Assembly (NCBI GenBank): GCA_037308085.1
Contig: CP147779.1
Coordinates: forward strand, 1,696,001 to 1,760,000
Source of the DNA: Promethearchaeati archaeon SRVP18_Atabeyarchaeia-1
GTDB taxonomy: Archaea > Asgardarchaeota > Atabeyarchaeia > Atabeyarchaeales > Atabeyarchaeaceae
Direction of reading: 5' to 3'
Length of the DNA stretch: 64,000 nt
In this document: positions 1-64,000 of the stretch, one piece after another
Position numbering within the stretch: position 1 is the first letter of the stretch
Layout: each line of letters begins with the position of its first letter
The notes under the pieces: model-generated
What the model was told of the DNA's origin: nothing
The model's input: only the letters and a program-made list of their open reading frames with translations
Databases searched by the model: none
Program-made: the position numbers and the translations under genes

Positions 1-186
1 GGTCTATTGACGGCGCCTCCGACTCTATGACCATGCTGCTCTCTATCAAGCGCTTCTAACGGTAGTTGCGACAATGAACATCCATCCAAGGGTCTTGGAG
101 TCCGGGACGCAAAAGCCATAAATATCGGAACCAATATAGACAAACAAACAATTCAAAAAGAGAGAAATCAAAGGGGAGAACAACAA

Positions 187-546
187 ATGGCAGACATCTA
201 CACTTTCCTGATGAGCCTACTCCTAAACCCGATGTTTCTAATCGTGTTCTTGGTCGCTATTATTCTAATAAGTCTAGTGCTGTCCACCTTGTTCCTTATG
301 CTAGGTCTCGGCGCAGTTGGAGGCAAGAACAGGGAATTCGGCTCAGTCTTCGTGACTGCCCTAATTGGTTCCGTTCTCGGATGGATACCATGCGTCGGCT
401 GCATACTCTACTGGTACATGATAAAGACACGCCATGAGACTAGCTGGGGAGGCGCCATAGCCGCTTGGCTGCTTGCGGGACTAATACCATTGGCCATTGC
501 CATCGCCATATTCTGGCTTGTCCTGTTGCCATTCGTCGCACTCTAG
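187..546 (+). CDS. Hypothetical integral membrane protein (about 4 TM)
   Basis: 119-aa hydrophobic ORF with GGGGAG upstream and a terminator-like hairpin downstream. Confidence 0.75.
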   Translation: MADIYTFLMSLLLNPMFLIVFLVAIILISLVLSTLFLMLGLGAVGGKNREFGSVFVTALIGSVLGWIPCVGCILYWYMIKTRHETSWGGAIAAWLLAGLIPLAIAIAIFWLVLLPFVAL

Positions 547-575
547 TATGGGCCCAGTCGTATTGAAGAATCACG

Positions 576-610
576 AAGGGGAGGCAAAATCCCCTTTCCG
601 ACCCTTTTTT
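576..610 (+). terminator. Hairpin plus T-tract terminator
   Basis: AAGGGGA-ggcaaaa-TCCCCTT followed by TTTTTT just after the 187..546 stop. Confidence 0.5.
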
Positions 611-779
611 CCTCAAACCACTGACCTCGGCGGGCGAACCCTCTTCTTCACGCCTCAAGGTCGTTAGGGATGCCTGCGTTAATAGCCAACAACTGATTTG
701 AGCTATCGACTGCAGTACGAGCAAATATTAATCACCCAGTACTACCGCACTAGTAATGGAATAGCATGTTGGCGGGGCG

Positions 780-1361
780 ATGCGCACTTTGAAGCTGCAA
801 TTGAGGCGTGCAGTGTTTCATCCACTGAAATTTCTTAGGTCTCTGGGTCCTTTCGCGCTTGCGCATCATCCTGGTTGCGAGCAATTCGCGAATCACTCCC
901 TTAGACTTAGGAATCACCGTTTCTGCATTGGATGCTTCATAGGCTACCCTGCGTTCATTGCGTCGATAGTCATTCTCTGGATCTCATCATTCCTTTTTGG
1001 CATAGGCTTTGGCTTCATTGAAGCGATTATTGTTGGAATCGCCTTCGAATCAGCAACAATAATAGTCAAGGCGCTCCATGCCGGGGAATCGGCTCATGCC
1101 AAGATCGCCGTGAAAAGCTCTCAGGGAGTAGGGCTTGGATTCATATTCTATCCCTTCCTCATGTTGCAGGCGCCCATCATCTTCAAGGTGTACATTCTAT
1201 TCATTATATGGTCTGCTTTCAACCTGATCATAGGCGCGGTAAGGCTGTACGAGACTGGGAGGACATGCGAGGCGTGCGAGTACAAGTCGAGGTGGAGTAA
1301 GTGCCCAGGCTTCAGGGAGACTGTGAAAAGACTCCGCAGCTCAGGGTTCATAACCGACTAG
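780..1361 (+). CDS. Membrane protein with Cys/His metal-binding motifs (DUF2085-like)
   Basis: HHPGC...H...FCIGC, four hydrophobic segments, C-terminal CEAC...C. Confidence 0.65.
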   Translation: MRTLKLQLRRAVFHPLKFLRSLGPFALAHHPGCEQFANHSLRLRNHRFCIGCFIGYPAFIASIVILWISSFLFGIGFGFIEAIIVGIAFESATIIVKALHAGESAHAKIAVKSSQGVGLGFIFYPFLMLQAPIIFKVYILFIIWSAFNLIIGAVRLYETGRTCEACEYKSRWSKCPGFRETVKRLRSSGFITD

Positions 1362-1570
1362 AGCTGGCCCAGAAGTCAGGATCTCAAGATCGCGTTTCCA
1401 GTTATTCAGGACTATCGGGGGTGCCGTTGTGAGTGGTTCCCTTATTCTCCAGTCAGGTTGCTGAAAAATGGTACCCTTAAATACGGGAGAGTACCCTCAA
1501 TAATATGAGGGGGGAGGGGGTTCCCCCTTTAAAAGAGCCACCCGCCCCCATTTTCTATTTTGTGGAGCTC

Positions 1571-1600
1571 CGCTCAGTTAACTCTTCGGGTGATAGTTGG
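1571..1600 (+). repeat. Left terminal inverted repeat of tnpB element
   Basis: CGCTCAGTTAACTCTTCGGGTGATAGTTGG versus reverse complement of right end GGTTCTGTTAACTCTTCGGGTGATGAGTTAG. Confidence 0.85.
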
Positions 1601-1660
1601 TGCCGTTAGCTTCTCGGCCGTATGGCGGCTTTATTAGCCGAAGTAGCCCCTTTTTCGGGT

Positions 1661-2824
1661 ATGCAAGCTGTCAAAGCAGTCAAGCAGAGCTACACGCCAC
1701 CAACCGAACTACTCAACCTCCTAGACGAGTTTAGAAGAATGGTGAATGACTGCATACGGATTGGCTTAGCTGAAAATGCCACTTCGATGAAGGCGCTCTC
1801 AAAGAAGGCATACCATGAACTCGCAGGATGCGACGCGCCAACCTACTACCGCCTGACGGCGATCAGCAAAGCCACCGGAATCCTCCGGAACTACAGGCAC
1901 GCGCTGAGAAAACAGCCCAAGGCGAAGAGACCGCACGCGGCTAAGCTCATGCTCACCGACTGCTACGGCTTCAGGATAATCAGCGGCGAGCTCAGACTCC
2001 CCATAAGGGCAAAAGAGTACGTATACATCCCGCTGAACGCCTACACACTGCGGTCCATTGAGGGCTGGACCGTGCGTTCAGTCTGCCTGACCACCTCCGC
2101 CGTATCCCTGACTTTCTCCAGGGAGGTTGATCAGGTTGAGCCTGCGGGGCTAATCGGGATAGACCGCAACCTCGACAACGTAACCATTGCGTCCTCAGAT
2201 GGAGATGCGAAGAGGTATGACCTCTCGAGGGTAACTGAGATCAAGGAGAACTGCAGGCAGGCTAAGCGGGGCTTCAAGCGGAACGATTGCCGCGTCAGGG
2301 GGCAGCTCTACTCCAAGTATGGGCGAATCCAGAGGAGCAAGGTAAATTGGGTACTGCACAACGCTTCTGCTGATATAGTGAAGCGGGCGAAGGAGAAGCG
2401 GTTCGGCATAGTCATGGAGGACATTAGGGGCATCCGAAAACTCTACAGGAGGGGAAACTGGCAGGGCAGGGACTACAGAGCAAGGATGAACGGCTGGAGC
2501 TACGCCGAGCTGCAACGGCAAATAGAGTATAAGGCACGCTGGGAAGGTATCCCAGTGTTTTATGTTAACCCATCCAAGACTTCCTCACTCTGCGCGACAT
2601 GTGGTTCACCAATAACCGAATGCGCGGGGAGGAAGGTCTACTGTCCAAGATGCTGCAGCAGGCTCGTGGACAGGGATGAGAACGCGGCTTTGAACATCGT
2701 CGGCGCAGGGCTGCGGTTCGGCCTGAAGGGAGTGGCAGGTGAAGCGGTGAAGGGGAACCCTGAACGCGGAAAGGTAATCCCCGGAGCAGATGCCACCCAG
2801 CTAACTCATCACCCGAAGAGTTAA
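1661..2824 (+). CDS. tnpB: TnpB RNA-guided endonuclease, catalytic residues intact (ORF track start 1622; ATG 1661 preferred)
   Basis: RuvC-I GIDRN, RuvC-II VMEDI, zinc ribbon CATC...CPRC, RuvC-III DRDENAALNI; TATA-like TTTATTA about 30 nt before 1661. Confidence 0.93.
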   Translation: MQAVKAVKQSYTPPTELLNLLDEFRRMVNDCIRIGLAENATSMKALSKKAYHELAGCDAPTYYRLTAISKATGILRNYRHALRKQPKAKRPHAAKLMLTDCYGFRIISGELRLPIRAKEYVYIPLNAYTLRSIEGWTVRSVCLTTSAVSLTFSREVDQVEPAGLIGIDRNLDNVTIASSDGDAKRYDLSRVTEIKENCRQAKRGFKRNDCRVRGQLYSKYGRIQRSKVNWVLHNASADIVKRAKEKRFGIVMEDIRGIRKLYRRGNWQGRDYRARMNGWSYAELQRQIEYKARWEGIPVFYVNPSKTSSLCATCGSPITECAGRKVYCPRCCSRLVDRDENAALNIVGAGLRFGLKGVAGEAVKGNPERGKVIPGADATQLTHHPKS

Positions 2825-2851
2825 CAGAACCTGGAGCTCTCTTTCTGGTGC
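2700..2851 (+). ncRNA. Putative omegaRNA (reRNA) overlapping the tnpB 3' end, with the guide extending into the flank
   Basis: Position typical of TnpB omegaRNAs; pairings GTGGCA(2732)/TGCCAC(2791), GGGGA(2752)/TCCCC(2778), terminal TAACTC/GAGTTA hairpin; boundaries approximate. Confidence 0.5.
2801..2831 (-). repeat. Right terminal inverted repeat of tnpB element
   Basis: Contains ATCACCCGAAGAGTTAAC (2808-2825) and ends ...CAGAACC. Confidence 0.85.
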
Positions 2852-2963
2852 AACCGCTGTTTTGCTGCGGTCGGTATTCTGGCAAGAGAAGAGAGCGCGG
2901 TATCATTATTCAGCTCATCTGATTTTGGTGGGAGCCCTAATCTGCCAGCTTTTGGGAGGATCA

Positions 2964-3197
2964 TCAACGTCGGCTGTAGCTTGTGGCTAATGTAACGAAA
3001 ACCAGCATTAGGGAGGCTATGGCGAGCACTGCCAGTCCCGAGACCCCGACCTGCAGTGCGAAGAGCGTCACAAACATCAAAGCTCCGAGAGATCCGAGCA
3101 GGGTAACTAGGGTCACCGCTACTAGCCTTCTCATATACTGTCTTATCGCCAGCCTGTAGTTGTATGATACGTTCGCGTCAGCCAAGTTTAGCGCCAC
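2964..3197 (-). CDS. Small membrane protein (2 TM), possibly a fragment
   Basis: 77-aa ORF with two hydrophobic helices and GAGG upstream. Confidence 0.45.
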   Translation of the reverse strand: MALNLADANVSYNYRLAIRQYMRRLVAVTLVTLLGSLGALMFVTLFALQVGVSGLAVLAIASLMLVFVTLATSYSRR

Positions 3198-3300
3198 AAC
3201 CTCAAATCACTCAAGAAGAACTCGCCAAACTATTTATCGCAATCTGATAATTGTAGATTGAATCAAGAGGAAATCCAAAGAATAACGCAGTGGATTCCGG

Positions 3301-5565
3301 ATGTCAACAAAAAAGCCAAGGACTTTTGCAGGAATCATTGGTCAACTCAAGAAGTCGCGTGCCCGCGACGTTGTCAATGTCTACGTCGAGAAAGAACAGC
3401 TGCCCTCGTATGGATGTTCGGTCGGAGCCCTCGGGCTCTCCGAGTCCGTGATTGGCGCCTTAGAGCGGAGTGGGGTTTCGCGGTTCTTTGCCTTCCAAGA
3501 GAAAGCAATAGGGAGGATCAGGCAAGGCGACAACGTCCTTGTAGTCGCTGGAACCAGTATGGGAAAGACCGAGAGCTACCTCACGCCCGCCCTTGAATAT
3601 GCCACAAGGAATCTCTCAAGATGCATAGCCCTCATAATTTACCCGACCAAGGCACTGGCAGCCGATCAGGCTGAGAGGATATCCAAGTTGACCCAAGTCA
3701 TCTTCGGGGTTTCCTTCGCCAAGTATGATGGAGACACAACTGAGAGTGAACGGAGAAGGATAATGGCTAATCCCCCATCCATACTGATATCTAACCCTGA
3801 TATGCTTCACTTCCACCTACAAGACCCGTGGCTTCAGGAACTCCTCTCGTACCTCAAGTACGTTATCGTAGATGAAGTTCACAATTACTCAGGCGTATTC
3901 GGCAGCCACGTTCACCACATAATCCAGAGGCTGAAAAGGTTCGTGAGAGAGGATTGCCAGTTTGTAGCTTCCTCGGCAACCATCGGAAACCCAAAAGAAT
4001 TCGCCGAACTACTTTTCGCAGAGGAGTTTTCCCTAGTGACGTCGGATAAGGACTGGAGGGGGAAGCGCTCACATGTCATGATTGCTCCCCTACGCAGCAA
4101 ATACACGGAGGCAGTATACCTCGCTGAAATGCTTGTCCAAAGCGGACTCAAGACTATTATTTTCGCTGACAGCCACTTGAGCTCCGAACTCGTGAAGAGC
4201 ATCGCCGATGAGAGAAATCTGAACATGGGAATCCACCGGTCAGGTCTACTCAAAGAGCACCGGAGATCAGTCGAAAGCGCATTCAAGGAAGGTCAAATCA
4301 AGACGGTAGTAGCGACTCCTACACTTGAGCAAGGAATAGACATCGGCGATCTTGACGCTGTAGTACTGATAAAGATCCCACCGACTTTTAGCCGATACAT
4401 CCAAAAGGTTGGGCGCGCCGGAAGGAAGGGCAGGGAGTCAGGAGTATTCCTAGTAATCGGTGACGACCCAATCTCCAACTACTATGCTACCCACCCTGAC
4501 GAGTTCTATCATTCTACGCCAGAGCCAGCATACATCGACCCAGAGAACCCCGAAGTCCTGAAAAGGCAGATCGTGAGCATGGCGTATGACCAGCCCCTAG
4601 CAGACCGGGAAATAGATGAGATTGCCGAGAAGATCAAATCGGTCGGCACAGTAGTTGCCGGCCTACTGGAGGAAGGCTACCTACAGAGAATGAAAAACAT
4701 ACTAACACCTACGAGAAAAGGAGTGGCGCTTCACCAGTCTACGAAACTGAGGGGAACAGGAGAAGCCACAAGAATCTACACAATGGACAACAAATACATC
4801 GGTGACCGCTCTTTGCCAATGGCCGCCAGGGAGCTACACCCAGAGGCAATCTATCTGCATGGAGGAACCCAATACAGAGTCATGAGCTTTGAAGGTCGCA
4901 GAGCAATAGTGGACAGGATGCCATTCAGGAGCAGACAATTCACAGTAGCGCGCTACTATTCAGACATCAAGGAATATGAGACGAAGATGGAAAGGAGAGC
5001 CTTCAACGTACAGATAGAATATGGCGCCGGGACGATCTCGCACGTAGTAGACGGCTACTATGAGAAAGATAGACTGACAGAGAAAACCCTCGCCGAAAAC
5101 AATCTAGAAGAACCAATCATTTACGATTTCCCAACCAAGATCATCAACTTCAAATTGCCTCTCAAAATTACTTGGTCTCCCGAACAGAAGGGAAGCGCAT
5201 CACATGCTGCAGAACACATTCTGATATCTGCCGCTGTAACGTTGACAGGCGCGGACCAGGCCGAGATGGGTGGAATATCATACCCCGACGGCTCAATCGC
5301 AATCTACGACGGCGCATACGGAGGCTCAGGCTTAACTCGTCTCCTGTTTGATCGAATGGAAAGAGCGTTTGAAAGAGGAGCTGAAATGCTCGCGACATGC
5401 AAATGTGGACGGGAAGACGGGTGCCCCAAGTGCACATACTCCCCCTACTGTGGCAACAACAATAAGCATCTCTCGAAGAATGGCGCATTGACAGCTCTGA
5501 GAAAAGTACTGGGAGGCAAAGGAACGGAAGTGGAGAAAAAACCAACTGGAAAGTCAATAGTATAA
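3301..5565 (+). CDS. SF2 DEAH helicase with C-terminal Zn-binding DUF1998 (Hrq1/MrfA/SftH type)
   Basis: Walker A GTSMGKT, YPTKALAADQ, DEVH, SAT, QKVGRAGR, HAAEH and CKC...GCPKC. Confidence 0.92.
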   Translation: MSTKKPRTFAGIIGQLKKSRARDVVNVYVEKEQLPSYGCSVGALGLSESVIGALERSGVSRFFAFQEKAIGRIRQGDNVLVVAGTSMGKTESYLTPALEYATRNLSRCIALIIYPTKALAADQAERISKLTQVIFGVSFAKYDGDTTESERRRIMANPPSILISNPDMLHFHLQDPWLQELLSYLKYVIVDEVHNYSGVFGSHVHHIIQRLKRFVREDCQFVASSATIGNPKEFAELLFAEEFSLVTSDKDWRGKRSHVMIAPLRSKYTEAVYLAEMLVQSGLKTIIFADSHLSSELVKSIADERNLNMGIHRSGLLKEHRRSVESAFKEGQIKTVVATPTLEQGIDIGDLDAVVLIKIPPTFSRYIQKVGRAGRKGRESGVFLVIGDDPISNYYATHPDEFYHSTPEPAYIDPENPEVLKRQIVSMAYDQPLADREIDEIAEKIKSVGTVVAGLLEEGYLQRMKNILTPTRKGVALHQSTKLRGTGEATRIYTMDNKYIGDRSLPMAARELHPEAIYLHGGTQYRVMSFEGRRAIVDRMPFRSRQFTVARYYSDIKEYETKMERRAFNVQIEYGAGTISHVVDGYYEKDRLTEKTLAENNLEEPIIYDFPTKIINFKLPLKITWSPEQKGSASHAAEHILISAAVTLTGADQAEMGGISYPDGSIAIYDGAYGGSGLTRLLFDRMERAFERGAEMLATCKCGREDGCPKCTYSPYCGNNNKHLSKNGALTALRKVLGGKGTEVEKKPTGKSIV

Positions 5566-5634
5566 GATCACTTACGCCTCTCTTAGTAACGAAGTTCATA
5601 ATTCCCTTCTCTTCTACTGATCTTCTGAAGACAA

Positions 5635-6627
5635 GTGCATAGTGCTCACAACGGAAGGTTGGTTGCGAATGAACCGCGAACAGATTGTGACAAACTCTTA
5701 AATCCCACCACTCGGCGTATTCTGAAACATAGAAGGAGGAGAGAAGTCTTAATCCACAGTGTTGCAGGTGGGCTTCTGCCTGAGCGAAGAGCCTCCAATG
5801 GGTTCCTCGAGATTGATGACTGCAATATCAATCTCTCGGACTCGATAGCGATCCGAATCAGCTCCGACACTAGACCACACAACTTAATGTTGGCAGGTCT
5901 ACAGAAGGGATTAAGAATTGTTTATAAGGGCAGGGAAATAGTCGGAGAGGGGATAGGATTCGGGGTTCCTATTCTATTGTACTCAGACGATACATACTTT
6001 TCTGGCACATCCAAACTCTACCTGGATGACAGAAAGGACGTTCATGTCATTCGCAAGGAATTCCTTTTCGACAGAGTCCAGAGAAAGGTGATGCATGGAA
6101 TCAAAATGCAGAACGCGAAACTTCGACAATTATGGAGGTACCTAGACCGACTCTATCAGAATCATCGAAGCCTTCAACCTGTTTCCTCGGCTGATGTCCT
6201 AGGGAAACTTGGTGTTCACCTTCAATTTTCGGAGACCGATGCAGCTGGAAAGGTCATTGCGGCCTACTCGGTAAGTCACGATCGGATAAGAGCGAAGATG
6301 GACTTCTTTCCCACAAGAGAATCTAATCTCAAAGGTGTATTTGTGCTGAACGAACAAGGGTCAGAATTTTTTAGGAGATATTCGGACTCCAATGGGACGG
6401 AACTTGTGGACAAAGAAATCGGCGCTTGGGGAATAGTTGAAGCCGAATCAGCACGCGTAACTGATCTCCGGGGTAGAGTCGGTTTCCAGTTAGCGAGAAG
6501 TAGAGGCAGCGTATTGCATCGAGGCCGCGAGTACACGAGCGGCTTAGCAGATTGGGTGGGGCTGGACTACGAGATAGACCCGGCGAAGCGCACCTTTGAG
6601 TATGAGATCCAGGTTTTGGGAGCGTGA
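5635..6627 (+). CDS. Hypothetical protein translationally coupled to a radical SAM gene (true start probably further downstream)
   Basis: 330-aa ORF; its stop abuts the ATG at 6628. Confidence 0.6.
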   Translation: MHSAHNGRLVANEPRTDCDKLLNPTTRRILKHRRRREVLIHSVAGGLLPERRASNGFLEIDDCNINLSDSIAIRISSDTRPHNLMLAGLQKGLRIVYKGREIVGEGIGFGVPILLYSDDTYFSGTSKLYLDDRKDVHVIRKEFLFDRVQRKVMHGIKMQNAKLRQLWRYLDRLYQNHRSLQPVSSADVLGKLGVHLQFSETDAAGKVIAAYSVSHDRIRAKMDFFPTRESNLKGVFVLNEQGSEFFRRYSDSNGTELVDKEIGAWGIVEAESARVTDLRGRVGFQLARSRGSVLHRGREYTSGLADWVGLDYEIDPAKRTFEYEIQVLGA

Positions 6628-7998
6628 ATGAGCAGAATGGGTGCAGATGTGGCATTGCTGTATCCGTACTTCCGTCCTCCCAGAGACAGCTCACCGTTCA
6701 GATTCCCTCCACTAGGTCTGGGCTACATAGCAGCATACTTGAAGAAGCATAACTTCTCAGTGAGCTTGGTAGACTGCACCTTCGCGACTCAGGGCGAAGC
6801 GCTCAAGAGAGTCCGGGACTCGCACCCTAGAATCATTGGCATCTATTCAATGTATTCGATGAAGGAAAAGGCCATGGAGATGGCGGACCTACTCAGAGGA
6901 GACTGCGAATTACTGATCACTGGTGGTCCACTGCCTAGTGTAAACCCCAAGGAATTTCTTGGTCATTTTGACGTTGTTGTTATTGGAGAGGGGGAGCAGA
7001 CAACGCTTGAGCTGGTCAAGCAATTCGACCGCAGTGGCGACCTGTCACGTGTAAGAGGAATAATGCACAAGAAGAATGGCAGAGTGAACTGCACTGGATC
7101 GCGCCCCTTCATTCAAGACTTAGATAGCATACCTTTTCCGTCGAGAGAGTTGTTTGACAATGATAGCTACAAGGCCCACTATTCTAAGATATTCGGATAC
7201 ACCATGACGTCATTGATGTCATCTAGAGGCTGCCCTTTCAACTGCGACTTCTGTAGCAGACCGATCTTCGGGAACACGCTCAGAGCGAGGTCAGCGACCA
7301 ACGTCGTGGACGAGATAGAACAGGTGAAGGAACTCGGCTATCAGAGAATATGGTTCGCCGATGACTGCTTCACGCTAAACCATAAGCGACTCCTGGAAAT
7401 ATGTCATGAGATGATTCAACGAGGAATAAAAGTAGAATGGGAATGCCTATCAAGAGTCGACACTGTGAACAAGAAGACGGCAGACATGATGAAATTAGCA
7501 GGATGCAGACGCGTTTTCTTTGGGATTGAATCTGGTAACGACCGGGTATTATCTCTAATGAAGAAGCAGATAACGACTGAGAAGGCCAAGAAAGCCGTGA
7601 AGGAGACGAAACAGTCTGGTATAGAAGTGGGGGCATTCTTCATCGTTGGATATCCAGGAGAGACAAGTGAAACCATCCTAGACACCGTGAACTTTGCATC
7701 TGAGCTCCCCTTGGACTACCTATCCTTTACGATGCCTTACGCAATCCCTGGAACATCTCTCTATGATAGAGTGAGAGATCGATTGATCTCCGATGAATGG
7801 GAGGAGCCAAGGAGTCGGTACCTAGTCAAACACAAACTTCTGATTTGCTCTCCTTTTTCGGAGGGGAAACTTAAAGTCGCGATCTTGAAGGGCATGATCC
7901 AATTCGAGCTGAGGAAGTACTTGGGGAACCGCGCCTACAAATTGATAGGAGTGCCATTGGAGAAAATCATGAATTATGTATACAAAGCGCTTCGCTGA
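6628..7998 (+). CDS. B12-binding radical SAM protein (class B methyltransferase-like)
   Basis: PPLGLGYIAAYL, GGP, GEGE cobalamin-binding domain; SRGCPFNCDFC; GIESG. Confidence 0.92.
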   Translation: MSRMGADVALLYPYFRPPRDSSPFRFPPLGLGYIAAYLKKHNFSVSLVDCTFATQGEALKRVRDSHPRIIGIYSMYSMKEKAMEMADLLRGDCELLITGGPLPSVNPKEFLGHFDVVVIGEGEQTTLELVKQFDRSGDLSRVRGIMHKKNGRVNCTGSRPFIQDLDSIPFPSRELFDNDSYKAHYSKIFGYTMTSLMSSRGCPFNCDFCSRPIFGNTLRARSATNVVDEIEQVKELGYQRIWFADDCFTLNHKRLLEICHEMIQRGIKVEWECLSRVDTVNKKTADMMKLAGCRRVFFGIESGNDRVLSLMKKQITTEKAKKAVKETKQSGIEVGAFFIVGYPGETSETILDTVNFASELPLDYLSFTMPYAIPGTSLYDRVRDRLISDEWEEPRSRYLVKHKLLICSPFSEGKLKVAILKGMIQFELRKYLGNRAYKLIGVPLEKIMNYVYKALR

Positions 7999-8142
7999 TT
8001 GCCGTAAGTGTGCTCGAATGTTCGAAGTCTCTGGACTAGTTACACTAGTCGGATCACTCTTTTCCCCGCAAGCCTAAAATAACTCATACAACCCATGTGC
8101 AACCACAATAGAAGAGGGGAAATATAGAGAGAGATTACTGAG

Positions 8143-11100
8143 GTGTCTTATTTGAGGAAGAGGATAGTTTCGATACTAGCGGTTGTCATGATTCTGAGTT
8201 TCATGGCTTTCGTACCTACGACTAGCGCTCAAAGCTCGACAAGTGCAGCAATTCCCACTGTTGACAAAACGGCGCCGTCCAGCGCTGGGTCCTCGATTAA
8301 CGTTGTAAAATCGGGACTCGACAAGTTGGCGCCTAACCTTCTATCTGAGATCCAGGCAAACCCAAGTGGCGAATACCGTGTGGAAGTCGTCTTAAAAGAC
8401 GGCGCTAACAAGGCTTCCGCGCTGGGGTGCATCTCAAGCCTAGGTGGGCTGATCAACGGGCAACACAGCATAATAAACTCCATTTCCGCCACGCTTACGG
8501 GAGACAAGATATCAGCAGTAGCTTCACTAGCTGATGTAGACAAGATCCTCGTAGACGGGAAGAAATACCTGGTTCCAGTTCCACAATCCGACGACAGCGG
8601 GGCTGCCATTCAGAGCTTTATGAATACATATCCAGACTGGTATTCACAGTTCCCCTTCTGGGTGGGCGCGGATAAAGCATGGCAAATGGGAATCAACGGT
8701 GAAGGAGTCATAGTGGCCGATCTAGATACTGGAATCTTCATTGAACACCCTGACTTGGCTGGAGTCGTTATCGACTACAAAGTATTCACAGGCGAAGTGG
8801 ACGCGTTCCCGCACGACGGCAATGGGCACGGAACAGCGACCACAAGCTGTGTGGCCGCACAGGGAAACGTTGAGTGGGATCTAGGCGTACCAGATGTGTA
8901 CTTTAAGGTGCAGGGTGTCGCTCCGGGCGTCAAAGTAATCGGAGGAAAGGTGCTCACCGATGCAGGTTGGGGATGGGATTCATGGATAATCGACGGAATC
9001 GAATGGGCAGTCCAAAGAGGAGCAAACATAATAACTATGAGCCTTGGAGGGTTGGAAGTCCCTAACAACGGATATGACCCCACGGCTCTGGCATTGGATG
9101 CTGCAACGAAACTCGGTGTCACCTGCTTTGTCGCTGCGGGCAATGAACAGGGTCTGGACACAGTCGGTTCGCCAGGTGTCGCCAAGGACGTCATAACCGT
9201 CGGTGCTTCAACAGAGAACTCTTTCATCTACTATTGGCTTGGCTACTGGCCAACACTGCCCGCAAGTGGCTACGAAAATGACCAAGTTATCTTCTGGAGC
9301 AGCGGAGGAGCAACAGCAGACGGCAGATTAGATCCAGACATTTGCGCAGTCGGCGCGTGGGGTCTTACACTGGACTCCTATCCAAACTATCTGTGGCTAC
9401 AGTTCGGGGGAACAAGCATGGCCACTCCGGTCGCCGCTGGAGTAGGTGCTCTGGTTCTTCAAGCATACAAACAGGCTCACGGTGCCTTTCCGTCTCCAGC
9501 CATGGTGAGAGACATCCTAATGAATACTGCAAAGGACCTTGGCTACCCGGCTAACCGCCAAGGAGCTGGGCGCGTAGATGCCGAAAAAGCAGTTCTCGCA
9601 GCCATGAGCCAATACCCGTACTCCAACAGAGACGAGGTAAACACGGGAATACTTTCATCTGGGAAGTGCTACACCACGACGTCGGTTTTCACAGACAGCA
9701 TCAGTTGTGCATACGCAACCACACTTCAGATGTTTGACTCGCTAAGCTTCAGCAATCTGGTGATACCTCGCGGATATACGTACCTGTCTTTCCAGATCCC
9801 GTCGGGAACCGACTACGCTGACGTACGAGTGAAATCCGCTCCGGAGTATGCATATGGTACCTCGGTTCATACGTATGACGGCAGTACATGGACGGACGCG
9901 CATCTCAACACGGCACTATACCGGAACGATAGCGGCAACTTGATTCTGATAGACTACGCCTATGCCCACACAAACGTTCAGTGGTTGGACGCTAGAGTTA
10001 GTCCTGGAGACTATGTCCTCCTGATATGGAACCAATACAAGGTGACCGTCAGCCCGGTCGATGTGGAGGCGAACTTCTATAAGTTTGTCAACTGGGACTG
10101 GGTATCGACATCTAGTAGGGGCAACTGCCTGTTCACCACTATTTCGGTTCCAACTGCTTCGGCTCCGGGTACCTATAGTGGCTTCGTGAAGGTGACTTCT
10201 AGTGGAGCGCAGATCGACATTCCAATTGTGGTGACTGTTCCGGCGAAGCTTGGGCAAACATTCTCAGTTCAAGCCAACGTTGTCAACGAACCAAGAACAG
10301 GCTCATCAGGGGACTGGTTCTACATACCAGTGCAAGCTTTTACCATCGGTACCTTGACTTTGACGGCTAGCTGGACTAGTTCGGATGCGGACTTCGACGC
10401 CTACCTAGTCAACCCAGCAGGTGCAGTCAAAGCCATGTCAGTAGCTCCGCTTGTTCCAGTGGTGCTTTCTGGCGGTGGTGGGCAATACTGGTACACGACG
10501 ACAGGCTCAACTATGGAGGTACTATCAGCATTCAGTCTGCTTCCAGGATACTGGTACATCGGAATACACGCCATATACTTCGGCAACAACTTTGACCAGG
10601 AGGTCACTGTAAAACTAGACCAGGGTAGTCCTATTGTAGCACCAAGCTATCTCAATTTGAAGGCGGGAACGAGCAAGACTTTCACAATATCCAACAAGAT
10701 CGCTGGAGCAATAAATGTCCAAACCATGGCTCTATCATTCCAAACGGAGCGCTTTTCACAGCAGTTAACCAGCACGGTAGCCTCATTTGGCGATACAGGC
10801 ATCGGCTACGATGGTTGGATAATACCAGTGACGCCAGACATTACTACACTGGCAGTGAGCATCAACTGGGTAGGAAGCCACGGACTGACCCTAATCCTCT
10901 GGGATCCAGCTGGTCGCAACGCTGGACTAACAGCTACAAGCGGACAGACACTGACCATCAACAATCCAGCTATCGGCTGGTGGACCGCCATCATAACAAT
11001 CAATGACGCCGGAAGCCAGTACTACACCCTGAACGTCGGAGGAACACACTTCAAACCCTTAGAAGGAGTCACTGTTCAGCCTGCGGCATTCACGTTGGCA

Positions 11101-11247
11101 GCAAAAGGAAACCAAGCTCTGACCATAACCGTCGCGCCGAAAGTAAGAGGGATGGGTCAATTGATCTGCTACGACTTCACGTCTGGAAGCATATATTCCA
11201 TAACCCTGCTGACAATCACTTCAACCTGCGGTTGGACAAACTGCTAG
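8143..11247 (+). CDS. Secreted S8 (subtilisin-like) serine peptidase with propeptide and C-terminal beta-sandwich (PPC-like) domains
   Basis: Signal peptide; catalytic motifs DLDTG, HGTAT, AAGN, GTSMATP. Confidence 0.93.
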   Translation: MSYLRKRIVSILAVVMILSFMAFVPTTSAQSSTSAAIPTVDKTAPSSAGSSINVVKSGLDKLAPNLLSEIQANPSGEYRVEVVLKDGANKASALGCISSLGGLINGQHSIINSISATLTGDKISAVASLADVDKILVDGKKYLVPVPQSDDSGAAIQSFMNTYPDWYSQFPFWVGADKAWQMGINGEGVIVADLDTGIFIEHPDLAGVVIDYKVFTGEVDAFPHDGNGHGTATTSCVAAQGNVEWDLGVPDVYFKVQGVAPGVKVIGGKVLTDAGWGWDSWIIDGIEWAVQRGANIITMSLGGLEVPNNGYDPTALALDAATKLGVTCFVAAGNEQGLDTVGSPGVAKDVITVGASTENSFIYYWLGYWPTLPASGYENDQVIFWSSGGATADGRLDPDICAVGAWGLTLDSYPNYLWLQFGGTSMATPVAAGVGALVLQAYKQAHGAFPSPAMVRDILMNTAKDLGYPANRQGAGRVDAEKAVLAAMSQYPYSNRDEVNTGILSSGKCYTTTSVFTDSISCAYATTLQMFDSLSFSNLVIPRGYTYLSFQIPSGTDYADVRVKSAPEYAYGTSVHTYDGSTWTDAHLNTALYRNDSGNLILIDYAYAHTNVQWLDARVSPGDYVLLIWNQYKVTVSPVDVEANFYKFVNWDWVSTSSRGNCLFTTISVPTASAPGTYSGFVKVTSSGAQIDIPIVVTVPAKLGQTFSVQANVVNEPRTGSSGDWFYIPVQAFTIGTLTLTASWTSSDADFDAYLVNPAGAVKAMSVAPLVPVVLSGGGGQYWYTTTGSTMEVLSAFSLLPGYWYIGIHAIYFGNNFDQEVTVKLDQGSPIVAPSYLNLKAGTSKTFTISNKIAGAINVQTMALSFQTERFSQQLTSTVASFGDTGIGYDGWIIPVTPDITTLAVSINWVGSHGLTLILWDPAGRNAGLTATSGQTLTINNPAIGWWTAIITINDAGSQYYTLNVGGTHFKPLEGVTVQPAAFTLAAKGNQALTITVAPKVRGMGQLICYDFTSGSIYSITLLTITSTCGWTNC

Positions 11248-11490
11248 ACTTACGGTCAAGAACCCCACTTTCCCCTTTTTTTTGACGGGCTCGGTTCAGA
11301 CATTCGTCTTCTTGTGGTAGTCCGATGCGAACCCCCATCGCGATTGGTGTACCGAAAATGTGTCACTGTCGAAGCTCGTGGAGCTAGTTATTCACAATGT
11401 CCGCTGCGAGCCTCAACATCGCCCTCAGGGCGGCCCAAACAGAAGGCATGTCAAGCACCTACAAGAAGGGCCAGTTTCCTTAGGGGAGCG

Positions 11491-11591
11491 CCTCCGTCAG
11501 TGGGCGCGTTTGGCAAGGTGAAGGGTTTGAAAAGTCGCACCAAACAACCCGGAGTTGCAAGCCCAGAAGCTTCAGCAGTGGGTAACTGACT
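11491..11591. repeat. About 100-bp dispersed repeat, copy A (IS200/IS605-end-like miniature element)
   Basis: Gapless alignment with 15379-15479 at 86/101 identity; ends AAGCCCAGAAGCTTCAGCAGTGGGTAACTGAC. Confidence 0.8.
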
Positions 11592-12300
11592 GGATCATAA
11601 AAACCCTAGTTACACAGTGCGGTTTACTGAACTCCAAAACAGTGTGATCCCACTCACAACTCGTGGCAGTCTTGAGAAACTGACATACGAATACGGAACT
11701 GCCACATGAAATCCTGCCATCTGGACGTTGCAGCAAGGTCTGCTCTGCAGATGATTGGCAACCCTCCACGTAGGGGCAGCCCCCGTGAACAATATCCACG
11801 CTCCCATCTTCGTTCTTTTTATATCCAAACTCAAGGGGGGCGACCTTCATGTCGACAGCAAGTTTGCGAAGCTTAGACATGACCTTATCAACGTCAAACC
11901 CCAATGTTCTTAGATCGCCGTCCGATTCCATTACCCCCTTGGCAAAACCCCTCTTGCTCACCTGATATCCAGCCCCTAAGGACCCTTCAAGCTTTTTTTC
12001 AGTCACATACTGAGCCCAAAAAGCTATGTAGTAGGGAGGCGCTGTTAACCTATCTGATTTTGAGAGTAGATACTCAGTCAGCTGACTTAGAGTCTGGATA
12101 TTCTGCGGAGCTTCTTCTTTCGTCTGGTTGGCTACAGCCCGTACGGCGTATTTGATGACGTTTGTGGTGAAAACGGGACCATAGAGTCTTTCCACGTCCG
12201 TTGCTCCTCTCATAACCAATTCTAAGATCGCTTTTGGGTCGGCTTTTTCATACGGAGCTTTTTCAAACATCTTGAAACCATCAATATTGATAATTGACAA
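11572..12300 (-). CDS. Hypothetical protein with C-terminal Cys-rich V4R/MetOD-like domain; paralog of 38417..39070
   Basis: CPYVEGC...C...C pattern shared with 38417..39070; last codons and stop lie inside repeat copy A. Confidence 0.7.
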   Translation of the reverse strand: MSIINIDGFKMFEKAPYEKADPKAILELVMRGATDVERLYGPVFTTNVIKYAVRAVANQTKEEAPQNIQTLSQLTEYLLSKSDRLTAPPYYIAFWAQYVTEKKLEGSLGAGYQVSKRGFAKGVMESDGDLRTLGFDVDKVMSKLRKLAVDMKVAPLEFGYKKNEDGSVDIVHGGCPYVEGCQSSAEQTLLQRPDGRISCGSSVFVCQFLKTATSCEWDHTVLEFSKPHCVTRVFMIQSVTHC

Positions 12301-12823
12301 TTCTCGATGCCTCCTGTGGAAATCCTAATGCATACTACTCCAGTTTTCAGGCAAGTAACGATGAGAGGACTTGCTCAGGGTGGCTCGAATTGAGAAGATA
12401 CTTGCCACACATCATCTTGCTGACACAAAATATAACTCTTTTTGATTTCCTGCGAGGTTCGCAGGTTGTCCTTAATGATTCTGTAAAACCGTCCGACGCT
12501 TAGTGCAACAGTAAGCGGCTTGTAGTCGCGACCCTTCTGGACTATGCCAGCGCGCGCTGCTTCCTTCTCCATAGATGTGTTAAATACTTTTCCACCCGGG
12601 AACTTCCCAACGCAATGGACGCGAACTGTGTCACCAGACTTCTGTTTCGGACATCGCGATTCCCCTCAGATTTTCTGTTTGATAACTACGGTCGCTTGTC
12701 ACTATCTTGGTCGTTAGATAGTTAGTGGGGTTTCCATCTACGTAGACATAGGTAGGTGTGCGCCAGCGTATCTTTCATACGGCATTTAGATCCGGGGCTT
12801 CACCGCATCATGTTGATGCCTCA

Positions 12824-13010
12824 CTAGTTCATCGACACCCTTCCGCTCCACTCCCGTCGGGACGTGCCCACCCACAGCAGCGAGAGACGGTAGACTATTC
12901 GGTCCCACCGCGCATTGTTCTGTGGAACGTCGACCATCCTCAGGTAAAGGTTGATGGCTTCATTGAGATGCCTATCCACCCGCAGACCACCGTCACCACA
13001 CTCGAAGATC
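12824..13010 (-). pseudogene. tnpB: Degenerate tnpB C-terminal remnant
   Basis: FECGDGGLRVDRHLNEAINLYLRM resembles TnpB zinc ribbon plus RuvC-III (FxCxxCG...DRDxNAAxN); IS605-type hairpin nearby at 13075-13096. Confidence 0.65.
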
Positions 13011-13074
13011 GTGTTCCTGCTTGGCTCTTCAACTACAACTCTCGACTCAGCAGGTATCACCGTCTCTATCGCGA

Positions 13075-13109
13075 GGAAGCCCACGCCCTTTAGGGGCGCC
13101 TCCGTCAGT
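13075..13109. repeat. IS200/IS605-type end hairpin plus GCGCCTCCGTCAGT motif
   Basis: GGAAGCCCACGCCCTTTAGGGGCGCCTCCGTCAGT; GCGCCTCCGTCAGT also at 11488-11501, GCCTCCGTCAG at 14323-14333. Confidence 0.65.
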
Positions 13110-13299
13110 AAGGTAAACAATAAGGTTACTTCGCAAGTAGGCGCATTGAAGGTACAGTCATCTAGCATGTATCAGTTAGAGCGTGATAGCGGCATGCTAA
13201 ACAAGTGTAGCCATATCACCATAACCACGCTCTACCTTAAAAATAGAAAAGGAATTGATCCCCTTAGTTCCGGTTCGATCCTTTGCTGGCTTCTTTCAA

Positions 13300-13928
13300 T
13301 CTCTCTTTGAGTGCCGACAGCTCTTTTCGTACCGATTTCTCCTCCTCTTTCACTATGATTTTGTTAATGCTTTCGCCTCACTTGTCCTCAAGATCCTTTT
13401 TCTTTGGAAGCCTCCTCTTTCTCAACCTACTTCTTTTGCTTCTGTTTTTCAAGCTCAGCTATTTCTCTGTCGTACCTAGCGCTTTCACCTTGCGACCTCG
13501 CTTGAGTTCTCTTTCTCCTTAGGGCCTTGATCTTTTCCTCAATCTCAGCCAATTTAGGTCCAGGTGCTTCTTTCTTGATTCCCTCTTTACCTTCTGGCAA
13601 ATCTATACACCTCCACTCTGTCAATCCAAGTTAGCGATGATCTCTGACCGCATTTTCTCCGGTCATCCCAAGCCCTCCATTCACTTGATCATTGGTCTTC
13701 TCGATCAGGTCCACGACCTTCTGCTATTCGCCGATTTGCTTATTAGCTTCTTCCTTGTCCGCCACGGCGTAGACCCTCCGCCACGATGCCAACATAAGCT
13801 ATGTCATATAGTATTCTTAGATCTTCCATTTCCAGAAGAACCAGAAAAATCGATCCGAAACTTATGCATGAGTGGGAGATCATGACGAACGCCTTTGCAT
13901 TGTCAGCACACTCCAACTCTGCGGTCAC
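13300..13928 (-). pseudogene. Decayed coiled-coil (E/K-rich) coding sequence, broken by stops and frameshifts
   Basis: Short ORFs 13743..13928 and 13427..13624; E/K-rich purine-biased sequence continues past the stops. Confidence 0.35.
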
Positions 13929-14510
13929 CTAGAACGATCGTATCAAATCAAAAAAGGAGAAATGGGAATTCAGTTATTCCCGCCTACATCTGGAAGCCGG
14001 TTCTACTGCCGCCTCACTTCGTCAAAGCAGTCTTCAGCTCCTCATGCTCCTCAGCATGATCACTAACTTAACCCCTAGTGTCATAGTCTAAAGAGAATTC
14101 TACGCGACGCTAGCATGAAAATTGAAGTACCATAGACCCAAGATCAAGGAAATATGCGAAGACTGGAGAAACAATTCAAGACACAACTCAACCTAACCTC
14201 GGCAACCCTAAGGAATGAAGTTACTAATAGCCAGACACCGTGAACGATACACGAAAAACTATGCAAGGAGAGGCAACGAAAAGCCTCATATCATGCACCT
14301 CAACAAGCTCCTAAAGCGTAGTGCCTCCGTCAGAATGTACTAGGAATTGCTTACTTTTCAGTGGGCGGTCCTATGTAATCCCAACAACTGGCCAGCCAGG
14401 AAGCCCTAAATACCCGACTTCCGGAAGATGACCCGACCGAAAGATACCAATACCCGAGGGTATCTGACTCCAATCCCCTCACAACCACAGATTGGAGAAG
14501 GGATAAGTAT

Positions 14511-15008
14511 TCACTGGGCATTCGCCCGTTGCTGCAGTCTCTTCTTCACTTCATCGTAGAGATAAGAAGCATTATCTCCCACTTCGGGTTGATTGAGTTC
14601 CTTCATCACGCCTTCAGCATATGGGGTGATTTTATCGATCAACATAATGAAGGTCTCGCCATAATAATCGCACAAAAGGTCCAAGCTCAGGAGCCCTCTT
14701 CTCACCAGAGTGCCCAATGCATCAAAGTAGTTGCCGACAGTCAAGATCGCCATTTGCTCTGGCTTCTCAGCAAATGGCCGCCCATACTTTTTGACGAACT
14801 CATCATAGTCCTTGAACTCCAAGTTCAAGACTCTCACAAATGCCTGCTGCAGCTCACCTGCGGTAATACTCAGCCATGGCGCCAGTCTAACCAGAAGGTC
14901 TGTCTGTCTCTGCCTATTCTGCATTCTGAGGATCATAGCATAGTAGAAAACCCCTGCTACCACACTTGCCGAAGCAATTACCACGGAAATCGTCGATACA
15001 TCATCCAT
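14511..15008 (-). CDS. DUF4760-like protein with N-terminal TM helix
   Basis: TM anchor, then AILTVGNYFDALGTLVRRGLL motif. Confidence 0.7.
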   Translation of the reverse strand: MDDVSTISVVIASASVVAGVFYYAMILRMQNRQRQTDLLVRLAPWLSITAGELQQAFVRVLNLEFKDYDEFVKKYGRPFAEKPEQMAILTVGNYFDALGTLVRRGLLSLDLLCDYYGETFIMLIDKITPYAEGVMKELNQPEVGDNASYLYDEVKKRLQQRANAQ

Positions 15009-15378
15009 TATTCACACCTACTCAGGCCAAGTGTATGAAGAGATACTTAGCGAATTGAGAGATAGAAAGATCTTTGGTATTATATTCAGAATACATCTCT
15101 TAAATAGTATGACTTACCGAGCCAAGCCGAAAAAAGAATAGCTCCTGTAGAATTCAGCCCTGTCAGGGTCATGGCTTCCGAGAAAAGAGGGGTTGAGAGC
15201 ATATCTGGCTTCTTACATCTGGAAGCCTGTCTTGCCAGCACCCCACTTCGTGAGGGCAGTCTTAAGCTCCTTATGCTCCCAGCCATTGGGACTCTCTTCC
15301 TTCGAGGGCTTGGTCTCCAATCCCCCCTCTTCCCCGTGGAGAGGTTTCTTCTTTTCCAGTCATCCCAAGCGCCCTCCA

Positions 15379-15479
15379 CCTACGTCAGTAGTCGCGTTTG
15401 GCAAGGTGAAGTGTTTGAAAGGTCGTACGATATAACCTCGAGCTGCAATCCCAAGAGCTTCAGCAGTGGGTAACTGACT
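15379..15479. repeat. About 100-bp dispersed repeat, copy B
   Basis: 85% identical to 11491-11591, same orientation. Confidence 0.8.
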
Positions 15480-15638
15480 TTCGTTTTCAGACTGGGAACG
15501 CAATCAGTGTCATCGCTTCTTCGGAGAACTATATGCCGAGGAACTAGCGTGGGAGGCGGATGAGGAGATTTTCCAGCTGGTGCGCAATTGGCTGCCTATA
15601 TGTCGATGTTGGTTGCTTGGAGCACGTCATTCCTTCTT

Positions 15639-16952
15639 TCAGTCAGTTCTCTGTGTGCTGGGTTCGCTGCTCGGTTGGGACGCGTTTTCCTCTGGGTCCG
15701 AAGCGTTAGCGCTCCGGGTCTCTGGTCTAGGCGCTTGCCCAGTCTCTCCCTCTACCACCTTCCCGCCTTTGCTTCTATGTCGCATCCTTACACTCTTTCC
15801 CGATAGAGACATGTAGAGTGCGAGGTTCCCGAGGAGCACCATGAGCAGCGCGAAGATGCCTACTACCACAACGTCTGGTAGAACGTTTACTAGACTTGTT
15901 CCTTTGATCATCACTCCTCTAAGGCCGTCGACAGCGTAGGTCATGGGGTTGACCAGCACCACTGCCCTCAGCCAGTCTGGCAGCGATTGAATGGGGTAGA
16001 ATGCACCTGAAAGGAAGAACACTGGAAAGTTGATCAATCCGTTGACGAACTGGAATGCTGTGATTTCGATCTTGACGCTTAGCGCTATGGATATGCCGAC
16101 GAACCCAAGGGCGAGCAGGATGACTAGCACGTAGATGTAGAGTAGAGAAAGTGGATTCAGCGCCATGCGTATTCCGATTAGAACAGCTATAATGAGGACG
16201 AATGTTGCCTGCGCCACAACCTTTGTAACTCCAGCCAACGTGAATCCAAGAACGACCTCACTCCTCTTAGCCGGGGTCGAAAGCAACATGTCAAAGTAAC
16301 CAACTTCCCTATCAAGTATTATTGGCATGCCTGCAGCAAACAGTGACGTGAACAAGACTGTCATCGCCAGAATGCCTGGCGCGAGGAAATCTATGAAACT
16401 GTATCCCGAGGAATACTGGTCAACCGTGTTGATGTATGAGCCGGTGCGCAGCGTGGTGTGGGTAATGTTGAAGAACCAATTCTTGACCCTCTGATCATTC
16501 AGCGTCTCGTTTAGTGCTTGCGCAGCAATTGCGCTAAGCGCCTGTGCAACCATCAGATTGGTGTTATCGACTGTCACGTTAATTTTGCTGCTTCCGATGG
16601 GAAACGGCGTCACCAAGCCCCTGCTGAAGTTCACAGGGATGAGTATGAACCCGGCAAGCTGCCCATTGTCCACCATCATCATAGCATCCTGCACCGAGAT
16701 GTTGGCGGAGACAACTGTCAAAGCAGTCGAGTTTTGAAGCACTTGAGCGTAAACTTCACCGGGGACAGCGCCTAATGGATAAGAATCTTGGTTCAAAACC
16801 GCGACTGGGACATGGCTGAAAGATCCAGAATAGGCATTGCCCACCACTATTAGGAAGAGCACAGGAAGAAGCAGGGAGCTAACTAGCTGAACCCTATTTC
16901 TTTTCCACTTCCTCATCTCACGCAGCCAAATTGCTCGTGTTCCTCTAAGCAT
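15639..16952 (-). CDS. ABC-2 type exporter permease
   Basis: TM1, extracellular domain, then FLAPGILAM, DREVG, FFLSGAFYPI...LPDWL...NPMTYAVDGLR. Confidence 0.92.
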   Translation of the reverse strand: MLRGTRAIWLREMRKWKRNRVQLVSSLLLPVLFLIVVGNAYSGSFSHVPVAVLNQDSYPLGAVPGEVYAQVLQNSTALTVVSANISVQDAMMMVDNGQLAGFILIPVNFSRGLVTPFPIGSSKINVTVDNTNLMVAQALSAIAAQALNETLNDQRVKNWFFNITHTTLRTGSYINTVDQYSSGYSFIDFLAPGILAMTVLFTSLFAAGMPIILDREVGYFDMLLSTPAKRSEVVLGFTLAGVTKVVAQATFVLIIAVLIGIRMALNPLSLLYIYVLVILLALGFVGISIALSVKIEITAFQFVNGLINFPVFFLSGAFYPIQSLPDWLRAVVLVNPMTYAVDGLRGVMIKGTSLVNVLPDVVVVGIFALLMVLLGNLALYMSLSGKSVRMRHRSKGGKVVEGETGQAPRPETRSANASDPEENASQPSSEPSTQRTD

Positions 16953-16956
16953 GTCC

Positions 16957-18009
16957 CTAGACCCTCTGCCTCATCTTTCCAATTACTTTGGCCGTAAGTC
17001 TCCTCGTGTCGGCCGAGTCTTCTCCCACTTCGCCTTCCTCCCTAATTCCCCTTCCGGTATACTTGATGAAGACGTCATCGAGAGAAGGAGTCCTCACTGA
17101 TATGGCGTCTACCCCAATTCCCGATGACTCAATCTTGTGCAGTATTATCGGCAGTGCTCTCTTCCCATCTGCGACTGCGACTCTGAAACTCCGGTCGACG
17201 ATAGACAGTTCATTCCCAAGTTCTAGGCCCAGAAGCTTGGACCTGACCTGCTCATCTAGCCCGACTCCACTCCCTTCGGCCTTGATGATCACCTCAACAA
17301 GATCCTTCCCATAATCACTCTTCAGGTCTGCTGGCTTACCCATAGCCATTATGTGGCCCTTATCGATTATTGCGACCCGGTCCATCTGCTGCTCTGCTTC
17401 TTCGAGGTAGTGGGTAGTGGCAAGGATCGTCAGGTTCCACTCTCTCTGAAGCCTATGAACGAACTCCCATACAATGCGTCTGGTCTGCGGATCGAGTCCC
17501 AGAGTTGGCTCATCCAAGAAGAGAACCTCAGGAGTAGGAAGCAGCCCTCGAGCTATCTCCAGGCGCCTCTTCATGCCGCCGCTAAAATGTGCGACGAGGT
17601 CATCCTTCCTCTTATCCAACTCGACAAGCTCCAAGACGTCACGTATTCGTTGTTTGATATCCCGTTTCTGAAGCGAATAAAGCTCTGCAAAGAGCTGAAG
17701 GTTCTCGGTTGCAGTCAACCTTATGTCCAGCGCGGACTCCTGCGGAACGTACCCGATTTTTCTCCTAACCTCATCTTGCTGAGAGACGACATCCAAGCCT
17801 GCGACAGTGGCTTTCCCACTTGTGGGCTTGAGGAGAGTTATCAGCATTTTTATTGTGGTCGTCTTCCCAGCGCCGTTGGGGCCAAGAAGGCCAAAAACCT
17901 CACCCTTGTCAATGGATAAATTGATCCCGCTTACGGCAGTAAGCCCGTCGAACTCCTTAACGAGGTCGATAGTCTGCACCGCATTTACCATGTCCTCCAA
18001 CTCCTCCAC
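16957..18009 (-). CDS. ABC exporter ATP-binding subunit (DrrA-like)
   Basis: GPNGAGKTT, FSGGMKRR, LFLDEPT, TTHYLEEA. Confidence 0.95.
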   Translation of the reverse strand: MEELEDMVNAVQTIDLVKEFDGLTAVSGINLSIDKGEVFGLLGPNGAGKTTTIKMLITLLKPTSGKATVAGLDVVSQQDEVRRKIGYVPQESALDIRLTATENLQLFAELYSLQKRDIKQRIRDVLELVELDKRKDDLVAHFSGGMKRRLEIARGLLPTPEVLFLDEPTLGLDPQTRRIVWEFVHRLQREWNLTILATTHYLEEAEQQMDRVAIIDKGHIMAMGKPADLKSDYGKDLVEVIIKAEGSGVGLDEQVRSKLLGLELGNELSIVDRSFRVAVADGKRALPIILHKIESSGIGVDAISVRTPSLDDVFIKYTGRGIREEGEVGEDSADTRRLTAKVIGKMRQRV

Positions 18010-18331
18010 CGCTGGGTGATGGGTGTTTGTGAATCATTACGTAACCGAGAAAGCGAAAGGCTCGTCAACTGCCCCGCAGTGGACTGTTCTTGAGACTTCT
18101 GTTCCTCTCTGATTGAGCAAATCTAGTATTTACGCTTTTCACTTTCGACATTATACAATGGAGAGGTGCCAATGACCCAGTCTCTGGAGGGAATCTGTAA
18201 AAAGCAGAAGTTCACTTCTGAACTACAACATGAGGCTTAAGAAGTGGCTAGAACTGCCATACGTATTTAAATAACAGAAAAAGGAAGAAGGAAAGTGGAA
18301 AAACCCCGGGCTTAGATCACAGTGCTTGCTA

Positions 18332-18763
18332 CTAATCAACTGAGATCTTCTTCCCAGGGTTTTTCTTCTCGGCTGTTACCTTCAGGATCCCATTCTCCAG
18401 TTTTGCCTTCGCTGTGTCTGGGTCAACTTCGGTTGGCAGCGGGAATCTCCTTGTTCCGTGGAGACCAAAACCCATATGGACTGACCATGGTCTGAAGCCC
18501 ATTTCCTCTCTAGCGCCAGTAGGTTCCTCCTCGGGTGCTGCTTTCTCCTTAAGAGTTATGACTACTGTGTCTGGGCCTACATTGAGTTCGATGTCTTCTT
18601 TCGTAACGCCCGGCAATGGCACGGAGATTGTCAAGTTCTTCACGTCTTCATCTATGTCAACGCCCATCAATAAGTGCCCAAGTGGTCCGATTCCGGGGAA
18701 ACCCATAGGCAGATCAGGCATTCTGAAGCCGCGGGGACCTCTACACATGTCTTCACCTCTCAA
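18332..18763 (-). CDS. Hsp20/alpha-crystallin small heat-shock protein
   Basis: LPGVTKEDIEL, RRFPLPTEVDP, AKLENGILKV, C-terminal KISVD. Confidence 0.9.
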   Translation of the reverse strand: MRGEDMCRGPRGFRMPDLPMGFPGIGPLGHLLMGVDIDEDVKNLTISVPLPGVTKEDIELNVGPDTVVITLKEKAAPEEEPTGAREEMGFRPWSVHMGFGLHGTRRFPLPTEVDPDTAKAKLENGILKVTAEKKNPGKKISVD

Positions 18764-18857
18764 TTCGTTTCACCTCCTTCTGCTTTCTTTGATTTTGACT
18801 ACATTGCTTGCGCCGCGCAACATCGAGGTAAGCATCAAGCCTATGATCTTCGGCTAA

Positions 18858-19478
18858 CTACTCAACCTCCACTTTTCTGAACTTCTTCTCCTTCTCTCTC
18901 ATCTCACTCAGCTTCTTCTCGATCCTGTCAAGCTCGACCTTCAACTGTTCTCTATAGAACTCGAGTTCACGTATGCTCTCGTCAATCGGAAGCATTTGCA
19001 TGGCGAATCTCAGCGCGTGGGACGCACCATCAAGCGCCTTCTCCACCGCGCCCTGAATCCTCTTGAAAGCGAGGTCATCGAAGCTCTGCCAGACTGACTG
19101 ATCTACGACTCCCATGAATCGGCTGATGAACTTCTCTTCGTGGTCCATCTTTTCAATGATGTTCTTGAGGGCCTCCGCGCCCTTTTCCGTCAAGATGTAG
19201 ACTTTCTTAGGAGGATAATCGGCTTCCCCCTTGTTCTCAGGTCCCGTTCCTTTGGGTTCCTTCAATCTGATGAGGTCCCTCTCCTCAAGCCTCGTGAGTG
19301 CGGGGTATACAGTCCCAGCCTTGGGAGACCATAGCCCAGAGAACTTCTCTGCAAGTCTCTGCATAATATCATACCCGTGCGTTGGCTCTTCCTTGAGCAG
19401 AATTAATATCAGGAACTCGACTGGACTGATCCTTTCGCTCCATACACCCCTGCCGAATCCTCTACCCGACCAGAACAT
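18858..19478 (-). CDS. PadR-family transcriptional regulator
   Basis: ILILLKEEPTHGYDIM, GTVYPALTRLEE, KKVYILTEKG. Confidence 0.9.
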   Translation of the reverse strand: MFWSGRGFGRGVWSERISPVEFLILILLKEEPTHGYDIMQRLAEKFSGLWSPKAGTVYPALTRLEERDLIRLKEPKGTGPENKGEADYPPKKVYILTEKGAEALKNIIEKMDHEEKFISRFMGVVDQSVWQSFDDLAFKRIQGAVEKALDGASHALRFAMQMLPIDESIRELEFYREQLKVELDRIEKKLSEMREKEKKFRKVEVE

Positions 19479-19700
19479 TTCAATCGACTCTCTTCGTTAA
19501 ATCTTGATCTTGAACATAGCTAGAGTAGAATAATACTATTCAGCTCTACATGGAGCACTATGCATCTCTATATATAAACGTGTCGATATTTCATTCTTCC
19601 CCTCAAAACGGGTGATTTTACCTCACTTGAACTTTGAATGTAGGAAAAGCAGGGTTAGCTTCGTCTGAGATAGAGTGTCACAGTTCGTTGCAGACTGGCA

Positions 19701-20585
19701 TCATTTCCTTTTCTCGATGTAGTTGAATACTCCTGGTGCAATGAACGCTGCCCCGAAAGTCACTATGGCATACCGGACGAACTTCATGAACACGTTTGCA
19801 CTTGGCAGAATCGGCGAAAGACCAACATACAACACCCCGACTACCACCCCACCAGTCAGAAGCCTCATAATCCGCTTCTTGTTGTCCAACTTCTCTGTCT
19901 TGAAATCTATGTACTTTGACTCAAACGCTAGGCCTACGGAGAAGCCGAACAAGGCTCCACAGACTGTCGCCGGGTCATCTCTGGTTGTGTCTGGGAAGAT
20001 CACGAGGGAAGACGCAAAGAGAACTAGTGCGATCACTGGTACGATAACTTGTCTGGTCGTGGTAGAATGTCTTCCAAGGAACGAGGCAATTTGGGGATAC
20101 GCCAAGTACGCGATGAGAGTGTATACGAGACCAATGAGGGTTCCACCGATCACATCTCCAGGGTAGTGGACTCCGAGGTAGATCCTTGAGAAGCTCACCA
20201 TGAATATCATGAATGGAGAAATGATGAGCAGCGCTTTCAGCTTTGTTTTGAGGAGCGCCCATGTCCAGAATGTCGTTGCGCTTTGTGCATGCCCACTTGG
20301 GAAACCGTGCGAGATGTCACCTTTACCGATGATTCTGTAGGCGTCTGGCGGTCGATCCCTGTTTAGAAGCATCTTGAAAAAGTAGTTGATATAGAAGCCG
20401 AACAGCATGACATATGCTACAGCAATTCCGCCTTTCTTGTGGAAGCACCAGTATATCGCTGCGATGAGCACTATGTAGAAGATGTCTTCCCCAAGCAAGG
20501 TGAAGAAGATGAACAGCCAGGCTATGGTGGTTCCAAGCGCTGACTGGACAGCGGATATCAACTCGGTGTCAAACAGCCAACTCAA
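19701..20585 (-). CDS. PAP2-family membrane phosphatase
   Basis: K...RP, FPSGHAQ, SRIYLGVHYPGDV. Confidence 0.92.
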   Translation of the reverse strand: MSWLFDTELISAVQSALGTTIAWLFIFFTLLGEDIFYIVLIAAIYWCFHKKGGIAVAYVMLFGFYINYFFKMLLNRDRPPDAYRIIGKGDISHGFPSGHAQSATTFWTWALLKTKLKALLIISPFMIFMVSFSRIYLGVHYPGDVIGGTLIGLVYTLIAYLAYPQIASFLGRHSTTTRQVIVPVIALVLFASSLVIFPDTTRDDPATVCGALFGFSVGLAFESKYIDFKTEKLDNKKRIMRLLTGGVVVGVLYVGLSPILPSANVFMKFVRYAIVTFGAAFIAPGVFNYIEKRK

Positions 20586-20687
20586 ACTGCAGCACCACGA
20601 ATCGATCTTGTGACAAGATCATGATGTTTGTCGCATTTATACCTTGACCTAAGAGACTCAAGATTCATTGCATTCGACGTGACGTCT

Positions 20688-21791
20688 CTAGTGAACTCGC
20701 ATGTTCTGAACCTTCATCCAAGCACCTTTTCCAGTCTTCTCGGGAACATCTTCCTTCACTCTGACCAGACTGATTGCTTTGTTTGGGCACGCGCTTGCGC
20801 ACACGCCGCATCCTATGCACAGCTCCTTGTTGAACACGAGTCTCTCGTCGGATCTGTCACTCTTGTGTGGGAAGTGGAAGGTTAGTGCCTTGAAGGGGCA
20901 AGCTCTCACGCAGGTCCTGCACTTTTTGCAGGACTCACTGTTAATCTCTGGCTGGTAGTTTGACCTTGCGAATGCCCGAGGGTTCCTTAGCTCTGACAAC
21001 CCCCGCAAAATCCCGCAGCAGCACGTGCAACAGTTGCAGATGAAGGTAACGTCCCCCTGACTGTTGTTAGTTGTGTGGACAAGTCCATTCTTTTCCGTTA
21101 ATGCGAGTATTCTACCGGCTTCGCCCTTGTCTATGTGTCTCCCAATTCCTGATTCAACAGTCCAATCCGCGAACTTGTCAAATGTCAGACATACCTCAAT
21201 CGGTCGATCACATTTCTTCACGTGGGTTCTGCAGGCACAGTTCATGACGGCCAGGGAACTTGCCTTGTTTATGTACTCGCTCACGCGCTCATAGGGCAAA
21301 ACTTCAATCTGCGGTGAGAAACTCTTCTCTATTGGGATGACTCGCGCCCAAGGATAATCTGACGCTCCAATTTCGTGCCCCCATCCGTCGGAGTATAGAT
21401 GTTCAAACCACTTGCCGGCCTCGGCTTTATCGCTCTCAGGTACTCTTGGGTCAGCAAAGTAGGCTTCAAAGACACCCGGAACCATAGGCAGCAGAGCGTA
21501 GTACTCCGTACCAGTTGTCCTGCTCCTACTCTTGTAGATCATACCCCGCCTAAGCAGACTCTCGAAGACTTCCTTAACTTTCCTCTCGGGGATTCCCGTG
21601 GCTTTCGAGAAGTCGCTTGCAGTTCTTGAATCCATGTAGGGAATATTGAAATTTGAGAGGATCTTCGCTTCATCTTCAGTGAATAACCTTCTCAGGAACT
21701 TCATTAGGTCCTCGCTCCTAGGAGAACCGATAGGGAAGTTATCCATCTTCTGCCGAAGCAACTCGTAGGAATCACTCTTTGTTTTGCTCAC
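20688..21791 (-). CDS. Polyferredoxin-like 4Fe-4S binding protein with N-terminal wHTH
   Basis: CACR...C...C, ICNCCTCCC, CKKCRTCVRACP, CIGCGVCASACP. Confidence 0.88.
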   Translation of the reverse strand: MSKTKSDSYELLRQKMDNFPIGSPRSEDLMKFLRRLFTEDEAKILSNFNIPYMDSRTASDFSKATGIPERKVKEVFESLLRRGMIYKSRSRTTGTEYYALLPMVPGVFEAYFADPRVPESDKAEAGKWFEHLYSDGWGHEIGASDYPWARVIPIEKSFSPQIEVLPYERVSEYINKASSLAVMNCACRTHVKKCDRPIEVCLTFDKFADWTVESGIGRHIDKGEAGRILALTEKNGLVHTTNNSQGDVTFICNCCTCCCGILRGLSELRNPRAFARSNYQPEINSESCKKCRTCVRACPFKALTFHFPHKSDRSDERLVFNKELCIGCGVCASACPNKAISLVRVKEDVPEKTGKGAWMKVQNMRVH

Positions 21792-22068
21792 GAGTTATTC
21801 TCACCTCAAAATCCTTCAAAAGGATGCTTAACGCCAATCATAAGATCGTTAAGAGTTGCTCCTCGTCTGGTATTAAACTTTAGCCTAGTGCAGATTCTCA
21901 AGATAGACGAGAGAGCGTCGTGTCCGGTGCGAGAAACCCCGAGCAGGAAACAGTTCTGAAGGCTGAGCAGATAGGAAGAACCATGTACCTCAGGATCTCA
22001 TATGTGAAAGAAAACTCGAACTGGCCAAAATTCGTGGGTGATGACTTGACGCTCAACATTCGCTACAT

Positions 22069-22527
22069 TCAACGAGTAGTGCCGATGCTGGTTTCTTGGT
22101 ATTCGAGGATCGCGGAGATTCGGTTTATCATCTTGCTTCTTCCAGGCGTGTCAATACCTGACAAGAGCTCGCCTAAGCTCAGTGGGTCCTCGCTTATCAC
22201 GCGATCCATTTCTGCAAGAAGTGTCGGCATAGTCTTGCGGTAGTTATCCCAAGATTCGACGTCGGCAACAATGAGGAAACCTCTGTGGAAGCAAAGGGTC
22301 AGGGAATAACCTTCAAGCTCAACCCGTCCCTCATTCTCATTCCCAAGACTAACCGCCCGAACAAAATCCATTATGGGCTTCGGGGGTTGTCCCGCGGATA
22401 ATTCCATCCGCATCTTCTCGAACCAGCCCGAACGGATTGACGTGCTGCCAGCCCAATGAAAAATGCACCTATTGCTCGAGTCAAGCAAAGAGAATGCCCT
22501 GATCATCCTTGACACCCCTCTCTCCAA
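22069..22527 (-). CDS. Longin-like domain protein
   Basis: MIRAFSLLDSSNRCIFHW start with beta-beta-alpha-beta-beta-beta-alpha pattern; downstream of the GTPase-like gene. Confidence 0.5.
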   Translation of the reverse strand: MERGVSRMIRAFSLLDSSNRCIFHWAGSTSIRSGWFEKMRMELSAGQPPKPIMDFVRAVSLGNENEGRVELEGYSLTLCFHRGFLIVADVESWDNYRKTMPTLLAEMDRVISEDPLSLGELLSGIDTPGRSKMINRISAILEYQETSIGTTR

Positions 22528-22617
22528 TTAGACGAGTCCGACATGCCGACTTCTCTCTACTGAACTAACGTTGACGAACCCCGGAGGGGTCCCAACCGTC
22601 TACCTCCCAGACAACGG

Positions 22618-23160
22618 CTATGAAGCTGGCACGGCCATTTCCCGGCCACTAAGCGTAAAGCTGACGACCTTCGAGGCGATTTCTCCCAGCCCCATAGGCG
22701 CCAGTGAGCCCATTAGATCCTCCCCAGTGTTCTCTCCGACTACAAGCATGACTGGAATAGAGAACACCTTGCATATTTCTCGGAGTAGTTCCTTCGTCGC
22801 CTGGATTGTCTCCCGATCGGTCAGCTCGAGGAGCACAATGGCTGCTGCGGCCCCCTGCAGAAAGGAGAACTCGAAGCCAAGGTTCTTTCCTCCAGTCTTC
22901 TTCAGAAACCAGAACACCACGCGCCCATCTTTCAGATCCACAACCCTGGTTCCAAGAACCTGCCCAGCACTCTTGCAGAGATCACCGACCTCATCTCCCG
23001 GGTATGCGCTACCAACCTCAAAGTTCTTGAATCGCGATCCAGTTCTCCCCTTCACCTGTATCACAACCACTTTGCGCAATTCTCTTAGCGAAGGCTTGTC
23101 AGACTTCAGGGGAAAATGACTATCCAACACTCTATCAGAGACCGTTATCATCACCTTCAC
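22618..23160 (-). CDS. Rab/Ras-like small GTPase fold with degenerate nucleotide-binding motifs
   Basis: FLQGAAAAIVLLELTDRETI...KELLREI...IPVMLVVGEN matches the Rab core, but no GxxxxGK[ST], DxxG or NKxD. Confidence 0.6.
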   Translation of the reverse strand: MKVMITVSDRVLDSHFPLKSDKPSLRELRKVVVIQVKGRTGSRFKNFEVGSAYPGDEVGDLCKSAGQVLGTRVVDLKDGRVVFWFLKKTGGKNLGFEFSFLQGAAAAIVLLELTDRETIQATKELLREICKVFSIPVMLVVGENTGEDLMGSLAPMGLGEIASKVVSFTLSGREMAVPAS

Positions 23161-23365
23161 CTGCCAATGTTTCTCGGCACAGCTACCTCTAACTAACTAT
23201 ATGCCCGAACGCTTTAAATACAGCCAAAATTGAAGGCAGAAGTAGGCATGGTAGAACGCAGGATCAGCGAAATAGCCACAATAGGTCTCAACTCTGGAAA
23301 TAAGGAAGAAATTGGGCATGTTAGCCTGTGAAGAGCGCCAGACGCCGCCATTTCAGGCAAGTAGG

Positions 23366-23411
23366 TGAACCATTTTAAAGCGCTGGTCTCGAAATCGTTT
23401 AAATTGGTTCA
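23366..23411. promoter_or_regulatory. Inverted-repeat operator/promoter: TGAACCATTTTAAA-N18-TTTAAATTGGTTCA
   Basis: 14-bp arms with one mismatch; the same motif recurs at 25313-25326. Confidence 0.7.
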
Positions 23412-23466
23412 GACACGCGAGGCGATCTGTCTGGAAAAGTCTTAAGAAGGTGAACAAGCAGAGAAG

Positions 23467-23628
23467 ATGCTAGGGAAAACCGGAGGGCAAAGAGGATTGA
23501 ACGCAGGAGAGTTCTTCGTAGAATACAATAGGTTATTGATCTTGGCAGCCGCCCTTACGATAATGCTAATGGCAGCATTGCTCGGTGCACCAGCAGCTGC
23601 AACACCCTTCACTGGTTCGCCAGCCTAG
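23467..23628 (+). CDS. Small secreted or membrane peptide absent from the ORF track (53 aa from ATG 23467; 43 aa from TTG 23497)
   Basis: (MLGKTGGQRG)LNAGEFFVEYNRLLILAAALTIMLMAALLGAPAAATPFTGSPA*; GGAGG/GAGGA before the TTG; downstream hairpins and T-tract. Confidence 0.7.
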   Translation: MLGKTGGQRGLNAGEFFVEYNRLLILAAALTIMLMAALLGAPAAATPFTGSPA

Positions 23629-23671
23629 CAGATTCTCAGATAAACCAAACAAAGCTACCTAAGCAGAATCG

Positions 23672-23728
23672 TAGACGGCCGTCTATTGAGGTTAGGCGCG
23701 CGCTAACCTCCTCCCCTTTTTTTCTTTT
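23672..23728 (+). terminator. Palindrome, hairpin and T-tract after the peptide ORF
   Basis: TAGACGGCCGTCTA (23672-23685), GAGGTTAG...CTAACCTC (23688-23710), TTTTTTTCTTTT. Confidence 0.6.
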
Positions 23729-23754
23729 GCTGGAATTCTCTAAGCTCTTCTTCT

Positions 23755-25251
23755 TCATTGCAGCAACTCATAACGCCTGACAAAATCAAGCTCATCAACA
23801 GAGCAAACCCACTTCTGCTCCACCTCATTCCAGTGGTCGTATAAGGGAGTCAGGGTCTTCCCTCCACTATTCTCAAACCTGTTGGAATAGGTTACGATAT
23901 TAATCTCATTTATTCCTTTCATCATGTAGTTGATCTTCGCCGAATCCTCCAGACTTGACTTAATGAAAATGAGCACACCCTTATCCGTTCTGTAGAGGAA
24001 GTAGAACGGTAAGTAGTTCACAGCATAGTATAGCTCCTCTACCTTGTCGTCGGGACATTCAATAAGGTAGGCGCTCATGTTACTAAGGCCTAATCCCCAG
24101 TAGCTTGCATAGGGGTAGATCATTGGTTGGCCCTCCGGACTTCCATTGCCGTCAATTGACCGCTGCGCGGAGATCAGTCTGTCAATCCTTCTGGTTATCG
24201 TAGGTCTTGATGATTCGTAACCGAACTGCTCTAGCTGCTTTCTGATATCATTATGCGTGGCAAATGGGTTGCTCATAAGAATCGTAGCGATCAAAAAGTC
24301 CATTCTATCAAATCTCTCATGGCTGTCAGAGTAGCGCAGTTCTGTGGCTTTCCTTAGAAGCTCCTTGTTTTCTCTGACAAATTCGAAGAATCCGTACGCC
24401 CACAAGTGAGGGTCGAAGAACCAGCGCTTACCATCGAAGAATTCCAGGTTTGATCCAGTTGAGAAAGACTTGAGTTCGCATATGTTTATGTCCTTGAATA
24501 CTTCGCCTCTGAGATCCATTAAGGTTTGTCTGAATTGACTGAGCTCTTTTCTCTGATTGGGTACGGCAAAGCTTGCCCAACTGCTTCCCTCGTATATGTC
24601 CAGATTCAGATTCAGAGTAAATGGGACGTTGTCAAAGAGCAGCTTTTTCGGATAGTCACTTTTTCCTCTATACTCTCTGAGAAGTGTGAAGAAGGTGATG
24701 TAGTGCCTTAATCTGAATGCCGGGTAATTGAGGTATCCGTAAAACCGTATGAGATCTGACCTTCTCAAAGCATGATAAGCCTGATAGACTGCTTGCGGCG
24801 TCACCCCAAGTTGCTTCGCGATCTCGGCAAATTGCATATTCGGGTACTTCATGAAAGCGTCTAGGTACGTTTTTCGAACTGGGTGGGTCCTCTTTTCTTC
24901 CTCGTAGAGGCAAGATACCAGTGTCCTTCTTACGACCTCAGGGTTAGTTATTCTGTACTTGCGCACGCTGTGCAATCTCGTAACCAGAGCCTCTCTTAGG
25001 TTCCTGCTTGTTGGAGTATTGAATGGATCAAAGTAAGACATTGCCAGCCTTTGCATTATCTGCGGGTTTATCATTATATGTTCTTTCTTGAGGTGGGCGT
25101 TGTCACATCTGGCAAGGTAGATTCTGATTAAGGCGAAGAGAACTTGAAGCTCCTTGTTCTCAACCTCTGGGAAAAGACTGTCGTATAGGTTTAGCTGCTG
25201 CGCTACGTTTTGCAGAAGGATCGAGTCCTCTCGCTGCTCTTCTCTCCCCAT
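23755..25251 (-). CDS. Large transcriptional regulator with two tandem Lrp/AsnC-like (wHTH plus effector domain) units
   Basis: HTH1 PNMQFAEIAKQLGVTPQAVYQAYHAL...LNYPAFRL; HTH2 FDRMDFLIATIL...SRPTITRRIDRL...YWGLGL; each unit ends in a W-containing motif. Confidence 0.75.
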   Translation of the reverse strand: MGREEQREDSILLQNVAQQLNLYDSLFPEVENKELQVLFALIRIYLARCDNAHLKKEHIMINPQIMQRLAMSYFDPFNTPTSRNLREALVTRLHSVRKYRITNPEVVRRTLVSCLYEEEKRTHPVRKTYLDAFMKYPNMQFAEIAKQLGVTPQAVYQAYHALRRSDLIRFYGYLNYPAFRLRHYITFFTLLREYRGKSDYPKKLLFDNVPFTLNLNLDIYEGSSWASFAVPNQRKELSQFRQTLMDLRGEVFKDINICELKSFSTGSNLEFFDGKRWFFDPHLWAYGFFEFVRENKELLRKATELRYSDSHERFDRMDFLIATILMSNPFATHNDIRKQLEQFGYESSRPTITRRIDRLISAQRSIDGNGSPEGQPMIYPYASYWGLGLSNMSAYLIECPDDKVEELYYAVNYLPFYFLYRTDKGVLIFIKSSLEDSAKINYMMKGINEINIVTYSNRFENSGGKTLTPLYDHWNEVEQKWVCSVDELDFVRRYELLQ

Positions 25252-25311
25252 TCAGCTGCCCCATACCCTGTGTCTCGATGAGCAATTTCCATAAGAGATG
25301 GAGTTATCTTC

Positions 25312-25326
25312 GTGAACCAATTTAAA
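25312..25326. promoter_or_regulatory. Third copy of GTGAACCAWTTTAAA, upstream of the regulator gene
   Basis: TGAACCAATTTAAA (25313-25326) is the exact reverse complement of 23398-23411. Confidence 0.65.
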
Positions 25327-25432
25327 TCGATTCCCATCAAATTCTTTTGATAATAACTCAAATTTCATTCTCCTTCAGCGAAATCTCAAGGAGGCAGTCT
25401 TCTGTTCACAAGGAAAGAAGCGTTTTTTGATG

Positions 25433-26530
25433 TCACGGCGAACCGATCATGTGTTGCTTCCAGAAATACCACGGAATTCCTTGAGGCGGGAGCGAGAATC
25501 CGTGCTCCAGCGGGAGGCACATGAAAGTTGTTGGAATCAGCCTGAAGAATCCAGAGGGTTTGAGCGATTTATTCATGTCCTTGTCGTGTTGGCTTAGGGG
25601 GGCCATCTGGAGTGCGCAGCCGCGCTCCTCGCCATCCTGAGCCAATCTCTTGATTAAACACTGCAAGTACCCCTCCCTTTCTGGGCTCTTTAGACTTGGC
25701 GAAGCGAAAATATCGCTGATTACCCATGAATTGAAGACTCTCCCGAAAAACCTCATTTTGTAGATGGATGCATTTGCTCCGCACAGAATCTTGCCAGATT
25801 CCTCGATGAATCGTGCGAGTGGCGAAATAGTTTTCGGCGCCCTGCAGATCATCCAGGCGAGTCGTTCCTTTGAATAGGGATAGAAGAGTGGCATTCCCTG
25901 TAGCGAGCCATTCAGCGCCTCAAGATAAGAGTCAAATTGGCGATCGTTTGCGCACTCGAGCCGTTCTATTCTTGCTTCTCTCTTTAGTCCCCTACATCTT
26001 ATTGAGTTCAGGCCAGAGAACAGCGTGGCTAGCGGGCTGGCAAGATTCACAGGGAACGGTAGCTTCCTAGCTAGGTAACCGACGCTAGCCGTCTTGCCGT
26101 TATAGTAGAAGTACTTGGCATCCCTGAAGCCAAGCCGCCTGTAAATGCCAGCGGCTTCACCCGAAGGGTTAGCGTACAGAAACAGGGCAGAACAGCCAGC
26201 CTTCTTTGACTCCTCAATGGCCATCCTCATGAGCCTTGTGGCAATTCCCTTTCCCCTCCACTTGTGAGAGGTATCCACATCATCGACGATCCCCACGAGG
26301 CGCTTCCTGTCATTGATCAAGGCAGGATGCTTGCAGACTACTAGGGATCCGACAATCTCATGGAGATCTTCGTCCTCCCCCACCAGTATTCCTGAGGGGT
26401 CAAAGTCTGGCATCTGGAGATACATCCACTTCCACTCTTCGACCGTCCGATACGACTGGAAGCACTCGTTGTAAAGCCTGACGACGCCCGTTGCATCTTC
26501 ATGCTTGAAGCTTCTGAAAGTCAGCGTCAT
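25433..26530 (-). CDS. GNAT N-acetyltransferase (tandem GNAT fold)
   Basis: VDTSHKWRGKGIATRLM motif A; IYRRLGF. Confidence 0.85.
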   Translation of the reverse strand: MTLTFRSFKHEDATGVVRLYNECFQSYRTVEEWKWMYLQMPDFDPSGILVGEDEDLHEIVGSLVVCKHPALINDRKRLVGIVDDVDTSHKWRGKGIATRLMRMAIEESKKAGCSALFLYANPSGEAAGIYRRLGFRDAKYFYYNGKTASVGYLARKLPFPVNLASPLATLFSGLNSIRCRGLKREARIERLECANDRQFDSYLEALNGSLQGMPLFYPYSKERLAWMICRAPKTISPLARFIEESGKILCGANASIYKMRFFGRVFNSWVISDIFASPSLKSPEREGYLQCLIKRLAQDGEERGCALQMAPLSQHDKDMNKSLKPSGFFRLIPTTFMCLPLEHGFSLPPQGIPWYFWKQHMIGSP

Positions 26531-26697
26531 ATCGTCAGACCTCGAATCGCCAGAAGACTACTCCGAGAACATCTACTCAGCAGGAGTGATTCTTAAATGA
26601 TTTGGGGTCGCTACCAACAACTTGTTCAGAGCTCCTGATGCACTAGTCTTTTATATTTGAAGGCTTTAACCGTATGCTTTGAAGGTGATTTCAGTCC

Positions 26698-27024
26698 ATG
26701 CCTACAATCGCTGATTCGATCAAAACGATGGCAACGAAGTTCAAGCCAGACCAAGCCAAGGGCTGGGACAGAACCCTCCAGATCCAAGTTACTGGAACAG
26801 GAGGAGGAACCTGGCACTTCATAATAAAGAACCAGAAATGCGAGGTCAAGGACGGCGAGTTTCCAAGCGCAAACATAAAGGTCACAACAGATGCAGCCAC
26901 TTGGAACGCAATGTCTGCTGGAAAACTTAGCGGGACGAGCGCGTTCATGTCGGGGAAGCTGAAGGTTCAAGGACCGATGGCTGACCTGATCAAGACTGGC
27001 AAGGCCTTCCCGGGTATGTTCTAG
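26698..27024 (+). CDS. SCP2 sterol/lipid-binding domain protein
   Basis: GTGGGTWH...AFMSGKLKVQG. Confidence 0.9.
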   Translation: MPTIADSIKTMATKFKPDQAKGWDRTLQIQVTGTGGGTWHFIIKNQKCEVKDGEFPSANIKVTTDAATWNAMSAGKLSGTSAFMSGKLKVQGPMADLIKTGKAFPGMF

Positions 27025-27273
27025 TCTAAACGATGTCGGCTGTCTGGGCTCACGGCGATCCGCAGGATCTTTTTTGCCTACCCTCGCTGCATTCCCTCTT
27101 TTTTGATTCAATTCATTCGCAGAATCAGAACTAACTGCAAGGCCTCAACTCGTGCAACGAGTGATAAGATTGTAGCCGTTCTTCTTTGGCCCATCCAGAA
27201 AAACTTATAACTCAAAAATCACATTCTCTCTTTTCACGAGGGGGATCGAGAAACGAAAAGTTGCTCCGGGTAT

Positions 27274-28524
27274 TTGGTACTTGCCGTCCTGGTTTTCGCG
27301 CTTTTCCTAGGTGGGTTGGCTACTGCAGGGGTACCTGGATCGGGAAACCTGAATTCATATAGGCAGCTAAGAGAGGAAGCCAAGATGCCGTTATCACTTG
27401 GTGGCTCTCAGCCTTCATTTGCCTATTCTCGTATAGCCACTTCGTTCACTGGTCTGGAAATCCCTGAGGTTTCCCATGCCCCGTCAAATGGTAGCCTAGT
27501 CGTTGTCGTTATAGACGCGCTAACCAATCTCGTTATCCCTGGAGCAAGAGTTGTCTCCTACTATGCACCTATCAACCAAACTCAACTTGATGGTTTGACG
27601 AATTCATCAGGACTCGTCTCATTTCTGAACATAGCTGTAGGCGTGTACTCTATAGGTGTCAATGCCAGTCTCCACTTCAATGAGATTAGTATTGTCGACG
27701 TTTATGCTGGGCAGACCTTCACGCTAAATTTCGCATTGACCTCAACAAGGGTTGGTGACTTGGATATTCGGGTCGTCGATTCAGACAGCGGGCAAAGCGT
27801 GGTTGGCGCAACCGTCTTTTCAATTCACCATCCGAACCACCAGCTAGCTCTCAATGGAGCAACAGACAGTTTGGGGTTCGCAATTTTCAAGCAGATATTG
27901 GTGGGTAACTATACGTTCGTGATAATCATCGGCGGTTACAGCGATACACAGGTAGAAGCTTACATATCGGCGAACTCGACGACCATCGAGGTTGTATATC
28001 TGACGAAGCAGCCCTTTTGGTTGCTGCCAGTCAACTTGGCCGTAATCATTGGCGTTAGCTCTGCGGTGATTCTTCTTTCAATCATGGTTATGAGGAGGAG
28101 AGCGGGGCGTCCGCGAAGTGTCGCAGTCGATCCAGACAGCATGCTACCTCAGCGGTACGGCGAGGTACCAAATACCGCAATCAACCTGCCGGTCGATCGG
28201 GAGAAGCGCGCTACTCGACCTACCTTAGGGGCCTGCCCGTATTGCGGTAGCAGTATCAGGATCGATGGCGCCTCGTTCTGCAAGAATTGTGGAGGACGCC
28301 TTACCGCGACGAACGTTGTTCTTAACAAAGGCCAACTGAAGCGGCCAGTTCCACAAGGACACTGCATGGTGTGTAGCCTGCCCCTGAAGCCAGGCGACAC
28401 CCTAGTCTGGTGCCCATACTGCGGAAATGCCAGTCATAAGACTCACATGCTGGAATGGTTGCACGTGAAAGACCATTGTCCAGTGTGCCATAGACAGCTG
28501 GATCCGGACGATCTGAAGCATTAG
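27274..28524 (+). CDS. Type I membrane protein: extracellular carboxypeptidase-regulatory-like repeats, TM helix, zinc ribbon, C-terminal RING-like domain
   Basis: Signal peptide; two VxD...GA.V...TxxxG repeats; TM followed by RRR; CPYC...CKNC; C-x2-C-x12-C-x2-C-x4-H-x2-H-x10-C-x2-C with LEWL. Confidence 0.8.
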   Translation: MVLAVLVFALFLGGLATAGVPGSGNLNSYRQLREEAKMPLSLGGSQPSFAYSRIATSFTGLEIPEVSHAPSNGSLVVVVIDALTNLVIPGARVVSYYAPINQTQLDGLTNSSGLVSFLNIAVGVYSIGVNASLHFNEISIVDVYAGQTFTLNFALTSTRVGDLDIRVVDSDSGQSVVGATVFSIHHPNHQLALNGATDSLGFAIFKQILVGNYTFVIIIGGYSDTQVEAYISANSTTIEVVYLTKQPFWLLPVNLAVIIGVSSAVILLSIMVMRRRAGRPRSVAVDPDSMLPQRYGEVPNTAINLPVDREKRATRPTLGACPYCGSSIRIDGASFCKNCGGRLTATNVVLNKGQLKRPVPQGHCMVCSLPLKPGDTLVWCPYCGNASHKTHMLEWLHVKDHCPVCHRQLDPDDLKH

Positions 28525-28709
28525 AAGTGGCTAACGCAAGAGAATTGTCGGTCTCCGCTTAGGTCTGGCGCGGAACGCCTGAAGAAAGGGCCTTTATACT
28601 GGCTTTTTGTTGGGAATACCTCAGGCGCCGTTTTCAGACTAATGAAGATGTTGACAAGAAGTACATGCCGAGCTCAAATCTGTTCCCCCGATCACACGAT
28701 GATGCCGAT

Positions 28710-29552
28710 CTACAGCAGCGAGACCAGGACACGGTTAAGACCATAGACGTCTATTCTCTTGTAGTCGCGCTTCATGATAGGTATCACCTGGGAATGCAGG
28801 ATTCTGCCTGCCTCGCCGCTCGGCAGATTCTTCTTGAGGATCGCAACGAGTCTTTCCAGCAAGACAGCGAGACATGCCTTCAATGACTCATAACTAACCG
28901 AGAAGACGTCAAGAGAGATCAGCTCTATCACTGGCTCCGGTTCGCGCAGCTTGGAATTGACTTGAACTCCACATTTAGCTGAAAAATCATCGACGGCTTG
29001 TGCAAGTTCCGACCAAACCTTGTAGCTTCTTGGCGGCACATTTGCCAAGACGGCATCGAAGATCTTCTGGTAGATCTCAAGCACATCCAAAGCCTTGGCA
29101 GCCTTGTTCACGTCGCCAATCTCATCCCACTGCTGGACCAATTGATCCGCTAGTGCTGTGAAGCTGTGAAAATCAGAGGAAGCCCCCGACCAGTTTTCCA
29201 GGAATTCCTCAGCTTTGTTCCCTTTAAGCTGAGGAAAGGCTTCAAGAAAAGAACCACACAGGTAATTCACTTGCGCCTTGAGATGCGACTCCGGATCACC
29301 TTTCGCTCCTGTAACCACGAAAATCAGCGGATCCGAGTATCGGTAGATCCATCTCCTTCCTTTCGTCTCGAGTACTGAGATCCTGTCTCCAGCCAGCTCG
29401 CTGTCAGAGAAGCTGGTCAAAGCTGATAGAAAACTCGGGATGAAGTCTGCTTCGTGCACATCCCTGCCGTAGGACCTCTCGAATAGACAGCGACCGCTGA
29501 TCCTGTCTATTATCCAGATACTCTGAATCATCCACTGGAACCCCCGTACCAC
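28710..29552 (-). CDS. Longin-domain protein with helical C-terminal domain (likely start ATG 29531)
   Basis: IQSIWIIDRISGRCLFERSY...FLSALTSFS...LIFVVTG. Confidence 0.7.
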   Translation of the reverse strand: MVRGFQWMIQSIWIIDRISGRCLFERSYGRDVHEADFIPSFLSALTSFSDSELAGDRISVLETKGRRWIYRYSDPLIFVVTGAKGDPESHLKAQVNYLCGSFLEAFPQLKGNKAEEFLENWSGASSDFHSFTALADQLVQQWDEIGDVNKAAKALDVLEIYQKIFDAVLANVPPRSYKVWSELAQAVDDFSAKCGVQVNSKLREPEPVIELISLDVFSVSYESLKACLAVLLERLVAILKKNLPSGEAGRILHSQVIPIMKRDYKRIDVYGLNRVLVSLL

Positions 29553-29646
29553 AAGTAGAGTCCGTTCGTGATAATAAGTCCTTTGACGGTTGCTTGGTCC
29601 GATCTTATCTTTGATTGCCTATTTAGAGGGAAACGTCCGGTCTTCC

Positions 29647-31620
29647 TCAGTACAACAGGGATAAGCGCATTGCGTTAATTACTACTGCCAATGACAATCC
29701 CATATCGCCTACGGCGACTGCAAGCCAAAGCGTTATTAGCCCCGGAAAAACGAGGACAGCGAGAATCCCCTTGACAAGAAGGGAGGCCAAGACGTTTCTC
29801 TTTATTATTGCCAGTGACTTCTTGCTCAGTCTCATCAAATAAGAAAGTTTGGAGAGATCGTCATGCATCAGGGCCACGTCCGCCGTCTCTATTGCGGCGT
29901 CACTGCCTGCGGCGCCCATCGCTATACCCACATCTGCTCTAACTAGGGCTGGGGCATCATTGACGCCATCACCAACCATGGCAACACCAGCGTATCTCCT
30001 CACTAGTCTCTCGATGACTTTCGCCTTGTTCTCGGGAAGCAGTTCTGCCTTGTACGCATCAACTCCAGTGATCTTCGCGATGGTTCTGGCGGCCATCTCG
30101 TTGTCCCCAGTGATCATCTCAGTCCTTATCCCATTCTTCTTAAGTTCGGCGATGGCGTTTATTGAGCCGTCTCTGATCTTGTCCATTACGGCGATGAGCC
30201 CGATTGCCTTCCCTCCGCCCCCAACAAGTATGACCGTCTTTCCCTCATTTTGTATTCTCTGGGCACGCTTGAATGGATATTCGATGGATGAATCTTCAAA
30301 CATTTTTTCGTTCCCAGCGTAGTACACTTTCCCGTCAATTTCACCGGCTACGCCTCTGCCTAGGATGGCTCTGAAGTTGTTGACAGGCCTGATCTGCACA
30401 CCTTCGAGTTCGGCCCTCCTCACGATAGCTTTCGCAATTGGATGCTCTGACAATGCTTCAAGTGAGGCTGCTTTGACCAGAACCCCGTCTCCCTCAACCG
30501 AGTCATGGCGCTCGAACGAGACGATATCGGTAACCTCGAGTTTGCCCTCCGTCAGCGTGCCCGTTTTGTCGAAGGCGAATACTTTCACCTTGCCAATCTG
30601 CTCAAGGTAGTTGCTACCCTTGATAAGCACGCCATTCTTTGCCGCATTCGTCATACCAGAGATCATAGTCACCGGAGTGGAGAGAACCAAAGCGCAGGGA
30701 CATGAGATGACCAATAGCACTAAAGCCTTGTAGACCCAGTCGCTGAAAGACAAGCCAAAGAGGAATGCCGGGACAACCGCAACTATTGCAGCTAAGAGGA
30801 TCACTATTGGCGTGTAGTACCTCGAGAATCTGTCGACGAACTTCTCTATGGGTGACTTTTCCTTCTGCGCGTCCTCCACGAGCTTCACGATCTTAGAGAG
30901 CATGGTTTCCCCCGACGTCTTGGTCACCTTTATCCTGAGGAAACCTTCGCAGTTCACAGTTCCGGCATAAACCGTATCCCCAACCTGTTTCGTTACAGGG
31001 ACAGACTCGCCTGTTATCGGGGCTTGATTCACGCTTGATATGCCGTCAATGATCTCCCCGTCGAGTGGTATTTTGCCGCCAGGTCTTATGTAGGCAATAT
31101 CGCCGACGTGGACGTTATGAGCATGGACCTTCACCCCTCTCTTCCCCCGTTCAACAACTGCAACTTCAGGTGCGAGCCTGATCAGATTTGCAATAGATTT
31201 CTTGGCCCTGTCCGAAGCGTGATCCTCTAGGAATTCTGCCACGTAGTAGAGGAAAATTACTGCTGCGCCTTCTTGACCGTGACCAATTAGGAAGGCTCCT
31301 AGGGCGGCGATCGTTATCAGGAAGTCTATGCCGAGAGTCTTATCTCGTACTAGGGAGGATAGTCCTTTCTTGACTATGCTGTATCCAGGCATAATAGCTG
31401 ATATGAGAAGGAGTATCTCGGCAGGGTTCTGCAGATTAGAGACGAGGTCCGTGAACAGACCTGCGAAAAGTGTCGACGCGGACGCGCCGATCAGAATAAT
31501 CCTCCTGTCCCTCCAGATTGAGACATAAGATCTGAACCGTGAGTACTCCAACGCGCAGGCGGCGCAGACTTTTCCAGCATGCTCCTCGTGACACTCCACC
31601 ATAGCTAAACTAGCCTCCAT
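29647..31620 (-). CDS. Heavy-metal P1B-type ATPase (ZntA/CadA-like)
   Basis: TGES, SCPC, DKTGTLT, SEHP, GDGVNDAP. Confidence 0.95.
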   Translation of the reverse strand: MEASLAMVECHEEHAGKVCAACALEYSRFRSYVSIWRDRRIILIGASASTLFAGLFTDLVSNLQNPAEILLLISAIMPGYSIVKKGLSSLVRDKTLGIDFLITIAALGAFLIGHGQEGAAVIFLYYVAEFLEDHASDRAKKSIANLIRLAPEVAVVERGKRGVKVHAHNVHVGDIAYIRPGGKIPLDGEIIDGISSVNQAPITGESVPVTKQVGDTVYAGTVNCEGFLRIKVTKTSGETMLSKIVKLVEDAQKEKSPIEKFVDRFSRYYTPIVILLAAIVAVVPAFLFGLSFSDWVYKALVLLVISCPCALVLSTPVTMISGMTNAAKNGVLIKGSNYLEQIGKVKVFAFDKTGTLTEGKLEVTDIVSFERHDSVEGDGVLVKAASLEALSEHPIAKAIVRRAELEGVQIRPVNNFRAILGRGVAGEIDGKVYYAGNEKMFEDSSIEYPFKRAQRIQNEGKTVILVGGGGKAIGLIAVMDKIRDGSINAIAELKKNGIRTEMITGDNEMAARTIAKITGVDAYKAELLPENKAKVIERLVRRYAGVAMVGDGVNDAPALVRADVGIAMGAAGSDAAIETADVALMHDDLSKLSYLMRLSKKSLAIIKRNVLASLLVKGILAVLVFPGLITLWLAVAVGDMGLSLAVVINAMRLSLLY

Positions 31621-31822
31621 GGATCAACAAAAGTGTAGGAGAATCGGAAAAGAAATGAACGCCACCTTCGGATAGCTTGAAGTTATTTGTATCAACATAT
31701 TCGAGGTTCCAATGTTACATTATCGGAATACTCGTAGGTTGTCTGTCACAACGTCAAGCGGATCAGTCTGCACATTGGTTTTATTAAGGTTGTGCTAAGA
31801 TGCTGGCGAAAAACGGTAAGAA

Positions 31823-31854
31823 TTAATAACATTGATGAGGTATCTTAATAACAT
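31823..31854. promoter_or_regulatory. Direct repeat TTAATAACAT at 22-bp spacing, candidate NikR operator
   Basis: 31823-31832 and 31845-31854, immediately before the nikR-like start. Confidence 0.35.
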
Positions 31855-31857
31855 GAG

Positions 31858-32298
31858 ATGACCTTAACCATGCCGATTGTGAGCATATCTCTGACAGTGG
31901 AACTGCTACGGAGTCTGGATGAGTTCATGGAGGACAAGGGTTACTCAACCCGTTCTGAGGCAATAAGAGATGCAGTAAGAGGTCTCCTTTCAGAATACGA
32001 GCTTGGACAGCTGGAGAAGGGAAAGGTGACCTCAACCATCACCGTAATATCAGAGCATGAGCGACACGACGTGGACGAGCGCCTGACCAGACTCAGGCAT
32101 GAACACGATGACATAATCTCGGGTAACATGCACATACACTTGGGAAAGGCATATTGCCTCGAGATCTTCATCACAGAAGGCGATGTCGAGCAGGTACTAC
32201 AGTTCATAGGGAGAATCAGGGCGATGAGGGGAATACAGCAGGTGAAATATACCATAGTCCCTTTGACGAAGATTGAGGAAAAAGAGAAAACGCAATAG
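31858..32298 (+). CDS. nikR: NikR-family RHH metal-responsive regulator
   Basis: IVSISL...GYSTRSEAIRDAVR; H...HIH...CLE metal site. Confidence 0.85.
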   Translation: MTLTMPIVSISLTVELLRSLDEFMEDKGYSTRSEAIRDAVRGLLSEYELGQLEKGKVTSTITVISEHERHDVDERLTRLRHEHDDIISGNMHIHLGKAYCLEIFITEGDVEQVLQFIGRIRAMRGIQQVKYTIVPLTKIEEKEKTQ

Positions 32299-32351
32299 CA
32301 TTTGCACGGGGTCTCCAAGGGAAAACGTGCATATTCAGTAATGACTGATCA

Positions 32352-33149
32352 CTAGAAGAGAATGGAGAGGCAAGTCAGGCTGCCTTCGCATTTCTTGAAC
32401 TCCGAGACATCAAGTTCCTCTGTGGTGAATCCTTCCTTTTCGATCAGGTTCCTCGTCACTGGATATCCCTTTGAGACAAAAACCGTGCCGTTCACAGCTA
32501 GACAGTTGGCCGCATAAGCTTCTTCCTTTGGCAGGAGAATCAAGTTGAAAGATGAGAGTACACCCAGATCGAAGTATCCCGGATTCGCGACGATGTAATG
32601 ATCCCCAATATAGGAGCACGCTGATTTGAAGTGCAGTATTTTCTCAACTCTCACTGGGGTCACGTGACATTCCTCATTTTTCAGAGTCTCTTTCAGTTGA
32701 TTCACGCCTTCCATGTTCGTTCGACTGGTGACCCCGATGAACAAATCGCTGTCCACCTTTAGGACATCTCCTCCTTCGATTGTAGCTGGCGGTCGAATGG
32801 TCACCGTATTCTTGAATAGACTGGAGAGAGTCTTTCTCACTCCCTCAATTTCTCCCACCCTTGATCTAGCCCCCATTCTGCATATGACTGCGTTTTGTCT
32901 GTATACTATTGCAGGGTCTTCTACGAAGACGCAGTCAGGGAAGGAATTGTCCGCAGGAACTCGGATCAGCTTCAGGGTTCTTCTCTGCAACGCATCACAG
33001 TACAGATCGTGTTGCTTCCTGGCGAGACTGATGTCGACCTCTTCTCTCGCTGAGTAGACTCTCACACATTTATGAAGAGTATCTGCGACCTGCCGGACAA
33101 CGGCATGCGTGAAGTGTGGTGTGTTACTGCTACCTATTTGGCATCCCAC
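32352..33149 (-). CDS. Dimethylarginine dimethylaminohydrolase (amidinotransferase family)
   Basis: FPDCVFVED, IEGGDV, LHFKS, GSLTCLS. Confidence 0.9.
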   Translation of the reverse strand: MGCQIGSSNTPHFTHAVVRQVADTLHKCVRVYSAREEVDISLARKQHDLYCDALQRRTLKLIRVPADNSFPDCVFVEDPAIVYRQNAVICRMGARSRVGEIEGVRKTLSSLFKNTVTIRPPATIEGGDVLKVDSDLFIGVTSRTNMEGVNQLKETLKNEECHVTPVRVEKILHFKSACSYIGDHYIVANPGYFDLGVLSSFNLILLPKEEAYAANCLAVNGTVFVSKGYPVTRNLIEKEGFTTEELDVSEFKKCEGSLTCLSILF

Positions 33150-33292
33150 CTAAATGCGCTTCACCAAGGCGAAAATAGGCTTGATCCATGTAAACACATT
33201 TCAGGCTGGTAATAGGCAATGGCACGCTGGAGAAGAGCCTTTCTTTTTCAGGACGCGGTTCCGTCGACTGTAGGGTCGACCGACGAGAGGAA

Positions 33293-34402
33293 TCATGGGA
33301 TCAGCTGTGAGAGATCCCAGAGATTGAGACCACCCATCTCCCCTCCCGAAACAAGGTGCTTTCCATCTGGGAGGAAGGCAATCGTTTCCACTGGTTCCTT
33401 CGGGCTGGGATATTTCGATTGTGGTCCAAAATCGTCGTGAGAGGGTTTTGTCTGAAACTCTCCTATCATCTTACCGGTTTCGAGGTTCCACAAGGTGAGC
33501 ATAGAGTAGCTGGGTGTGACGAGATACTTCCCGTCGGGCGAGAGCGCAATTGAGGTGCAGCTACTCTCCCATCCAGCGTATTTGATCGAATCCATCTCGT
33601 TGAGTGAGGGCAGTTCCAAGAACCTTGTTCTTGAGTCCGAGTCCAAGGCCAAATAATCTCCGTTGGGCATTACCGCTGCCGCGCCCAGATGGTCATCGAA
33701 TGTTTTCTCCTGCACCACCTTCCCTTTTGACGCATCGCAGAGAACAAGTTTCTTGGATTGATGTGAACTAGATATGAAATACTTCGAGTCTGGCGTGAAT
33801 GTCAAACATTGAACAGCCATATTGGGTTTCACTTCGTGAACATCCAATTCAGGCCAGTTCATCGTCCATTCTTCGGGTCCTATATTAGGTGAGCTTAGAA
33901 AGCTCAGATCAAGCTCGTACAGAAATACATGTTCAGAATTGTCCGTCGCGAGCAGGAACCGTTCATCCGGAGAGACTGCAAGGCGGAATACACTCTTCAT
34001 CTTTGATTCCATAACATGAAAAGGAACGTGCTGAAATGGCTCCTTTAAGGCCATAAACGCGATCGTACCGTCACTCATACCTTGAATCAAGCACGGCTGC
34101 TTGGGCGTAAGTGCCGAACAGTATACCCTTGACTTCAACCCTTGAGGGCTGTATGCCGCTATCCCCGAGTTATCCAGCGCCCTCCACAAAAGCGTGCACC
34201 AATTCCAGTGGGTAGCGAGTACGGCTTCGTTGCCGAGAGGGATGAGATCTCTGATCGGTGTCTCGGCTTCTCGGGGAGGAATGAATAGCGGTCTCCCCCG
34301 AGCCTCGGGGTCATCAAAGTACCGTGAGCGCAAGTTGGTCTGGTAGCGTTCTTCCCAGCCAGATTGCAGCTTCAAGGGATGCCATACGTGAACGAGCGAC
34401 AT
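33293..34402 (-). CDS. WD40-repeat protein
   Basis: LAVSPD, LTFTPD, IALSPDGKYL...LWN, IAFLPDGKHLVSGG...LWD. Confidence 0.85.
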   Translation of the reverse strand: MSLVHVWHPLKLQSGWEERYQTNLRSRYFDDPEARGRPLFIPPREAETPIRDLIPLGNEAVLATHWNWCTLLWRALDNSGIAAYSPQGLKSRVYCSALTPKQPCLIQGMSDGTIAFMALKEPFQHVPFHVMESKMKSVFRLAVSPDERFLLATDNSEHVFLYELDLSFLSSPNIGPEEWTMNWPELDVHEVKPNMAVQCLTFTPDSKYFISSSHQSKKLVLCDASKGKVVQEKTFDDHLGAAAVMPNGDYLALDSDSRTRFLELPSLNEMDSIKYAGWESSCTSIALSPDGKYLVTPSYSMLTLWNLETGKMIGEFQTKPSHDDFGPQSKYPSPKEPVETIAFLPDGKHLVSGGEMGGLNLWDLSQLIP

Positions 34403-34639
34403 ACCCCTTTCCTCCAGTCATGTATAGTGACCGATGCTTCCTTCCTATCTTAAAAAAGCTTTTGATGCCGAAGGCGAATGCGCCACCAAGAGAATCTTAA
34501 GCGGTGGCTGACATATTCCCGAAGCCCTCAATGTTATCGCTTATGCGTATAAACAACGAAGGGAAGTGTTGTCGAAGACCACAGGCAGCTTCTTCGCGCA
34601 CGTTGTCACAGAAATCTCAGGAAGGACTGGATGATCCAT

Positions 34640-35077
34640 ATGCCTATCCCAAGAGGAGATTGGCCGCAAGCGGGTTTCAGGATCGAGAATCTTACCTGGT
34701 TTGCAGACGGCATCTTCGCGTTTTCGATAACTTAGTTGGCCATAGATACTAGAGTACCTGACATACCTGCGAATCTCCTTGCCGCGGAACTGCCTCTGGG
34801 CACAGCAAATCTAATTCCAAGGATTACAGGTTTCCTGATTACTTTCTGGATTGTTGGTAGTTACTGGGTGGTCCATCGCCGGATTGACAAGAGACTAGAT
34901 TCGCGGCTAATAAGAGGCATATCTCTTCGCAACCTTGTCTCTCCGGCTGTCTTCCTTGCATCAATTCCACTCTTCTACTTTGCCTCGACTTTTGCACCTT
35001 TCACCGCTTCTTTCATCGAATACTTCTGGTTCCTCTTGGTGCCATTTCACTCCATCATAGATCGCAGGCACAGGTGA
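34640..35077 (+). pseudogene. TMEM175-family K+ channel pseudogene
   Basis: ATG 34640...FADGIFAFSIT*LAIDTRVP with in-frame TAG at 34733-34735; much shorter than the adjacent paralog. Confidence 0.7.
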
Positions 35078-35172
35078 AAACCGTCAGGCTTGGCCTTGAG
35101 CGGAAGGTATTTATCAAAGGGTAAAATCAAAGTGGATCGCGAAAGCCAGCGACGAGAAACACTCCGACTTAT

Positions 35173-35838
35173 GTGGTGGTTCTTGCAAAATTGCCGAGCA
35201 ACAATACATTCGCCGAGCCTACGCCACGTATTGAGACTCTTTCTGACATGATATTCGGTCTTGCGCTATCAATCGCGGCATTTGCACTTATCGACATGCC
35301 GCCAACCGACCTGAATGAGATCCTGGGCGACATTGTCTTGTTCGGGTTCAATTTCCTAGTCCTGATCTCTGTCTGGCTGAGATACTCGGCAATTATGTCA
35401 GTGCTTCCAGTGGAGACGCGTTTGGCAATGCTCCTAAACGTCGCGTTGTTGTTCCTCGTCGGAATTGAGCCCTACACGTTCAATCTTGTGAGTTTAATAG
35501 GCAGTTTCAGCAGCAGCCAACTTGACGAATATGCCTCTGTAGTCTACGCGCTTGACATGGCGGGACTGATGTTGTTGCTGGCTTCCTTTTCACATGTCCT
35601 ATCGACCGGGAAGAAGCTTGTGACACCACCCAGAGCACTGAGATATCATAAAGTCAGAAATGTCCTTTTCCTGTCTGCTGTGCTATTCTTGATAACCTTA
35701 TTGCCGCAGTTCTGGGAGATGAGAGTCAATGGCGCACCAATAAGATTCTATCTGTGGGCTATCCCTCTAGGTATCTCCTTTACCAGAAGAGGCTATAGCC
35801 TTCCGGGTGAAAAAGCCTATTCGCGTAGGAGGAGATAG
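35173..35838 (+). CDS. TMEM175-family potassium channel
   Basis: RIETLSDMIFGLALSI signature, 6 TM. Confidence 0.8.
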   Translation: MVVLAKLPSNNTFAEPTPRIETLSDMIFGLALSIAAFALIDMPPTDLNEILGDIVLFGFNFLVLISVWLRYSAIMSVLPVETRLAMLLNVALLFLVGIEPYTFNLVSLIGSFSSSQLDEYASVVYALDMAGLMLLLASFSHVLSTGKKLVTPPRALRYHKVRNVLFLSAVLFLITLLPQFWEMRVNGAPIRFYLWAIPLGISFTRRGYSLPGEKAYSRRRR

Positions 35839-35870
35839 TGGGAACTGCGAGGACCTCGTAACCCGCAAAC

Positions 35871-36140
35871 TTACATCTTCATCTGCCCCAGCCAATCACC
35901 AGAGTCATTCGGGGGCATCACTCTTGCCAGTGCCGTATGATCGGGAACAAAATCTAACAGGTCTGTAATTACCTTGTCCCACGTGATTGAGAACAAGAGA
36001 ATGCGTTTCCTTCCAAACTCAGCAGCGAGCGCCCCAAATGTGATAACTCCAGTAACTGTTGCCATGTGCTTATTGGAGAAGACGAATCCGAGCAGCACAT
36101 TACTGGCTCCCAGTTCTGGTTTGATCCATAGTGACAGCAT
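35871..36140 (-). pseudogene. Possible MFS transporter fragment
   Basis: FGALAAEFGRKRILL resembles MFS motif A; only 89 aa. Confidence 0.3.
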
Positions 36141-36301
36141 GTCTATTACTTACCGGATAGGATGCGGCATGCACCCATCCCAGGGACATCGAGACGGAGG
36201 CTACGGATTCCTTTTTGACGCGATTAGCCTCTGTCAAAGTGCCCCGCCACTTCTCCGAGTGCGCAATATGAGGTGCTCGGCGTACTATCTTTCAGCCCCT
36301 G

Positions 36302-37243
36302 CTACTTGACTATTCGGTTTTCGCCTTCGATCTTTCTTATATCGGTTATATCTTGCACTACCTCCATGGTTCCAAGATAGCGACCATCATGATCTCTTAC
36401 GGCGAAGTACCTAATGTAGACCTTTCTTCCCTTCACATCGATCCAAGATTCAGCGACATCCTTTTCCCCGCTCCTAAGATCGGCCAATAGCTGGTTAACG
36501 CTGCGAATGCTCTTCTCTGGGTGACATTTCTGGACTTTTCTGCCTATTGCGGCTCTTGGTCTCGCGAAGTACTTCTTCTCTTTCTCCTTGTTGAAGTATC
36601 TCAAGGTTTCGTCTGAGTCAATGAATGTTATCTCCATCGGAATCGTGTTGAGCATCGCGTCCAAGACCTCGACCGGGAGGTTTTTGACTAGCGGTTCAGA
36701 GGCTGTCTCCTTTTCAAGCTTCGCAGCCAGTTCAAGGTACTTGTCATGAAAACCTTCGCCCAGTGCTCCTTCTATCTCCTCGAAGCCGGTTACCAGCTTC
36801 CTAGCATCGGCTTCGCTTAGAATCCTCTTCCCCATGGGGTAAAGCGTGTCGTCCTCTTTCCAAACGTGATCCTTTACAAGTTCCGCAAGTTGTTTTGACT
36901 CGACCTGAACGGACTTCGTGTCGCCTTTGGCGAGTCTACCCTTGATGGTTCGAAGGAACTCGCGCTCCTTCTCGTGCTCTGAAAGCATCACTCCTATTGG
37001 TCCCTGCTCCTTAGGAATGCCTCGTAGTTCAAGTAGAGGGAATAGGACCTTCTCCTCCTTCGTGTTATGGCACTTATCCATGAAGTTCTCGAGGAACTCA
37101 AGGCACGTACTCGTTCTCTCCTGAGGACCGTTGCTTTTCTCCTCAGCACTGCTAGGCTTCCCTGCTGCCCCTACCAGCACGGTCACAACTCTCTCTATGA
37201 CTCTATGCTCTCCCATGAGCATCTCGTCCCAACGCTCCGTCAT
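36302..37243 (-). CDS. Hemerythrin-like plus PAS domain protein (DUF438-like)
   Basis: EH..IE, H..KEE..LFP, M..EH, HVWKED; PAS EITFID...IGRKVQKCHP. Confidence 0.85.
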   Translation of the reverse strand: MTERWDEMLMGEHRVIERVVTVLVGAAGKPSSAEEKSNGPQERTSTCLEFLENFMDKCHNTKEEKVLFPLLELRGIPKEQGPIGVMLSEHEKEREFLRTIKGRLAKGDTKSVQVESKQLAELVKDHVWKEDDTLYPMGKRILSEADARKLVTGFEEIEGALGEGFHDKYLELAAKLEKETASEPLVKNLPVEVLDAMLNTIPMEITFIDSDETLRYFNKEKEKKYFARPRAAIGRKVQKCHPEKSIRSVNQLLADLRSGEKDVAESWIDVKGRKVYIRYFAVRDHDGRYLGTMEVVQDITDIRKIEGENRIVK

Positions 37244-37320
37244 TTCCCTTGTTCACCTCTTGCAGTGATTTGCATCGAAATAGTGTGAATAGAAAAATAA
37301 ACTTGTTGTTTGGGTCCACC

Positions 37321-38220
37321 TCAGCGGAGAGAGGTGCTCGCATTTCTATGGTGCGTTGCAAGCTTATCATAGAGTTCAAGCCGAACATCTTTCGACAACA
37401 TCGGCAGGAATGGCCTTGTTCTTCTTACTTCGGTGAGATCAAGTTCTGCAACTACCGAGTCCTCTTCGTCGTACTTGGCCTTGGCGACAACCGTTCCCGC
37501 CGGCGAAACCACGTGCGAACCTCCCCAGAAGACGAGGTTCTCCTCCACGCCTGCTAAGTTGCAGAGAATCACGAAGACGCCATTCTCTATTGCCCTAGCC
37601 TTGGTCAACACCTCAAAGAAGTCCTTCCGAGCGCTTGGCGAAGCAGTCGGATAGATCAGGATTTCCGCTCCCTTCAAAGCATAGAAGCGTGCCAGCTCCG
37701 GGAAGTAGATGTCATAGCATATGCCGAGCGCCATATCGCCCAGGCAAGTTGAGAAGACCTCGGCTTTGGATCCTGGTGTGAAGTACCGCTTTTCGTCAAA
37801 CACGCTATGCCCGGGAAGAAACCACTTTCTATACTTCCCGATCAATCCCTTCTTTCCGCCCATAAGCACAACGGAATTGTAGAGGGTTCCTTCAACACCT
37901 GAACAAGCTTCGGGCATACCGAAGACAACATGAACCTTCGAACCTGCAAGCAGGCTGGCCACTCTTGATGTGAAGGGTCCGGGAATCGGCTCTGCGATCT
38001 TGTAGAACGAATCGTAGCAAAGGTAACCTGTGGCGCTAAGCTCAGGAAAAACAACAAGGTTCACCTCTTCAGCTTTGGCCTTGTTTATGAACTTCCTGTA
38101 GACCTCAAAGTTGGCTTCCTTGTCTCCAACGGTTGAATTCATCTGCACGAGCATAACCCTAATAGAGCCAGGTGTCTCATTCTTTTCCCTGCATGTGTCG
38201 CCGTTTGCAGCTGCGGTCAA
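37321..38220 (-). CDS. Carbon-nitrogen hydrolase (nitrilase superfamily)
   Basis: FPEL, YRK, GICYD (E-K-C triad). Confidence 0.92.
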   Translation of the reverse strand: MTAAANGDTCREKNETPGSIRVMLVQMNSTVGDKEANFEVYRKFINKAKAEEVNLVVFPELSATGYLCYDSFYKIAEPIPGPFTSRVASLLAGSKVHVVFGMPEACSGVEGTLYNSVVLMGGKKGLIGKYRKWFLPGHSVFDEKRYFTPGSKAEVFSTCLGDMALGICYDIYFPELARFYALKGAEILIYPTASPSARKDFFEVLTKARAIENGVFVILCNLAGVEENLVFWGGSHVVSPAGTVVAKAKYDEEDSVVAELDLTEVRRTRPFLPMLSKDVRLELYDKLATHHRNASTSLR

Positions 38221-38416
38221 TCCGGCTCACCTCGGCGCCTTTTACAGTGGATTACTACTCTCATGGGCGATATATCTTCTTTCTTCTTGGTCTGATCAAT
38301 CAAGAACTAATGAAACCAAGGGGTAACTATGCCGAGACACGTTTAGTCTTGGGTCCATTGTCAATGAGAAGACCGAGAAGTGAAGTCCTTCGGCGGGTTC
38401 TGGCTAAACAGTACAC

Positions 38417-39070
38417 TCAAGGTCTGAATATCTTGGCAACGCAATTGGGCGGTTTTAACTCAATTATCTCATAATCATGAGCAATATTAGTCACGACCTC
38501 AGCAGTTACTGCACTACCCAAGCTGATCGTGCAGAGCGGTTTCTTGCTGCCGACCCTCATGATTCCTTCAGAGATCAACTTCCTGCAACCGTCCCCATTC
38601 GGGCAGTCTCTTATTTGTAGCTCAGAAGAACTCTCATCGCCTCTACAGTTATACGAATTCTCGTCAAGCAACTCTATCGATGTTGCAACCTTCTTGAACG
38701 CCTCAAGCGCCGCAGTGGTGTTGTCGCCTTTCCCAACCAATCCACCCACACCGTCCAATTCAGTCAAGCGCTTCACCACGTCCCTCAAATAGAGTCGGCT
38801 TGCAGGTCCAGCAGCGCCTTGAAGTACACTCTCCGCTTTTCCTATACCGTACCAGAAGGCACAGTGCCCTAACGGGTACTTGTCAAGTCTACTTCTCACA
38901 TAATCCGCAGCTTCTTGCAGGTCTTTGACTCTCGGGGGGTCCTCTCCAACCTCGTCACTCACGAAGCTGACCACAGCGTCGCGGACAAGATTCGAGAATA
39001 CTCCCCCATAAACCTCTGAAAGCTTCTCGGCTGTCATAACTCCAAAAGTAATCAAGATTTCGGGCTGCAA
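38417..39070 (-). CDS. Hypothetical Cys-containing V4R/MetOD-like protein; paralog of 11572..12300
   Basis: YGGVF...; CPNGDGC...LC...PPNCVAKI. Confidence 0.7.
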   Translation of the reverse strand: MQPEILITFGVMTAEKLSEVYGGVFSNLVRDAVVSFVSDEVGEDPPRVKDLQEAADYVRSRLDKYPLGHCAFWYGIGKAESVLQGAAGPASRLYLRDVVKRLTELDGVGGLVGKGDNTTAALEAFKKVATSIELLDENSYNCRGDESSSELQIRDCPNGDGCRKLISEGIMRVGSKKPLCTISLGSAVTAEVVTNIAHDYEIIELKPPNCVAKIFRP

Positions 39071-39241
39071 TGTGGCTCAGCTCCAAGTCGCGTAGAATGG
39101 GGAGGGGTCGTTATAGTGGAATATGCGGGGTCATTCTATTTAAGAGCAATCATACACGTGCGATTTTCGCAGTCTTGCGAGACCTAAGGTCTTCGTAGAG
39201 AGGTGAATTAGTGACCTGGGAGAAGGTCACATGCCATGGCA

Positions 39242-39364
39242 TTAAGAAAATAGAGTCAGCGTTACCTCATTTTTTTCCGCCGTGAGTACGCTACCTAGCC
39301 ATTTTAAGTAGCTCTCACTTTCTGCTACTACCGGGATGGCAATGATTTCTGGAACTTCATAAGG
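39242..39364 (-). pseudogene. cutA: cutA 3' half, split by the tnpB element
   Basis: PYEVPEIIAIPVV...YLKWL, the CutA C-terminal motif. Confidence 0.88.
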
Positions 39365-40822
39365 GTTCCGAACTGTTCGGATGGATTGTATAAATACGTA
39401 TAGTGACATATGAGCGGGCATGGAACAACTACTTCCTCCTGGGGAAGCATCCAGACTGCTCAAGGCCTGCCTCAACAAGACTAGTACAGACACAGCAAGA
39501 GTCACGGTGGCGACCCATCGAGAGAGACACCGGTGGATGGCGATGGAAGGCGAGAAGAGACCCCTCACAGTAAGGTACCAAGCCTCGGAGAGCGTCCTAA
39601 CATACCTCAGAGATATGAGAGACGCCTTAAAGGAGGCCCTCGCCCACGGATACGCCTTGGCGGAGACAAACCCAAACAAGGAAGTACCGAACCCAATAAT
39701 GCTGAGGAGGAAAGTGAAGCCCTGGTTCGACGCCCGTTACAGCTATGCGAAGCACCATGTCAACCCCCTCTGCAGGTCCGCCGTGGCTTTGCTCAGGTCG
39801 TACAGGAAACGCAACAAGAAGCTGGGCTTACCACGGATCAGCAGGCTCGCCATGAGGATCGACTCCGAGCTATTCCGCTTCAAGAAGAACGACGGTGGAG
39901 CAGCCAGCATCAGAGTAACCCTGCAGCCACTCCACTACGAGTACATCACCTTCACCCCAAGCCACAAGAAGTGGAGCATGTACAGCAGCGCGGGTAAGAT
40001 ATCCGAGATCCTACTGACCGACAGAAAGCTGTGCATCACCTTCGTTGTGGGGGCTGATAGTAGGAAGCCTCTCGGCAAGAGGCTGGTGGGCTCGGACCTC
40101 AATTTCCACAGTATGGACTCCACGGCGTTCGGCGGCGACGGGTTGGAGCCACCCCACACCGAGCCCCTTGGCAGGATAGTTCAAGTTCAGAACGACTTCT
40201 CGAGGAGGCGGAGGAGACTCCAGCTGCACGTCAAGAACCCAAAGAAGAGAGCAAGGAAGCTAACCGAGACACGCGGCAGGCAGAAGAACAGGGTCACGGA
40301 CGAGCTACACAAGCTTTCAACAAGAATCGTCCGGGAGAACCCTGGCACATCCTTCATCTTCGAGGACTTGGAGGGCATAAGAGGAAAGGCAGGGAAAAGA
40401 AAGACGACGAGCAGGAAGCTGAGGACCTATTTGAATCGCTGGCCCTACTGAGCGTTCCAGGGGATGGTGGAGTATAAGAGCCGATGTAGAACGCTTTACG
40501 TTGACCCAAGGGGGACCTCATCGAAGTGTCCCGTCTGCGGTGGAGTCTTGGAGCACCCAGCTTGGGCAGTAAGCAGGTGCAGGAAATGTGGCGTAGACTA
40601 CGACCGGGACAGGCTCGCAAGCTTGGCGATACTCCAGCGTGGCCTGCGCCTATGCGGCCAACCGTTTACGGTGAGTGCGGGCGCCTCTTGGCAGCCTTTG
40701 AGGAGTGAATACCTGTACACTCCCGGAGAGCCGAAGGCTGGGAGAGCAGGCGGGACCGAACGGGTTGCCAACGCACCGAATAGAAATGCGGACTTCTATG
40801 AATCTCCACATTTCCAGAAACG
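39365..40822 (+). mobile_element. IS607-like tnpB element with deleted tnpA, inserted in cutA
   Basis: Removing it rejoins cutA in frame (KIH|PYEVP); GGT at both junctions (39364-66, 40822-24); left hairpin TCCGAAC-T-GTTCGGA. Confidence 0.8.
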
Positions 40823-40859
40823 GTGGATCTTCAGAACGGCTTCCTCTATTCGCTGGTAG
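39537..40859 (+). pseudogene. tnpB: tnpB with an in-frame TGA at 40449-40451
   Basis: GSDLN, FIFEDL, NRWPY*AFQGMVEYK, CPVC...CRKC, DRDRLAS; ORFs 39420..40451 and 40464..40859 are in the same frame. Confidence 0.88.
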
Positions 40860-41056
40860 AGGGCTTTCTCTGTCTTAGCCATGCGAAGGCAATCTTTAGA
40901 AGTTACAATGCTTCCATTCCACCAGTAAGTGCTCGTGATCGGTCCGGCCAGCTGCACGCAGCCAGCCAACTTCTCTTCGACCAGCGTTTTGGCGATTGCG
41001 TCGGCATCTTCTTTCCTGCCGACGGTGGTAAAGACTTGTATATAGTCGCTTTCCAA
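40823..41056 (-). pseudogene. cutA: cutA 5' half (divalent cation tolerance protein)
   Basis: VFTTV...IAKTLVEEKLAGCVQ...STYWWNG...KT...KIH. Confidence 0.9.
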
Positions 41057-41172
41057 TGATCATACCTCCAACGGGGCGGGAAAAGACAAGCAGTTGCCAT
41101 TTGAAAAGAGTTAATAATTCCGCAATCTAGTATGATCCGATGAACAACCACATCAGCTTTTGGGGGAAGCTT

Positions 41173-42033
41173 ATGAAACTGGAGAGTAGCTTGCTGGCAA
41201 TTGACCTCGAATCGACCGAGAAGAGGATCTTGAAATTCCTTCAGGCTCGGCTATTGGAGAGTGGACGGAAGGGTTTTGTCGTGGGGCTCTCAGGAGGGGT
41301 TGACAGCTCAACGACTGCCACACTTTGCGTCAAGGCGGTTTCGCCCGACAACGTCCTTGGTTTGATAATGCCTCACAGGGAAAGCAATCCCCAGGACAGA
41401 GAGCATGCCATGCTTTTGGTTGAGAGCCTCAAGATACCCTACAGGCTCGTTGACATAACTAGTGCAGTCGAGGCAGTCAAAGCAAACATCACCGATCTTG
41501 CTCCGAGCGGAAATCTAGGAAAGGGCGAAGAGCAGAGGAGGCAAAATGCAATCGGAAATGTAAAGGCGAGGATCAGGATGGTGAACCTGTACCTGGCTGC
41601 GAACACTAGGGGCAGCTTGGTTGTCGGCTCAGGAGATAAAAGCGAGATCCTGGTCGGGTACTTCACGAAGTACGGCGACGGTGGCGCTGACATATTCCCT
41701 ATCGCAGACCTGTACAAGACACAGGTCAGAGCACTCGCCCGCCACATTGGCGTCCCAGAAACCATTGTCTCCAAGCCCTCCTCACCTGGGCTCTGGAGAG
41801 GACAGACGGCCGAGACAGAAATAGGGTTCAAGTACGAGCAGCTAGATCTCATCCTGTACGGATTGGAAAGATTCATGAGGCCGGAAGAGATAGCCGATCA
41901 ACTCGGAATGCAGGTTGAAGCCGTCACCAAAGTTGAGAACATGCTCAAGAGAGCTGAGCACAAGCGTAGAGGGGGAATCGTACTGAAGCTGGGCTACAGG
42001 ACACCGACAATGGACTGGAGAATGCCAATATAG
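41173..42033 (+). CDS. nadE: NH3-dependent NAD+ synthetase
   Basis: GLSGGVDS, NVKARIRM, GYFTKYGDG, DLYKTQV, PSSPGLW. Confidence 0.93.
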   Translation: MKLESSLLAIDLESTEKRILKFLQARLLESGRKGFVVGLSGGVDSSTTATLCVKAVSPDNVLGLIMPHRESNPQDREHAMLLVESLKIPYRLVDITSAVEAVKANITDLAPSGNLGKGEEQRRQNAIGNVKARIRMVNLYLAANTRGSLVVGSGDKSEILVGYFTKYGDGGADIFPIADLYKTQVRALARHIGVPETIVSKPSSPGLWRGQTAETEIGFKYEQLDLILYGLERFMRPEEIADQLGMQVEAVTKVENMLKRAEHKRRGGIVLKLGYRTPTMDWRMPI

Positions 42034-42440
42034 ATATCTGTAAGATCATCGGGCGATAGACTCTAGCGTCGGCTAATCCACTTCTGCTCCTCGTCTAGTC
42101 TAGGAGTCGGGCAAAAAAACTGGATGTGAAGCTCGGAACTGCATAGGTGGCCGTGAGCCTAGATAGAGGGTCTGAGCCTTGAGGTAACATTCTTCTCCGG
42201 TCCGGCACGAATGCAGCAGTCAACCTTGCCATGAAGATTTCAAGCAGCAGGAGAATGTTCCTACAGGTTTGTATGGTACCTGCACCACCTTGACAGCATG
42301 CTTATGCTGGAACTCTGGAGAATCTTATTAGGTTCACAACTCGGAATGCTTTCTGAACTCACCATAGAAAGGTATTTTTGTTCTTTTTGTGCAGTATACT
42401 CGTGTAGCAAGATTCCGGATGAAAATGGGGGAGTAGTGTT

Positions 42441-42863
42441 TTGACACTACATATAAACTATGATCATAGATGTCCAAAGTGTAGCGCGTATTATATACCA
42501 TATGACAAGGATGTTCCCTGTCCACAGTGCGGGGTGGTGGAAGAAGAGAGGTTCGACTATATACCGAAAGCCGCGGCCTCCCTACTCTTCAACCTCGACA
42601 ACTATGGCTCGTACGCGCCAGCTGCTTGGTGGGTGAGTTCCCTTGCCGACCACATCCTTCTTGTTCTCTTCCCGGTGTTCGAACAGTATAGAAAATCGAA
42701 CCATGAAGACTTCGACTCATTCGCTTTGGACATTCTGTCAAAGAGCAACTGGGACGAGCAGAAATACCTTGAGAAACACGTGCACCGAATTGCAGTGCGC
42801 ATATACGAGAACCTGAAGGACATGAATAGAACTAGCGGGGATGGCTCCTCGTACTACACTTAG
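42441..42863 (+). CDS. Hypothetical protein with N-terminal zinc ribbon
   Basis: CPKC...CPQCG. Confidence 0.7.
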   Translation: MTLHINYDHRCPKCSAYYIPYDKDVPCPQCGVVEEERFDYIPKAAASLLFNLDNYGSYAPAAWWVSSLADHILLVLFPVFEQYRKSNHEDFDSFALDILSKSNWDEQKYLEKHVHRIAVRIYENLKDMNRTSGDGSSYYT

Positions 42864-43016
42864 CAACTCCACTGCCTCCCGAATAGGGAGCAACCGACGT
42901 GTCCTTAGTGCTGAAATATCCTCTATCATTCCCCTTAAGAAGCGGTTTTTTGTCTGAAAGGATCCATATTAGTTTAAGTTCTATCTGGATCCTGTCTCAC
43001 ACCGTAGCATGCTAGA

Positions 43017-43760
43017 ATGGTGATTGTACTGCCCAAGAAAGTAATTTTACAGAAAGACTATGCCATCCTCAACTTGGGGTTCAGGTTCCTCATCTACCCA
43101 TTGAACACTTCCTTCATCAGAAACTTGGATCCTTCATTCATGGACAAGTGGATCCGTGCAGGATGGGCCACCGACAATACGGTCCTACTTGAGCTCAACC
43201 ATATGACTATCCCCACCTCAGGCTACCCCGACAGGAGTCCCGCATCGGCTATATTCTCAGGCGTGGTATGTGCATGGGATGCCAACAAGTACTTAAGATT
43301 CGTGGCATTCTCTAAGAACTATTTCCGCAACATCAGCCCTGTAAATTTGAAGATCGATTGCTGGCACGAGCAACGCCACGTGAGAAGCTACGAAGAATAC
43401 ATGTACGATGGATCTCTTCCTCCGAGTGAGGATGATGTTGTCGAGGAAGAAGTGAAACACGTGTATGAGACTTTGGGAGAGGAAGGGGTAAAGACGCGAA
43501 GTGATCATGCCCTCGCATCCATAGAGAAGTATAAGGACGCAGATGCGGTCCCCGGTCACGTAGTTCAGGTGTGGCTAAGAGAATTCTTCGAAAGCAGGAT
43601 CGCCAACTACAGGTCACAGACTAACCAGATCCCTCAGAACGAATACACTTCAAGAATGAAGGAAGCGAATGATAAGATGAGTGTGGTCGTTGCGAACGCC
43701 TACGAGAAGATGCTGCAAATCGACCCCAAAACAATATTCAAATACTCGCTGAAGCGCTAG
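43017..43760 (+). CDS. Hypothetical protein with an HExxH motif
   Basis: 247-aa ORF; WHEQRH followed by an acidic helix. Confidence 0.65.
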   Translation: MVIVLPKKVILQKDYAILNLGFRFLIYPLNTSFIRNLDPSFMDKWIRAGWATDNTVLLELNHMTIPTSGYPDRSPASAIFSGVVCAWDANKYLRFVAFSKNYFRNISPVNLKIDCWHEQRHVRSYEEYMYDGSLPPSEDDVVEEEVKHVYETLGEEGVKTRSDHALASIEKYKDADAVPGHVVQVWLREFFESRIANYRSQTNQIPQNEYTSRMKEANDKMSVVVANAYEKMLQIDPKTIFKYSLKR

Positions 43761-43799
43761 CATCGGAGCAGAGGGGACGCGAATATGCGCCCGATTTTA

Positions 43800-43997
43800 C
43801 TACTCTTTCTGCTTCTTGTCCACTCTCCGTCTGATCTCTTCGCTTATCTTGCCGCTCTCTTTCTCTATTCTCGTGACCGTTTTCTTGTAGATATCTTTAG
43901 GGATTCTGCCTGATACGAAAGCCTCTGTCAAAGAAGTTTTCTCGTTTCTGAGTTCCTGTAGTCTAGCTTCGAGTTCCTCTTCTTTGAAAGCTCTCAA
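43800..43997 (-). CDS. Small coiled-coil protein
   Basis: Charged helical 65-aa ORF. Confidence 0.5.
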   Translation of the reverse strand: MRAFKEEELEARLQELRNEKTSLTEAFVSGRIPKDIYKKTVTRIEKESGKISEEIRRRVDKKQKE

Positions 43998-44132
43998 CTT
44001 GTATCCACCGTCTTAATCTCTGGAGAAGGCAACACGGCGATTGTATTCCTTTTTCTTTGCAGCACAACAACGTTGAAAGAAGCAACAAAGCTTTTAACGT
44101 TGCGTCGAGAAACTTATTGAAGATGTCGTAGC

Positions 44133-45092
44133 ATGTTTAGGAGATTGTTATCAATGGTCGATAAAACCAAACAGGATGCTGCTAGCTGGCGATCAAAAGG
44201 TGACGAGCTCGTAAAGCAGGGCAAATTCGAAGAAGCCATGAAATCCTTTGACGAATCTCTCAAACTTGATCCGAAGGACTATGCGGCGTGGAACGGCAAG
44301 GGCGTTGCCTTCTACCGACTGGGCAAGTTCGATGAAGCGATAAAGTGCTACAATGAAGCGACAAGGCTGGAACCAAGATACGCGACCGCTTGGTACAACA
44401 AGGGCGATGCCCAGAATAGAGTCAGCAAATACCAAGACTCAATAACTAGCTTAGACGAAGCTCTAAAGCTGGATTCCAAATTTGCCTTCTCTTGGTATCA
44501 GCGTGGTCTTGCCCTCCTGAATCTTGGCAAGGTTGACGAATCAGTAAAGAACTGCGATGAGGCAATCAAGTTGATGCCGAACCTAGCTGCAGCACGGAAC
44601 ATAAGAGGGGTAGCACTTTACAAACTTGGCAGATATGATGAAGCGATCAGGGACTTCGACGAGTACTTGAAGCTAGACCCAAAGAACTCTTATGTCCTCC
44701 ACAACAAAGGTGACGCCTTGAACAAACTCCGCAGGTCCGGGGAAGCGATCAAGTTCCTTGATGAAGCATTGAAGCTGAACCCGAAGTTCGCTGCGACATG
44801 GTTTGAGAGGGGCAGCGCCCTACTCGCTGAGGAACAATACCAGGCCGCTGCAGACAGCTTCACCGAATCCCTCAAGCTGGATCCAAGAAATACTAGGGCA
44901 CTCCTATTCAAAGCTTTAGCCTTTCACAACCTTGGTGAGTTCGAAGAAGCAGAGAAGCTGTACGATGAAGTCATCAAGATGGACCCGAAAGATGCAAGGG
45001 CAAAATCATTAAAGGGCAGGGCACAAGGCAGGCTGAAACCCGGAGAAGTGTACGCGTTTGGTGGAAGGAAGATAGACATAACGAAGGGCTAG
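44133..45092 (+). CDS. Tetratricopeptide repeat protein (about 8 TPR)
   Basis: 34-aa repeats AW..KG..L..LG...EA...D.A.KLDP. Confidence 0.93.
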   Translation: MFRRLLSMVDKTKQDAASWRSKGDELVKQGKFEEAMKSFDESLKLDPKDYAAWNGKGVAFYRLGKFDEAIKCYNEATRLEPRYATAWYNKGDAQNRVSKYQDSITSLDEALKLDSKFAFSWYQRGLALLNLGKVDESVKNCDEAIKLMPNLAAARNIRGVALYKLGRYDEAIRDFDEYLKLDPKNSYVLHNKGDALNKLRRSGEAIKFLDEALKLNPKFAATWFERGSALLAEEQYQAAADSFTESLKLDPRNTRALLFKALAFHNLGEFEEAEKLYDEVIKMDPKDARAKSLKGRAQGRLKPGEVYAFGGRKIDITKG

Positions 45093-45164
45093 CAGGATCA
45101 TTGATCAAAAGAAGAAAAGAGACAAGCTAGGTCGGTTTGCTTGTCTTCAAGTCATATTAGCCCA

Positions 45165-45947
45165 CTACCTTCCCTTTCTCTCTTCGTGAATGGCCTCATC
45201 TATCGCTATCACAAGTGAAATGACGAGTCTTCGGTCGACGTCACTGTTTATGACGACAGCGTAATTCTGCTTGAAATCCAGCATGCTTCCTCCAACGAAG
45301 ATGTCCTTCCACATGTCGGTCTTGTCTATCTCAGCGACTGTGTTCCCCATCATGTCGTGGATCTTGAAGCTGAAGCCAAGGAAATTGCCTTGCCCTTCAA
45401 GGATCTTCTGCCCGCGGGCATCTTCGACCCAGACAACTGGGTGCACCACTGCGAGTATCTTCTGCTTGACTCGACCTAGGAGTTGTTCGCGGCCATCCTT
45501 GATCTCAAAGGTGTCTCTAATTGCAGCAATTTTCCTGTTGATGGTTGCAGTTATTGTCACGTCATTAGCTTCACGGAACTCTGTCATGTGACGCAGGGAA
45601 AGGACTCGACGATACATATGACCTATAGCTTTTCCATTCTCGTCTAGGATATCTCCAGATCCCCAACCCCACCACTTCGGGTTAACCATGTAGTAGCGGC
45701 GACGTTGATCAAAGAGAGACATCGCTTCTGAAGGCACTGCCTCCGCCTGCTGTGGACGCTGAGGTGGAGGATATGTGGGAACTGTTTGGGGTTCAGGCAA
45801 GTTTGCTGGGGGCGCTGGCACGTCTATTCTTGCGGCAGCGTCCGCATACTGTCGCACTCTAACGGGAGCCCCGCAATCCGCGCAGTAATTAGAGCCTGGC
45901 CTGAGTCTGGCACCGCAATTCCAGCAATAGTTATGTACGTCTTGCAC
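45165..45947 (-). CDS. Zinc ribbon plus LURP-one/scramblase (Tubby C-like) protein
   Basis: CWNC...CADC, Pro-rich linker, GNFLGFSFKI...VAEIDK...DRRLVISLVIAID. Confidence 0.8.
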   Translation of the reverse strand: MQDVHNYCWNCGARLRPGSNYCADCGAPVRVRQYADAAARIDVPAPPANLPEPQTVPTYPPPQRPQQAEAVPSEAMSLFDQRRRYYMVNPKWWGWGSGDILDENGKAIGHMYRRVLSLRHMTEFREANDVTITATINRKIAAIRDTFEIKDGREQLLGRVKQKILAVVHPVVWVEDARGQKILEGQGNFLGFSFKIHDMMGNTVAEIDKTDMWKDIFVGGSMLDFKQNYAVVINSDVDRRLVISLVIAIDEAIHEERKGR

Positions 45948-46229
45948 GATTGTAGATACCTCCGTTATGATCTGAGCAGCAACTACTGAGCTGGCTCAGA
46001 GTTGTTTGAGTAATGATTAGTAAGGAGGCTCTTTTATCCTTATTACTTTGAAAAACAAACATCAGCTTAAAACGATTACATAGAACGCAAACGCTACCTT
46101 CTGACAAGACGTTTCTTCCAGACGCGGTCAAGAAAGTCCACACCCTTCTGGGGTGGAATGAATGGCGGGTCTAGATGGAGGAAGATGCGTCTGACTGGGC
46201 AATAGACATGGTGCATACCGAATCTGCGC

Positions 46230-47060
46230 CTACCCAAGTCCACGAACTTTGGGGCTGTTGGGTGCGGCGTTCACTGGGATTGATTTTGAAAGTAGCATGC
46301 GATCCTCTGACACCCTGACTCTGTAGGCGTAGGCTTCGACACCTCTTGACAGAGCATGGCATAAGGCCTCAGCGAATTGCGGGTCGGTTGACTTGTAAGG
46401 TTCAAAGCTTTCTGCGTCATCTCTCTGAACTATGAAGAGAATGCATGCTCTATCGTACTCGCCACTAGACTTCGCTTTCGTCAGTTCCTCAACATGTCTC
46501 CTTCCCCTCTTGGTCGGAGCATCAGGGAACAAGGCCACCCCACTCACAACCAAGTTGCAGGACTTGACCTCCAGCAAGCATCGTCTCTCGCTTGAATCAT
46601 TCTCCCTTTCAAGCATGAAGTCCAGCCTGCTTGATCCGTGCGTGAATTCGGGTTTTATCCTGTCGTACTCCATGAATTCCTTGATATTCTTCTGAACAAG
46701 CGCTTCGCGTACAAGTCTGTTAGGCATTCTCGTGTCCACCGACACAAGTTTCTCGCCCTTCCTCTCTTTACGGACGACGGCGAAAACATCGTACTGCGTC
46801 TTTCTCACTTTGCCTCCCGTCTCGGCACCCCTCGAATCCCACTCTCCTTCGACCCTTGGCAACCCGCCAGTCAAGGTTGAGCCTCGCATGCATCTAGTCA
46901 ACACTTCTGCTCCGGGGTAGAGAAGCTCTTTGAGCCTACCTGGGTCGGGCAAGTAGCAGGGTGTGATCTCATCGTTGATTCTAACGAGGGCAAGAAACCT
47001 GTTCGGTCTGCTAACAAAGGTTCCCCTCAGTTTCGGTCCTTCAATGAGCATTCGAATCAT
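46230..47060 (-). CDS. sfsA: SfsA DNA/RNA nuclease
   Basis: RPNRF, PGRLKELL, SRLDF, LEVKSC, FPDAPTKRGRRH. Confidence 0.93.
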   Translation of the reverse strand: MIRMLIEGPKLRGTFVSRPNRFLALVRINDEITPCYLPDPGRLKELLYPGAEVLTRCMRGSTLTGGLPRVEGEWDSRGAETGGKVRKTQYDVFAVVRKERKGEKLVSVDTRMPNRLVREALVQKNIKEFMEYDRIKPEFTHGSSRLDFMLERENDSSERRCLLEVKSCNLVVSGVALFPDAPTKRGRRHVEELTKAKSSGEYDRACILFIVQRDDAESFEPYKSTDPQFAEALCHALSRGVEAYAYRVRVSEDRMLLSKSIPVNAAPNSPKVRGLG

Positions 47061-47189
47061 CTCAACGTTACGAGCGGAGCAATTCGACCTTTTCTCGCTC
47101 TTCTTATTTGAGGGTTACCCGACGGTAGGCCACATACCTCTAGGTTTAAGATGTTGATGGATGAACGATAACACAGAATCTGCCTTGGA

Positions 47190-48125
47190 GTGCGCTGTCT
47201 GATGTCCGCCGCTACACTGAGAACTCGCCATAGGGTTGTCTTCGGCGATAGTCGCAGAATGAGTGAAATTGACGACGGTTCAGTTCATTTGGTTGTAACC
47301 TCCCCTCCTTATCCTATGATCGAGATGTGGGACAGCCAATTCAGGAAATTGGATGGGAGAATAGATGACCTATTTCTTCAGATGGTTAGCGAGAAAGCTA
47401 GCGAGAAAAGGGAGGAGATAGTGAGTGAGATCTATTCTCTCATGCATGAGAACTTGGCGCAGGTCTGGAGGGAAGCCTACAGGGTTCTGGTTGATGGCGG
47501 TATAGCATGCATCAATATTGGGGATGCCACAAGAACCATCAATGGCACCTTCAGGCTGTTCCCAAACCACGTGCCCGTTGTGGAGCATTGCGAGAAGGCA
47601 GGGTTCATGTCTCTCCCCTACATCTTGTGGAAGAAACCAACGACGAAACCCAGGTACAGGGGCAAGGGCGCGTTTCTTGGCTCAGGGATGTTGCCTCCCA
47701 ACGCCTATGTTATGCTTGACTGCGAGTTCATCTTGATATTCAGGAAAGGTGGGCTAAGGAAGTTTAAGCCTAAGGACGCGCCCAGGTACGAAAGCAAATA
47801 CACCAAACAGGAAAGGGACAGATGGTTCACCCAGGTGTGGGGCATAACAGGGATGAAACAATCCATCACAGAGGTAGAGCGAAGGGTGGCAGCCTTCCCA
47901 GAGGAGATACCCAGACGGATAATCAGCATGTTCTCGATAGTGGGCGATACAGTGCTTGACCCATTCATAGGGACAGGGACCACGCTCAGGGCGGCAATCG
48001 AGCTCAGAAGGAGTAGCATAGGATACGAAATAGACGAGGAATTCAGAAAAGTGATTGAGCAGAAAGCCAAATCCGCTCAGAAGGCGACCCTTGAAGCGGG
48101 AATAGAAATCCTCCACAGGAATTGA
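47190..48125 (+). CDS. Site-specific DNA methyltransferase (N4C/N6A, beta-class motif order)
   Basis: VTSPPY N-terminal; VLDPFIGTGTT C-terminal. Confidence 0.92.
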   Translation: MRCLMSAATLRTRHRVVFGDSRRMSEIDDGSVHLVVTSPPYPMIEMWDSQFRKLDGRIDDLFLQMVSEKASEKREEIVSEIYSLMHENLAQVWREAYRVLVDGGIACINIGDATRTINGTFRLFPNHVPVVEHCEKAGFMSLPYILWKKPTTKPRYRGKGAFLGSGMLPPNAYVMLDCEFILIFRKGGLRKFKPKDAPRYESKYTKQERDRWFTQVWGITGMKQSITEVERRVAAFPEEIPRRIISMFSIVGDTVLDPFIGTGTTLRAAIELRRSSIGYEIDEEFRKVIEQKAKSAQKATLEAGIEILHRN

Positions 48126-48308
48126 CGGCCGGCTTTGTCTTTCGCATTAGGATGAGGTTGGTCTTCTCACTTTGGCGAAATACTTATGAAAATCGGGGGC
48201 ATATTATAATATTAGATAAGTGTAGTCCATTGGACCGTTTAACCTTCTGCATGTTGTTCAATATGCCTCTTCGAAATGAGTCAGAGCTGAGGAGAGTGAC
48301 TTGACCAT

Positions 48309-49373
48309 TTGAGCTATGTTGAGAACGCAATGAAATGGTGTGACGACAAGTTTGGGGGAAGAGGAGAAGTCTCGTACGACCAGGTTCTTGCAGGTAGCAA
48401 GGGAGAGAAACATAAAATCGACGTTGTCGTCAAGGGCAAGGCAAAGAGTATCCCGGTTAAGTACAAACTCCTTAGATTGACCGAGACTAGACACGCCTAC
48501 AATAATGAGGTAACCTTCGTGAAGATAGTGGATGGCGTCTGCCATCTGAAAGACTTCGACCTGTTCGCTAAGACATGCGAAGACTTCGGAGATGGGCTTA
48601 TGGCAAAGCTTGACCCAAGCAGCGACGGAGAGCATCTCTTTCCGAGTTCTGCAATAATCATGGCGAAGGATGGCTTTGATTCAGACCTTCTCACAGACTG
48701 GTGGTTGCAGAAGGAGACAAACCTCAAACTAGATTATGGTGCCGGCAAGCTCTACCTCTTCAGCAAATACGTCGACGTCTGGGTTAGAACGGCTAAGCCA
48801 GATGCGTGCAAATGCTTTCTTGAGCTTTGGACGTGGAATAATGGCAACCCCGTCCAGGTTCTGCCATTCATGGATGAGAGGGGGCGAGAGAGGCTTAACT
48901 TCAAAGAAGCCCGTAACATTGGTCTCCCCAAGGTGTCGGAGTACGCGAGAAGGGAGGATAAGGCGATAGCTGGGTCAGAGGGTCTGAACATGTTGGACGA
49001 GTTGCTCGGCGTCTACGTATTCATGCAGGAGGGTAGCTGCGTCTTCGACCACAAATTCAGGGGCATGAAAGGTGACGCCAGCCTGCTCACCGGAGCGCTT
49101 ACAGCAATTTCATCAATAATCAAGGAGACTACGAGAAGTGAAGGCGGTCTCAGGTTCGTCGATCACGGAGATGTCAAGCTCATATTCACGGAAGAACCTA
49201 ATATTATCGCAGCCCTGGTTTCTACCCAATACCGGCAGCTTTTCAGAGTGAAACTTGAGCGTTTCGCACAAGCGTTCTATGATACGTTCAAGGAAGAGAT
49301 AGACAACTGGAAGGGCAATCTGAAAGCATTCAACGGCGCGCATGACTTCATCAAAGACATTTTCGAAGTATGA
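48309..49373 (+). CDS. Fusion of an Mrr-like restriction-endonuclease-fold domain and a C-terminal longin-like domain
   Basis: N-term LAGSKGEKHKIDVVV...F....D...AIIMAKDGF; C-term GVYVFMQEGSCVF...LLTGALTAISSIIKE...VDHGDVKLIF...F...F....W.GNLKAF. Confidence 0.65.
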   Translation: MSYVENAMKWCDDKFGGRGEVSYDQVLAGSKGEKHKIDVVVKGKAKSIPVKYKLLRLTETRHAYNNEVTFVKIVDGVCHLKDFDLFAKTCEDFGDGLMAKLDPSSDGEHLFPSSAIIMAKDGFDSDLLTDWWLQKETNLKLDYGAGKLYLFSKYVDVWVRTAKPDACKCFLELWTWNNGNPVQVLPFMDERGRERLNFKEARNIGLPKVSEYARREDKAIAGSEGLNMLDELLGVYVFMQEGSCVFDHKFRGMKGDASLLTGALTAISSIIKETTRSEGGLRFVDHGDVKLIFTEEPNIIAALVSTQYRQLFRVKLERFAQAFYDTFKEEIDNWKGNLKAFNGAHDFIKDIFEV

Positions 49374-49696
49374 CTAATATTCCCTGCAGAGTCCGATACG
49401 GGTTTTCCGTTCGTGCACTTGTGCCTTTGACATACGTTGCGAGGATCACCTAGCGATTCCTTCGGGGGTCTCGGCGCAACTCCCATATTCAATAATCAGA
49501 GAAACCTGTGAGAGCACGGCTCGCGATTCTACTAGCATGAGTCCAGCTGATGGAAAGCGGACTACAAAGACTAATATAACTCGAGAAGGGCAAAGCGTAC
49601 GTAGAAAAGAGATGCCCATTGATGGTAGAGATTGCTGGCTGATTTGTGGTGAATATTGCTGCTCTACAAGCCGAAGCATTTGGAGGTCAGAGGTCT

Positions 49697-50863
49697 ATGA
49701 TAGGTTTTCAGTTGACGGATGAACAGATCGCGCTGCGCGAGAAGGCTAGAAGATTCGCGCTTGAAGAAATGCTCCCGGTCGCCAAGAAATATGATCGGAG
49801 TGGAGAGTTCCCACGGGAAGTGATCGAGAAAGCATTCAAAGCTGGATTGATGAATCTAGCCGTTCCGAAGAAGTACGGCGGACCAGGATACGGCACGATG
49901 GAAGCAGTAATTGTCGTAGAGGAAATGGCTGCAGCCTGTGCTGGCATGACTACAACAATATACGTAAACGATCTTGGACTGACGCCAATAGTACTGGGCG
50001 CGAACGAGGCTCAGAAGCGAAAATTCCTGATTCCATTTACGGAAAGGCTCAAATTTGCCTCGTTCGCTACGAGCGAGCCGGGCATGGGATCGGATGTCGC
50101 CGGCATCCAAGCTACTTGTGACCGAGACGGGGAAAACTACGTCTTGAATGGAAGCAAGTTCTTCATCACGAACGGTGACTACGCGGATCAGTACGTTATC
50201 TTCGCTCGGAAACGGGGCACCAAGCGCCACGAGGGAATTTCTGCATTTGTAGTTCCTCGGCAAACGGAGGGGCTGTCAACCGCGAAGCCGCTCGAGAAGC
50301 TTGGGCATCGCGCCTCTGATACGGCCGCTGTCACCCTGAAGAATGTGCGTGTCCCAGCTGAGAATCTCGTTGGTGGAGAAGGGGGCGGGTTTCTGCTGGC
50401 GATGATGACCTTCATGCATACAAGACCAGCGATCGGGGCGATGGCAACTGGGCTCGCGCGATCGGCAATGGAGTACGCAATCAACTATGCTAAGCAAAGA
50501 GATGCCTTCGAACACAAGATCTCAAGTTTCCAGGCAATCCAAGATATGGTCGCAGATATGTACGCTCGCATCGAAGCCATGAGACTACTGACATGGAAAG
50601 CCGCATGGGGTCTAGATCAAGGCCAAAATGATAACATAGCCTCAAGTTGCGCAAAGCTCTTGGGGGCTGAAGACGCGATGCGGATCGCGACAGACGCACT
50701 GCAGATCTACGGCGGCAGAGGCTACCTCGAGAGCTATGCGATCGCCAAGTTGTTCAGAGACGCGAAACTGTACCAGATCTATGAAGGTACATCACAGGTT
50801 CAGCGATATGTTATCTCTCGTTATCTCTTTAAAGACTATAAGCCAGTTATGACCGGATTCTGA
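49697..50863 (+). CDS. Acyl-CoA dehydrogenase
   Basis: SEPGMGSD, LNGSKFFITNG, KLGHRAS, QIYGGRGY, IYEGTSQVQR; GGAGG before ATG 49697. Confidence 0.95.
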   Translation: MIGFQLTDEQIALREKARRFALEEMLPVAKKYDRSGEFPREVIEKAFKAGLMNLAVPKKYGGPGYGTMEAVIVVEEMAAACAGMTTTIYVNDLGLTPIVLGANEAQKRKFLIPFTERLKFASFATSEPGMGSDVAGIQATCDRDGENYVLNGSKFFITNGDYADQYVIFARKRGTKRHEGISAFVVPRQTEGLSTAKPLEKLGHRASDTAAVTLKNVRVPAENLVGGEGGGFLLAMMTFMHTRPAIGAMATGLARSAMEYAINYAKQRDAFEHKISSFQAIQDMVADMYARIEAMRLLTWKAAWGLDQGQNDNIASSCAKLLGAEDAMRIATDALQIYGGRGYLESYAIAKLFRDAKLYQIYEGTSQVQRYVISRYLFKDYKPVMTGF

Positions 50864-51007
50864 GGAATTGCGTGGAATAGGTAATCACTGGGAAAGAGTT
50901 CACAACACCCGAAACCCGTTCTATTCTCCTTTGCATTGCCGATTGGCAATCCTCGTCTTATCCACGTCAATGGAATGGCAGTAAAAAAGGAAGGCAGAGC
51001 ACCGCTC

Positions 51008-51331
51008 TCATTGCACAGAACTGCCACAGCTGGGGCAGAAGCGCGCACCTTCAGGTAGAGGATTGCTACAGTAAGCGCAGAAGTTTGGTGTTTGCTCAAT
51101 CGTTTCGGCTTCATATTCGCCGATAACCAGTTCACCTGTATCTTTGTCAAAGCCAATCTTGATTGCGATCTTAGCGGTCAGCTTTACAATGATGGACCTC
51201 AACTCTTCCTCATCTACGGAGAGTTCTTCCGCAAGCTCGCTGAGCTGAACCCTTTGCCCCTCATGTTCGAATATTGCCACAAGGATATCACTCTCAATGT
51301 TCCTTCCATCAGAACTGGTATTAGCAGACAT
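51008..51331 (-). CDS. PCI-like winged-helix plus zinc ribbon protein
   Basis: VQLSELAEELSVDEEELRSIIVKL...IGFDKDTGELV; CAYC...CPSC. Confidence 0.65.
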   Translation of the reverse strand: MSANTSSDGRNIESDILVAIFEHEGQRVQLSELAEELSVDEEELRSIIVKLTAKIAIKIGFDKDTGELVIGEYEAETIEQTPNFCAYCSNPLPEGARFCPSCGSSVQ

Positions 51332-51683
51332 GGATCAAACTACTCCTTCCTCAGGGTTGGTAACTAAGATAGACACACTTGCACTCTTAGATAAATATGC
51401 TTGTCTCTACGAAACGCAGCTCCTTTAGAGGGACATAATATTATCCGTCATTTCGCAACGTGATTCATTTGTGGTCGGGTCGCTTTGCCAGAAGCTAGTT
51501 CCTAGATCCCTTCCTTTTCCCTGAAAGGTTAATTAGAACAGTCCGCGGTAACGTATGAACCAACCCCCTTGGGGGCGAGATCACTAGAACCTCATGAGCT
51601 CTTAATCTTGAGCAATGCATGTTAGCTGGAGGCAGGATCGGTTCACAACCAGTAACATCAGGGCTTTAGGAAAGGTAGGAAAG

Positions 51684-52637
51684 ATGTACACACCGATGAA
51701 AGAGGTCAGTCACAAGGACTACTTGGAATTCATCAAGGAGCGCGGAACAGGTGTTATCATAGGCGACCAGCAAGTGGAGCTCAGACAGGAATGGAGAATA
51801 GAAAGCTATGCGCCTCCAGATGACTACAAGCCTGAGAAAGAAACTGTCTGGAGTTTCCCCAATAGGGGGAACTGGGCAACCCATGTGGGTGACTACAGGG
51901 GAAACTGGTCGCCATATATCCCTAGGAACCTGATCATGAGATATACCAAGCCAGGCGATCACGTGCTGGATCAAATGGCGGGTAGCGGAACAACACTCGT
52001 CGAGTGCAAACTGCTCTGGAGAAACGGCGTTGGGGTAGACATAAACCCAAACGCGGTCATGGTCGCGAGAGATCGCTTGAACTTTGAGTATGCGTCCTCA
52101 TCAGAACAGGGAAAGAGCTGCGTTATAAGAACCTACGTTGGAGACGCGAGGTATCTAAATGAAATAGCGTCGGAAAGCGTGGATCTGGTGGCGACCCATC
52201 CGCCCTACGCACGAATGATAATGTACACGAGGAAAAGTGCCGGAGCCTTAGATGGCGATCTGTCCTGGCTGCCACTGCAAACGTACCTACGAGAGATGAG
52301 CAGAGTCGCCGAGGAATCGCTGCGCGTGCTGAAGCCCAGCAAGCACTGCGCCATATTGATCGGTGACACAAGAAAGCAGTTACACTATGTCCCAATTGCC
52401 TTTAGAGTTATGCAAGCATTTCTCGACGCTGGCTTTATTCTTAGAGAAGACATAATCAAGCGTCAGTGGAAAATGAAAGGGACAAGAGAGCGATGGAGAG
52501 GCAAGGGGTACGACTTCTACCTTATAACTCATGAGCACGTTTTTGTTTTCAGGAAACCGGCAAGTGAGGAGGAGCTCTCTAGGTTTAGGCACAGCAGCCG
52601 CAACATGTTTCGGATGGAGACACGGGAAGACAAATGA
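51684..52637 (+). CDS. DNA (or tRNA) amino-methyltransferase
   Basis: GNWSPYIPR, VLDQMAGSGTT, THPPY, HEHVFVFRK. Confidence 0.88.
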   Translation: MYTPMKEVSHKDYLEFIKERGTGVIIGDQQVELRQEWRIESYAPPDDYKPEKETVWSFPNRGNWATHVGDYRGNWSPYIPRNLIMRYTKPGDHVLDQMAGSGTTLVECKLLWRNGVGVDINPNAVMVARDRLNFEYASSSEQGKSCVIRTYVGDARYLNEIASESVDLVATHPPYARMIMYTRKSAGALDGDLSWLPLQTYLREMSRVAEESLRVLKPSKHCAILIGDTRKQLHYVPIAFRVMQAFLDAGFILREDIIKRQWKMKGTRERWRGKGYDFYLITHEHVFVFRKPASEEELSRFRHSSRNMFRMETREDK

Positions 52638-52821
52638 AGCGCAGGCAAAAGCGTGCTCTCCCATGTTCACTCGCTCTTTTTTGGGGCAAAGCACGCAATC
52701 AGCTTTTTCCCATTTGTCATTTCTATAGCCACATACTCTTTGCTGGGCACTAGACATTTATAGGAATTCAATCTGATCGTGTTTGGAATTGTCCCCTTAG
52801 GGGAGAAGGAGCTGAGAACAA

Positions 52822-53160
52822 ATGGAGCAACTCTCAACGGCATTAAGGGAAACCACTCTGCAGGTGCCGAATCGGAAAATCGAGAACCTCTTGAGGGTAA
52901 CATTCTCGCCCAAGAGGGAAGAGATATGCAAGGAGTGTTCGCTTCGCCCTGCGTACTGCTTGGGAAGCATGGCTGAGTTTCATAGGTGCAGATACGCACT
53001 GAGGATAAGAGGAGATAGGGTAATCTTCCCGTCAGACGTCGGTTCTCAGGGGAAAGAGGATAAGGCCAAGGCGCTAACAAGCGGGATCGAAGACCTAATA
53101 ATAAAAACACTGCGTAGGGTCCGCGTCCTGACTGCGCCTTACGAGAGGGTGCCCTCGTGA
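52822..53160 (+). CDS. Hypothetical Cys-containing protein
   Basis: ATG preceded by AAGGAG; CKEC...C...C. Confidence 0.5.
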   Translation: MEQLSTALRETTLQVPNRKIENLLRVTFSPKREEICKECSLRPAYCLGSMAEFHRCRYALRIRGDRVIFPSDVGSQGKEDKAKALTSGIEDLIIKTLRRVRVLTAPYERVPS

Positions 53161-53324
53161 AGACGAGTTGAAATGCCCTATCTAGATGGCTCAGACTTCC
53201 TTGCCGGCATGAACTAGATGGAGCTCTGCAGGCCAAGAGGCTTGGTGCTAAATGATTTTTGACAATGTCGCGTTAGAGGCCTTCACCATCTCGAGTGGTT
53301 GAGCCTTTACCAAATCGACCCAGA

Positions 53325-53357
53325 AAGCCCACACCCTTCAAGGGGTTGGTAGCTCAC
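53325..53357 (+). repeat. Orphan IS200/IS605-type end hairpin
   Basis: AAGCCCACACCCTTCAAGGGGTTGGTAGCTCAC, similar to 13077 and to the ends of repeat copies A and B. Confidence 0.55.
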
Positions 53358-53470
53358 CCTAGATCTCTCGAACTTCGGGTCACCCCGCGAAAGAAGGCAG
53401 CCTCGGAAAGGTAATAAGAAGGGCATTACCCACTTTAATTTGGGAATATGCTCTTTGAGGGAAACGGGTC

Positions 53471-53806
53471 ATGGGGGACGTTGCACCAACAACTAGGTAT
53501 GGAGCTACCCTGACCCTCATCGGCGGTCTCTTGTTGCTGATATTTGGCAACCCTGCGTTACCTGAGGGCATGTTGTTTATACCATACATGACTTACATGA
53601 ATCTGGCTACTCCTGTAGGACAGCTATCGGTTGTCTGCGGAATCTCGATTCTCATCTTTGATTACCTTATGTTTCGCGGGCGCAAGTGGAGTGGCATGGT
53701 AATCGCAATTCTAGCGGGTCTGAGCATCGTAGTGGGTTTGGATCGTTACTACGTCGGATCGATAATGGCATTCATTGGCGGGCTAGTTGGATACTTTGGT
53801 AGATAG
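53471..53806 (+). CDS. Small membrane protein (4 TM)
   Basis: Hydrophobic; ends GSIMAFIGGLVGY. Confidence 0.7.
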   Translation: MGDVAPTTRYGATLTLIGGLLLLIFGNPALPEGMLFIPYMTYMNLATPVGQLSVVCGISILIFDYLMFRGRKWSGMVIAILAGLSIVVGLDRYYVGSIMAFIGGLVGYFGR

Positions 53807-54064
53807 CAGGCGTGAAGGCGTGCATTAACTCGCTTTTTGTTGTTTTTTTGGAGACTTCCTTTCTGATCCTATCAAGTCTGATGCCTCTAGTGAGGTTGAG
53901 GAACGCATACGTTCGCGGTCAGCATTGAAGTCTTTTGAGCTACTCTGCCGGCAGTGGGATCTCGACGAGAAGCCTGCCTCACCATGGCTTCTGCAGTAAT
54001 CATTATGTCAAAGAGCTAATATCTCCATGAAGGTATCTTCAAAGGGTACGGGATGGTGTGTTGG

Positions 54065-55144
54065 ATGGCAAAGAAAGTTGTTGCCATGGGCGGCGACGGT
54101 GTGGGACCGGAGGTAGTCAACGCGGCATGCACTATTCTTGAGAGCATGGGGCTTGATATAGAGATAACAAAAGCGCCATGTGGTGAGGCTGCGATCAAAT
54201 CCCATGGCACGCCACTGCCAGATGAAACGAAGCAACTCTGCGACACAGCAGATGCCATCCTCTTCGGAGCGGTAGGCGACAAGAGCACGCAAATCATAAC
54301 CTACCTGCGCTGGGTTCTCGACACGTACGCAAACATCAGGCCAGTCAAGTACTATGGGGGGGTCCGCTCGCCCCTCAGGGAGCCATCCGGCATAGACTTC
54401 GTCATAGTCAGAGAGAACAGCGAAGGACTCTATCCAGCCAGGGAAGGAGACCTCTCAATGCTCGCGCGGCAGCTTCCAGACTACAGGGACCTCTTAGGGA
54501 GATCCTTCATGCAGTTTGGCAAAGGCAAATTCGCGATACGAGTAATCACAGAGAAGGGGACAAGTAGAATAGCGAAATTCGCCTGCGAATACGCAAGAAG
54601 GAGGAGGAATCTAGGATTTCCCGGAAAACTGACATGCGTTACAAAGTCGAATCTGCTGGTCCAGAGTTGCGGCCTTTTCAGGAAGACAGTTGAAGACGAG
54701 GTAAGGAAGTACGATGATCTTGTGTACGAACACTACTATGTTGACGATGCCGCAAGAAGGATAATCCGATATCCCAAGGAGATGGATGTGATCGTGACAT
54801 CCAACATGTTCGGTGACATACTGTCAGATCTTGCTGCGGAAGTCGTTGGCGGTCTAGGTCTGGCTCCTAGCGCATGCGTCGGAAACAAACATGCCTACTT
54901 CGAACCTGTCCACGGTTCAGCGCCAAAATACGCTGGAAAGAACATGGTGAACCCTACTGCCACCATCCTCTCGGCGAAAATGATGCTCGAACACCTTGGA
55001 ATGCAGCGACCGGCTTTCGATTTGGAGAAGGCAGTTCAAGAAATCTACAAGAAAGGGGAAACCCTAACGTATGACCAAGGCGGAAATGCCAGCACTATGG
55101 ACTTCGCAGAGGCAGTTCTGAGGAAGCTCAATGAGCAGAAATAG
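54065..55144 (+). CDS. Isocitrate/isopropylmalate dehydrogenase family protein
   Basis: GDGVGPEV, RENSEGLY, NMFGDILSD, FEPVHGSAPKYAG. Confidence 0.93.
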   Translation: MAKKVVAMGGDGVGPEVVNAACTILESMGLDIEITKAPCGEAAIKSHGTPLPDETKQLCDTADAILFGAVGDKSTQIITYLRWVLDTYANIRPVKYYGGVRSPLREPSGIDFVIVRENSEGLYPAREGDLSMLARQLPDYRDLLGRSFMQFGKGKFAIRVITEKGTSRIAKFACEYARRRRNLGFPGKLTCVTKSNLLVQSCGLFRKTVEDEVRKYDDLVYEHYYVDDAARRIIRYPKEMDVIVTSNMFGDILSDLAAEVVGGLGLAPSACVGNKHAYFEPVHGSAPKYAGKNMVNPTATILSAKMMLEHLGMQRPAFDLEKAVQEIYKKGETLTYDQGGNASTMDFAEAVLRKLNEQK

Positions 55145-55193
55145 AATATTGCTGCAGAACTGGCTGCGACTACGGTATGCAGAGGTGGACAGC

Positions 55194-55697
55194 ATGAAAT
55201 CGGCAATTGCTATCCGAGGCTACGAGAGTGGCGACAGAGACCGGTGCCGAGCGTTGTGGAAGGAACTTACCGATAGGCATCGTGAGATCTATCATGATCC
55301 AGGTATTGGTGGAGAGCATCCCGAAGACTTTTTTGACAAGCACTTGGCACAGGTCGGGTCAGGGCAACTGTGGGTTGCCGTTAGTGGCTCAACAGTCATT
55401 GGACTCGTAGGCCTAATCTTTAAGGAAAAAGAGGCGCAGATCGAGCCGCTGATAGTGGCAAAGAGTTCCCGTGGAAGAGGCGTAGGAAAGCAACTTATCG
55501 AGAAAGCTATTTCCGAGGCAAAGAGCAAAGGCGTGTCGCTGCTGACTGTAAGCCCCGTCGCGCGGAACGTTGAGGCGGTAAGGCTCTTCTACAAGATGGG
55601 TTTCCACAACCTCGGCTTTTTAGAGATGTTCATCGACTTTTCCGGTCGGTCTTGGAAACTGGGTCCCAATGTATTAGGATGCAAATTCAATTACTAG
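55194..55697 (+). CDS. GNAT N-acetyltransferase
   Basis: RGRGVGKQL, NVEAVRLFYKMGF. Confidence 0.85.
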   Translation: MKSAIAIRGYESGDRDRCRALWKELTDRHREIYHDPGIGGEHPEDFFDKHLAQVGSGQLWVAVSGSTVIGLVGLIFKEKEAQIEPLIVAKSSRGRGVGKQLIEKAISEAKSKGVSLLTVSPVARNVEAVRLFYKMGFHNLGFLEMFIDFSGRSWKLGPNVLGCKFNY

Positions 55698-55839
55698 GAC
55701 TCCAGTATCGGAAGGCCAGCTTCCAGCATGAGATAGGCAATTCGCAACGAGGAGACCTGTTGCGGCCAGCCCGACCTGCAATCACAGACACACTAAAATA
55801 GGGAAAGAAGGGAGATCTTGAACTCGTTTTCTCACTGTC

Positions 55840-56757
55840 TTAGCTCTTCACCGCAAGGATGTCTGCGTGCGATATTTTCACCTTAAGGTTGTTCTTGTTC
55901 TCCCTTGCGAAGTCAATGACTCCCTTCAATTTTCTCTGCTGCCCCTTGTCCTTTACGGCTTCTGATTCGCTTTCGAGTGAGCTTTGGATTAGATCCTTGG
56001 AGTACTCCTCATGCTTGACCACTTTAGCTTCACTGAATCCAGCGGATCTGATCTTGCTTAGATACTCTTCGAGTTCTATTGCTCCACCAATGCAGCTCGC
56101 CCAAAGTGATAGGTCTTTCTTTACTACGTCGGGTATCCCGGAAGCCATCATGTCTGAAACCTGCATTCTTCCTCCTTTCTTGAGGACTCTGTAGGCTTCC
56201 TTGAACACCTGATCCTTCTCTGGAGATAGGTTGATGACGCAGTTGCTGATTATAACGTCCACACTCTCATCAGGAACAGGGAGGTGTTCTATCTCACCCA
56301 ACCTGAACTCAACGTTCTTCAAACCGCTCTTCCGCGCATTCTTTCTTGCTGCGTCGAGCATCTCAGGAGTCATATCCACGCCGATCGCTTTGCCACTGGG
56401 ACCGACTCTCCTGGCCGCTAGAAGGACATCGATGCCTCCTCCTGACCCCAAGTCCAAAACGACCTCACCGGACTTGAGTTCCGCTATTGCTGTCGGGTTG
56501 CCACAACCTGCAGAAACACTTACTGCCGAATCAGGCAATGAACTAAGCTCCTCGTCTGCATATCCTGCCTCTGAGGTGACAGAACCAGACTGGGGGCAAC
56601 AGCTTTCGCCAGAGAGCTTGGCCCGTTGAGCGTATGCCTTTCTCACACCAGTTCTCACATCTGCCTCATCCGGGTTCTTATCTCTCTCCTCGGGTGGGAC
56701 CGTTCCACCGCAACCGCATTGTTTTCTTTCATTAGATTTCATATTATCATCCTCCAT
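55840..56757 (-). CDS. arsM: Arsenite S-adenosylmethionine methyltransferase
   Basis: SCC, GCGNP, VLDLGSGGGID, SNCVINL, WASCIGGA. Confidence 0.9.
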   Translation of the reverse strand: MEDDNMKSNERKQCGCGGTVPPEERDKNPDEADVRTGVRKAYAQRAKLSGESCCPQSGSVTSEAGYADEELSSLPDSAVSVSAGCGNPTAIAELKSGEVVLDLGSGGGIDVLLAARRVGPSGKAIGVDMTPEMLDAARKNARKSGLKNVEFRLGEIEHLPVPDESVDVIISNCVINLSPEKDQVFKEAYRVLKKGGRMQVSDMMASGIPDVVKKDLSLWASCIGGAIELEEYLSKIRSAGFSEAKVVKHEEYSKDLIQSSLESESEAVKDKGQQRKLKGVIDFARENKNNLKVKISHADILAVKS

Positions 56758-56807
56758 ACATTTTTTTGACTTGCACTTTTGCTCTCATGTTTACTTGTCA
56801 GAGACTA

Positions 56808-57527
56808 TTAGCGGAGTCCCTGTGGTGGGGCTAACCAGCCTGGAACTGGAAGTGCCATTCCAGCCCTCCCTATTTCCTCAAGGCTCTTGACGATGTCGTC
56901 TAGCTGTCCACCTGGGATGCCTATGAGCATCTCGTCGTCTTGGTAGAGCCCATACATTCTGGCCCCTATGCAGGGTATGCCAATCTGGGGCTTCCTAGCA
57001 AGGAGTGGCGCAGCCACGCCTTCGCCGCACACTGCTGCATGACCCGTCGAGCTGAATGATATTCTCTCGCCACTGATCCACGTGATGGCGTTGAGCATAC
57101 TCATAATCTGGGCAGGTGTGCCGGTAACAATCACTACGTCCGGATCAACTTGGGCCTTTTGCAGTGGCGAAGTCATAACCGCTTCATACGTGCCCGTCTT
57201 GATCTTCGGGAGTGTTGCCACGAACTTTACAGCTCCCTCGTCTGTCCTTGAGGCGCGGAGTCTCTTGCCGCTTTTGATATCCTCGGGAAAATCCGTCATG
57301 CCTAGTACTGACGTAGCGTGTGAGCAGCCGATGCTGTCCTTGGTTCCAGCCTGAACCCCGCCATTCAGTCTGGCCAGTGCAGCAAGCTGGCAGAATGTGA
57401 AGCCAGACTTGGGTATATCGACGCCTAAGGGAATCTGTTTAACGCTCTTAAACAGACTCACTGATACAGGAGGCGTCCTCAACCTCAGGATCCTCGTCAA
57501 CTTATCACTCAAAATGCCCTTATCCAC
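56808..57527 (-). CDS. DUF169 family protein
   Basis: FCQ..., C......LG, PDVV..GTPAQ, AVC, PCIGAR..G....E. Confidence 0.85.
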   Translation of the reverse strand: MDKGILSDKLTRILRLRTPPVSVSLFKSVKQIPLGVDIPKSGFTFCQLAALARLNGGVQAGTKDSIGCSHATSVLGMTDFPEDIKSGKRLRASRTDEGAVKFVATLPKIKTGTYEAVMTSPLQKAQVDPDVVIVTGTPAQIMSMLNAITWISGERISFSSTGHAAVCGEGVAAPLLARKPQIGIPCIGARMYGLYQDDEMLIGIPGGQLDDIVKSLEEIGRAGMALPVPGWLAPPQGLR

Positions 57528-57586
57528 TTTTCATCTCTCCAAACTCATTGTTCTGGGTGTTATTCATGTGAATTCTTACGCATACC

Positions 57587-57607
57587 ATACTTTACCAAGT
57601 AAAGTAT
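57587..57607. promoter_or_regulatory. Perfect palindromic operator ATACTTTAC-CAA-GTAAAGTAT
   Basis: Between the divergent DUF169-arsM and hxlR-like genes; further TAAAG half-sites to about 57637. Confidence 0.7.
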
Positions 57608-57646
57608 TTAAGGTGTAAAGAGTAAAGTGATAAAGTAGGTGTAAAC

Positions 57647-58066
57647 ATGGAAAGTATTGAGGTAACAGCCTCCGAACTCGCGGAGATAGGGAAGGATACA
57701 CTTAGGCTCCTCGGCAGCCGAGGAACAATAGAGATAATCTCTATGTTTTGCTGTTCGGACAAGCGAGTGAGGTTCAATGAGCTCAGTTCACTTCTGGACC
57801 ACATCAGCACGAAGACTCTAGCTTCCAGACTCAAGATGCTTGAGAAATTCGGTATATTGAAGAGAACGGCTTACAATGAGATCCCCCCCAGAGTTGAGTA
57901 TTCCATGACGGATGAGGGTCAGAAGCTTGCTGAGGCGATAGCTCCTCTTCTAAGATGGATGATTGATTGGGAAGGTCAAGGAGAAAGACACACGGAGAAA
58001 CAGATCTCAAAAGACAAGATCCTGAAGATCCCAGCCTCTTGCGTCTGCTCAGACCCCAAGAAGTGA
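57647..58066 (+). CDS. HxlR-family wHTH regulator with CC and CxC motifs
   Basis: RFNEL...ISTKTLASRLK.LE..G...R..Y.EIPPRVEYSMT. Confidence 0.9.
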   Translation: MESIEVTASELAEIGKDTLRLLGSRGTIEIISMFCCSDKRVRFNELSSLLDHISTKTLASRLKMLEKFGILKRTAYNEIPPRVEYSMTDEGQKLAEAIAPLLRWMIDWEGQGERHTEKQISKDKILKIPASCVCSDPKK

Positions 58067-58114
58067 CAAATCGGTTGTAAGAAAAAAGTGGGATTGCCCG
58101 GAAGAATTCCTACC

Positions 58115-58273
58115 CTAGACCGTCTTCTTCTTGGCTCCGGGCGGAGGTGGTTTGACTTCCTTCATAGGCTGGCTACAGCAGACCAAATCACATTGACTGC
58201 AGCCACACGCTTCGTCAACCATGACTACTAATCCACACTGTCCGCACTTGAACTTCTGTCCTTTCTTTGCCAC
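58115..58273 (-). CDS. Desulforedoxin-like Cys-rich microprotein (52 aa, absent from the ORF track)
   Basis: MAKKGQKFKCGQCGLVVMVDEACGCSQCDLVCCSQPMKEVKPPPPGAKKKTV*; GGAG upstream of the GTG. Confidence 0.8.
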   Translation of the reverse strand: MAKKGQKFKCGQCGLVVMVDEACGCSQCDLVCCSQPMKEVKPPPPGAKKKTV

Positions 58274-58405
58274 AAGATGAGTCTCCTAGTATTCCATGAT
58301 ATGCAGATCTAGACTCTCGCAAACATATAAACCTATTTTGCAGATGAAGAGTAAGTCTCTCAAAATCAGATCACCCGGCGGAGGAAGACTGGCTGAGGAG
58401 CTACA

Positions 58406-59137
58406 CTATCGCCGCGAGATGCGAAAGATTCTACCCCCATTAATCCAGGAGCTATCCAAGTCTAGCGTTCTGAACATCGACCATAGAGTCGCAGTATTGC
58501 TCGATATCACTGGCTTCTTCATAGCTTGCTCCAAGTAGTTGATCATGCTAATCGTTGGCAGATTTGTGCAGCTGACAAATATCGACTGTGCCTTCTCGTC
58601 ATTCACCTTTCTAACGAGTTCGACTATGTTCTGCCTCTGAATGTTACCGATATCCAGGTTCTCCTCCAAGCCTAACCCCTTAATGTTCGAGACCTCGAAT
58701 CCATTGTCTTCGAGGAATTTCTTCTCAAGGTTGTTTACCTCCGCTGTATAAGGCGTTGCCACGCAGACTCTGCTTGTGCCCATTGCTTTCAGTGCCTTAA
58801 CCACGCAGCCAGAGGTAACCACAGAAGGCAGACCAGTCTTTTCATGGATTTGGTTCGCAATCTCGACATCGTGCCCAAGCCCGCGGAAAAGGCTGCCGCT
58901 CGTGCACCCATAGGCTATGATTTCGACCGCCGCGTCAGCCAGAAGCGCAGCTGCCTCTCCAAACCCCTTCTCCATCTTCTCGAGTTCACCGACTGTGACC
59001 CTTCTCAGCCTCAGTCTGGTTGCATGCGTCGAGAACCTGTCCTTCCCTATCCAGTTGAACTCAGCTTCCATTGTTGTGTTTGATGACGGAATGATGATTC
59101 CGAGTCTTGGGATGCCAATACTACCACGTGAGAGCAT
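58406..59137 (-). CDS. Maleate cis-trans isomerase / Asp-Glu racemase family protein
   Basis: PSSNTTME, YGCTSGS, TPY, SCTNL, PVISSN. Confidence 0.9.
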   Translation of the reverse strand: MLSRGSIGIPRLGIIIPSSNTTMEAEFNWIGKDRFSTHATRLRLRRVTVGELEKMEKGFGEAAALLADAAVEIIAYGCTSGSLFRGLGHDVEIANQIHEKTGLPSVVTSGCVVKALKAMGTSRVCVATPYTAEVNNLEKKFLEDNGFEVSNIKGLGLEENLDIGNIQRQNIVELVRKVNDEKAQSIFVSCTNLPTISMINYLEQAMKKPVISSNTATLWSMFRTLDLDSSWINGGRIFRISRR

Positions 59138-59217
59138 AAGAATTCAATCTCCTTCAATTCCGGCTTTCATGAAGCATTCCAGAAGAATTCACTGACTTCA
59201 TCAACAGCCAGGCGACC

Positions 59218-60528
59218 CTATTTCGGTAATCCTCTGATTTCAAATCTGCATTTTGGGCTACCTTTCGCTATGCAGTCTGTTTCCTTAACCATGTACCTTT
59301 GGCCAAAAGCCCGCTCCATCAGCGCAGCGAGTATTCCAACCACGAAGTAGCACACAGCTTTGTTCCCTCTTGGATACTCCTCTGCAAAGGCACTTCGCTC
59401 ACACGTGACTTCTCCACCATTCTCACCCAAGTCTGTGACATTGAACATGCCCCATCCCGTGATTGCCATATACTTCATGTATTCCTCGACAAGCTGTTTT
59501 CCGGTGCTCTTATATCTCTTCACGTCTTCAGCAGCGAAAAGGCTGCCAGTCCTCACAAAGACAGCCCTGACAGTTCCCTCGCCAAGCATATCAGAGGCTC
59601 GATAGGTTAGTCCGACTATGCTCTGAACATCCTTTGTTGCTACCTGAACCTCGCCATTGATGTCATGGTAGGTCAGTTTCCCCTCATCAAGCATGTTCGT
59701 GTTCTTTAATGCCTCTTTGAAATCGTTTTTCAGGGTCTGAGCCTCTCCTGGAGTGGGAGTCGTTGGTTTTGCGCTTTCCTCCAAGACCATAGCACGAACT
59801 GGTTCTGTCACATTTTCAGCCGCATCAGCCTTCTTCCAGGTGAATTCACAGAATGGATCCCCCTTAGCCATGCACTTAGTTTCCCTGACCTCAAGAGGAA
59901 CATGGAATGCTTCGTCTCCCGCAGCGATTATCTCGCCCTTGAAGTTGTCATGGAAAGTGGCGTCCTTGGGGGCGTTCTTGGGAAGAGATCCCTTGTACTC
60001 CAGTTGCCAGAAGCCCTCGATCTTCTCCGGGTCGAACTTGAATCCCTTGATCTCGCCCCATCCGATAGCAGATATCAACCAGAAATAGAATTCAAATGCA
60101 AACTGGTCTTTCAGCCCGAAATTGCGCCTACCAACCTGGACTATAGTCCGCCCAGTATCCCTGTGGAACGATGTTATTATCTTCGGTGCAAGCCTCTTCC
60201 CCAAGATTTCGTAGAGGGCAGACCAGATCCCTAACACAAATAGGGAGGGGTAAGTTATGACGTGGAAACCAGTCATTTTCTCAATGATTTTCCCATCTAT
60301 AGGCATGGTTACAAGACTCTTCATCACGCTGAATGACGTCTTCACATTCGGCATTCGCAGGCGGTCTGCGAGTTCCCTCATTGGATACTCCGTGCCGCTG
60401 GTGTTGCTCCCTGCAATGGAGGTTGTTGCATGAGTTGTCTCATCCATGGACAGAGTCGCGCCCCATGTGATTCTACACCGCTGCTGAAAAAGGTGAGTGG
60501 CCCACTTAAACCGCGGATCTGAGTACAC
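59218..60528 (-). CDS. Tandem V4R-domain protein (true start probably further downstream)
   Basis: Two GWG...ETKCMAKGDPFCEF / ETDCIAKGSPKCRF units. Confidence 0.85.
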   Translation of the reverse strand: MYSDPRFKWATHLFQQRCRITWGATLSMDETTHATTSIAGSNTSGTEYPMRELADRLRMPNVKTSFSVMKSLVTMPIDGKIIEKMTGFHVITYPSLFVLGIWSALYEILGKRLAPKIITSFHRDTGRTIVQVGRRNFGLKDQFAFEFYFWLISAIGWGEIKGFKFDPEKIEGFWQLEYKGSLPKNAPKDATFHDNFKGEIIAAGDEAFHVPLEVRETKCMAKGDPFCEFTWKKADAAENVTEPVRAMVLEESAKPTTPTPGEAQTLKNDFKEALKNTNMLDEGKLTYHDINGEVQVATKDVQSIVGLTYRASDMLGEGTVRAVFVRTGSLFAAEDVKRYKSTGKQLVEEYMKYMAITGWGMFNVTDLGENGGEVTCERSAFAEEYPRGNKAVCYFVVGILAALMERAFGQRYMVKETDCIAKGSPKCRFEIRGLPK

Positions 60529-60614
60529 TGGCTTGAAACTAATACAAAAGCATTATTGGGAGATCCCGCAATCCTCAAGGCAATCTAGCGAAGTTCACAA
60601 TATGCATTCCGAAG

Positions 60615-60638
60615 AAGCCCCCGCCTTTCAGGGTGGGA
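60615..60638 (+). repeat. Orphan IS200/IS605-type hairpin
   Basis: AAGCCCCCGCCTTTCAGGGTGGGA. Confidence 0.45.
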
Positions 60639-61249
60639 GAAATTGCAGCGACATGCAAGTTGTGAGCCCTAAATACGGCACCCTCTAACATCCTTTGGCC
60701 ATACTGTTAGAACGTGCCGCCAGTTGAGGCTGATCCCAGCTACACGCCTCAGACGTGCCCCATTCTCCTACTTTCCTCAGCTCAATAGCACTCATCTGTC
60801 CACGTCCGCACCAAAGGCATCTCTGTTTTTGTCTCTCTCCTCAAAGTCTAACATTATTTGACCTTTTTTCTTCATGCTTCGCTTGACTTCTAGGTCTTTG
60901 ATCTCTGCCTTAACTGCGTCGTACCTTTTCGGGGCAACATTGATTGATTCGACGTAGATTGCCTAGTCAGCGGGGCAATCAAAGTAACATACCAAAAGAA
61001 CAGAGTGGAGCGTCCCTGCCAGACCTGGGATCACGATCATGTGCCTAGGCGCATGCAAACTAGTTTCTTGGATTCCTTGTTTGTTCTGCGATTACATGAT
61101 CAACATGTTGAGCATTCCAGAAGTTCTAGCCCACCCGTGACTATGCGCCCACATTTCGATTTCCGGGAGGCCTCTTGCCAATCTCGGAAAATCCGGTATC
61201 GGTGATAGGGTCTAACAATCTTAAATACAGAGAACGGGAATTCTTCTTT

Positions 61250-61936
61250 ATGAGACTGGCCACATTGTTCAGCGGAGGTAAGGATTCGACATATTCGACA
61301 TACAGGGCAATGGACTCAGGCAATGAGATAGTTCTCTTGGTCACTATGGTACCTAAGAGACCAGATTCTTGGATGTTCCATCATCCATGTATTGAGTTGA
61401 CTAGACTGCAGGCAGAGTCCATTGGAATTGAACAACTCACGAGGGAAACGGGGGGTGAGAAGGAAAAGGAGTTGTCGGATTTGAGAAGTGCGCTGAATGA
61501 GATTAGGAATGAGATTGATGGGATTGTAACTGGTGCCGTTGCCAGTAATTATCAGAAATCTAGAATCGACAAGATCTGCGGTGAACTGGGGTTGGTTCAT
61601 GTTGCCCCCTTATGGGGGAGAGACGAAGAAGGAATCTTGCTTGACGAGGTCAATGTTGGTCTTGAGATTATCTTCACTGGTGTATATGCAGAAGGTCTTG
61701 ATGAGAAATGGCTCGGTAGGAAAATAGATAAGGTGTGCATTGAGGATCTGAAAAAGCTGAACCGAAAGTATGGGATTCACTTAACAGGAGAGGGAGGATG
61801 CTACGAGACTCTGGTATTGGATTGCCCCCTTTTCAGAAAGAGAATTCAGATCCAAGACAGCCATAAGATCTGGGAAAGGTCAAGTGGGTATTTGCAGATT
61901 GACGAAGCCAGACTAGTAGCTAAGAGCGTGTCTTAA
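61250..61936 (+). CDS. Diphthine--ammonia ligase / PP-loop ATPase (Dph6 family)
   Basis: LFSGGKDS, SWMFH, SNYQ, PLW, GEGGCYETLVLDCP. Confidence 0.88.
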   Translation: MRLATLFSGGKDSTYSTYRAMDSGNEIVLLVTMVPKRPDSWMFHHPCIELTRLQAESIGIEQLTRETGGEKEKELSDLRSALNEIRNEIDGIVTGAVASNYQKSRIDKICGELGLVHVAPLWGRDEEGILLDEVNVGLEIIFTGVYAEGLDEKWLGRKIDKVCIEDLKKLNRKYGIHLTGEGGCYETLVLDCPLFRKRIQIQDSHKIWERSSGYLQIDEARLVAKSVS

Positions 61937-63068
61937 TTCTGTAAACTCCAACCTCGGTTGATTCAATCAAACCACGTTTTTTGTACCTTGAAAGGTACGC
62001 ACTGGGCGACTTGTATCCCATCTCTCTCATTTTGCTAGCAAAGTCTTTTGTGAGGAAGATACCACCTCTCTGTAAATGCTTTATCACTTGATTGAAGCTA
62101 GACAGTTTCCTCCTTCTGCCGCGGACCTTCAACATTTTTGTCACTCTTGAATTCTTGTTCCTCGGCAGAAATCCTATTTCATGGGCAAACCGTGGCAAAT
62201 CCTCTGAGTATATGTTGAGCGACCATTTTGCGCTGATTTTCCCCCTTCTGAGAGACGTCTTGTTTCTTCTAATCGACTCTGGGGCCACGGTGCTCTGTAT
62301 TTTGAAATGATGAAGTAGAACTAAGTGTTCACCAAGTAAGGTTGGTGGAGGATTTGCGAGAACAAGATTTGCTAGTTTCGGATGTGTGCGCTTGAGTTGA
62401 CCGAATGTCACTTTCTGTCCTACGGATATGTCGAGTTCACGTGTAAAGTCAGAGACATCGGTGGTTCTAACTAGGTGTATATATCTCTTTGATTTTGAAT
62501 TACTGGGGCTGCCCTCTGCTTCGAAAGCAATTCTGAGATACTCCCTACAGAATTCCTTGTTATGAAGAATGAATCTTGGTATACGTTCGGGGATCGGCAA
62601 GAGATATCTTATGGCGCTGGGGAAACGGGTCCTGGGTACATTTCTCGATTTTGTCTTATGCATGAAATGCAAAAGCTGCTTTCCCAGCAGATTTCTTAAT
62701 GAAGAAGAGAGTATTCCATGGAACACTTCTTCGGGCACATGCAATCTGAATTCGGTTCGGAATGAACCCTCTGACAGCATTACAGCATAGATTCTGACAT
62801 AGTCTAGATTGTCAAGATTTAGTGGCAGTCTTATCCTCAACTTGCGAGTCTTCTGCCTGACCCCGCGTACTGGGATGTAGCTGATTGAGTCCTCAGTTTT
62901 CCGTCTGCCGCCAAGACCTAAGAGCTTCTTGACTGATATGGAACCGGTTTTCGATTGCAGACCTTCTGGCAGTCTATTGAAGCCGACAAGAATACTCGGT
63001 CCAAGATCCCAGTAGTGTGTTCGCCTGACGTTAGGCGCAGTATTGGCGTATTCTTCCCAGCTTTTCAT
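61920..63068 (-). CDS. Free-standing double-motif LAGLIDADG endonuclease-like protein with C-terminal HTH
   Basis: YAVMLSEGS and EYLRIAFEAEGS; FAHEIGFL; no intein splice motifs seen. Confidence 0.65.
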   Translation of the reverse strand: MKSWEEYANTAPNVRRTHYWDLGPSILVGFNRLPEGLQSKTGSISVKKLLGLGGRRKTEDSISYIPVRGVRQKTRKLRIRLPLNLDNLDYVRIYAVMLSEGSFRTEFRLHVPEEVFHGILSSSLRNLLGKQLLHFMHKTKSRNVPRTRFPSAIRYLLPIPERIPRFILHNKEFCREYLRIAFEAEGSPSNSKSKRYIHLVRTTDVSDFTRELDISVGQKVTFGQLKRTHPKLANLVLANPPPTLLGEHLVLLHHFKIQSTVAPESIRRNKTSLRRGKISAKWSLNIYSEDLPRFAHEIGFLPRNKNSRVTKMLKVRGRRRKLSSFNQVIKHLQRGGIFLTKDFASKMREMGYKSPSAYLSRYKKRGLIESTEVGVYRIKTRS

Positions 63069-63201
63069 GTTATATCGTCTTTTTTGGACGCATATAAGGT
63101 AAACAACTGGTAAAAGCGAGCCATTCAAAATTGAAGGAGAGCGGCGATATTCAATACACTGAAAGACCGCAAAACCATTGGTGTGGTTGTGCTAGAGATC
63201 T

Positions 63202-63465
63202 TTGTCAATCACGCAGTGCAGCGATGAATGCCTAAGACGATTATATATGGCGAACGGAGTTGGGTTAGCCTGGATGAATTCAATGTGGCAGCAACCGAGA
63301 GTCTTATGGTCCGCGGGGGAATGTGAATTGGTTGTCTGTGATGGGCCTACTTTTAGGCGCAGAATAGAATTCCTGAAGAGCGAGAAGGTCTGGGACAGCA
63401 AGACGGGGAGCTGGTACTTGAAGGTGGATGAGGCTGAACTCGTTCAGAATAGGGGCACCAAGTAA
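63202..63465 (+). CDS. Hypothetical protein or fragment
   Basis: 87-aa ORF with CSDEC; an in-frame stop lies just upstream. Confidence 0.3.
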   Translation: MSITQCSDECLRRLYMANGVGLAWMNSMWQQPRVLWSAGECELVVCDGPTFRRRIEFLKSEKVWDSKTGSWYLKVDEAELVQNRGTK

Positions 63466-63466
63466 C

Positions 63467-63958
63467 TCAGAGAAATGACTTGAGAGCTCCATAGGACATT
63501 GTCTCGTTGATTTCTTCCACAAATCTGATCCTCTCTGCGTCGCCAGATGCAAGGGACCCCTTCAATATTATGGGCTTGAAGTCTAGGTCTTCGGCGCCCC
63601 TGTATGTGGATAAGACGCAGTACTCTGCGCAGTACCCAGTCAGGATCAGAGTGTCAACGCCGAGTTTCCTTAGTTTTTCTGCGAGTCCTGTCTTCGTGAA
63701 AGCGTTGCCATAGGTCTTTGCGATACGCGTGTCCTGAGGATCAAGCTTAACACTGTCTGGAACATCAAAGCCCGGTTTGCCTGGTACGAGTCCTTCCTCT
63801 TCGCTCTTGTGTTGGATGACGAAGATTGGGAGATTCTTCTTTCTAAAAAGGTCAATCGCTGCATTTATGTACTCAATGGCTGAGTTTAGGGAGTCTGAGG
63901 AAGCTCGGCTCTTGAAGAACTCATTCTGAATGTCTATCACGAGTAGGGCTGGTTTCAT
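63467..63958 (-). CDS. Isochorismatase-family cysteine hydrolase
   Basis: ALLVIDIQNEF, K...NAF, GYCAEYCV. Confidence 0.92.
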   Translation of the reverse strand: MKPALLVIDIQNEFFKSRASSDSLNSAIEYINAAIDLFRKKNLPIFVIQHKSEEEGLVPGKPGFDVPDSVKLDPQDTRIAKTYGNAFTKTGLAEKLRKLGVDTLILTGYCAEYCVLSTYRGAEDLDFKPIILKGSLASGDAERIRFVEEINETMSYGALKSFL

Positions 63959-64000
63959 TTCTTGCTCTCCTTCTTCGCTAGGTGTAGGATGGTGCACTAC

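Follow-up and report, generated by a model that had tools for sequence, protein, structure and literature searches.

A tnpB cassette with IS6-type terminal inverted repeats in an archaeal chromosome and its probable mobilisation in trans by an IS6-like transposase

Main

How does a tnpB gene that has no transposase beside it come to lie between terminal inverted repeats (TIRs) and a short direct repeat? The question is raised by a locus near the start of the window, the 64,000-nucleotide stretch of DNA analysed here (positions 1696001-1760000 of a complete 2.81-Mb chromosome of an Asgard archaeon, 49.6% GC). An earlier note on this DNA had proposed a tnpB cassette with IS6-like ends that is mobilised in trans by a DDE transposase. 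We found that the cassette belongs to a family of elements in the same genome, that its TIRs recur on transposons carrying IS6-like transposase genes and that its right end has the covariation expected of a structured RNA. The best explanation as a whole, to which we give a probability of roughly 0.8, is a non-autonomous transposon made of tnpB and an omegaRNA scaffold, with IS6-type TIRs and an IS6-like transposase acting in trans; a TAM and homing would be putative parts of this explanation.

Results

The cassette is a 1261-bp unit (about 1.26 kb; 1571-2831) that lies between two copies of the 8-mer TGGAGCTC, at 1563-1570 and 2832-2839, both of which abut its termini directly, as the earlier note had described. 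Direct reading and a repeat search also bore out its account of an intact tnpB between inverted repeats: the arms (1574-1594 and 2808-2828) are 21 nt long, 95% complementary and share an 18-nt perfect core, GTTAACTCTTCGGGTGAT, with similarity extending as far as 1571 and 2831, the two termini. The loop at one end is the reverse complement of that at the other, which makes the pair true inverted repeats. The only long ORF in the cassette is tnpB, and no transposase gene lies inside it. An 8-mer direct repeat is not by itself significant in 1.6 kb, where the repeat search returned 20 such families; the TGGAGCTC repeat is meaningful because it is located at the tips of the TIRs and because the same layout occurs with other 8-mers in other copies. 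The description of the ends as IS6-like holds for the right terminus of the cassette, which reads GGTTCTGTTAAC, begins GG(Y)TCTGTT and is of the GGTTCTG type that forms the family consensus, but not for the left terminus of the window copy, which is degenerate (CGCTCAG; CGCTCAGTTAAC). The features of the locus are as follows.

1547-1559, plus strand: T-rich flank cccattttctatt 5' of the TTG, from the flank tables; many other copies have TTTAAA or TATAAA here
1560-1562, plus strand: TTG abutting the left duplication, part of the family target motif and candidate TAM
1563-1570, no strand: left copy of the 8-bp target-site duplication TGGAGCTC, from direct reading and the repeat search
1571-1598, plus strand: left TIR CGCTCAGTTAACTCTTCGGGTGATAGTT, about 28 nt, its first 7 nt degenerate relative to GGTTCTG
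1622-2824, plus strand: tnpB ORF, 400 aa by longest frame (PF07282, NF040570; RuvC D/E/D and zinc finger)
1630-1636, plus strand: internal TATA-like box TTTATTA, from reading of the sequence
2703-2831, plus strand: predicted omegaRNA-like scaffold, about 129 nt, overlapping the 3' end of tnpB and stopping at the element tip
2804-2831, plus strand: right TIR, reverse complement GGTTCTGTTAACTCTTCGGGTGATGAGT, forming the 3' hairpin of the predicted RNA scaffold
2832-2839, no strand: right copy of the 8-bp duplication TGGAGCTC, from direct reading and the repeat search
2832-2851, plus strand: predicted guide segment, about 16-20 nt, comprising the duplication and adjoining flank, by analogy with characterised TnpB omegaRNAs

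The encoded protein matches Pfam PF07282 (4e-18) and NCBIfam NF040570 (108.9 bits, cut-off 100), with the best TnpB match spanning the C-terminal part only. Its RuvC triad is intact (GIDRN, VMEDI and DRDENAALNI), as is a CxxC...CxxC zinc finger, both read by eye from the translation and a second alignment. The TAA stop codon (2822-2824) falls within the right TIR. Because homology to relatives starts at residue 10-16 of the long ORF, the true start is likely to be the ATG at 1661, about 24 nt 3' of the TTTATTA box, and the box itself may be the cassette's own promoter. Among the tnpB copies dN/dS is 0.13-0.29, and the gene is under purifying selection.

BLAST of the unit against the chromosome identified three more copies of this type (type 1), at about 85% identity. 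One is flanked by ATAGCATT/ATAGCATT and a second by CCGAACCA/CCGTACCA, whereas the third (T1_d) is internally deleted and has unmatched flanks; all four type 1 left termini in the genome lack the GG. A pattern search for the ends recovered a second tnpB family (type 2) of 11 copies, each about 1.29 kb with the TIR GGTTCTGTTACCTCTKCGGTTGA, whose TnpB is only 36% identical to that of the window cassette, together with seven MITEs of about 260 bp (TIR GGTTCTGTCAAGTCTTCGGTTGA) and several truncated left ends. The ends of type 2 cassettes and MITEs are related to GGTTCTG, and these elements too have 8-bp duplications.

In nine of the 25 paired TIR-bounded elements of this genome, the two 8-mers beside the ends agree at 8/8 positions, and in a further eight they agree at 7/8. 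This result (17/25) runs against the outcome that the earlier note had named as contrary to its reading, namely other copies without flanking duplications, and agrees with its expectation that other copies would have different ones. Because other copies bear different, matching 8-bp duplications, the alternative of a pre-existing repeat used by a serine recombinase is excluded. The copies that are deleted or have unmatched flanks are T1_d, M673, M2198, T2_813k and T2_2135k; unmatched flanks would be compatible with replicative events within one molecule or with copies having recombined. The same cassette layout is present in relatives from Asgard archaea, Bathyarchaeia, Nitrososphaeria and Thermoproteota. 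Loose ends of metagenome contigs break exactly at 1570 and 2831, and contigs show further insertion contexts in which the sequence departs exactly at the termini. An empty allele was not readable in the same-genus and same-family genomes G001 and G002, where the flanking genes are 70-80% identical and the content of the interval differs, and the joint 1570-2832 (CTATTTTG-TGGAGCTC-TCTTTCTG) was present in no contig of four metagenome runs, contigs being an assembly product that drops rare variants.

The earlier note had also anticipated DDE transposase genes with the same TIRs. A whole-genome search for PF13610 (DDE_Tnp_IS240) returned two genes, each inside a TIR-bounded cargo transposon with its own 8-bp duplication.

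Genome 549276-555829: element A (autA), 6.55 kb, duplication TGGAGAAC, 8/8
Genome 614149-618567: element B (autB), 4.4 kb, duplication TGAAAAAA/TGAAAAAC, 7/8 (TGAAAAAA/C)

The ends of element A (GGTTCTGTTAAC../GGTTCTGTTAAG..GGGTGAT) are of the window cassette's type, with near-identical TIRs, and both ends of element B read GGTTCTGTTACCTCTGCGGTTGAT, identical to the right end of the type 2 cassettes. Read from the end-pattern output, the TIRs match those of the cognate cassette type, 24/24 for type 2. Element A encodes a full-length transposase of 383 aa with SWIM, zinc-ribbon and DDE domains, and carries as cargo a 995-aa Eco57I/MmeI-type restriction-methylase and two ORFs of unknown function. 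The transposase of element B aligns only to residues 127-376 of its counterpart in element A, and its N-terminal zinc-finger region is missing. For both proteins the best NCBIfam model is 'IS6 family transposase' (NF033587), with scores of 116-121 bits (cut-off 125); the IS6-like transposase scores 120.7 bits, just below this equivalog cut-off. Residues D210, D269 and E308 are invariant in eleven homologues. Judged by its matching ends, the intact 383-aa transposase of element A is likely to be the partner of the window cassette.

More than 575 relatives of the transposase were found in a metagenome scan. Among the best 80 of these loci are about 50 TIR-bounded autonomous elements of 2.2-9.2 kb, which had been pre-filtered for a duplication match of at least 7/8 and which match at 8/8 in nearly all listed pairs. 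Neither tnpB nor the RNA scaffold was found within 10 kb of the transposase in any of the 80 loci, and because tnpB is absent from this range in all of them, we read the link between tnpB and the transposase as acting in trans.

Consistent with the suggestion that the right TIR doubles as the 3' end of an omegaRNA, we found evidence of a conserved RNA structure that ends at the tip of the element. The last 135 nt of 18 elements from five archaeal lineages were aligned (type 1 copies, MITEs and relatives from Atabeyarchaeia-2, Asgard MAG LC30, Bathyarchaeia, Nitrososphaera and Thermoproteota). In the consensus fold, 16 of the 28 pairs show compensatory changes, and 94.6% of cells are paired, compared with 82% in shuffled alignments and 23-43% when the partners are slid; none of 500 shuffles reached any of the five observed measures. 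G-U pairs assign the RNA to the tnpB strand. The right TIR folds into the last helix (helix 6), a hairpin in which one pair is split evenly between CG and GC, with nine sequences each. Searching the chromosome with a profile built from the alignment gave 25 matches. Each is the right end of a cassette or MITE, and no cassette or MITE is missed; most matches reach the final profile position, which is the element tip. The profile has no match in either autonomous element of the genome, and no Rfam family matches window positions 1400-3000. Covariation and profile matches thus support both the structure and the boundary of a predicted omegaRNA-like scaffold in the last 130 nt or so of the cassette, with the right TIR as its 3' hairpin. 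As the MITEs match the scaffold profile and have no tnpB, they are elements consisting of the omegaRNA scaffold only. Characterised TnpB omegaRNAs take their guide from the DNA that follows the right end in the 3' direction (PMC13565253). By analogy, the predicted guide would begin with the 8 nt of the duplication at 2832-2839.

New here is a TTG directly 5' of the left duplication, at positions -11 to -9. It is present in 17 of 26 left flanks of type 1, MITE and truncated copies, and in 23 of 26 if terminal slippage of 1 nt in either direction is allowed, against a background of 1.9% in the genome and 1 of 20 right flanks (p about 2e-23). Positions -19 to -14 of the same 26 left flanks are T/A-rich, often TTTAAA or TATAAA. 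For type 2 cassettes, the triplet is TTA in 6 of 11 flanks and has A at -9 in 9 of 11. The layout of TTG, eight nucleotides and element end is also found in relatives from other phyla and in a new insertion context at the loose end of a metagenome contig. One possible explanation, and the simplest, is that TTG (type 1) or TTA (type 2) serves as the TAM of the respective TnpB, which fits the constant placement of the motif on the 5' side of tnpB in the cassettes.

An alternative explanation is that the TTG and TATA-like motif reflects only a target preference of the transposase or a promoter, that the TAM is some other sequence and that the fixed orientation of the cassettes results from selection on expression, be it from a captured promoter or by transcription that continues into a downstream host gene. 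We regard this as having somewhat less than an even chance of being right. Several observations favour it. When a weight matrix built from the cassette flanks was scored on the flanks of autonomous metagenomic elements (n = 47), 21 elements, all without tnpB, had a flank that scored beyond the 98th percentile of the background, compared with about two expected; for the cassettes themselves, 20 of 25 left flanks pass, a figure that is circular as these are the training set, and none of 20 right flanks does. The motif as a TnpB TAM exclusively is therefore rejected, since it also flanks autonomous elements that have neither tnpB nor omegaRNA. In addition, tandem arrays of two or three elements separated by one 8-mer re-use the same 8 bp (L155, with GGGGCTGA three times, and L088, L098, L102, L116, L128 and L141), so that the site sets the position; such arrays would be the expected outcome of repeated insertion at a site fixed by a flanking motif. 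In about 11 of 20 elements of the genome, a co-directional host ORF begins 17-106 nt past the right end, which places many insertions between a TATA-like box and the start of a gene.

By contrast, the orientation of the cassettes and the identity of the third base argue against target preference or a promoter as the whole account. Of the autonomous elements above the percentile, 12 bear the motif on the 5' side of the transposase, 8 on its 3' side and 1 on both, and elements with an identical arrangement of left and right TIR variants occur in both orientations (L117 versus L104, L126 and L139), indicating that orientation is not imposed by the transposase. Cassettes and MITEs, however, invariably have the motif on the side that corresponds to the 5' end of tnpB. 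The third base is also far stricter and family-specific in the cassettes, whereas the autonomous elements have TTG in 12, TTA in 3, TTC in 2, TTT in 2 and TAG in 1. Moreover, cassettes and MITEs bear TATA-like boxes of their own close to the left end. These results suggest that target preference of the transposition machinery accounts for at least part of the motif, which is orientation-neutral for autonomous elements, and that the cassettes are orientation-locked, with a third base that is stricter and more lineage-specific than in the autonomous elements.

In the reading that we favour, a non-autonomous cassette served in trans, the cassette ends are most likely bound by an IS6-like DDE transposase (SWIM zinc finger, zinc ribbon and DDE_Tnp_IS240) whose gene lies at another place in the chromosome, and an 8-bp staggered cut at insertion would give rise to the TGGAGCTC duplication. 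The right TIR would have two roles, as the end that the transposase binds and as the final hairpin of the omegaRNA. Across the transposon family as a whole, insertion sites have a one-sided motif, consisting of a TATA-like box, 2-4 nt and TTK, that adjoins the 8 bp; in the cassettes it ends in a family-specific base, giving TTG for the type of the window cassette and TTA for the second type. A transcript reading out of the element would carry the duplication and the flank as its guide. The empty allele (TTG, 8 bp and right flank) would then present a TAM and a full guide match, whereas the occupied left junction would match the guide over 8 nt only, and TnpB could cut empty alleles and so drive copying of the cassette.

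The usual explanation of TnpB is that it restores IS200/IS605/IS607 elements after scarless excision. IS6 relatives, however, transpose by copy-in and do not excise, and for this reason the benefit of TnpB, if it is active here, would be conversion of empty alleles (drive) and not repair of the donor. Extended to IS6-like cargo transposons as one widespread family in archaea, this would mean that they insert about 5 nt 3' of TATA-like promoter elements in either orientation, that cassettes and MITEs parasitise the transposase strictly in trans and persist only in the orientation in which TTG or TTA at the site serves as TAM of the empty allele, and that an RNA-guided homing drive sits on a replicative DDE transposon that never needs restorative homing. 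We offer this extension tentatively, as a picture a little more likely to be wrong than right.

A further alternative is that the cassette family is a fossil, in which tnpB is kept for a host function or has not yet decayed, the ends are dead and the transposase elements are unrelated users of similar ends. The present-day mobility of the window copy is indeed doubtful: its left tip is without the GG that IS6 ends typically have, and divergence among type 1 copies is about 15%, so that this copy may no longer be mobile. The lack of GG at four of four type 1 left termini, the five deleted or unmatched copies listed above and the loss of the N-terminal zinc-finger region from the transposase of element B point the same way. 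For the family, however, we consider a fossil improbable, given the purifying selection on tnpB, the many duplications that still match at 7/8 or 8/8, the further insertion contexts in metagenome contigs that depart exactly at the termini, the full-length transposase of element A with its invariant DDE triad and the match of TIRs to the cognate cassette type (24/24 for type 2).

Least probable by far is an ordinary IS1341-type (IS200/IS605 or IS607) tnpB element with a Y1 or serine TnpA. On this view the inverted repeats would amount to subterminal hairpins, and the direct repeat would be due to chance or to a recombinase core. The right end does hold a hairpin, tnpB-only elements are usually filed under IS200/IS605 and about 30 further tnpB genes in the genome lack such ends. 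Here, however, the end loops are mutual reverse complements and each copy has a matching pair of flanking 8-mers that is not shared with other copies, and Y1 or serine mobilisation is rejected by these copy-specific 8-bp duplications and by the identical ends that bound DDE transposase genes.

Discussion

The cassette combines traits of several known systems. Like IS1341-type elements, it is about 1.3 kb long and has tnpB as its sole gene, an omegaRNA that overlaps the 3' end of that gene and a predicted guide from the flank. IS200/IS605 elements, however, have neither TIRs nor a duplication, and have asymmetric ends with subterminal hairpins, whereas the cassette has TIRs and 8-bp duplications; they also insert 3' of a tetra- or pentanucleotide that abuts the left end, whereas here 8 duplicated bp separate motif and end. 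IS607 is a serine-recombinase element without TIR or duplication, inserted at or after GG, a description that the cassette does not fit.

With IS6 and IS26 the cassette family shares the 8-bp duplication and a transposase of the DDE_Tnp_IS240 type. The ends of the family begin GGTTCTGTT, as in IS257, and the IS26 end, GGCACTGTT, matches the left end of the metagenomic element L014. Unlike the transposases of IS6 and IS26, those found here have extra N-terminal SWIM and zinc-ribbon domains and score just below the NCBI cut-off for IS6. The autonomous elements also differ in being cargo transposons of 2.2-9.2 kb, compared with insertion sequences of 0.8 kb for IS6, and in having insertion sites with a one-sided TATA-like/TTK motif; IS26 is not known to have one.

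That TnpB occurs inside DDE-type ends is already in print; what the cassette adds is an IS6-like partner, apparently acting only in trans. In the parts of its text drawn on here, Altae-Tran et al. 2023 describe six DDE-associated TnpB branches (DDE-1 to DDE-6) with inverted terminal repeats, and solo TnpBs that bear the same ends as their transposase-bearing relatives (PMC10691335). As in those branches, TnpB here lies between symmetric inverted repeats with its 3' end near the transposon end (as given in the same parts of PMC10691335). Unlike there, where these parts of the text of PMC10691335 name only IS630 as a partner, the partner here is IS6-like, and transposase and tnpB are never in one element (0 of 80 transposase-centred loci). 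A 2026 review gives ISL2, IS630 and IS1031 as the DDE partners of TnpB and does not name IS6 (PMC13565253). A literature search for IS6, TnpB and archaea, whose reach did not include the supplementary files of PMC10691335, returned nothing relevant, and the sections of the genome paper (PMC11529989) drawn on here speak of 'IS-like transposons' with no mention of TnpB, TIRs or IS6. The site motif, the orientation lock and the omegaRNA MITEs may prove to be new.

The arrangement is also similar to that of Fanzor, the eukaryotic TnpB, in that an RNA-guided nuclease is carried in DDE transposons that make target duplications. In Fanzor elements, a short fixed duplication (TA or TTAA) is part of the TAM (PMC13565253). 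By contrast, the 8-bp duplication here is variable and would start the guide match, and the candidate TAM lies outside it.

Associations that act only in trans can be missed by surveys that link TnpB to transposases by gene neighbourhood. The present genome offers a test bed for such associations: it is complete and contains autonomous elements together with their matching non-autonomous partners, two TnpB lineages whose candidate TAMs differ, MITEs consisting of the omegaRNA only and a variable 8-bp duplication as the would-be start of the guide match. The closest named relative of the cassette TnpB is in CP147780.1, from 'Candidatus Atabeyarchaeum deiterrae' Atabeyarchaeia-2. In the sister genome G002, we found a 6.2-kb element with a similar transposase, ParB-like cargo and a perfect TGGATTTC duplication.

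Additional ends and tandem arrangements

Genome 549276–555829 (L003 2277–8830): element A, an IS6-like cargo transposon of 6.55 kb
L049 6171–12329: autonomous element of the sister genome G002
L155 693–10731 and L088 4078–12071 (metagenomic loci): head-to-tail TIR elements

Element A carries a 995-aa restriction-methylase of the Eco57I/MmeI type (type IIG) as cargo. An additional left-end-like sequence, preceded by TTG and 8 nt, lies at genome 555751, 78 bp inward of the right tip, and suggests a nested or composite end. The cargo of the G002 element consists of a 446-aa ParB-N-like protein and an ORF with a NOV_C domain, and a third TIR-like sequence was found immediately 3′ of its transposase gene (L049 10492). 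At the two metagenomic loci, two or three TIR elements lie head to tail with an identical 8-mer between them (GGGGCTGA in L155; CTGAATTG in L088), which looks like repeated insertion at the same regenerated target site.

MITEs and scaffold variants

Genome 537694–537951 and six similar loci (L064–L070): MITEs of ~260 bp
L017 2370–3677: cassette copy in the Asgard genome LC30

Each MITE is made up of a left end, which bears a TATA-like box of its own (GATTTATAT), and the whole omegaRNA-like scaffold. As candidate guide-RNA-only elements, the MITEs would need both transposase and TnpB in trans. In the LC30 copy, the inverted repeat is longer (~52 nt), so that the final stretch of the RNA scaffold recurs in inverted orientation at the left end; in a profile search, the scaffold profile matched this copy on both strands.

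Other genes in the window

3301–5565, + strand: DEAD/DEAH helicase, 754 aa, with a C-terminal MrfA-type zinc-binding domain
40446–40631, + strand: second tnpB, matching the TNB domain

The helicase gene starts ~470 nt downstream of the tnpB cassette (1571–2831). The second tnpB, whose frame is broken by one TGA, lacks GGTTCTG-type inverted ends and belongs to the ~30 tnpB genes of the genome without such ends.

Follow-up and report, generated by a model that had tools for sequence, protein, structure and literature searches.

A conserved microprotein gene convergent with a fused tandem Lrp/AsnC-like regulator, a candidate peptide-signalling module in Asgard-type archaea

In the RRNPP(A) cassettes (Rap-Phr, PlcR-PapR, NprR-NprX, Rgg-SHP, AimR-AimP) a receptor gene adjoins a very short ORF that encodes an export tag followed by a C-terminal peptide. 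To our knowledge, RRNPP-type systems have been reported only from Bacillota and their phages, and none of the peptide signalling systems described so far is archaeal. In a literature search, neither archaeal peptide signalling nor the pairing of an Lrp-type regulator with a microprotein was the subject of any paper found. The locus analysed here resembles these cassettes in that receptor and small ORF are neighbours, in the variable short tail behind a leader that is conserved among close relatives, in its autoregulatory logic, and in the oligopeptide-type importers of the genome. It differs in the receptor, which is a fused tandem Lrp/AsnC-like protein without TPR, in the Asgard-type archaeal host, in the convergent orientation of the genes, and in the uncharged, invariant n-region of the small product. 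Known here from sequence alone, it would at best work like an RRNPP(A) system, and it is not a member of that group.

The archaeal Lrp/AsnC (FFRP) regulators, such as LrpA, FL11, Ptr2, LysM and Ss-LrpB, offer a second comparison. They combine a winged helix-turn-helix (wHTH) with a RAM-type alpha/beta domain, as the present regulator does, and have operators at or near their own TATA box (autoregulation) as well as upstream sites at target promoters. In contrast to these proteins, the regulator carries two units in one 498-aa chain, with an extra N-terminal helical domain and a C-terminal extension, and lacks an AsnC_trans_reg match; its proposed ligand is a peptide or protein, not a free amino acid. 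We know of no described case of peptide binding by an Lrp RAM-type domain. For the third relative, NirDL (compare AhbA-AhbB), the resemblance lies in the fold: no other fused tandem Lrp-like chain has been solved, and it is the regulator's best structural match. NirDL is an enzyme of haem d1 and alternative haem synthesis, whereas the locus of the 498-aa protein holds no genes of that pathway and has an operator at this protein's own promoter.

Within the window (the whole stretch of 64,000 nucleotides that was analysed), comparison with related genomes shows a dedicated two-gene module, in which the genes of a microprotein and of the fused tandem Lrp/AsnC-like regulator are inherited together and both carry copies of an operator that is unique in the genome (Table 1). 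The best explanation seems to be that this operator-controlled module produces a cleaved and re-imported peptide that is sensed by the regulator, a reading to which we give a probability of roughly 0.38. The locus is, to that tentative degree, a credible candidate for peptide signalling in archaea. A wider claim is more doubtful, namely that several Asgard lineages use cell-to-cell or self-sensing peptide signalling with a released peptide of 8-10 residues, fast-diverging 'pherotype' positions and a fused tandem Lrp receptor.

Table 1. Features of the microprotein-regulator locus, with positions in the window.
Feature	Position	Strand	Basis or detail
Divergent neighbours	22069..23160	-	GTPase-like 180-aa gene, 22618..23160; longin-like 152-aa gene, 22069..22527
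Inverted-repeat operator, 46 bp	23366..23411	.	Arms TGAACCATTTTAAA (23366-23379) and TTTAAATTGGTTCA (23398-23411), 18-bp spacer
BRE/TATA core promoter of microprotein gene (GAAAAGTCTTAAGAAG)	23434..23449	+	Probable; ~45 nt upstream of start codon
Ribosome-binding site GGAGGG	23482..23487	+	Within conserved 19-nt block
Microprotein gene	23497..23628	+	43 codons and stop, TTG start; ortholog alignment
Microprotein residues			1-12 n-region; 13-30 hydrophobic helix; 31-35 G-x-P / AxA-type site; 36-43 tail TPFTGSPA
Short hairpin, then T7 and T4 runs	23690..23728	+	Probable microprotein transcription stop; hairpin 23690-23708 and T7 run 23717-23723 read from sequence
498-aa fused tandem Lrp/AsnC-like regulator	23755..25251	-	Pfam, profile, AF2 model, Foldseek
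Regulator domains			Helical N-domain 1-123; wHTH1 124-165; RAM-like 1 168-267; wHTH2 316-360; RAM-like 2 378-458; C-terminal extension
Single operator half-site	25313..25326	-	Reads TTTAAATTGGTTCA on regulator's strand

The microprotein is encoded in an unannotated small ORF (23467..23628, plus strand) that is present in the open reading frame list. The first-pass annotation took it for a gene overlooked by the gene track, with a ribosome-binding site and terminator of its own. That it is a real gene missed by annotation is confirmed by ten distinct homologs, all convergent with an ortholog of the 498-aa protein, and by purifying selection. Over the first 28-30 codons non-synonymous change amounts to 0.05-0.21 per site versus 0.34-0.80 per synonymous site. 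Purifying selection is strong on the N-terminal 30 residues, and the tail of 11-15 residues changes fastest. The predicted 43-aa product is MNAGEFFVEYNR-LLILAAALTIMLMAALLG-APAAATPFTGSPA, with MNAGEFFVEYNR as its N-terminal peptide; Pfam and NCBIfam searches with it gave no match.

Two start codons had been proposed. TTG 23497, not ATG 23467, is probably the true one, because the orthologs begin at the codon aligned with it. The conserved GGAGGG bears out the proposed ribosome-binding site. A possible RNA-RNA pairing of this region with 24127-24149 was discarded, both transcripts carrying the same 9-mer in the same sense. As for the terminator, archaeal transcripts end at oligo-T runs, and such a run is the one mark of a probable stop behind the gene; a sigma-70/terminator consensus scan flagged no terminator there.

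Microprotein gene and regulator gene lie tail-to-tail in all ten contigs reached from either gene. Three microproteins (in G002, L054 and L055) came from a search based on the regulator. A search based on the microprotein led to P0075, P0076 and L072-L075, where each microprotein is convergent with a regulator ortholog of 61-66% identity or with its C-terminal fragment. The small ORF expected next to homologous regulators thus adjoins them in 10 of 10 cases; its product has 41-45 residues, with an AxA-type site and a variable tail. The pair occurs in a group of Asgard-type archaea from wetlands, and the genome of the window is present in samples of wetland and of freshwater sediment. G000 and G002 each contain one copy of the microprotein gene, and its family is rare, with 3 clusters among 5.8 billion proteins. 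G001, a genome of the same genus that is 94% complete, retains the operator and part of the regulator gene, which is cut by the contig end so that its 3' end alone is visible; no microprotein homolog was found there. A contig scan with the regulator as query gave no confirmed relative, the relatives having come from the genome search.

The shared 14-bp motif had been described as an inverted pair upstream of the peptide gene that recurs exactly upstream of the regulator. There are indeed three exact copies (23366-23379 and 25313-25326 on the plus strand, 23398-23411 on the minus strand). With one mismatch allowed, these are the sole matches in the 2,808,651-bp genome; by our arithmetic, about 0.04 matches to a degenerate 14-mer would be expected by chance on both strands. 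Exact copies in G002 are likewise local to the locus. In nine loci the operator spans exactly 46 bp; its arms are conserved whereas its spacer varies freely, and both arms have changed together in G001 (TGCACC/GGTACA) and L056 (CCG/CGG). L072-L075 have TTGAAT or TTTCAA in place of the inner TTTAAA, and the motif is therefore not a TATA context; with no other copies in the genome, the objection that it might be a generic promoter element falls away. A half-site was found at every regulator promoter examined. In the window, the TTTAAA of this half-site probably serves the regulator gene as TATA box, 69 nt upstream of the ATG. Upstream of the microprotein gene, a block AAAA-(G/T)-CTTAA/TTTAAT stands at equal distance in all orthologous regions, and we infer a promoter role for the BRE/TATA element listed in Table 1.

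The 498-aa protein had been read as two HTH plus Lrp/AsnC-like units, a view on which AF2 model, Foldseek and profile agree. Pfam places one HTH_24 above its cut-off (24.3 bits versus 21.9, residues 131-169). NirdL-like_HTH gives a weak match (E 0.021), and Pfam returned neither AsnC_trans_reg nor TPR. The AF2 model (pLDDT 88) shows two wHTH and beta-alpha-beta-beta-alpha-beta units following the 123-residue helical N-domain; the second wHTH is modelled at residues 316-360, and the secondary structure at 378-458 is canonically RAM-type. The regulator family profile matches the Lrp/AsnC protein PH0061 over HTH and RAM (PH0061 residues 5-132, E 1.3e-6), and also LrpA, PH1519 and others. The best Foldseek match is fused NirDL (4ch7, E 2.7e-7, TM by target 0.56), covering both units at a sequence identity of only 10-11%. 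It is followed by more than 30 Lrp/AsnC chains with probability 1.0 and TM by target of 0.47-0.65. Set against a single Lrp unit of about 150 aa, the regulator is far larger, having two fused units and N- and C-terminal additions. The modelling supports its assignment as a fused tandem Lrp/AsnC-like protein, an architectural variant like NirDL.

If the module works as a peptide circuit, each regulator molecule would be a covalent pseudo-dimer whose two winged helices occupy one 14-bp half-site. Two molecules, bound at the inverted pair some 30 bp ahead of the microprotein TATA box, would control microprotein transcription, and autoregulation would come from the half-site that lies at or next to the TATA box of the regulator gene. 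From this point on we infer every step. The microprotein would insert into the membrane N-in/C-out, and type I signal peptidase would cleave behind the conserved [A/V]-x-[A/G] site, freeing a peptide of 8-10 residues with the pattern x-P-x-x-G-x-P-hydrophobic. This fast-evolving peptide might be the signal of the module. One of the oligopeptide-type ABC importers encoded in the genome could bring it back into the cell, where it could alter the DNA binding of the regulator, its free C-terminal hydrophobic residue perhaps sitting where Lrp proteins bind amino acids. The genome has an archaeal signal peptidase I gene and, elsewhere, six SBP_bac_5 binding-protein genes; no importer gene is linked to the microprotein-regulator locus.

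The first-pass annotation saw in the product a Sec-like signal peptide with an AxA site and a tail of about 8 residues. The site itself has held up well. In the ten microproteins the columns after LLG are any residue, an invariant P, A or V, a variable residue (A/S/L/V/M), and A or G (V once). The next residue is variable and the one after it mostly P. The -3/-1 rule, with small or neutral residues at these two places behind a helix-breaking G/P, is kept as P, [A/V], x, [A/G] after LLG in nine of the ten; in the tenth, a VLA two residues downstream offers an alternative site. Cleavage at the AxA-type site would leave a Pro/Gly-rich tail of 8-10 residues that differs among relatives, QPYAGGSGPF and RPEVGAPA being non-cognate examples. 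L073 and L075 share 91% identity in the regulators and 89% in the N-parts of the microproteins, versus 53% in the tails. Non-synonymous change in the tail reaches 0.25-0.47 per site versus 0.05-0.21 in the N-part, and P2, G5 and the penultimate P are kept despite this rapid change.

Two other kinds of sorting signal were considered for the microprotein family and rejected. A prepilin-type (class III) signal has G, A or S before the hydrophobic stretch; here this residue is R, and the product would be about 30 residues long. A PGF-CTERM-like signal, considered for tails ending in GPF, would have no helix after its motif.

The Sec-like leader has fared less well than the site. The n-region, with its invariant EFFVEYNR, has a net charge of about 0 (K, E, E, R), whereas the signal peptides of G000's own secreted binding proteins have basic n-regions with several K/R. 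The h-region of 18 residues lies outside the 7-15 of a Sec-type signal peptide. It is conserved at fixed positions (A18, L20, T21, L24, A26, L28, L29, G30), a pattern more in keeping with a membrane helix that is retained than with a leader that is discarded. The microprotein might accordingly be an uncleaved, single-pass, N-in, tail-anchor-like membrane protein, with EFFVEYNR and the helix as its functional parts and the tail as a loosely constrained stub. As such it might tether or release the regulator as a membrane partner, or might simply be the regulator's main target gene. Besides the atypical n-region, an uncleaved protein would account for purifying selection being strongest on residues 1-30, and for a helix of 18-23 hydrophobic residues with small-residue spacing (A18, T21, A26, G30). 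The length of the ribosome tunnel points the same way, a 43-residue chain being freed too early for co-translational targeting. We nevertheless consider it somewhat unlikely. A -3/-1 pattern with a free -2 position, and an invariant G and P at the helix end, would be unexpected for a plain anchor, as would a tail in which P2, G5 and the penultimate P persist while other positions change.

Co-folding of the regulator with the whole microprotein gave a score of 0.48, versus 0.00 for the best control, with at least 40% of contacts agreeing between runs and a partner pLDDT of at least 49. Of 80 solved complexes 58 attained the mark, as did 2 of 110 mismatched pairs; among scores of 0.60 or below, where the present one falls, there are only 7 of those 80, together with both mismatches. 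The model gives weak support for a contact between regulator and microprotein. Since the whole chain was used, the signal is not assignable to the tail, and it would suit an uncleaved membrane protein also.

Further micro-ORFs bear on the choice between a cleaved signal and a membrane anchor. Around some 35 paralogous regulators, the 700 bp on either side were searched for hydrophobic micro-ORFs, which turned up only in G029/G041 and G006. These class B micro-ORFs are unrelated to the microprotein family and divergent from the paralogous regulators in G029/G041 (83% identical to each other) and in G006; each combines a basic n-region and hydrophobic core with an A|DP site and a tail of 9-13 residues rich in Pro. 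They share the design of an export tag with a short tail and do so without EFFVEYNR, which argues against a plain membrane protein. When the class B micro-ORF profile was run against the whole phylum, the three input genomes alone came back. No hydrophobic micro-ORF was found within 700 bp of the G000 paralog (C1:2294037-2295380) or of the paralogs in G001, G002, G009, G317 and families f6 and f12. That most paralogous regulators in other families have no such neighbour counts against signalling.

Another possibility, which we judge improbable, is that the regulator is an ordinary Lrp-type factor that responds to an amino acid or other small molecule, with the microprotein taking no part in sensing. 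Its local regulon would then be the microprotein gene, perhaps together with the divergent GTPase-like/longin-like operon. The Lrp/AsnC-like fold agrees with this, as the solved structural relatives in the Foldseek listing include complexes with L-Ile, Gln and Leu. So do the retention of operator and regulator 3' end in G001 without a microprotein, the constant presence of the GTPase-like gene as the divergent neighbour, and the regulator homologs of another family that adjoin a conserved ORF of about 80 aa and not a peptide gene. Against it, all ten microprotein genes are tied to the regulator and the gene is absent elsewhere; the operator pair is nearer to the microprotein promoter (about 30 bp) than to the GTPase-like gene's own TATA box (about 145 bp); and the rapid evolution of the tail is left unexplained. 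Finally, that the 498-aa protein is an enzyme like the siroheme decarboxylases NirDL/AhbAB, with another factor binding the motif, is very improbable despite the NirDL match in both units and the weak NirdL-like_HTH hit, given the low identity, the additional 123-residue N-domain and C-terminal extension, the lack of haem-pathway genes nearby, and the operator that every ortholog has at its own promoter, which is what one would expect of an autoregulated DNA-binding protein.

Should the cleaved and re-imported peptide prove to be the signal, the module would represent a design functionally convergent with RRNPP that uses a different receptor fold. The locus is a compact and well-defined test object that consists of a single regulator, a 46-bp operator whose arms are known, a 43-residue precursor and a predicted octapeptide. 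Regulator, DNA and peptides can all be made synthetically, so that the lack of a cultured strain is no bar to testing the central claims in vitro. Even if signalling fails, a conserved archaeal microprotein overlooked by annotation would remain. So would a first, putative operator assignment for the widespread and uncharacterised archaeal fused double-Lrp proteins, and a link between that family and small-GTPase-like and longin-like genes in Asgard archaea.

The two divergent neighbours may belong to the regulator's regulon. The small-GTPase-like gene is syntenic in G001, G002, L056, L073, L074 and L075; for the longin-like gene synteny was seen only in L056, as a 145-aa gene at the same place. 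Both fold labels are Atlas leads only. RNA-library data were available as contigs; none covers the microprotein gene, an absence that is given no weight, and one covers 24507-24755, inside the regulator gene.

The small ORF 23467..23628 (+) proposed in the first-pass annotation is present, in a sequence region matching its description, and comparison with orthologs indicates that it is a real gene. Of the two starts proposed for it, the orthologs favor TTG 23497 over 23467 as the most likely translation start, giving a product of 43 residues. In G002, a genome of the sister genus, the ATG aligned with 23497 is the most 5' start codon of the frame, a 19-nt block including GGAGGG is kept just 5' of the start, and a TTG start is also found in one further ortholog (metagenome contig L058). 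The G002 microprotein was reached from the regulator (62% identical there), as were 43- and 41-residue genes already called by gene callers on metagenome contigs L054 and L055. Searching with the microprotein found only 3 clusters among 5.8 billion proteins (contigs L056, L057 and L058), and a scan of JGI metagenome contigs added 4 loci (L072-L075). All 10 distinct microproteins, which are variable in their tails and are here termed class A, are regulator-linked, passing the check set out in the first-pass annotation; the regulator ortholog is convergent and ~130 bp downstream in every case (a C-terminal fragment where the contig ends). The microprotein gene is single-copy in the window's genome (G000) and in G002. 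Over the first 28-30 codons, differences between orthologs amount to 0.34-0.80 per synonymous site versus 0.05-0.21 per non-synonymous site, which places the plus-strand frame under purifying selection.

The convergent gene encodes a regulator of 498 residues, in which Pfam recognizes a single HTH_24 only. A profile of 53 family sequences aligns to both the HTH and the effector domain of the Lrp/AsnC protein PH0061 (E 1.3e-6). The AlphaFold2 model (mean pLDDT 88, pTM 0.75) comprises a helical N-domain (residues 1-123), two units of wHTH plus beta-alpha-beta-beta-alpha-beta fold, and a C-terminal extension. Its top Foldseek match is the fused siroheme decarboxylase NirDL (E 2.7e-7), followed by more than 30 Lrp/AsnC regulators at probability 1.0, so that the earlier description as a tandem Lrp is right as architecture. 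The family is small, with 72 representatives among 1.84 billion sequences at E <= 1e-3, nearly all of 430-500 residues. Of the 400 genomes searched, 103 contain it, and within a single phylum some families have it whereas others lack it; in the ESM Atlas the nearest clusters are labelled Thorarchaeota, and similar double-Lrp chains occur in other archaeal phyla. In a tree of 21 rows, in which far homologs were sampled, class A regulators form a clade (100/100 support) with deeper order unresolved. The G000 genome is found in freshwater-sediment and wetland metagenomes, and a 249-nt wetland metatranscriptome contig, possibly DNA carry-over, matches the regulator gene with zero differences.

The motif TGAACCAWTTTAAA is present in 3 exact copies, the sole matches in the 2,808,651-bp genome with one mismatch allowed; by our own arithmetic ~0.04 would be expected by chance. 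Two copies form an inverted pair upstream of the microprotein gene, where TG[A/C]ACC to GGT[T/A]CA span exactly 46 bp in 9 loci, with conserved 14-bp arms and a variable 18-bp spacer. The arms co-vary (TGCACC/GGTACA in the same-genus genome G001, TGAACCG/CGGTTCA in L056). The inner TTTAAA is replaced by TTGAAT, TTTCAA or TTTGAA in L072-L075, and the A/T part is thus dispensable as a TATA box. On these sequence features the motif is a predicted operator, and a generic TATA context is excluded. A better BRE/TATA candidate for the microprotein gene is GAAAAGTCTTAAGAAG, a separate conserved block ~45 nt 5' of the start codon in all orthologs. The operator pair would then precede the core promoter by some 30 bp, the distance from which archaeal Lrp-type activators such as Ptr2 act, and by analogy the regulator may be an activator here.

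Every regulator promoter carries one half-site, whose position shifts among lineages. It lies ~22 nt upstream of a conserved, separate ATCGATTTAAA TATA box in L058 and L073-L075, and is fused to the TATA box on the upstream side in G002 and L054; in G000 it is found downstream of that same TATA box. The G000 half-site is inverted relative to those of G002 and L054, and TTTAAA nevertheless remains 69-76 nt from the regulator ATG. The operator position relative to TATA has therefore moved during evolution, and the sign of autoregulation may differ between lineages. Co-location and co-inheritance suggest that the neighboring regulator is the operator-binding protein.

We conclude, with a probability of about 85%, that the locus is a dedicated module of regulator, operator and microprotein; it is undescribed in the literature searched. 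Its design resembles the receptor-plus-propeptide cassettes of the RRNPP family, but the receptor fold and the domain of life differ, and the module is a variant of such cassettes outside that family.

Coordinates of features at the locus and in compared loci
Feature	Locus	Position	Strand	Remark
152-aa longin-like gene	window	22069..22527	-	follows 180-aa gene; fold label an Atlas lead only
180-aa small-GTPase-like gene	window	22618..23160	-	fold label an Atlas lead only
TATA-like box of 180-aa gene	window	23213-23222		conserved
GAAAAGTCTTAAGAAG block	window	23434-23449		
GGAGGG	window	23482-23487		
Microprotein gene	window	23497..23628	+	
Regulator gene	window	23755..25251	-	
Metatranscriptome contig match	window	24507-24755		
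Half-site	window	25313-25326		
GNAT acetyltransferase gene	window	25433-26530	-	365 aa
Microprotein gene	L006 (G002)	1223..1360		
Half-site	L006 (G002)	3065-3078		
Half-site	L054	306-320		
Region with altered operator and regulator 3' end	L048 (G001:C3)	1500-2011		
Doubtful 96-aa ORF	L048 (G001:C3)	1651..1941		
Class B micro-ORF	L008	1116-1241	-	export-tagged
Class B micro-ORF	L066	1498-1620	-	export-tagged
Class B micro-ORF	L010	1128-1286	-	export-tagged

Residues 5-13 of the microprotein (EFF[V/I]EYNR[L/I]) are near-invariant, and the n-region lacks net positive charge. An 18-residue hydrophobic stretch (13-30) follows, with A18, L20, T21, L24, A26, L28, L29 and G30 fixed. The columns after LLG read any residue, invariant P, A or V, then A, S, L, V or M, then A or G (V once), a variable residue and mostly P. 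Helix breakers thus precede a classical -3/-1 pattern in which -2 is free; the exception, L075, has an alternative V-L-A site 2 residues further on. The AxA-type site described earlier is thus upheld as a conserved column pattern leaving an 8-10-residue tail, but the uncharged, invariant n-region and the long conserved helix speak against the signal-peptide-only reading. The tails (TPFTGSPA, APGIGTPA, LPTAGSGSPA, TPQGGSPF, TVPGSGSPV, RPEVGAPA, QPYDGGSGPF, QPYAGGSGPF, RPEAGLPY and (LA)YDGGPGPF) keep P at position 2, a middle G and a penultimate P before a hydrophobic last residue, and otherwise change freely. They are the fastest-evolving part of the module, with non-synonymous divergence of 0.25-0.47 per site; in the comparison of L073 with L075, identity is 91% for the regulators, 89% for the N-parts and 53% for the tails.

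An export-and-sense peptide-signaling circuit is a tentative reading of the module. Cleavage and export are favored by the conserved -3/-1 columns, an archaeal signal peptidase I in the genome, the patterned yet fast-changing tail, and an export tag plus short Pro-rich tail shared in design, though not in sequence, with a second class of micro-ORFs (class B). Six oligopeptide-type binding proteins, unlinked to the locus, are encoded elsewhere in the genome, making peptide import possible. Somewhat less probable is a microprotein retained in the membrane, for which speak the invariant, uncharged n-region (the SBP_bac_5 signal peptides of G000 itself carry several K/R) and a long helix conserved position by position. 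A conserved leader with a varying mature peptide is also typical of diversifying pheromone systems (AgrD, AimP), so the conservation pattern is indecisive between cleavage and retention. When regulator and full-length microprotein were co-folded, the score was 0.48 against 0.00 for the best control (contact agreement between runs at least 40%, partner pLDDT at least 49, no interface reported), lending weak support assignable to neither chain end. Of 80 solved complexes 58 attained the mark, compared with 2 of 110 mismatched pairs; among these, just 7 of the solved complexes but both mismatched pairs did so with a score of 0.60 or below. That an ordinary Lrp-type regulator merely has the microprotein as a target is unlikely.

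A small-GTPase-like gene of ~180 residues lies divergent from the microprotein gene wherever the locus extends far enough (G001, G002, L056, L073, L074 and L075). This gene has its own TATA-like box, and may be part of the regulon or else outside it. Synteny of the longin-like gene was observed only in L056, and neither gene has a Pfam or NCBIfam match. The gene immediately 5' of the regulator, in the same orientation, encodes a GNAT acetyltransferase; G002 and L054 have a divergent short-chain-dehydrogenase-like gene there, placing the upstream neighbor outside the conserved block.

Counter-examples were also found. G001 (94% complete) retains the GTPase-like neighbor, a variant 46-bp operator with both arms altered, and the regulator 3' end, but no microprotein homolog was found at the locus or in the rest of that genome; the sole ORF in the 460-bp gap is a doubtful one. 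No hydrophobic micro-ORF was found near the paralogous regulator of G000 (33% identical), nor near most regulator homologs of other families.

The unrelated class B micro-ORFs are divergent from paralogous double-Lrp genes in G029/G041 and G006, which belong to two other families of the phylum and whose regulators fall elsewhere in the tree. Their sequences read MVKFGRLKIWLLANLWL[I/V]FLL... with an ADPQDPWP[T/W]G end, and the G006 form ends in ADPPNGDIPVPIDG; the tails are DPQDPWP[T/W]G and DPPNGDIPVPIDG, and conservation between the two g16 genomes is 83%. In the L008 intergenic region, ATTTTCCG/CGGAAAAT elements recur close to each of the two promoters. Within one genus (L037, L040, L043 and L045), a conserved 40-residue ORF (MQQYKNVGS.DPANIA.KWNGSYWNWSEEEF...) without a hydrophobic stretch lies ~90 nt 3' of the regulator homolog, and a conserved ~80-aa ORF (MEETQRIIG...EIGAIGSLL...) lies upstream at many of the loci in that family (f12).
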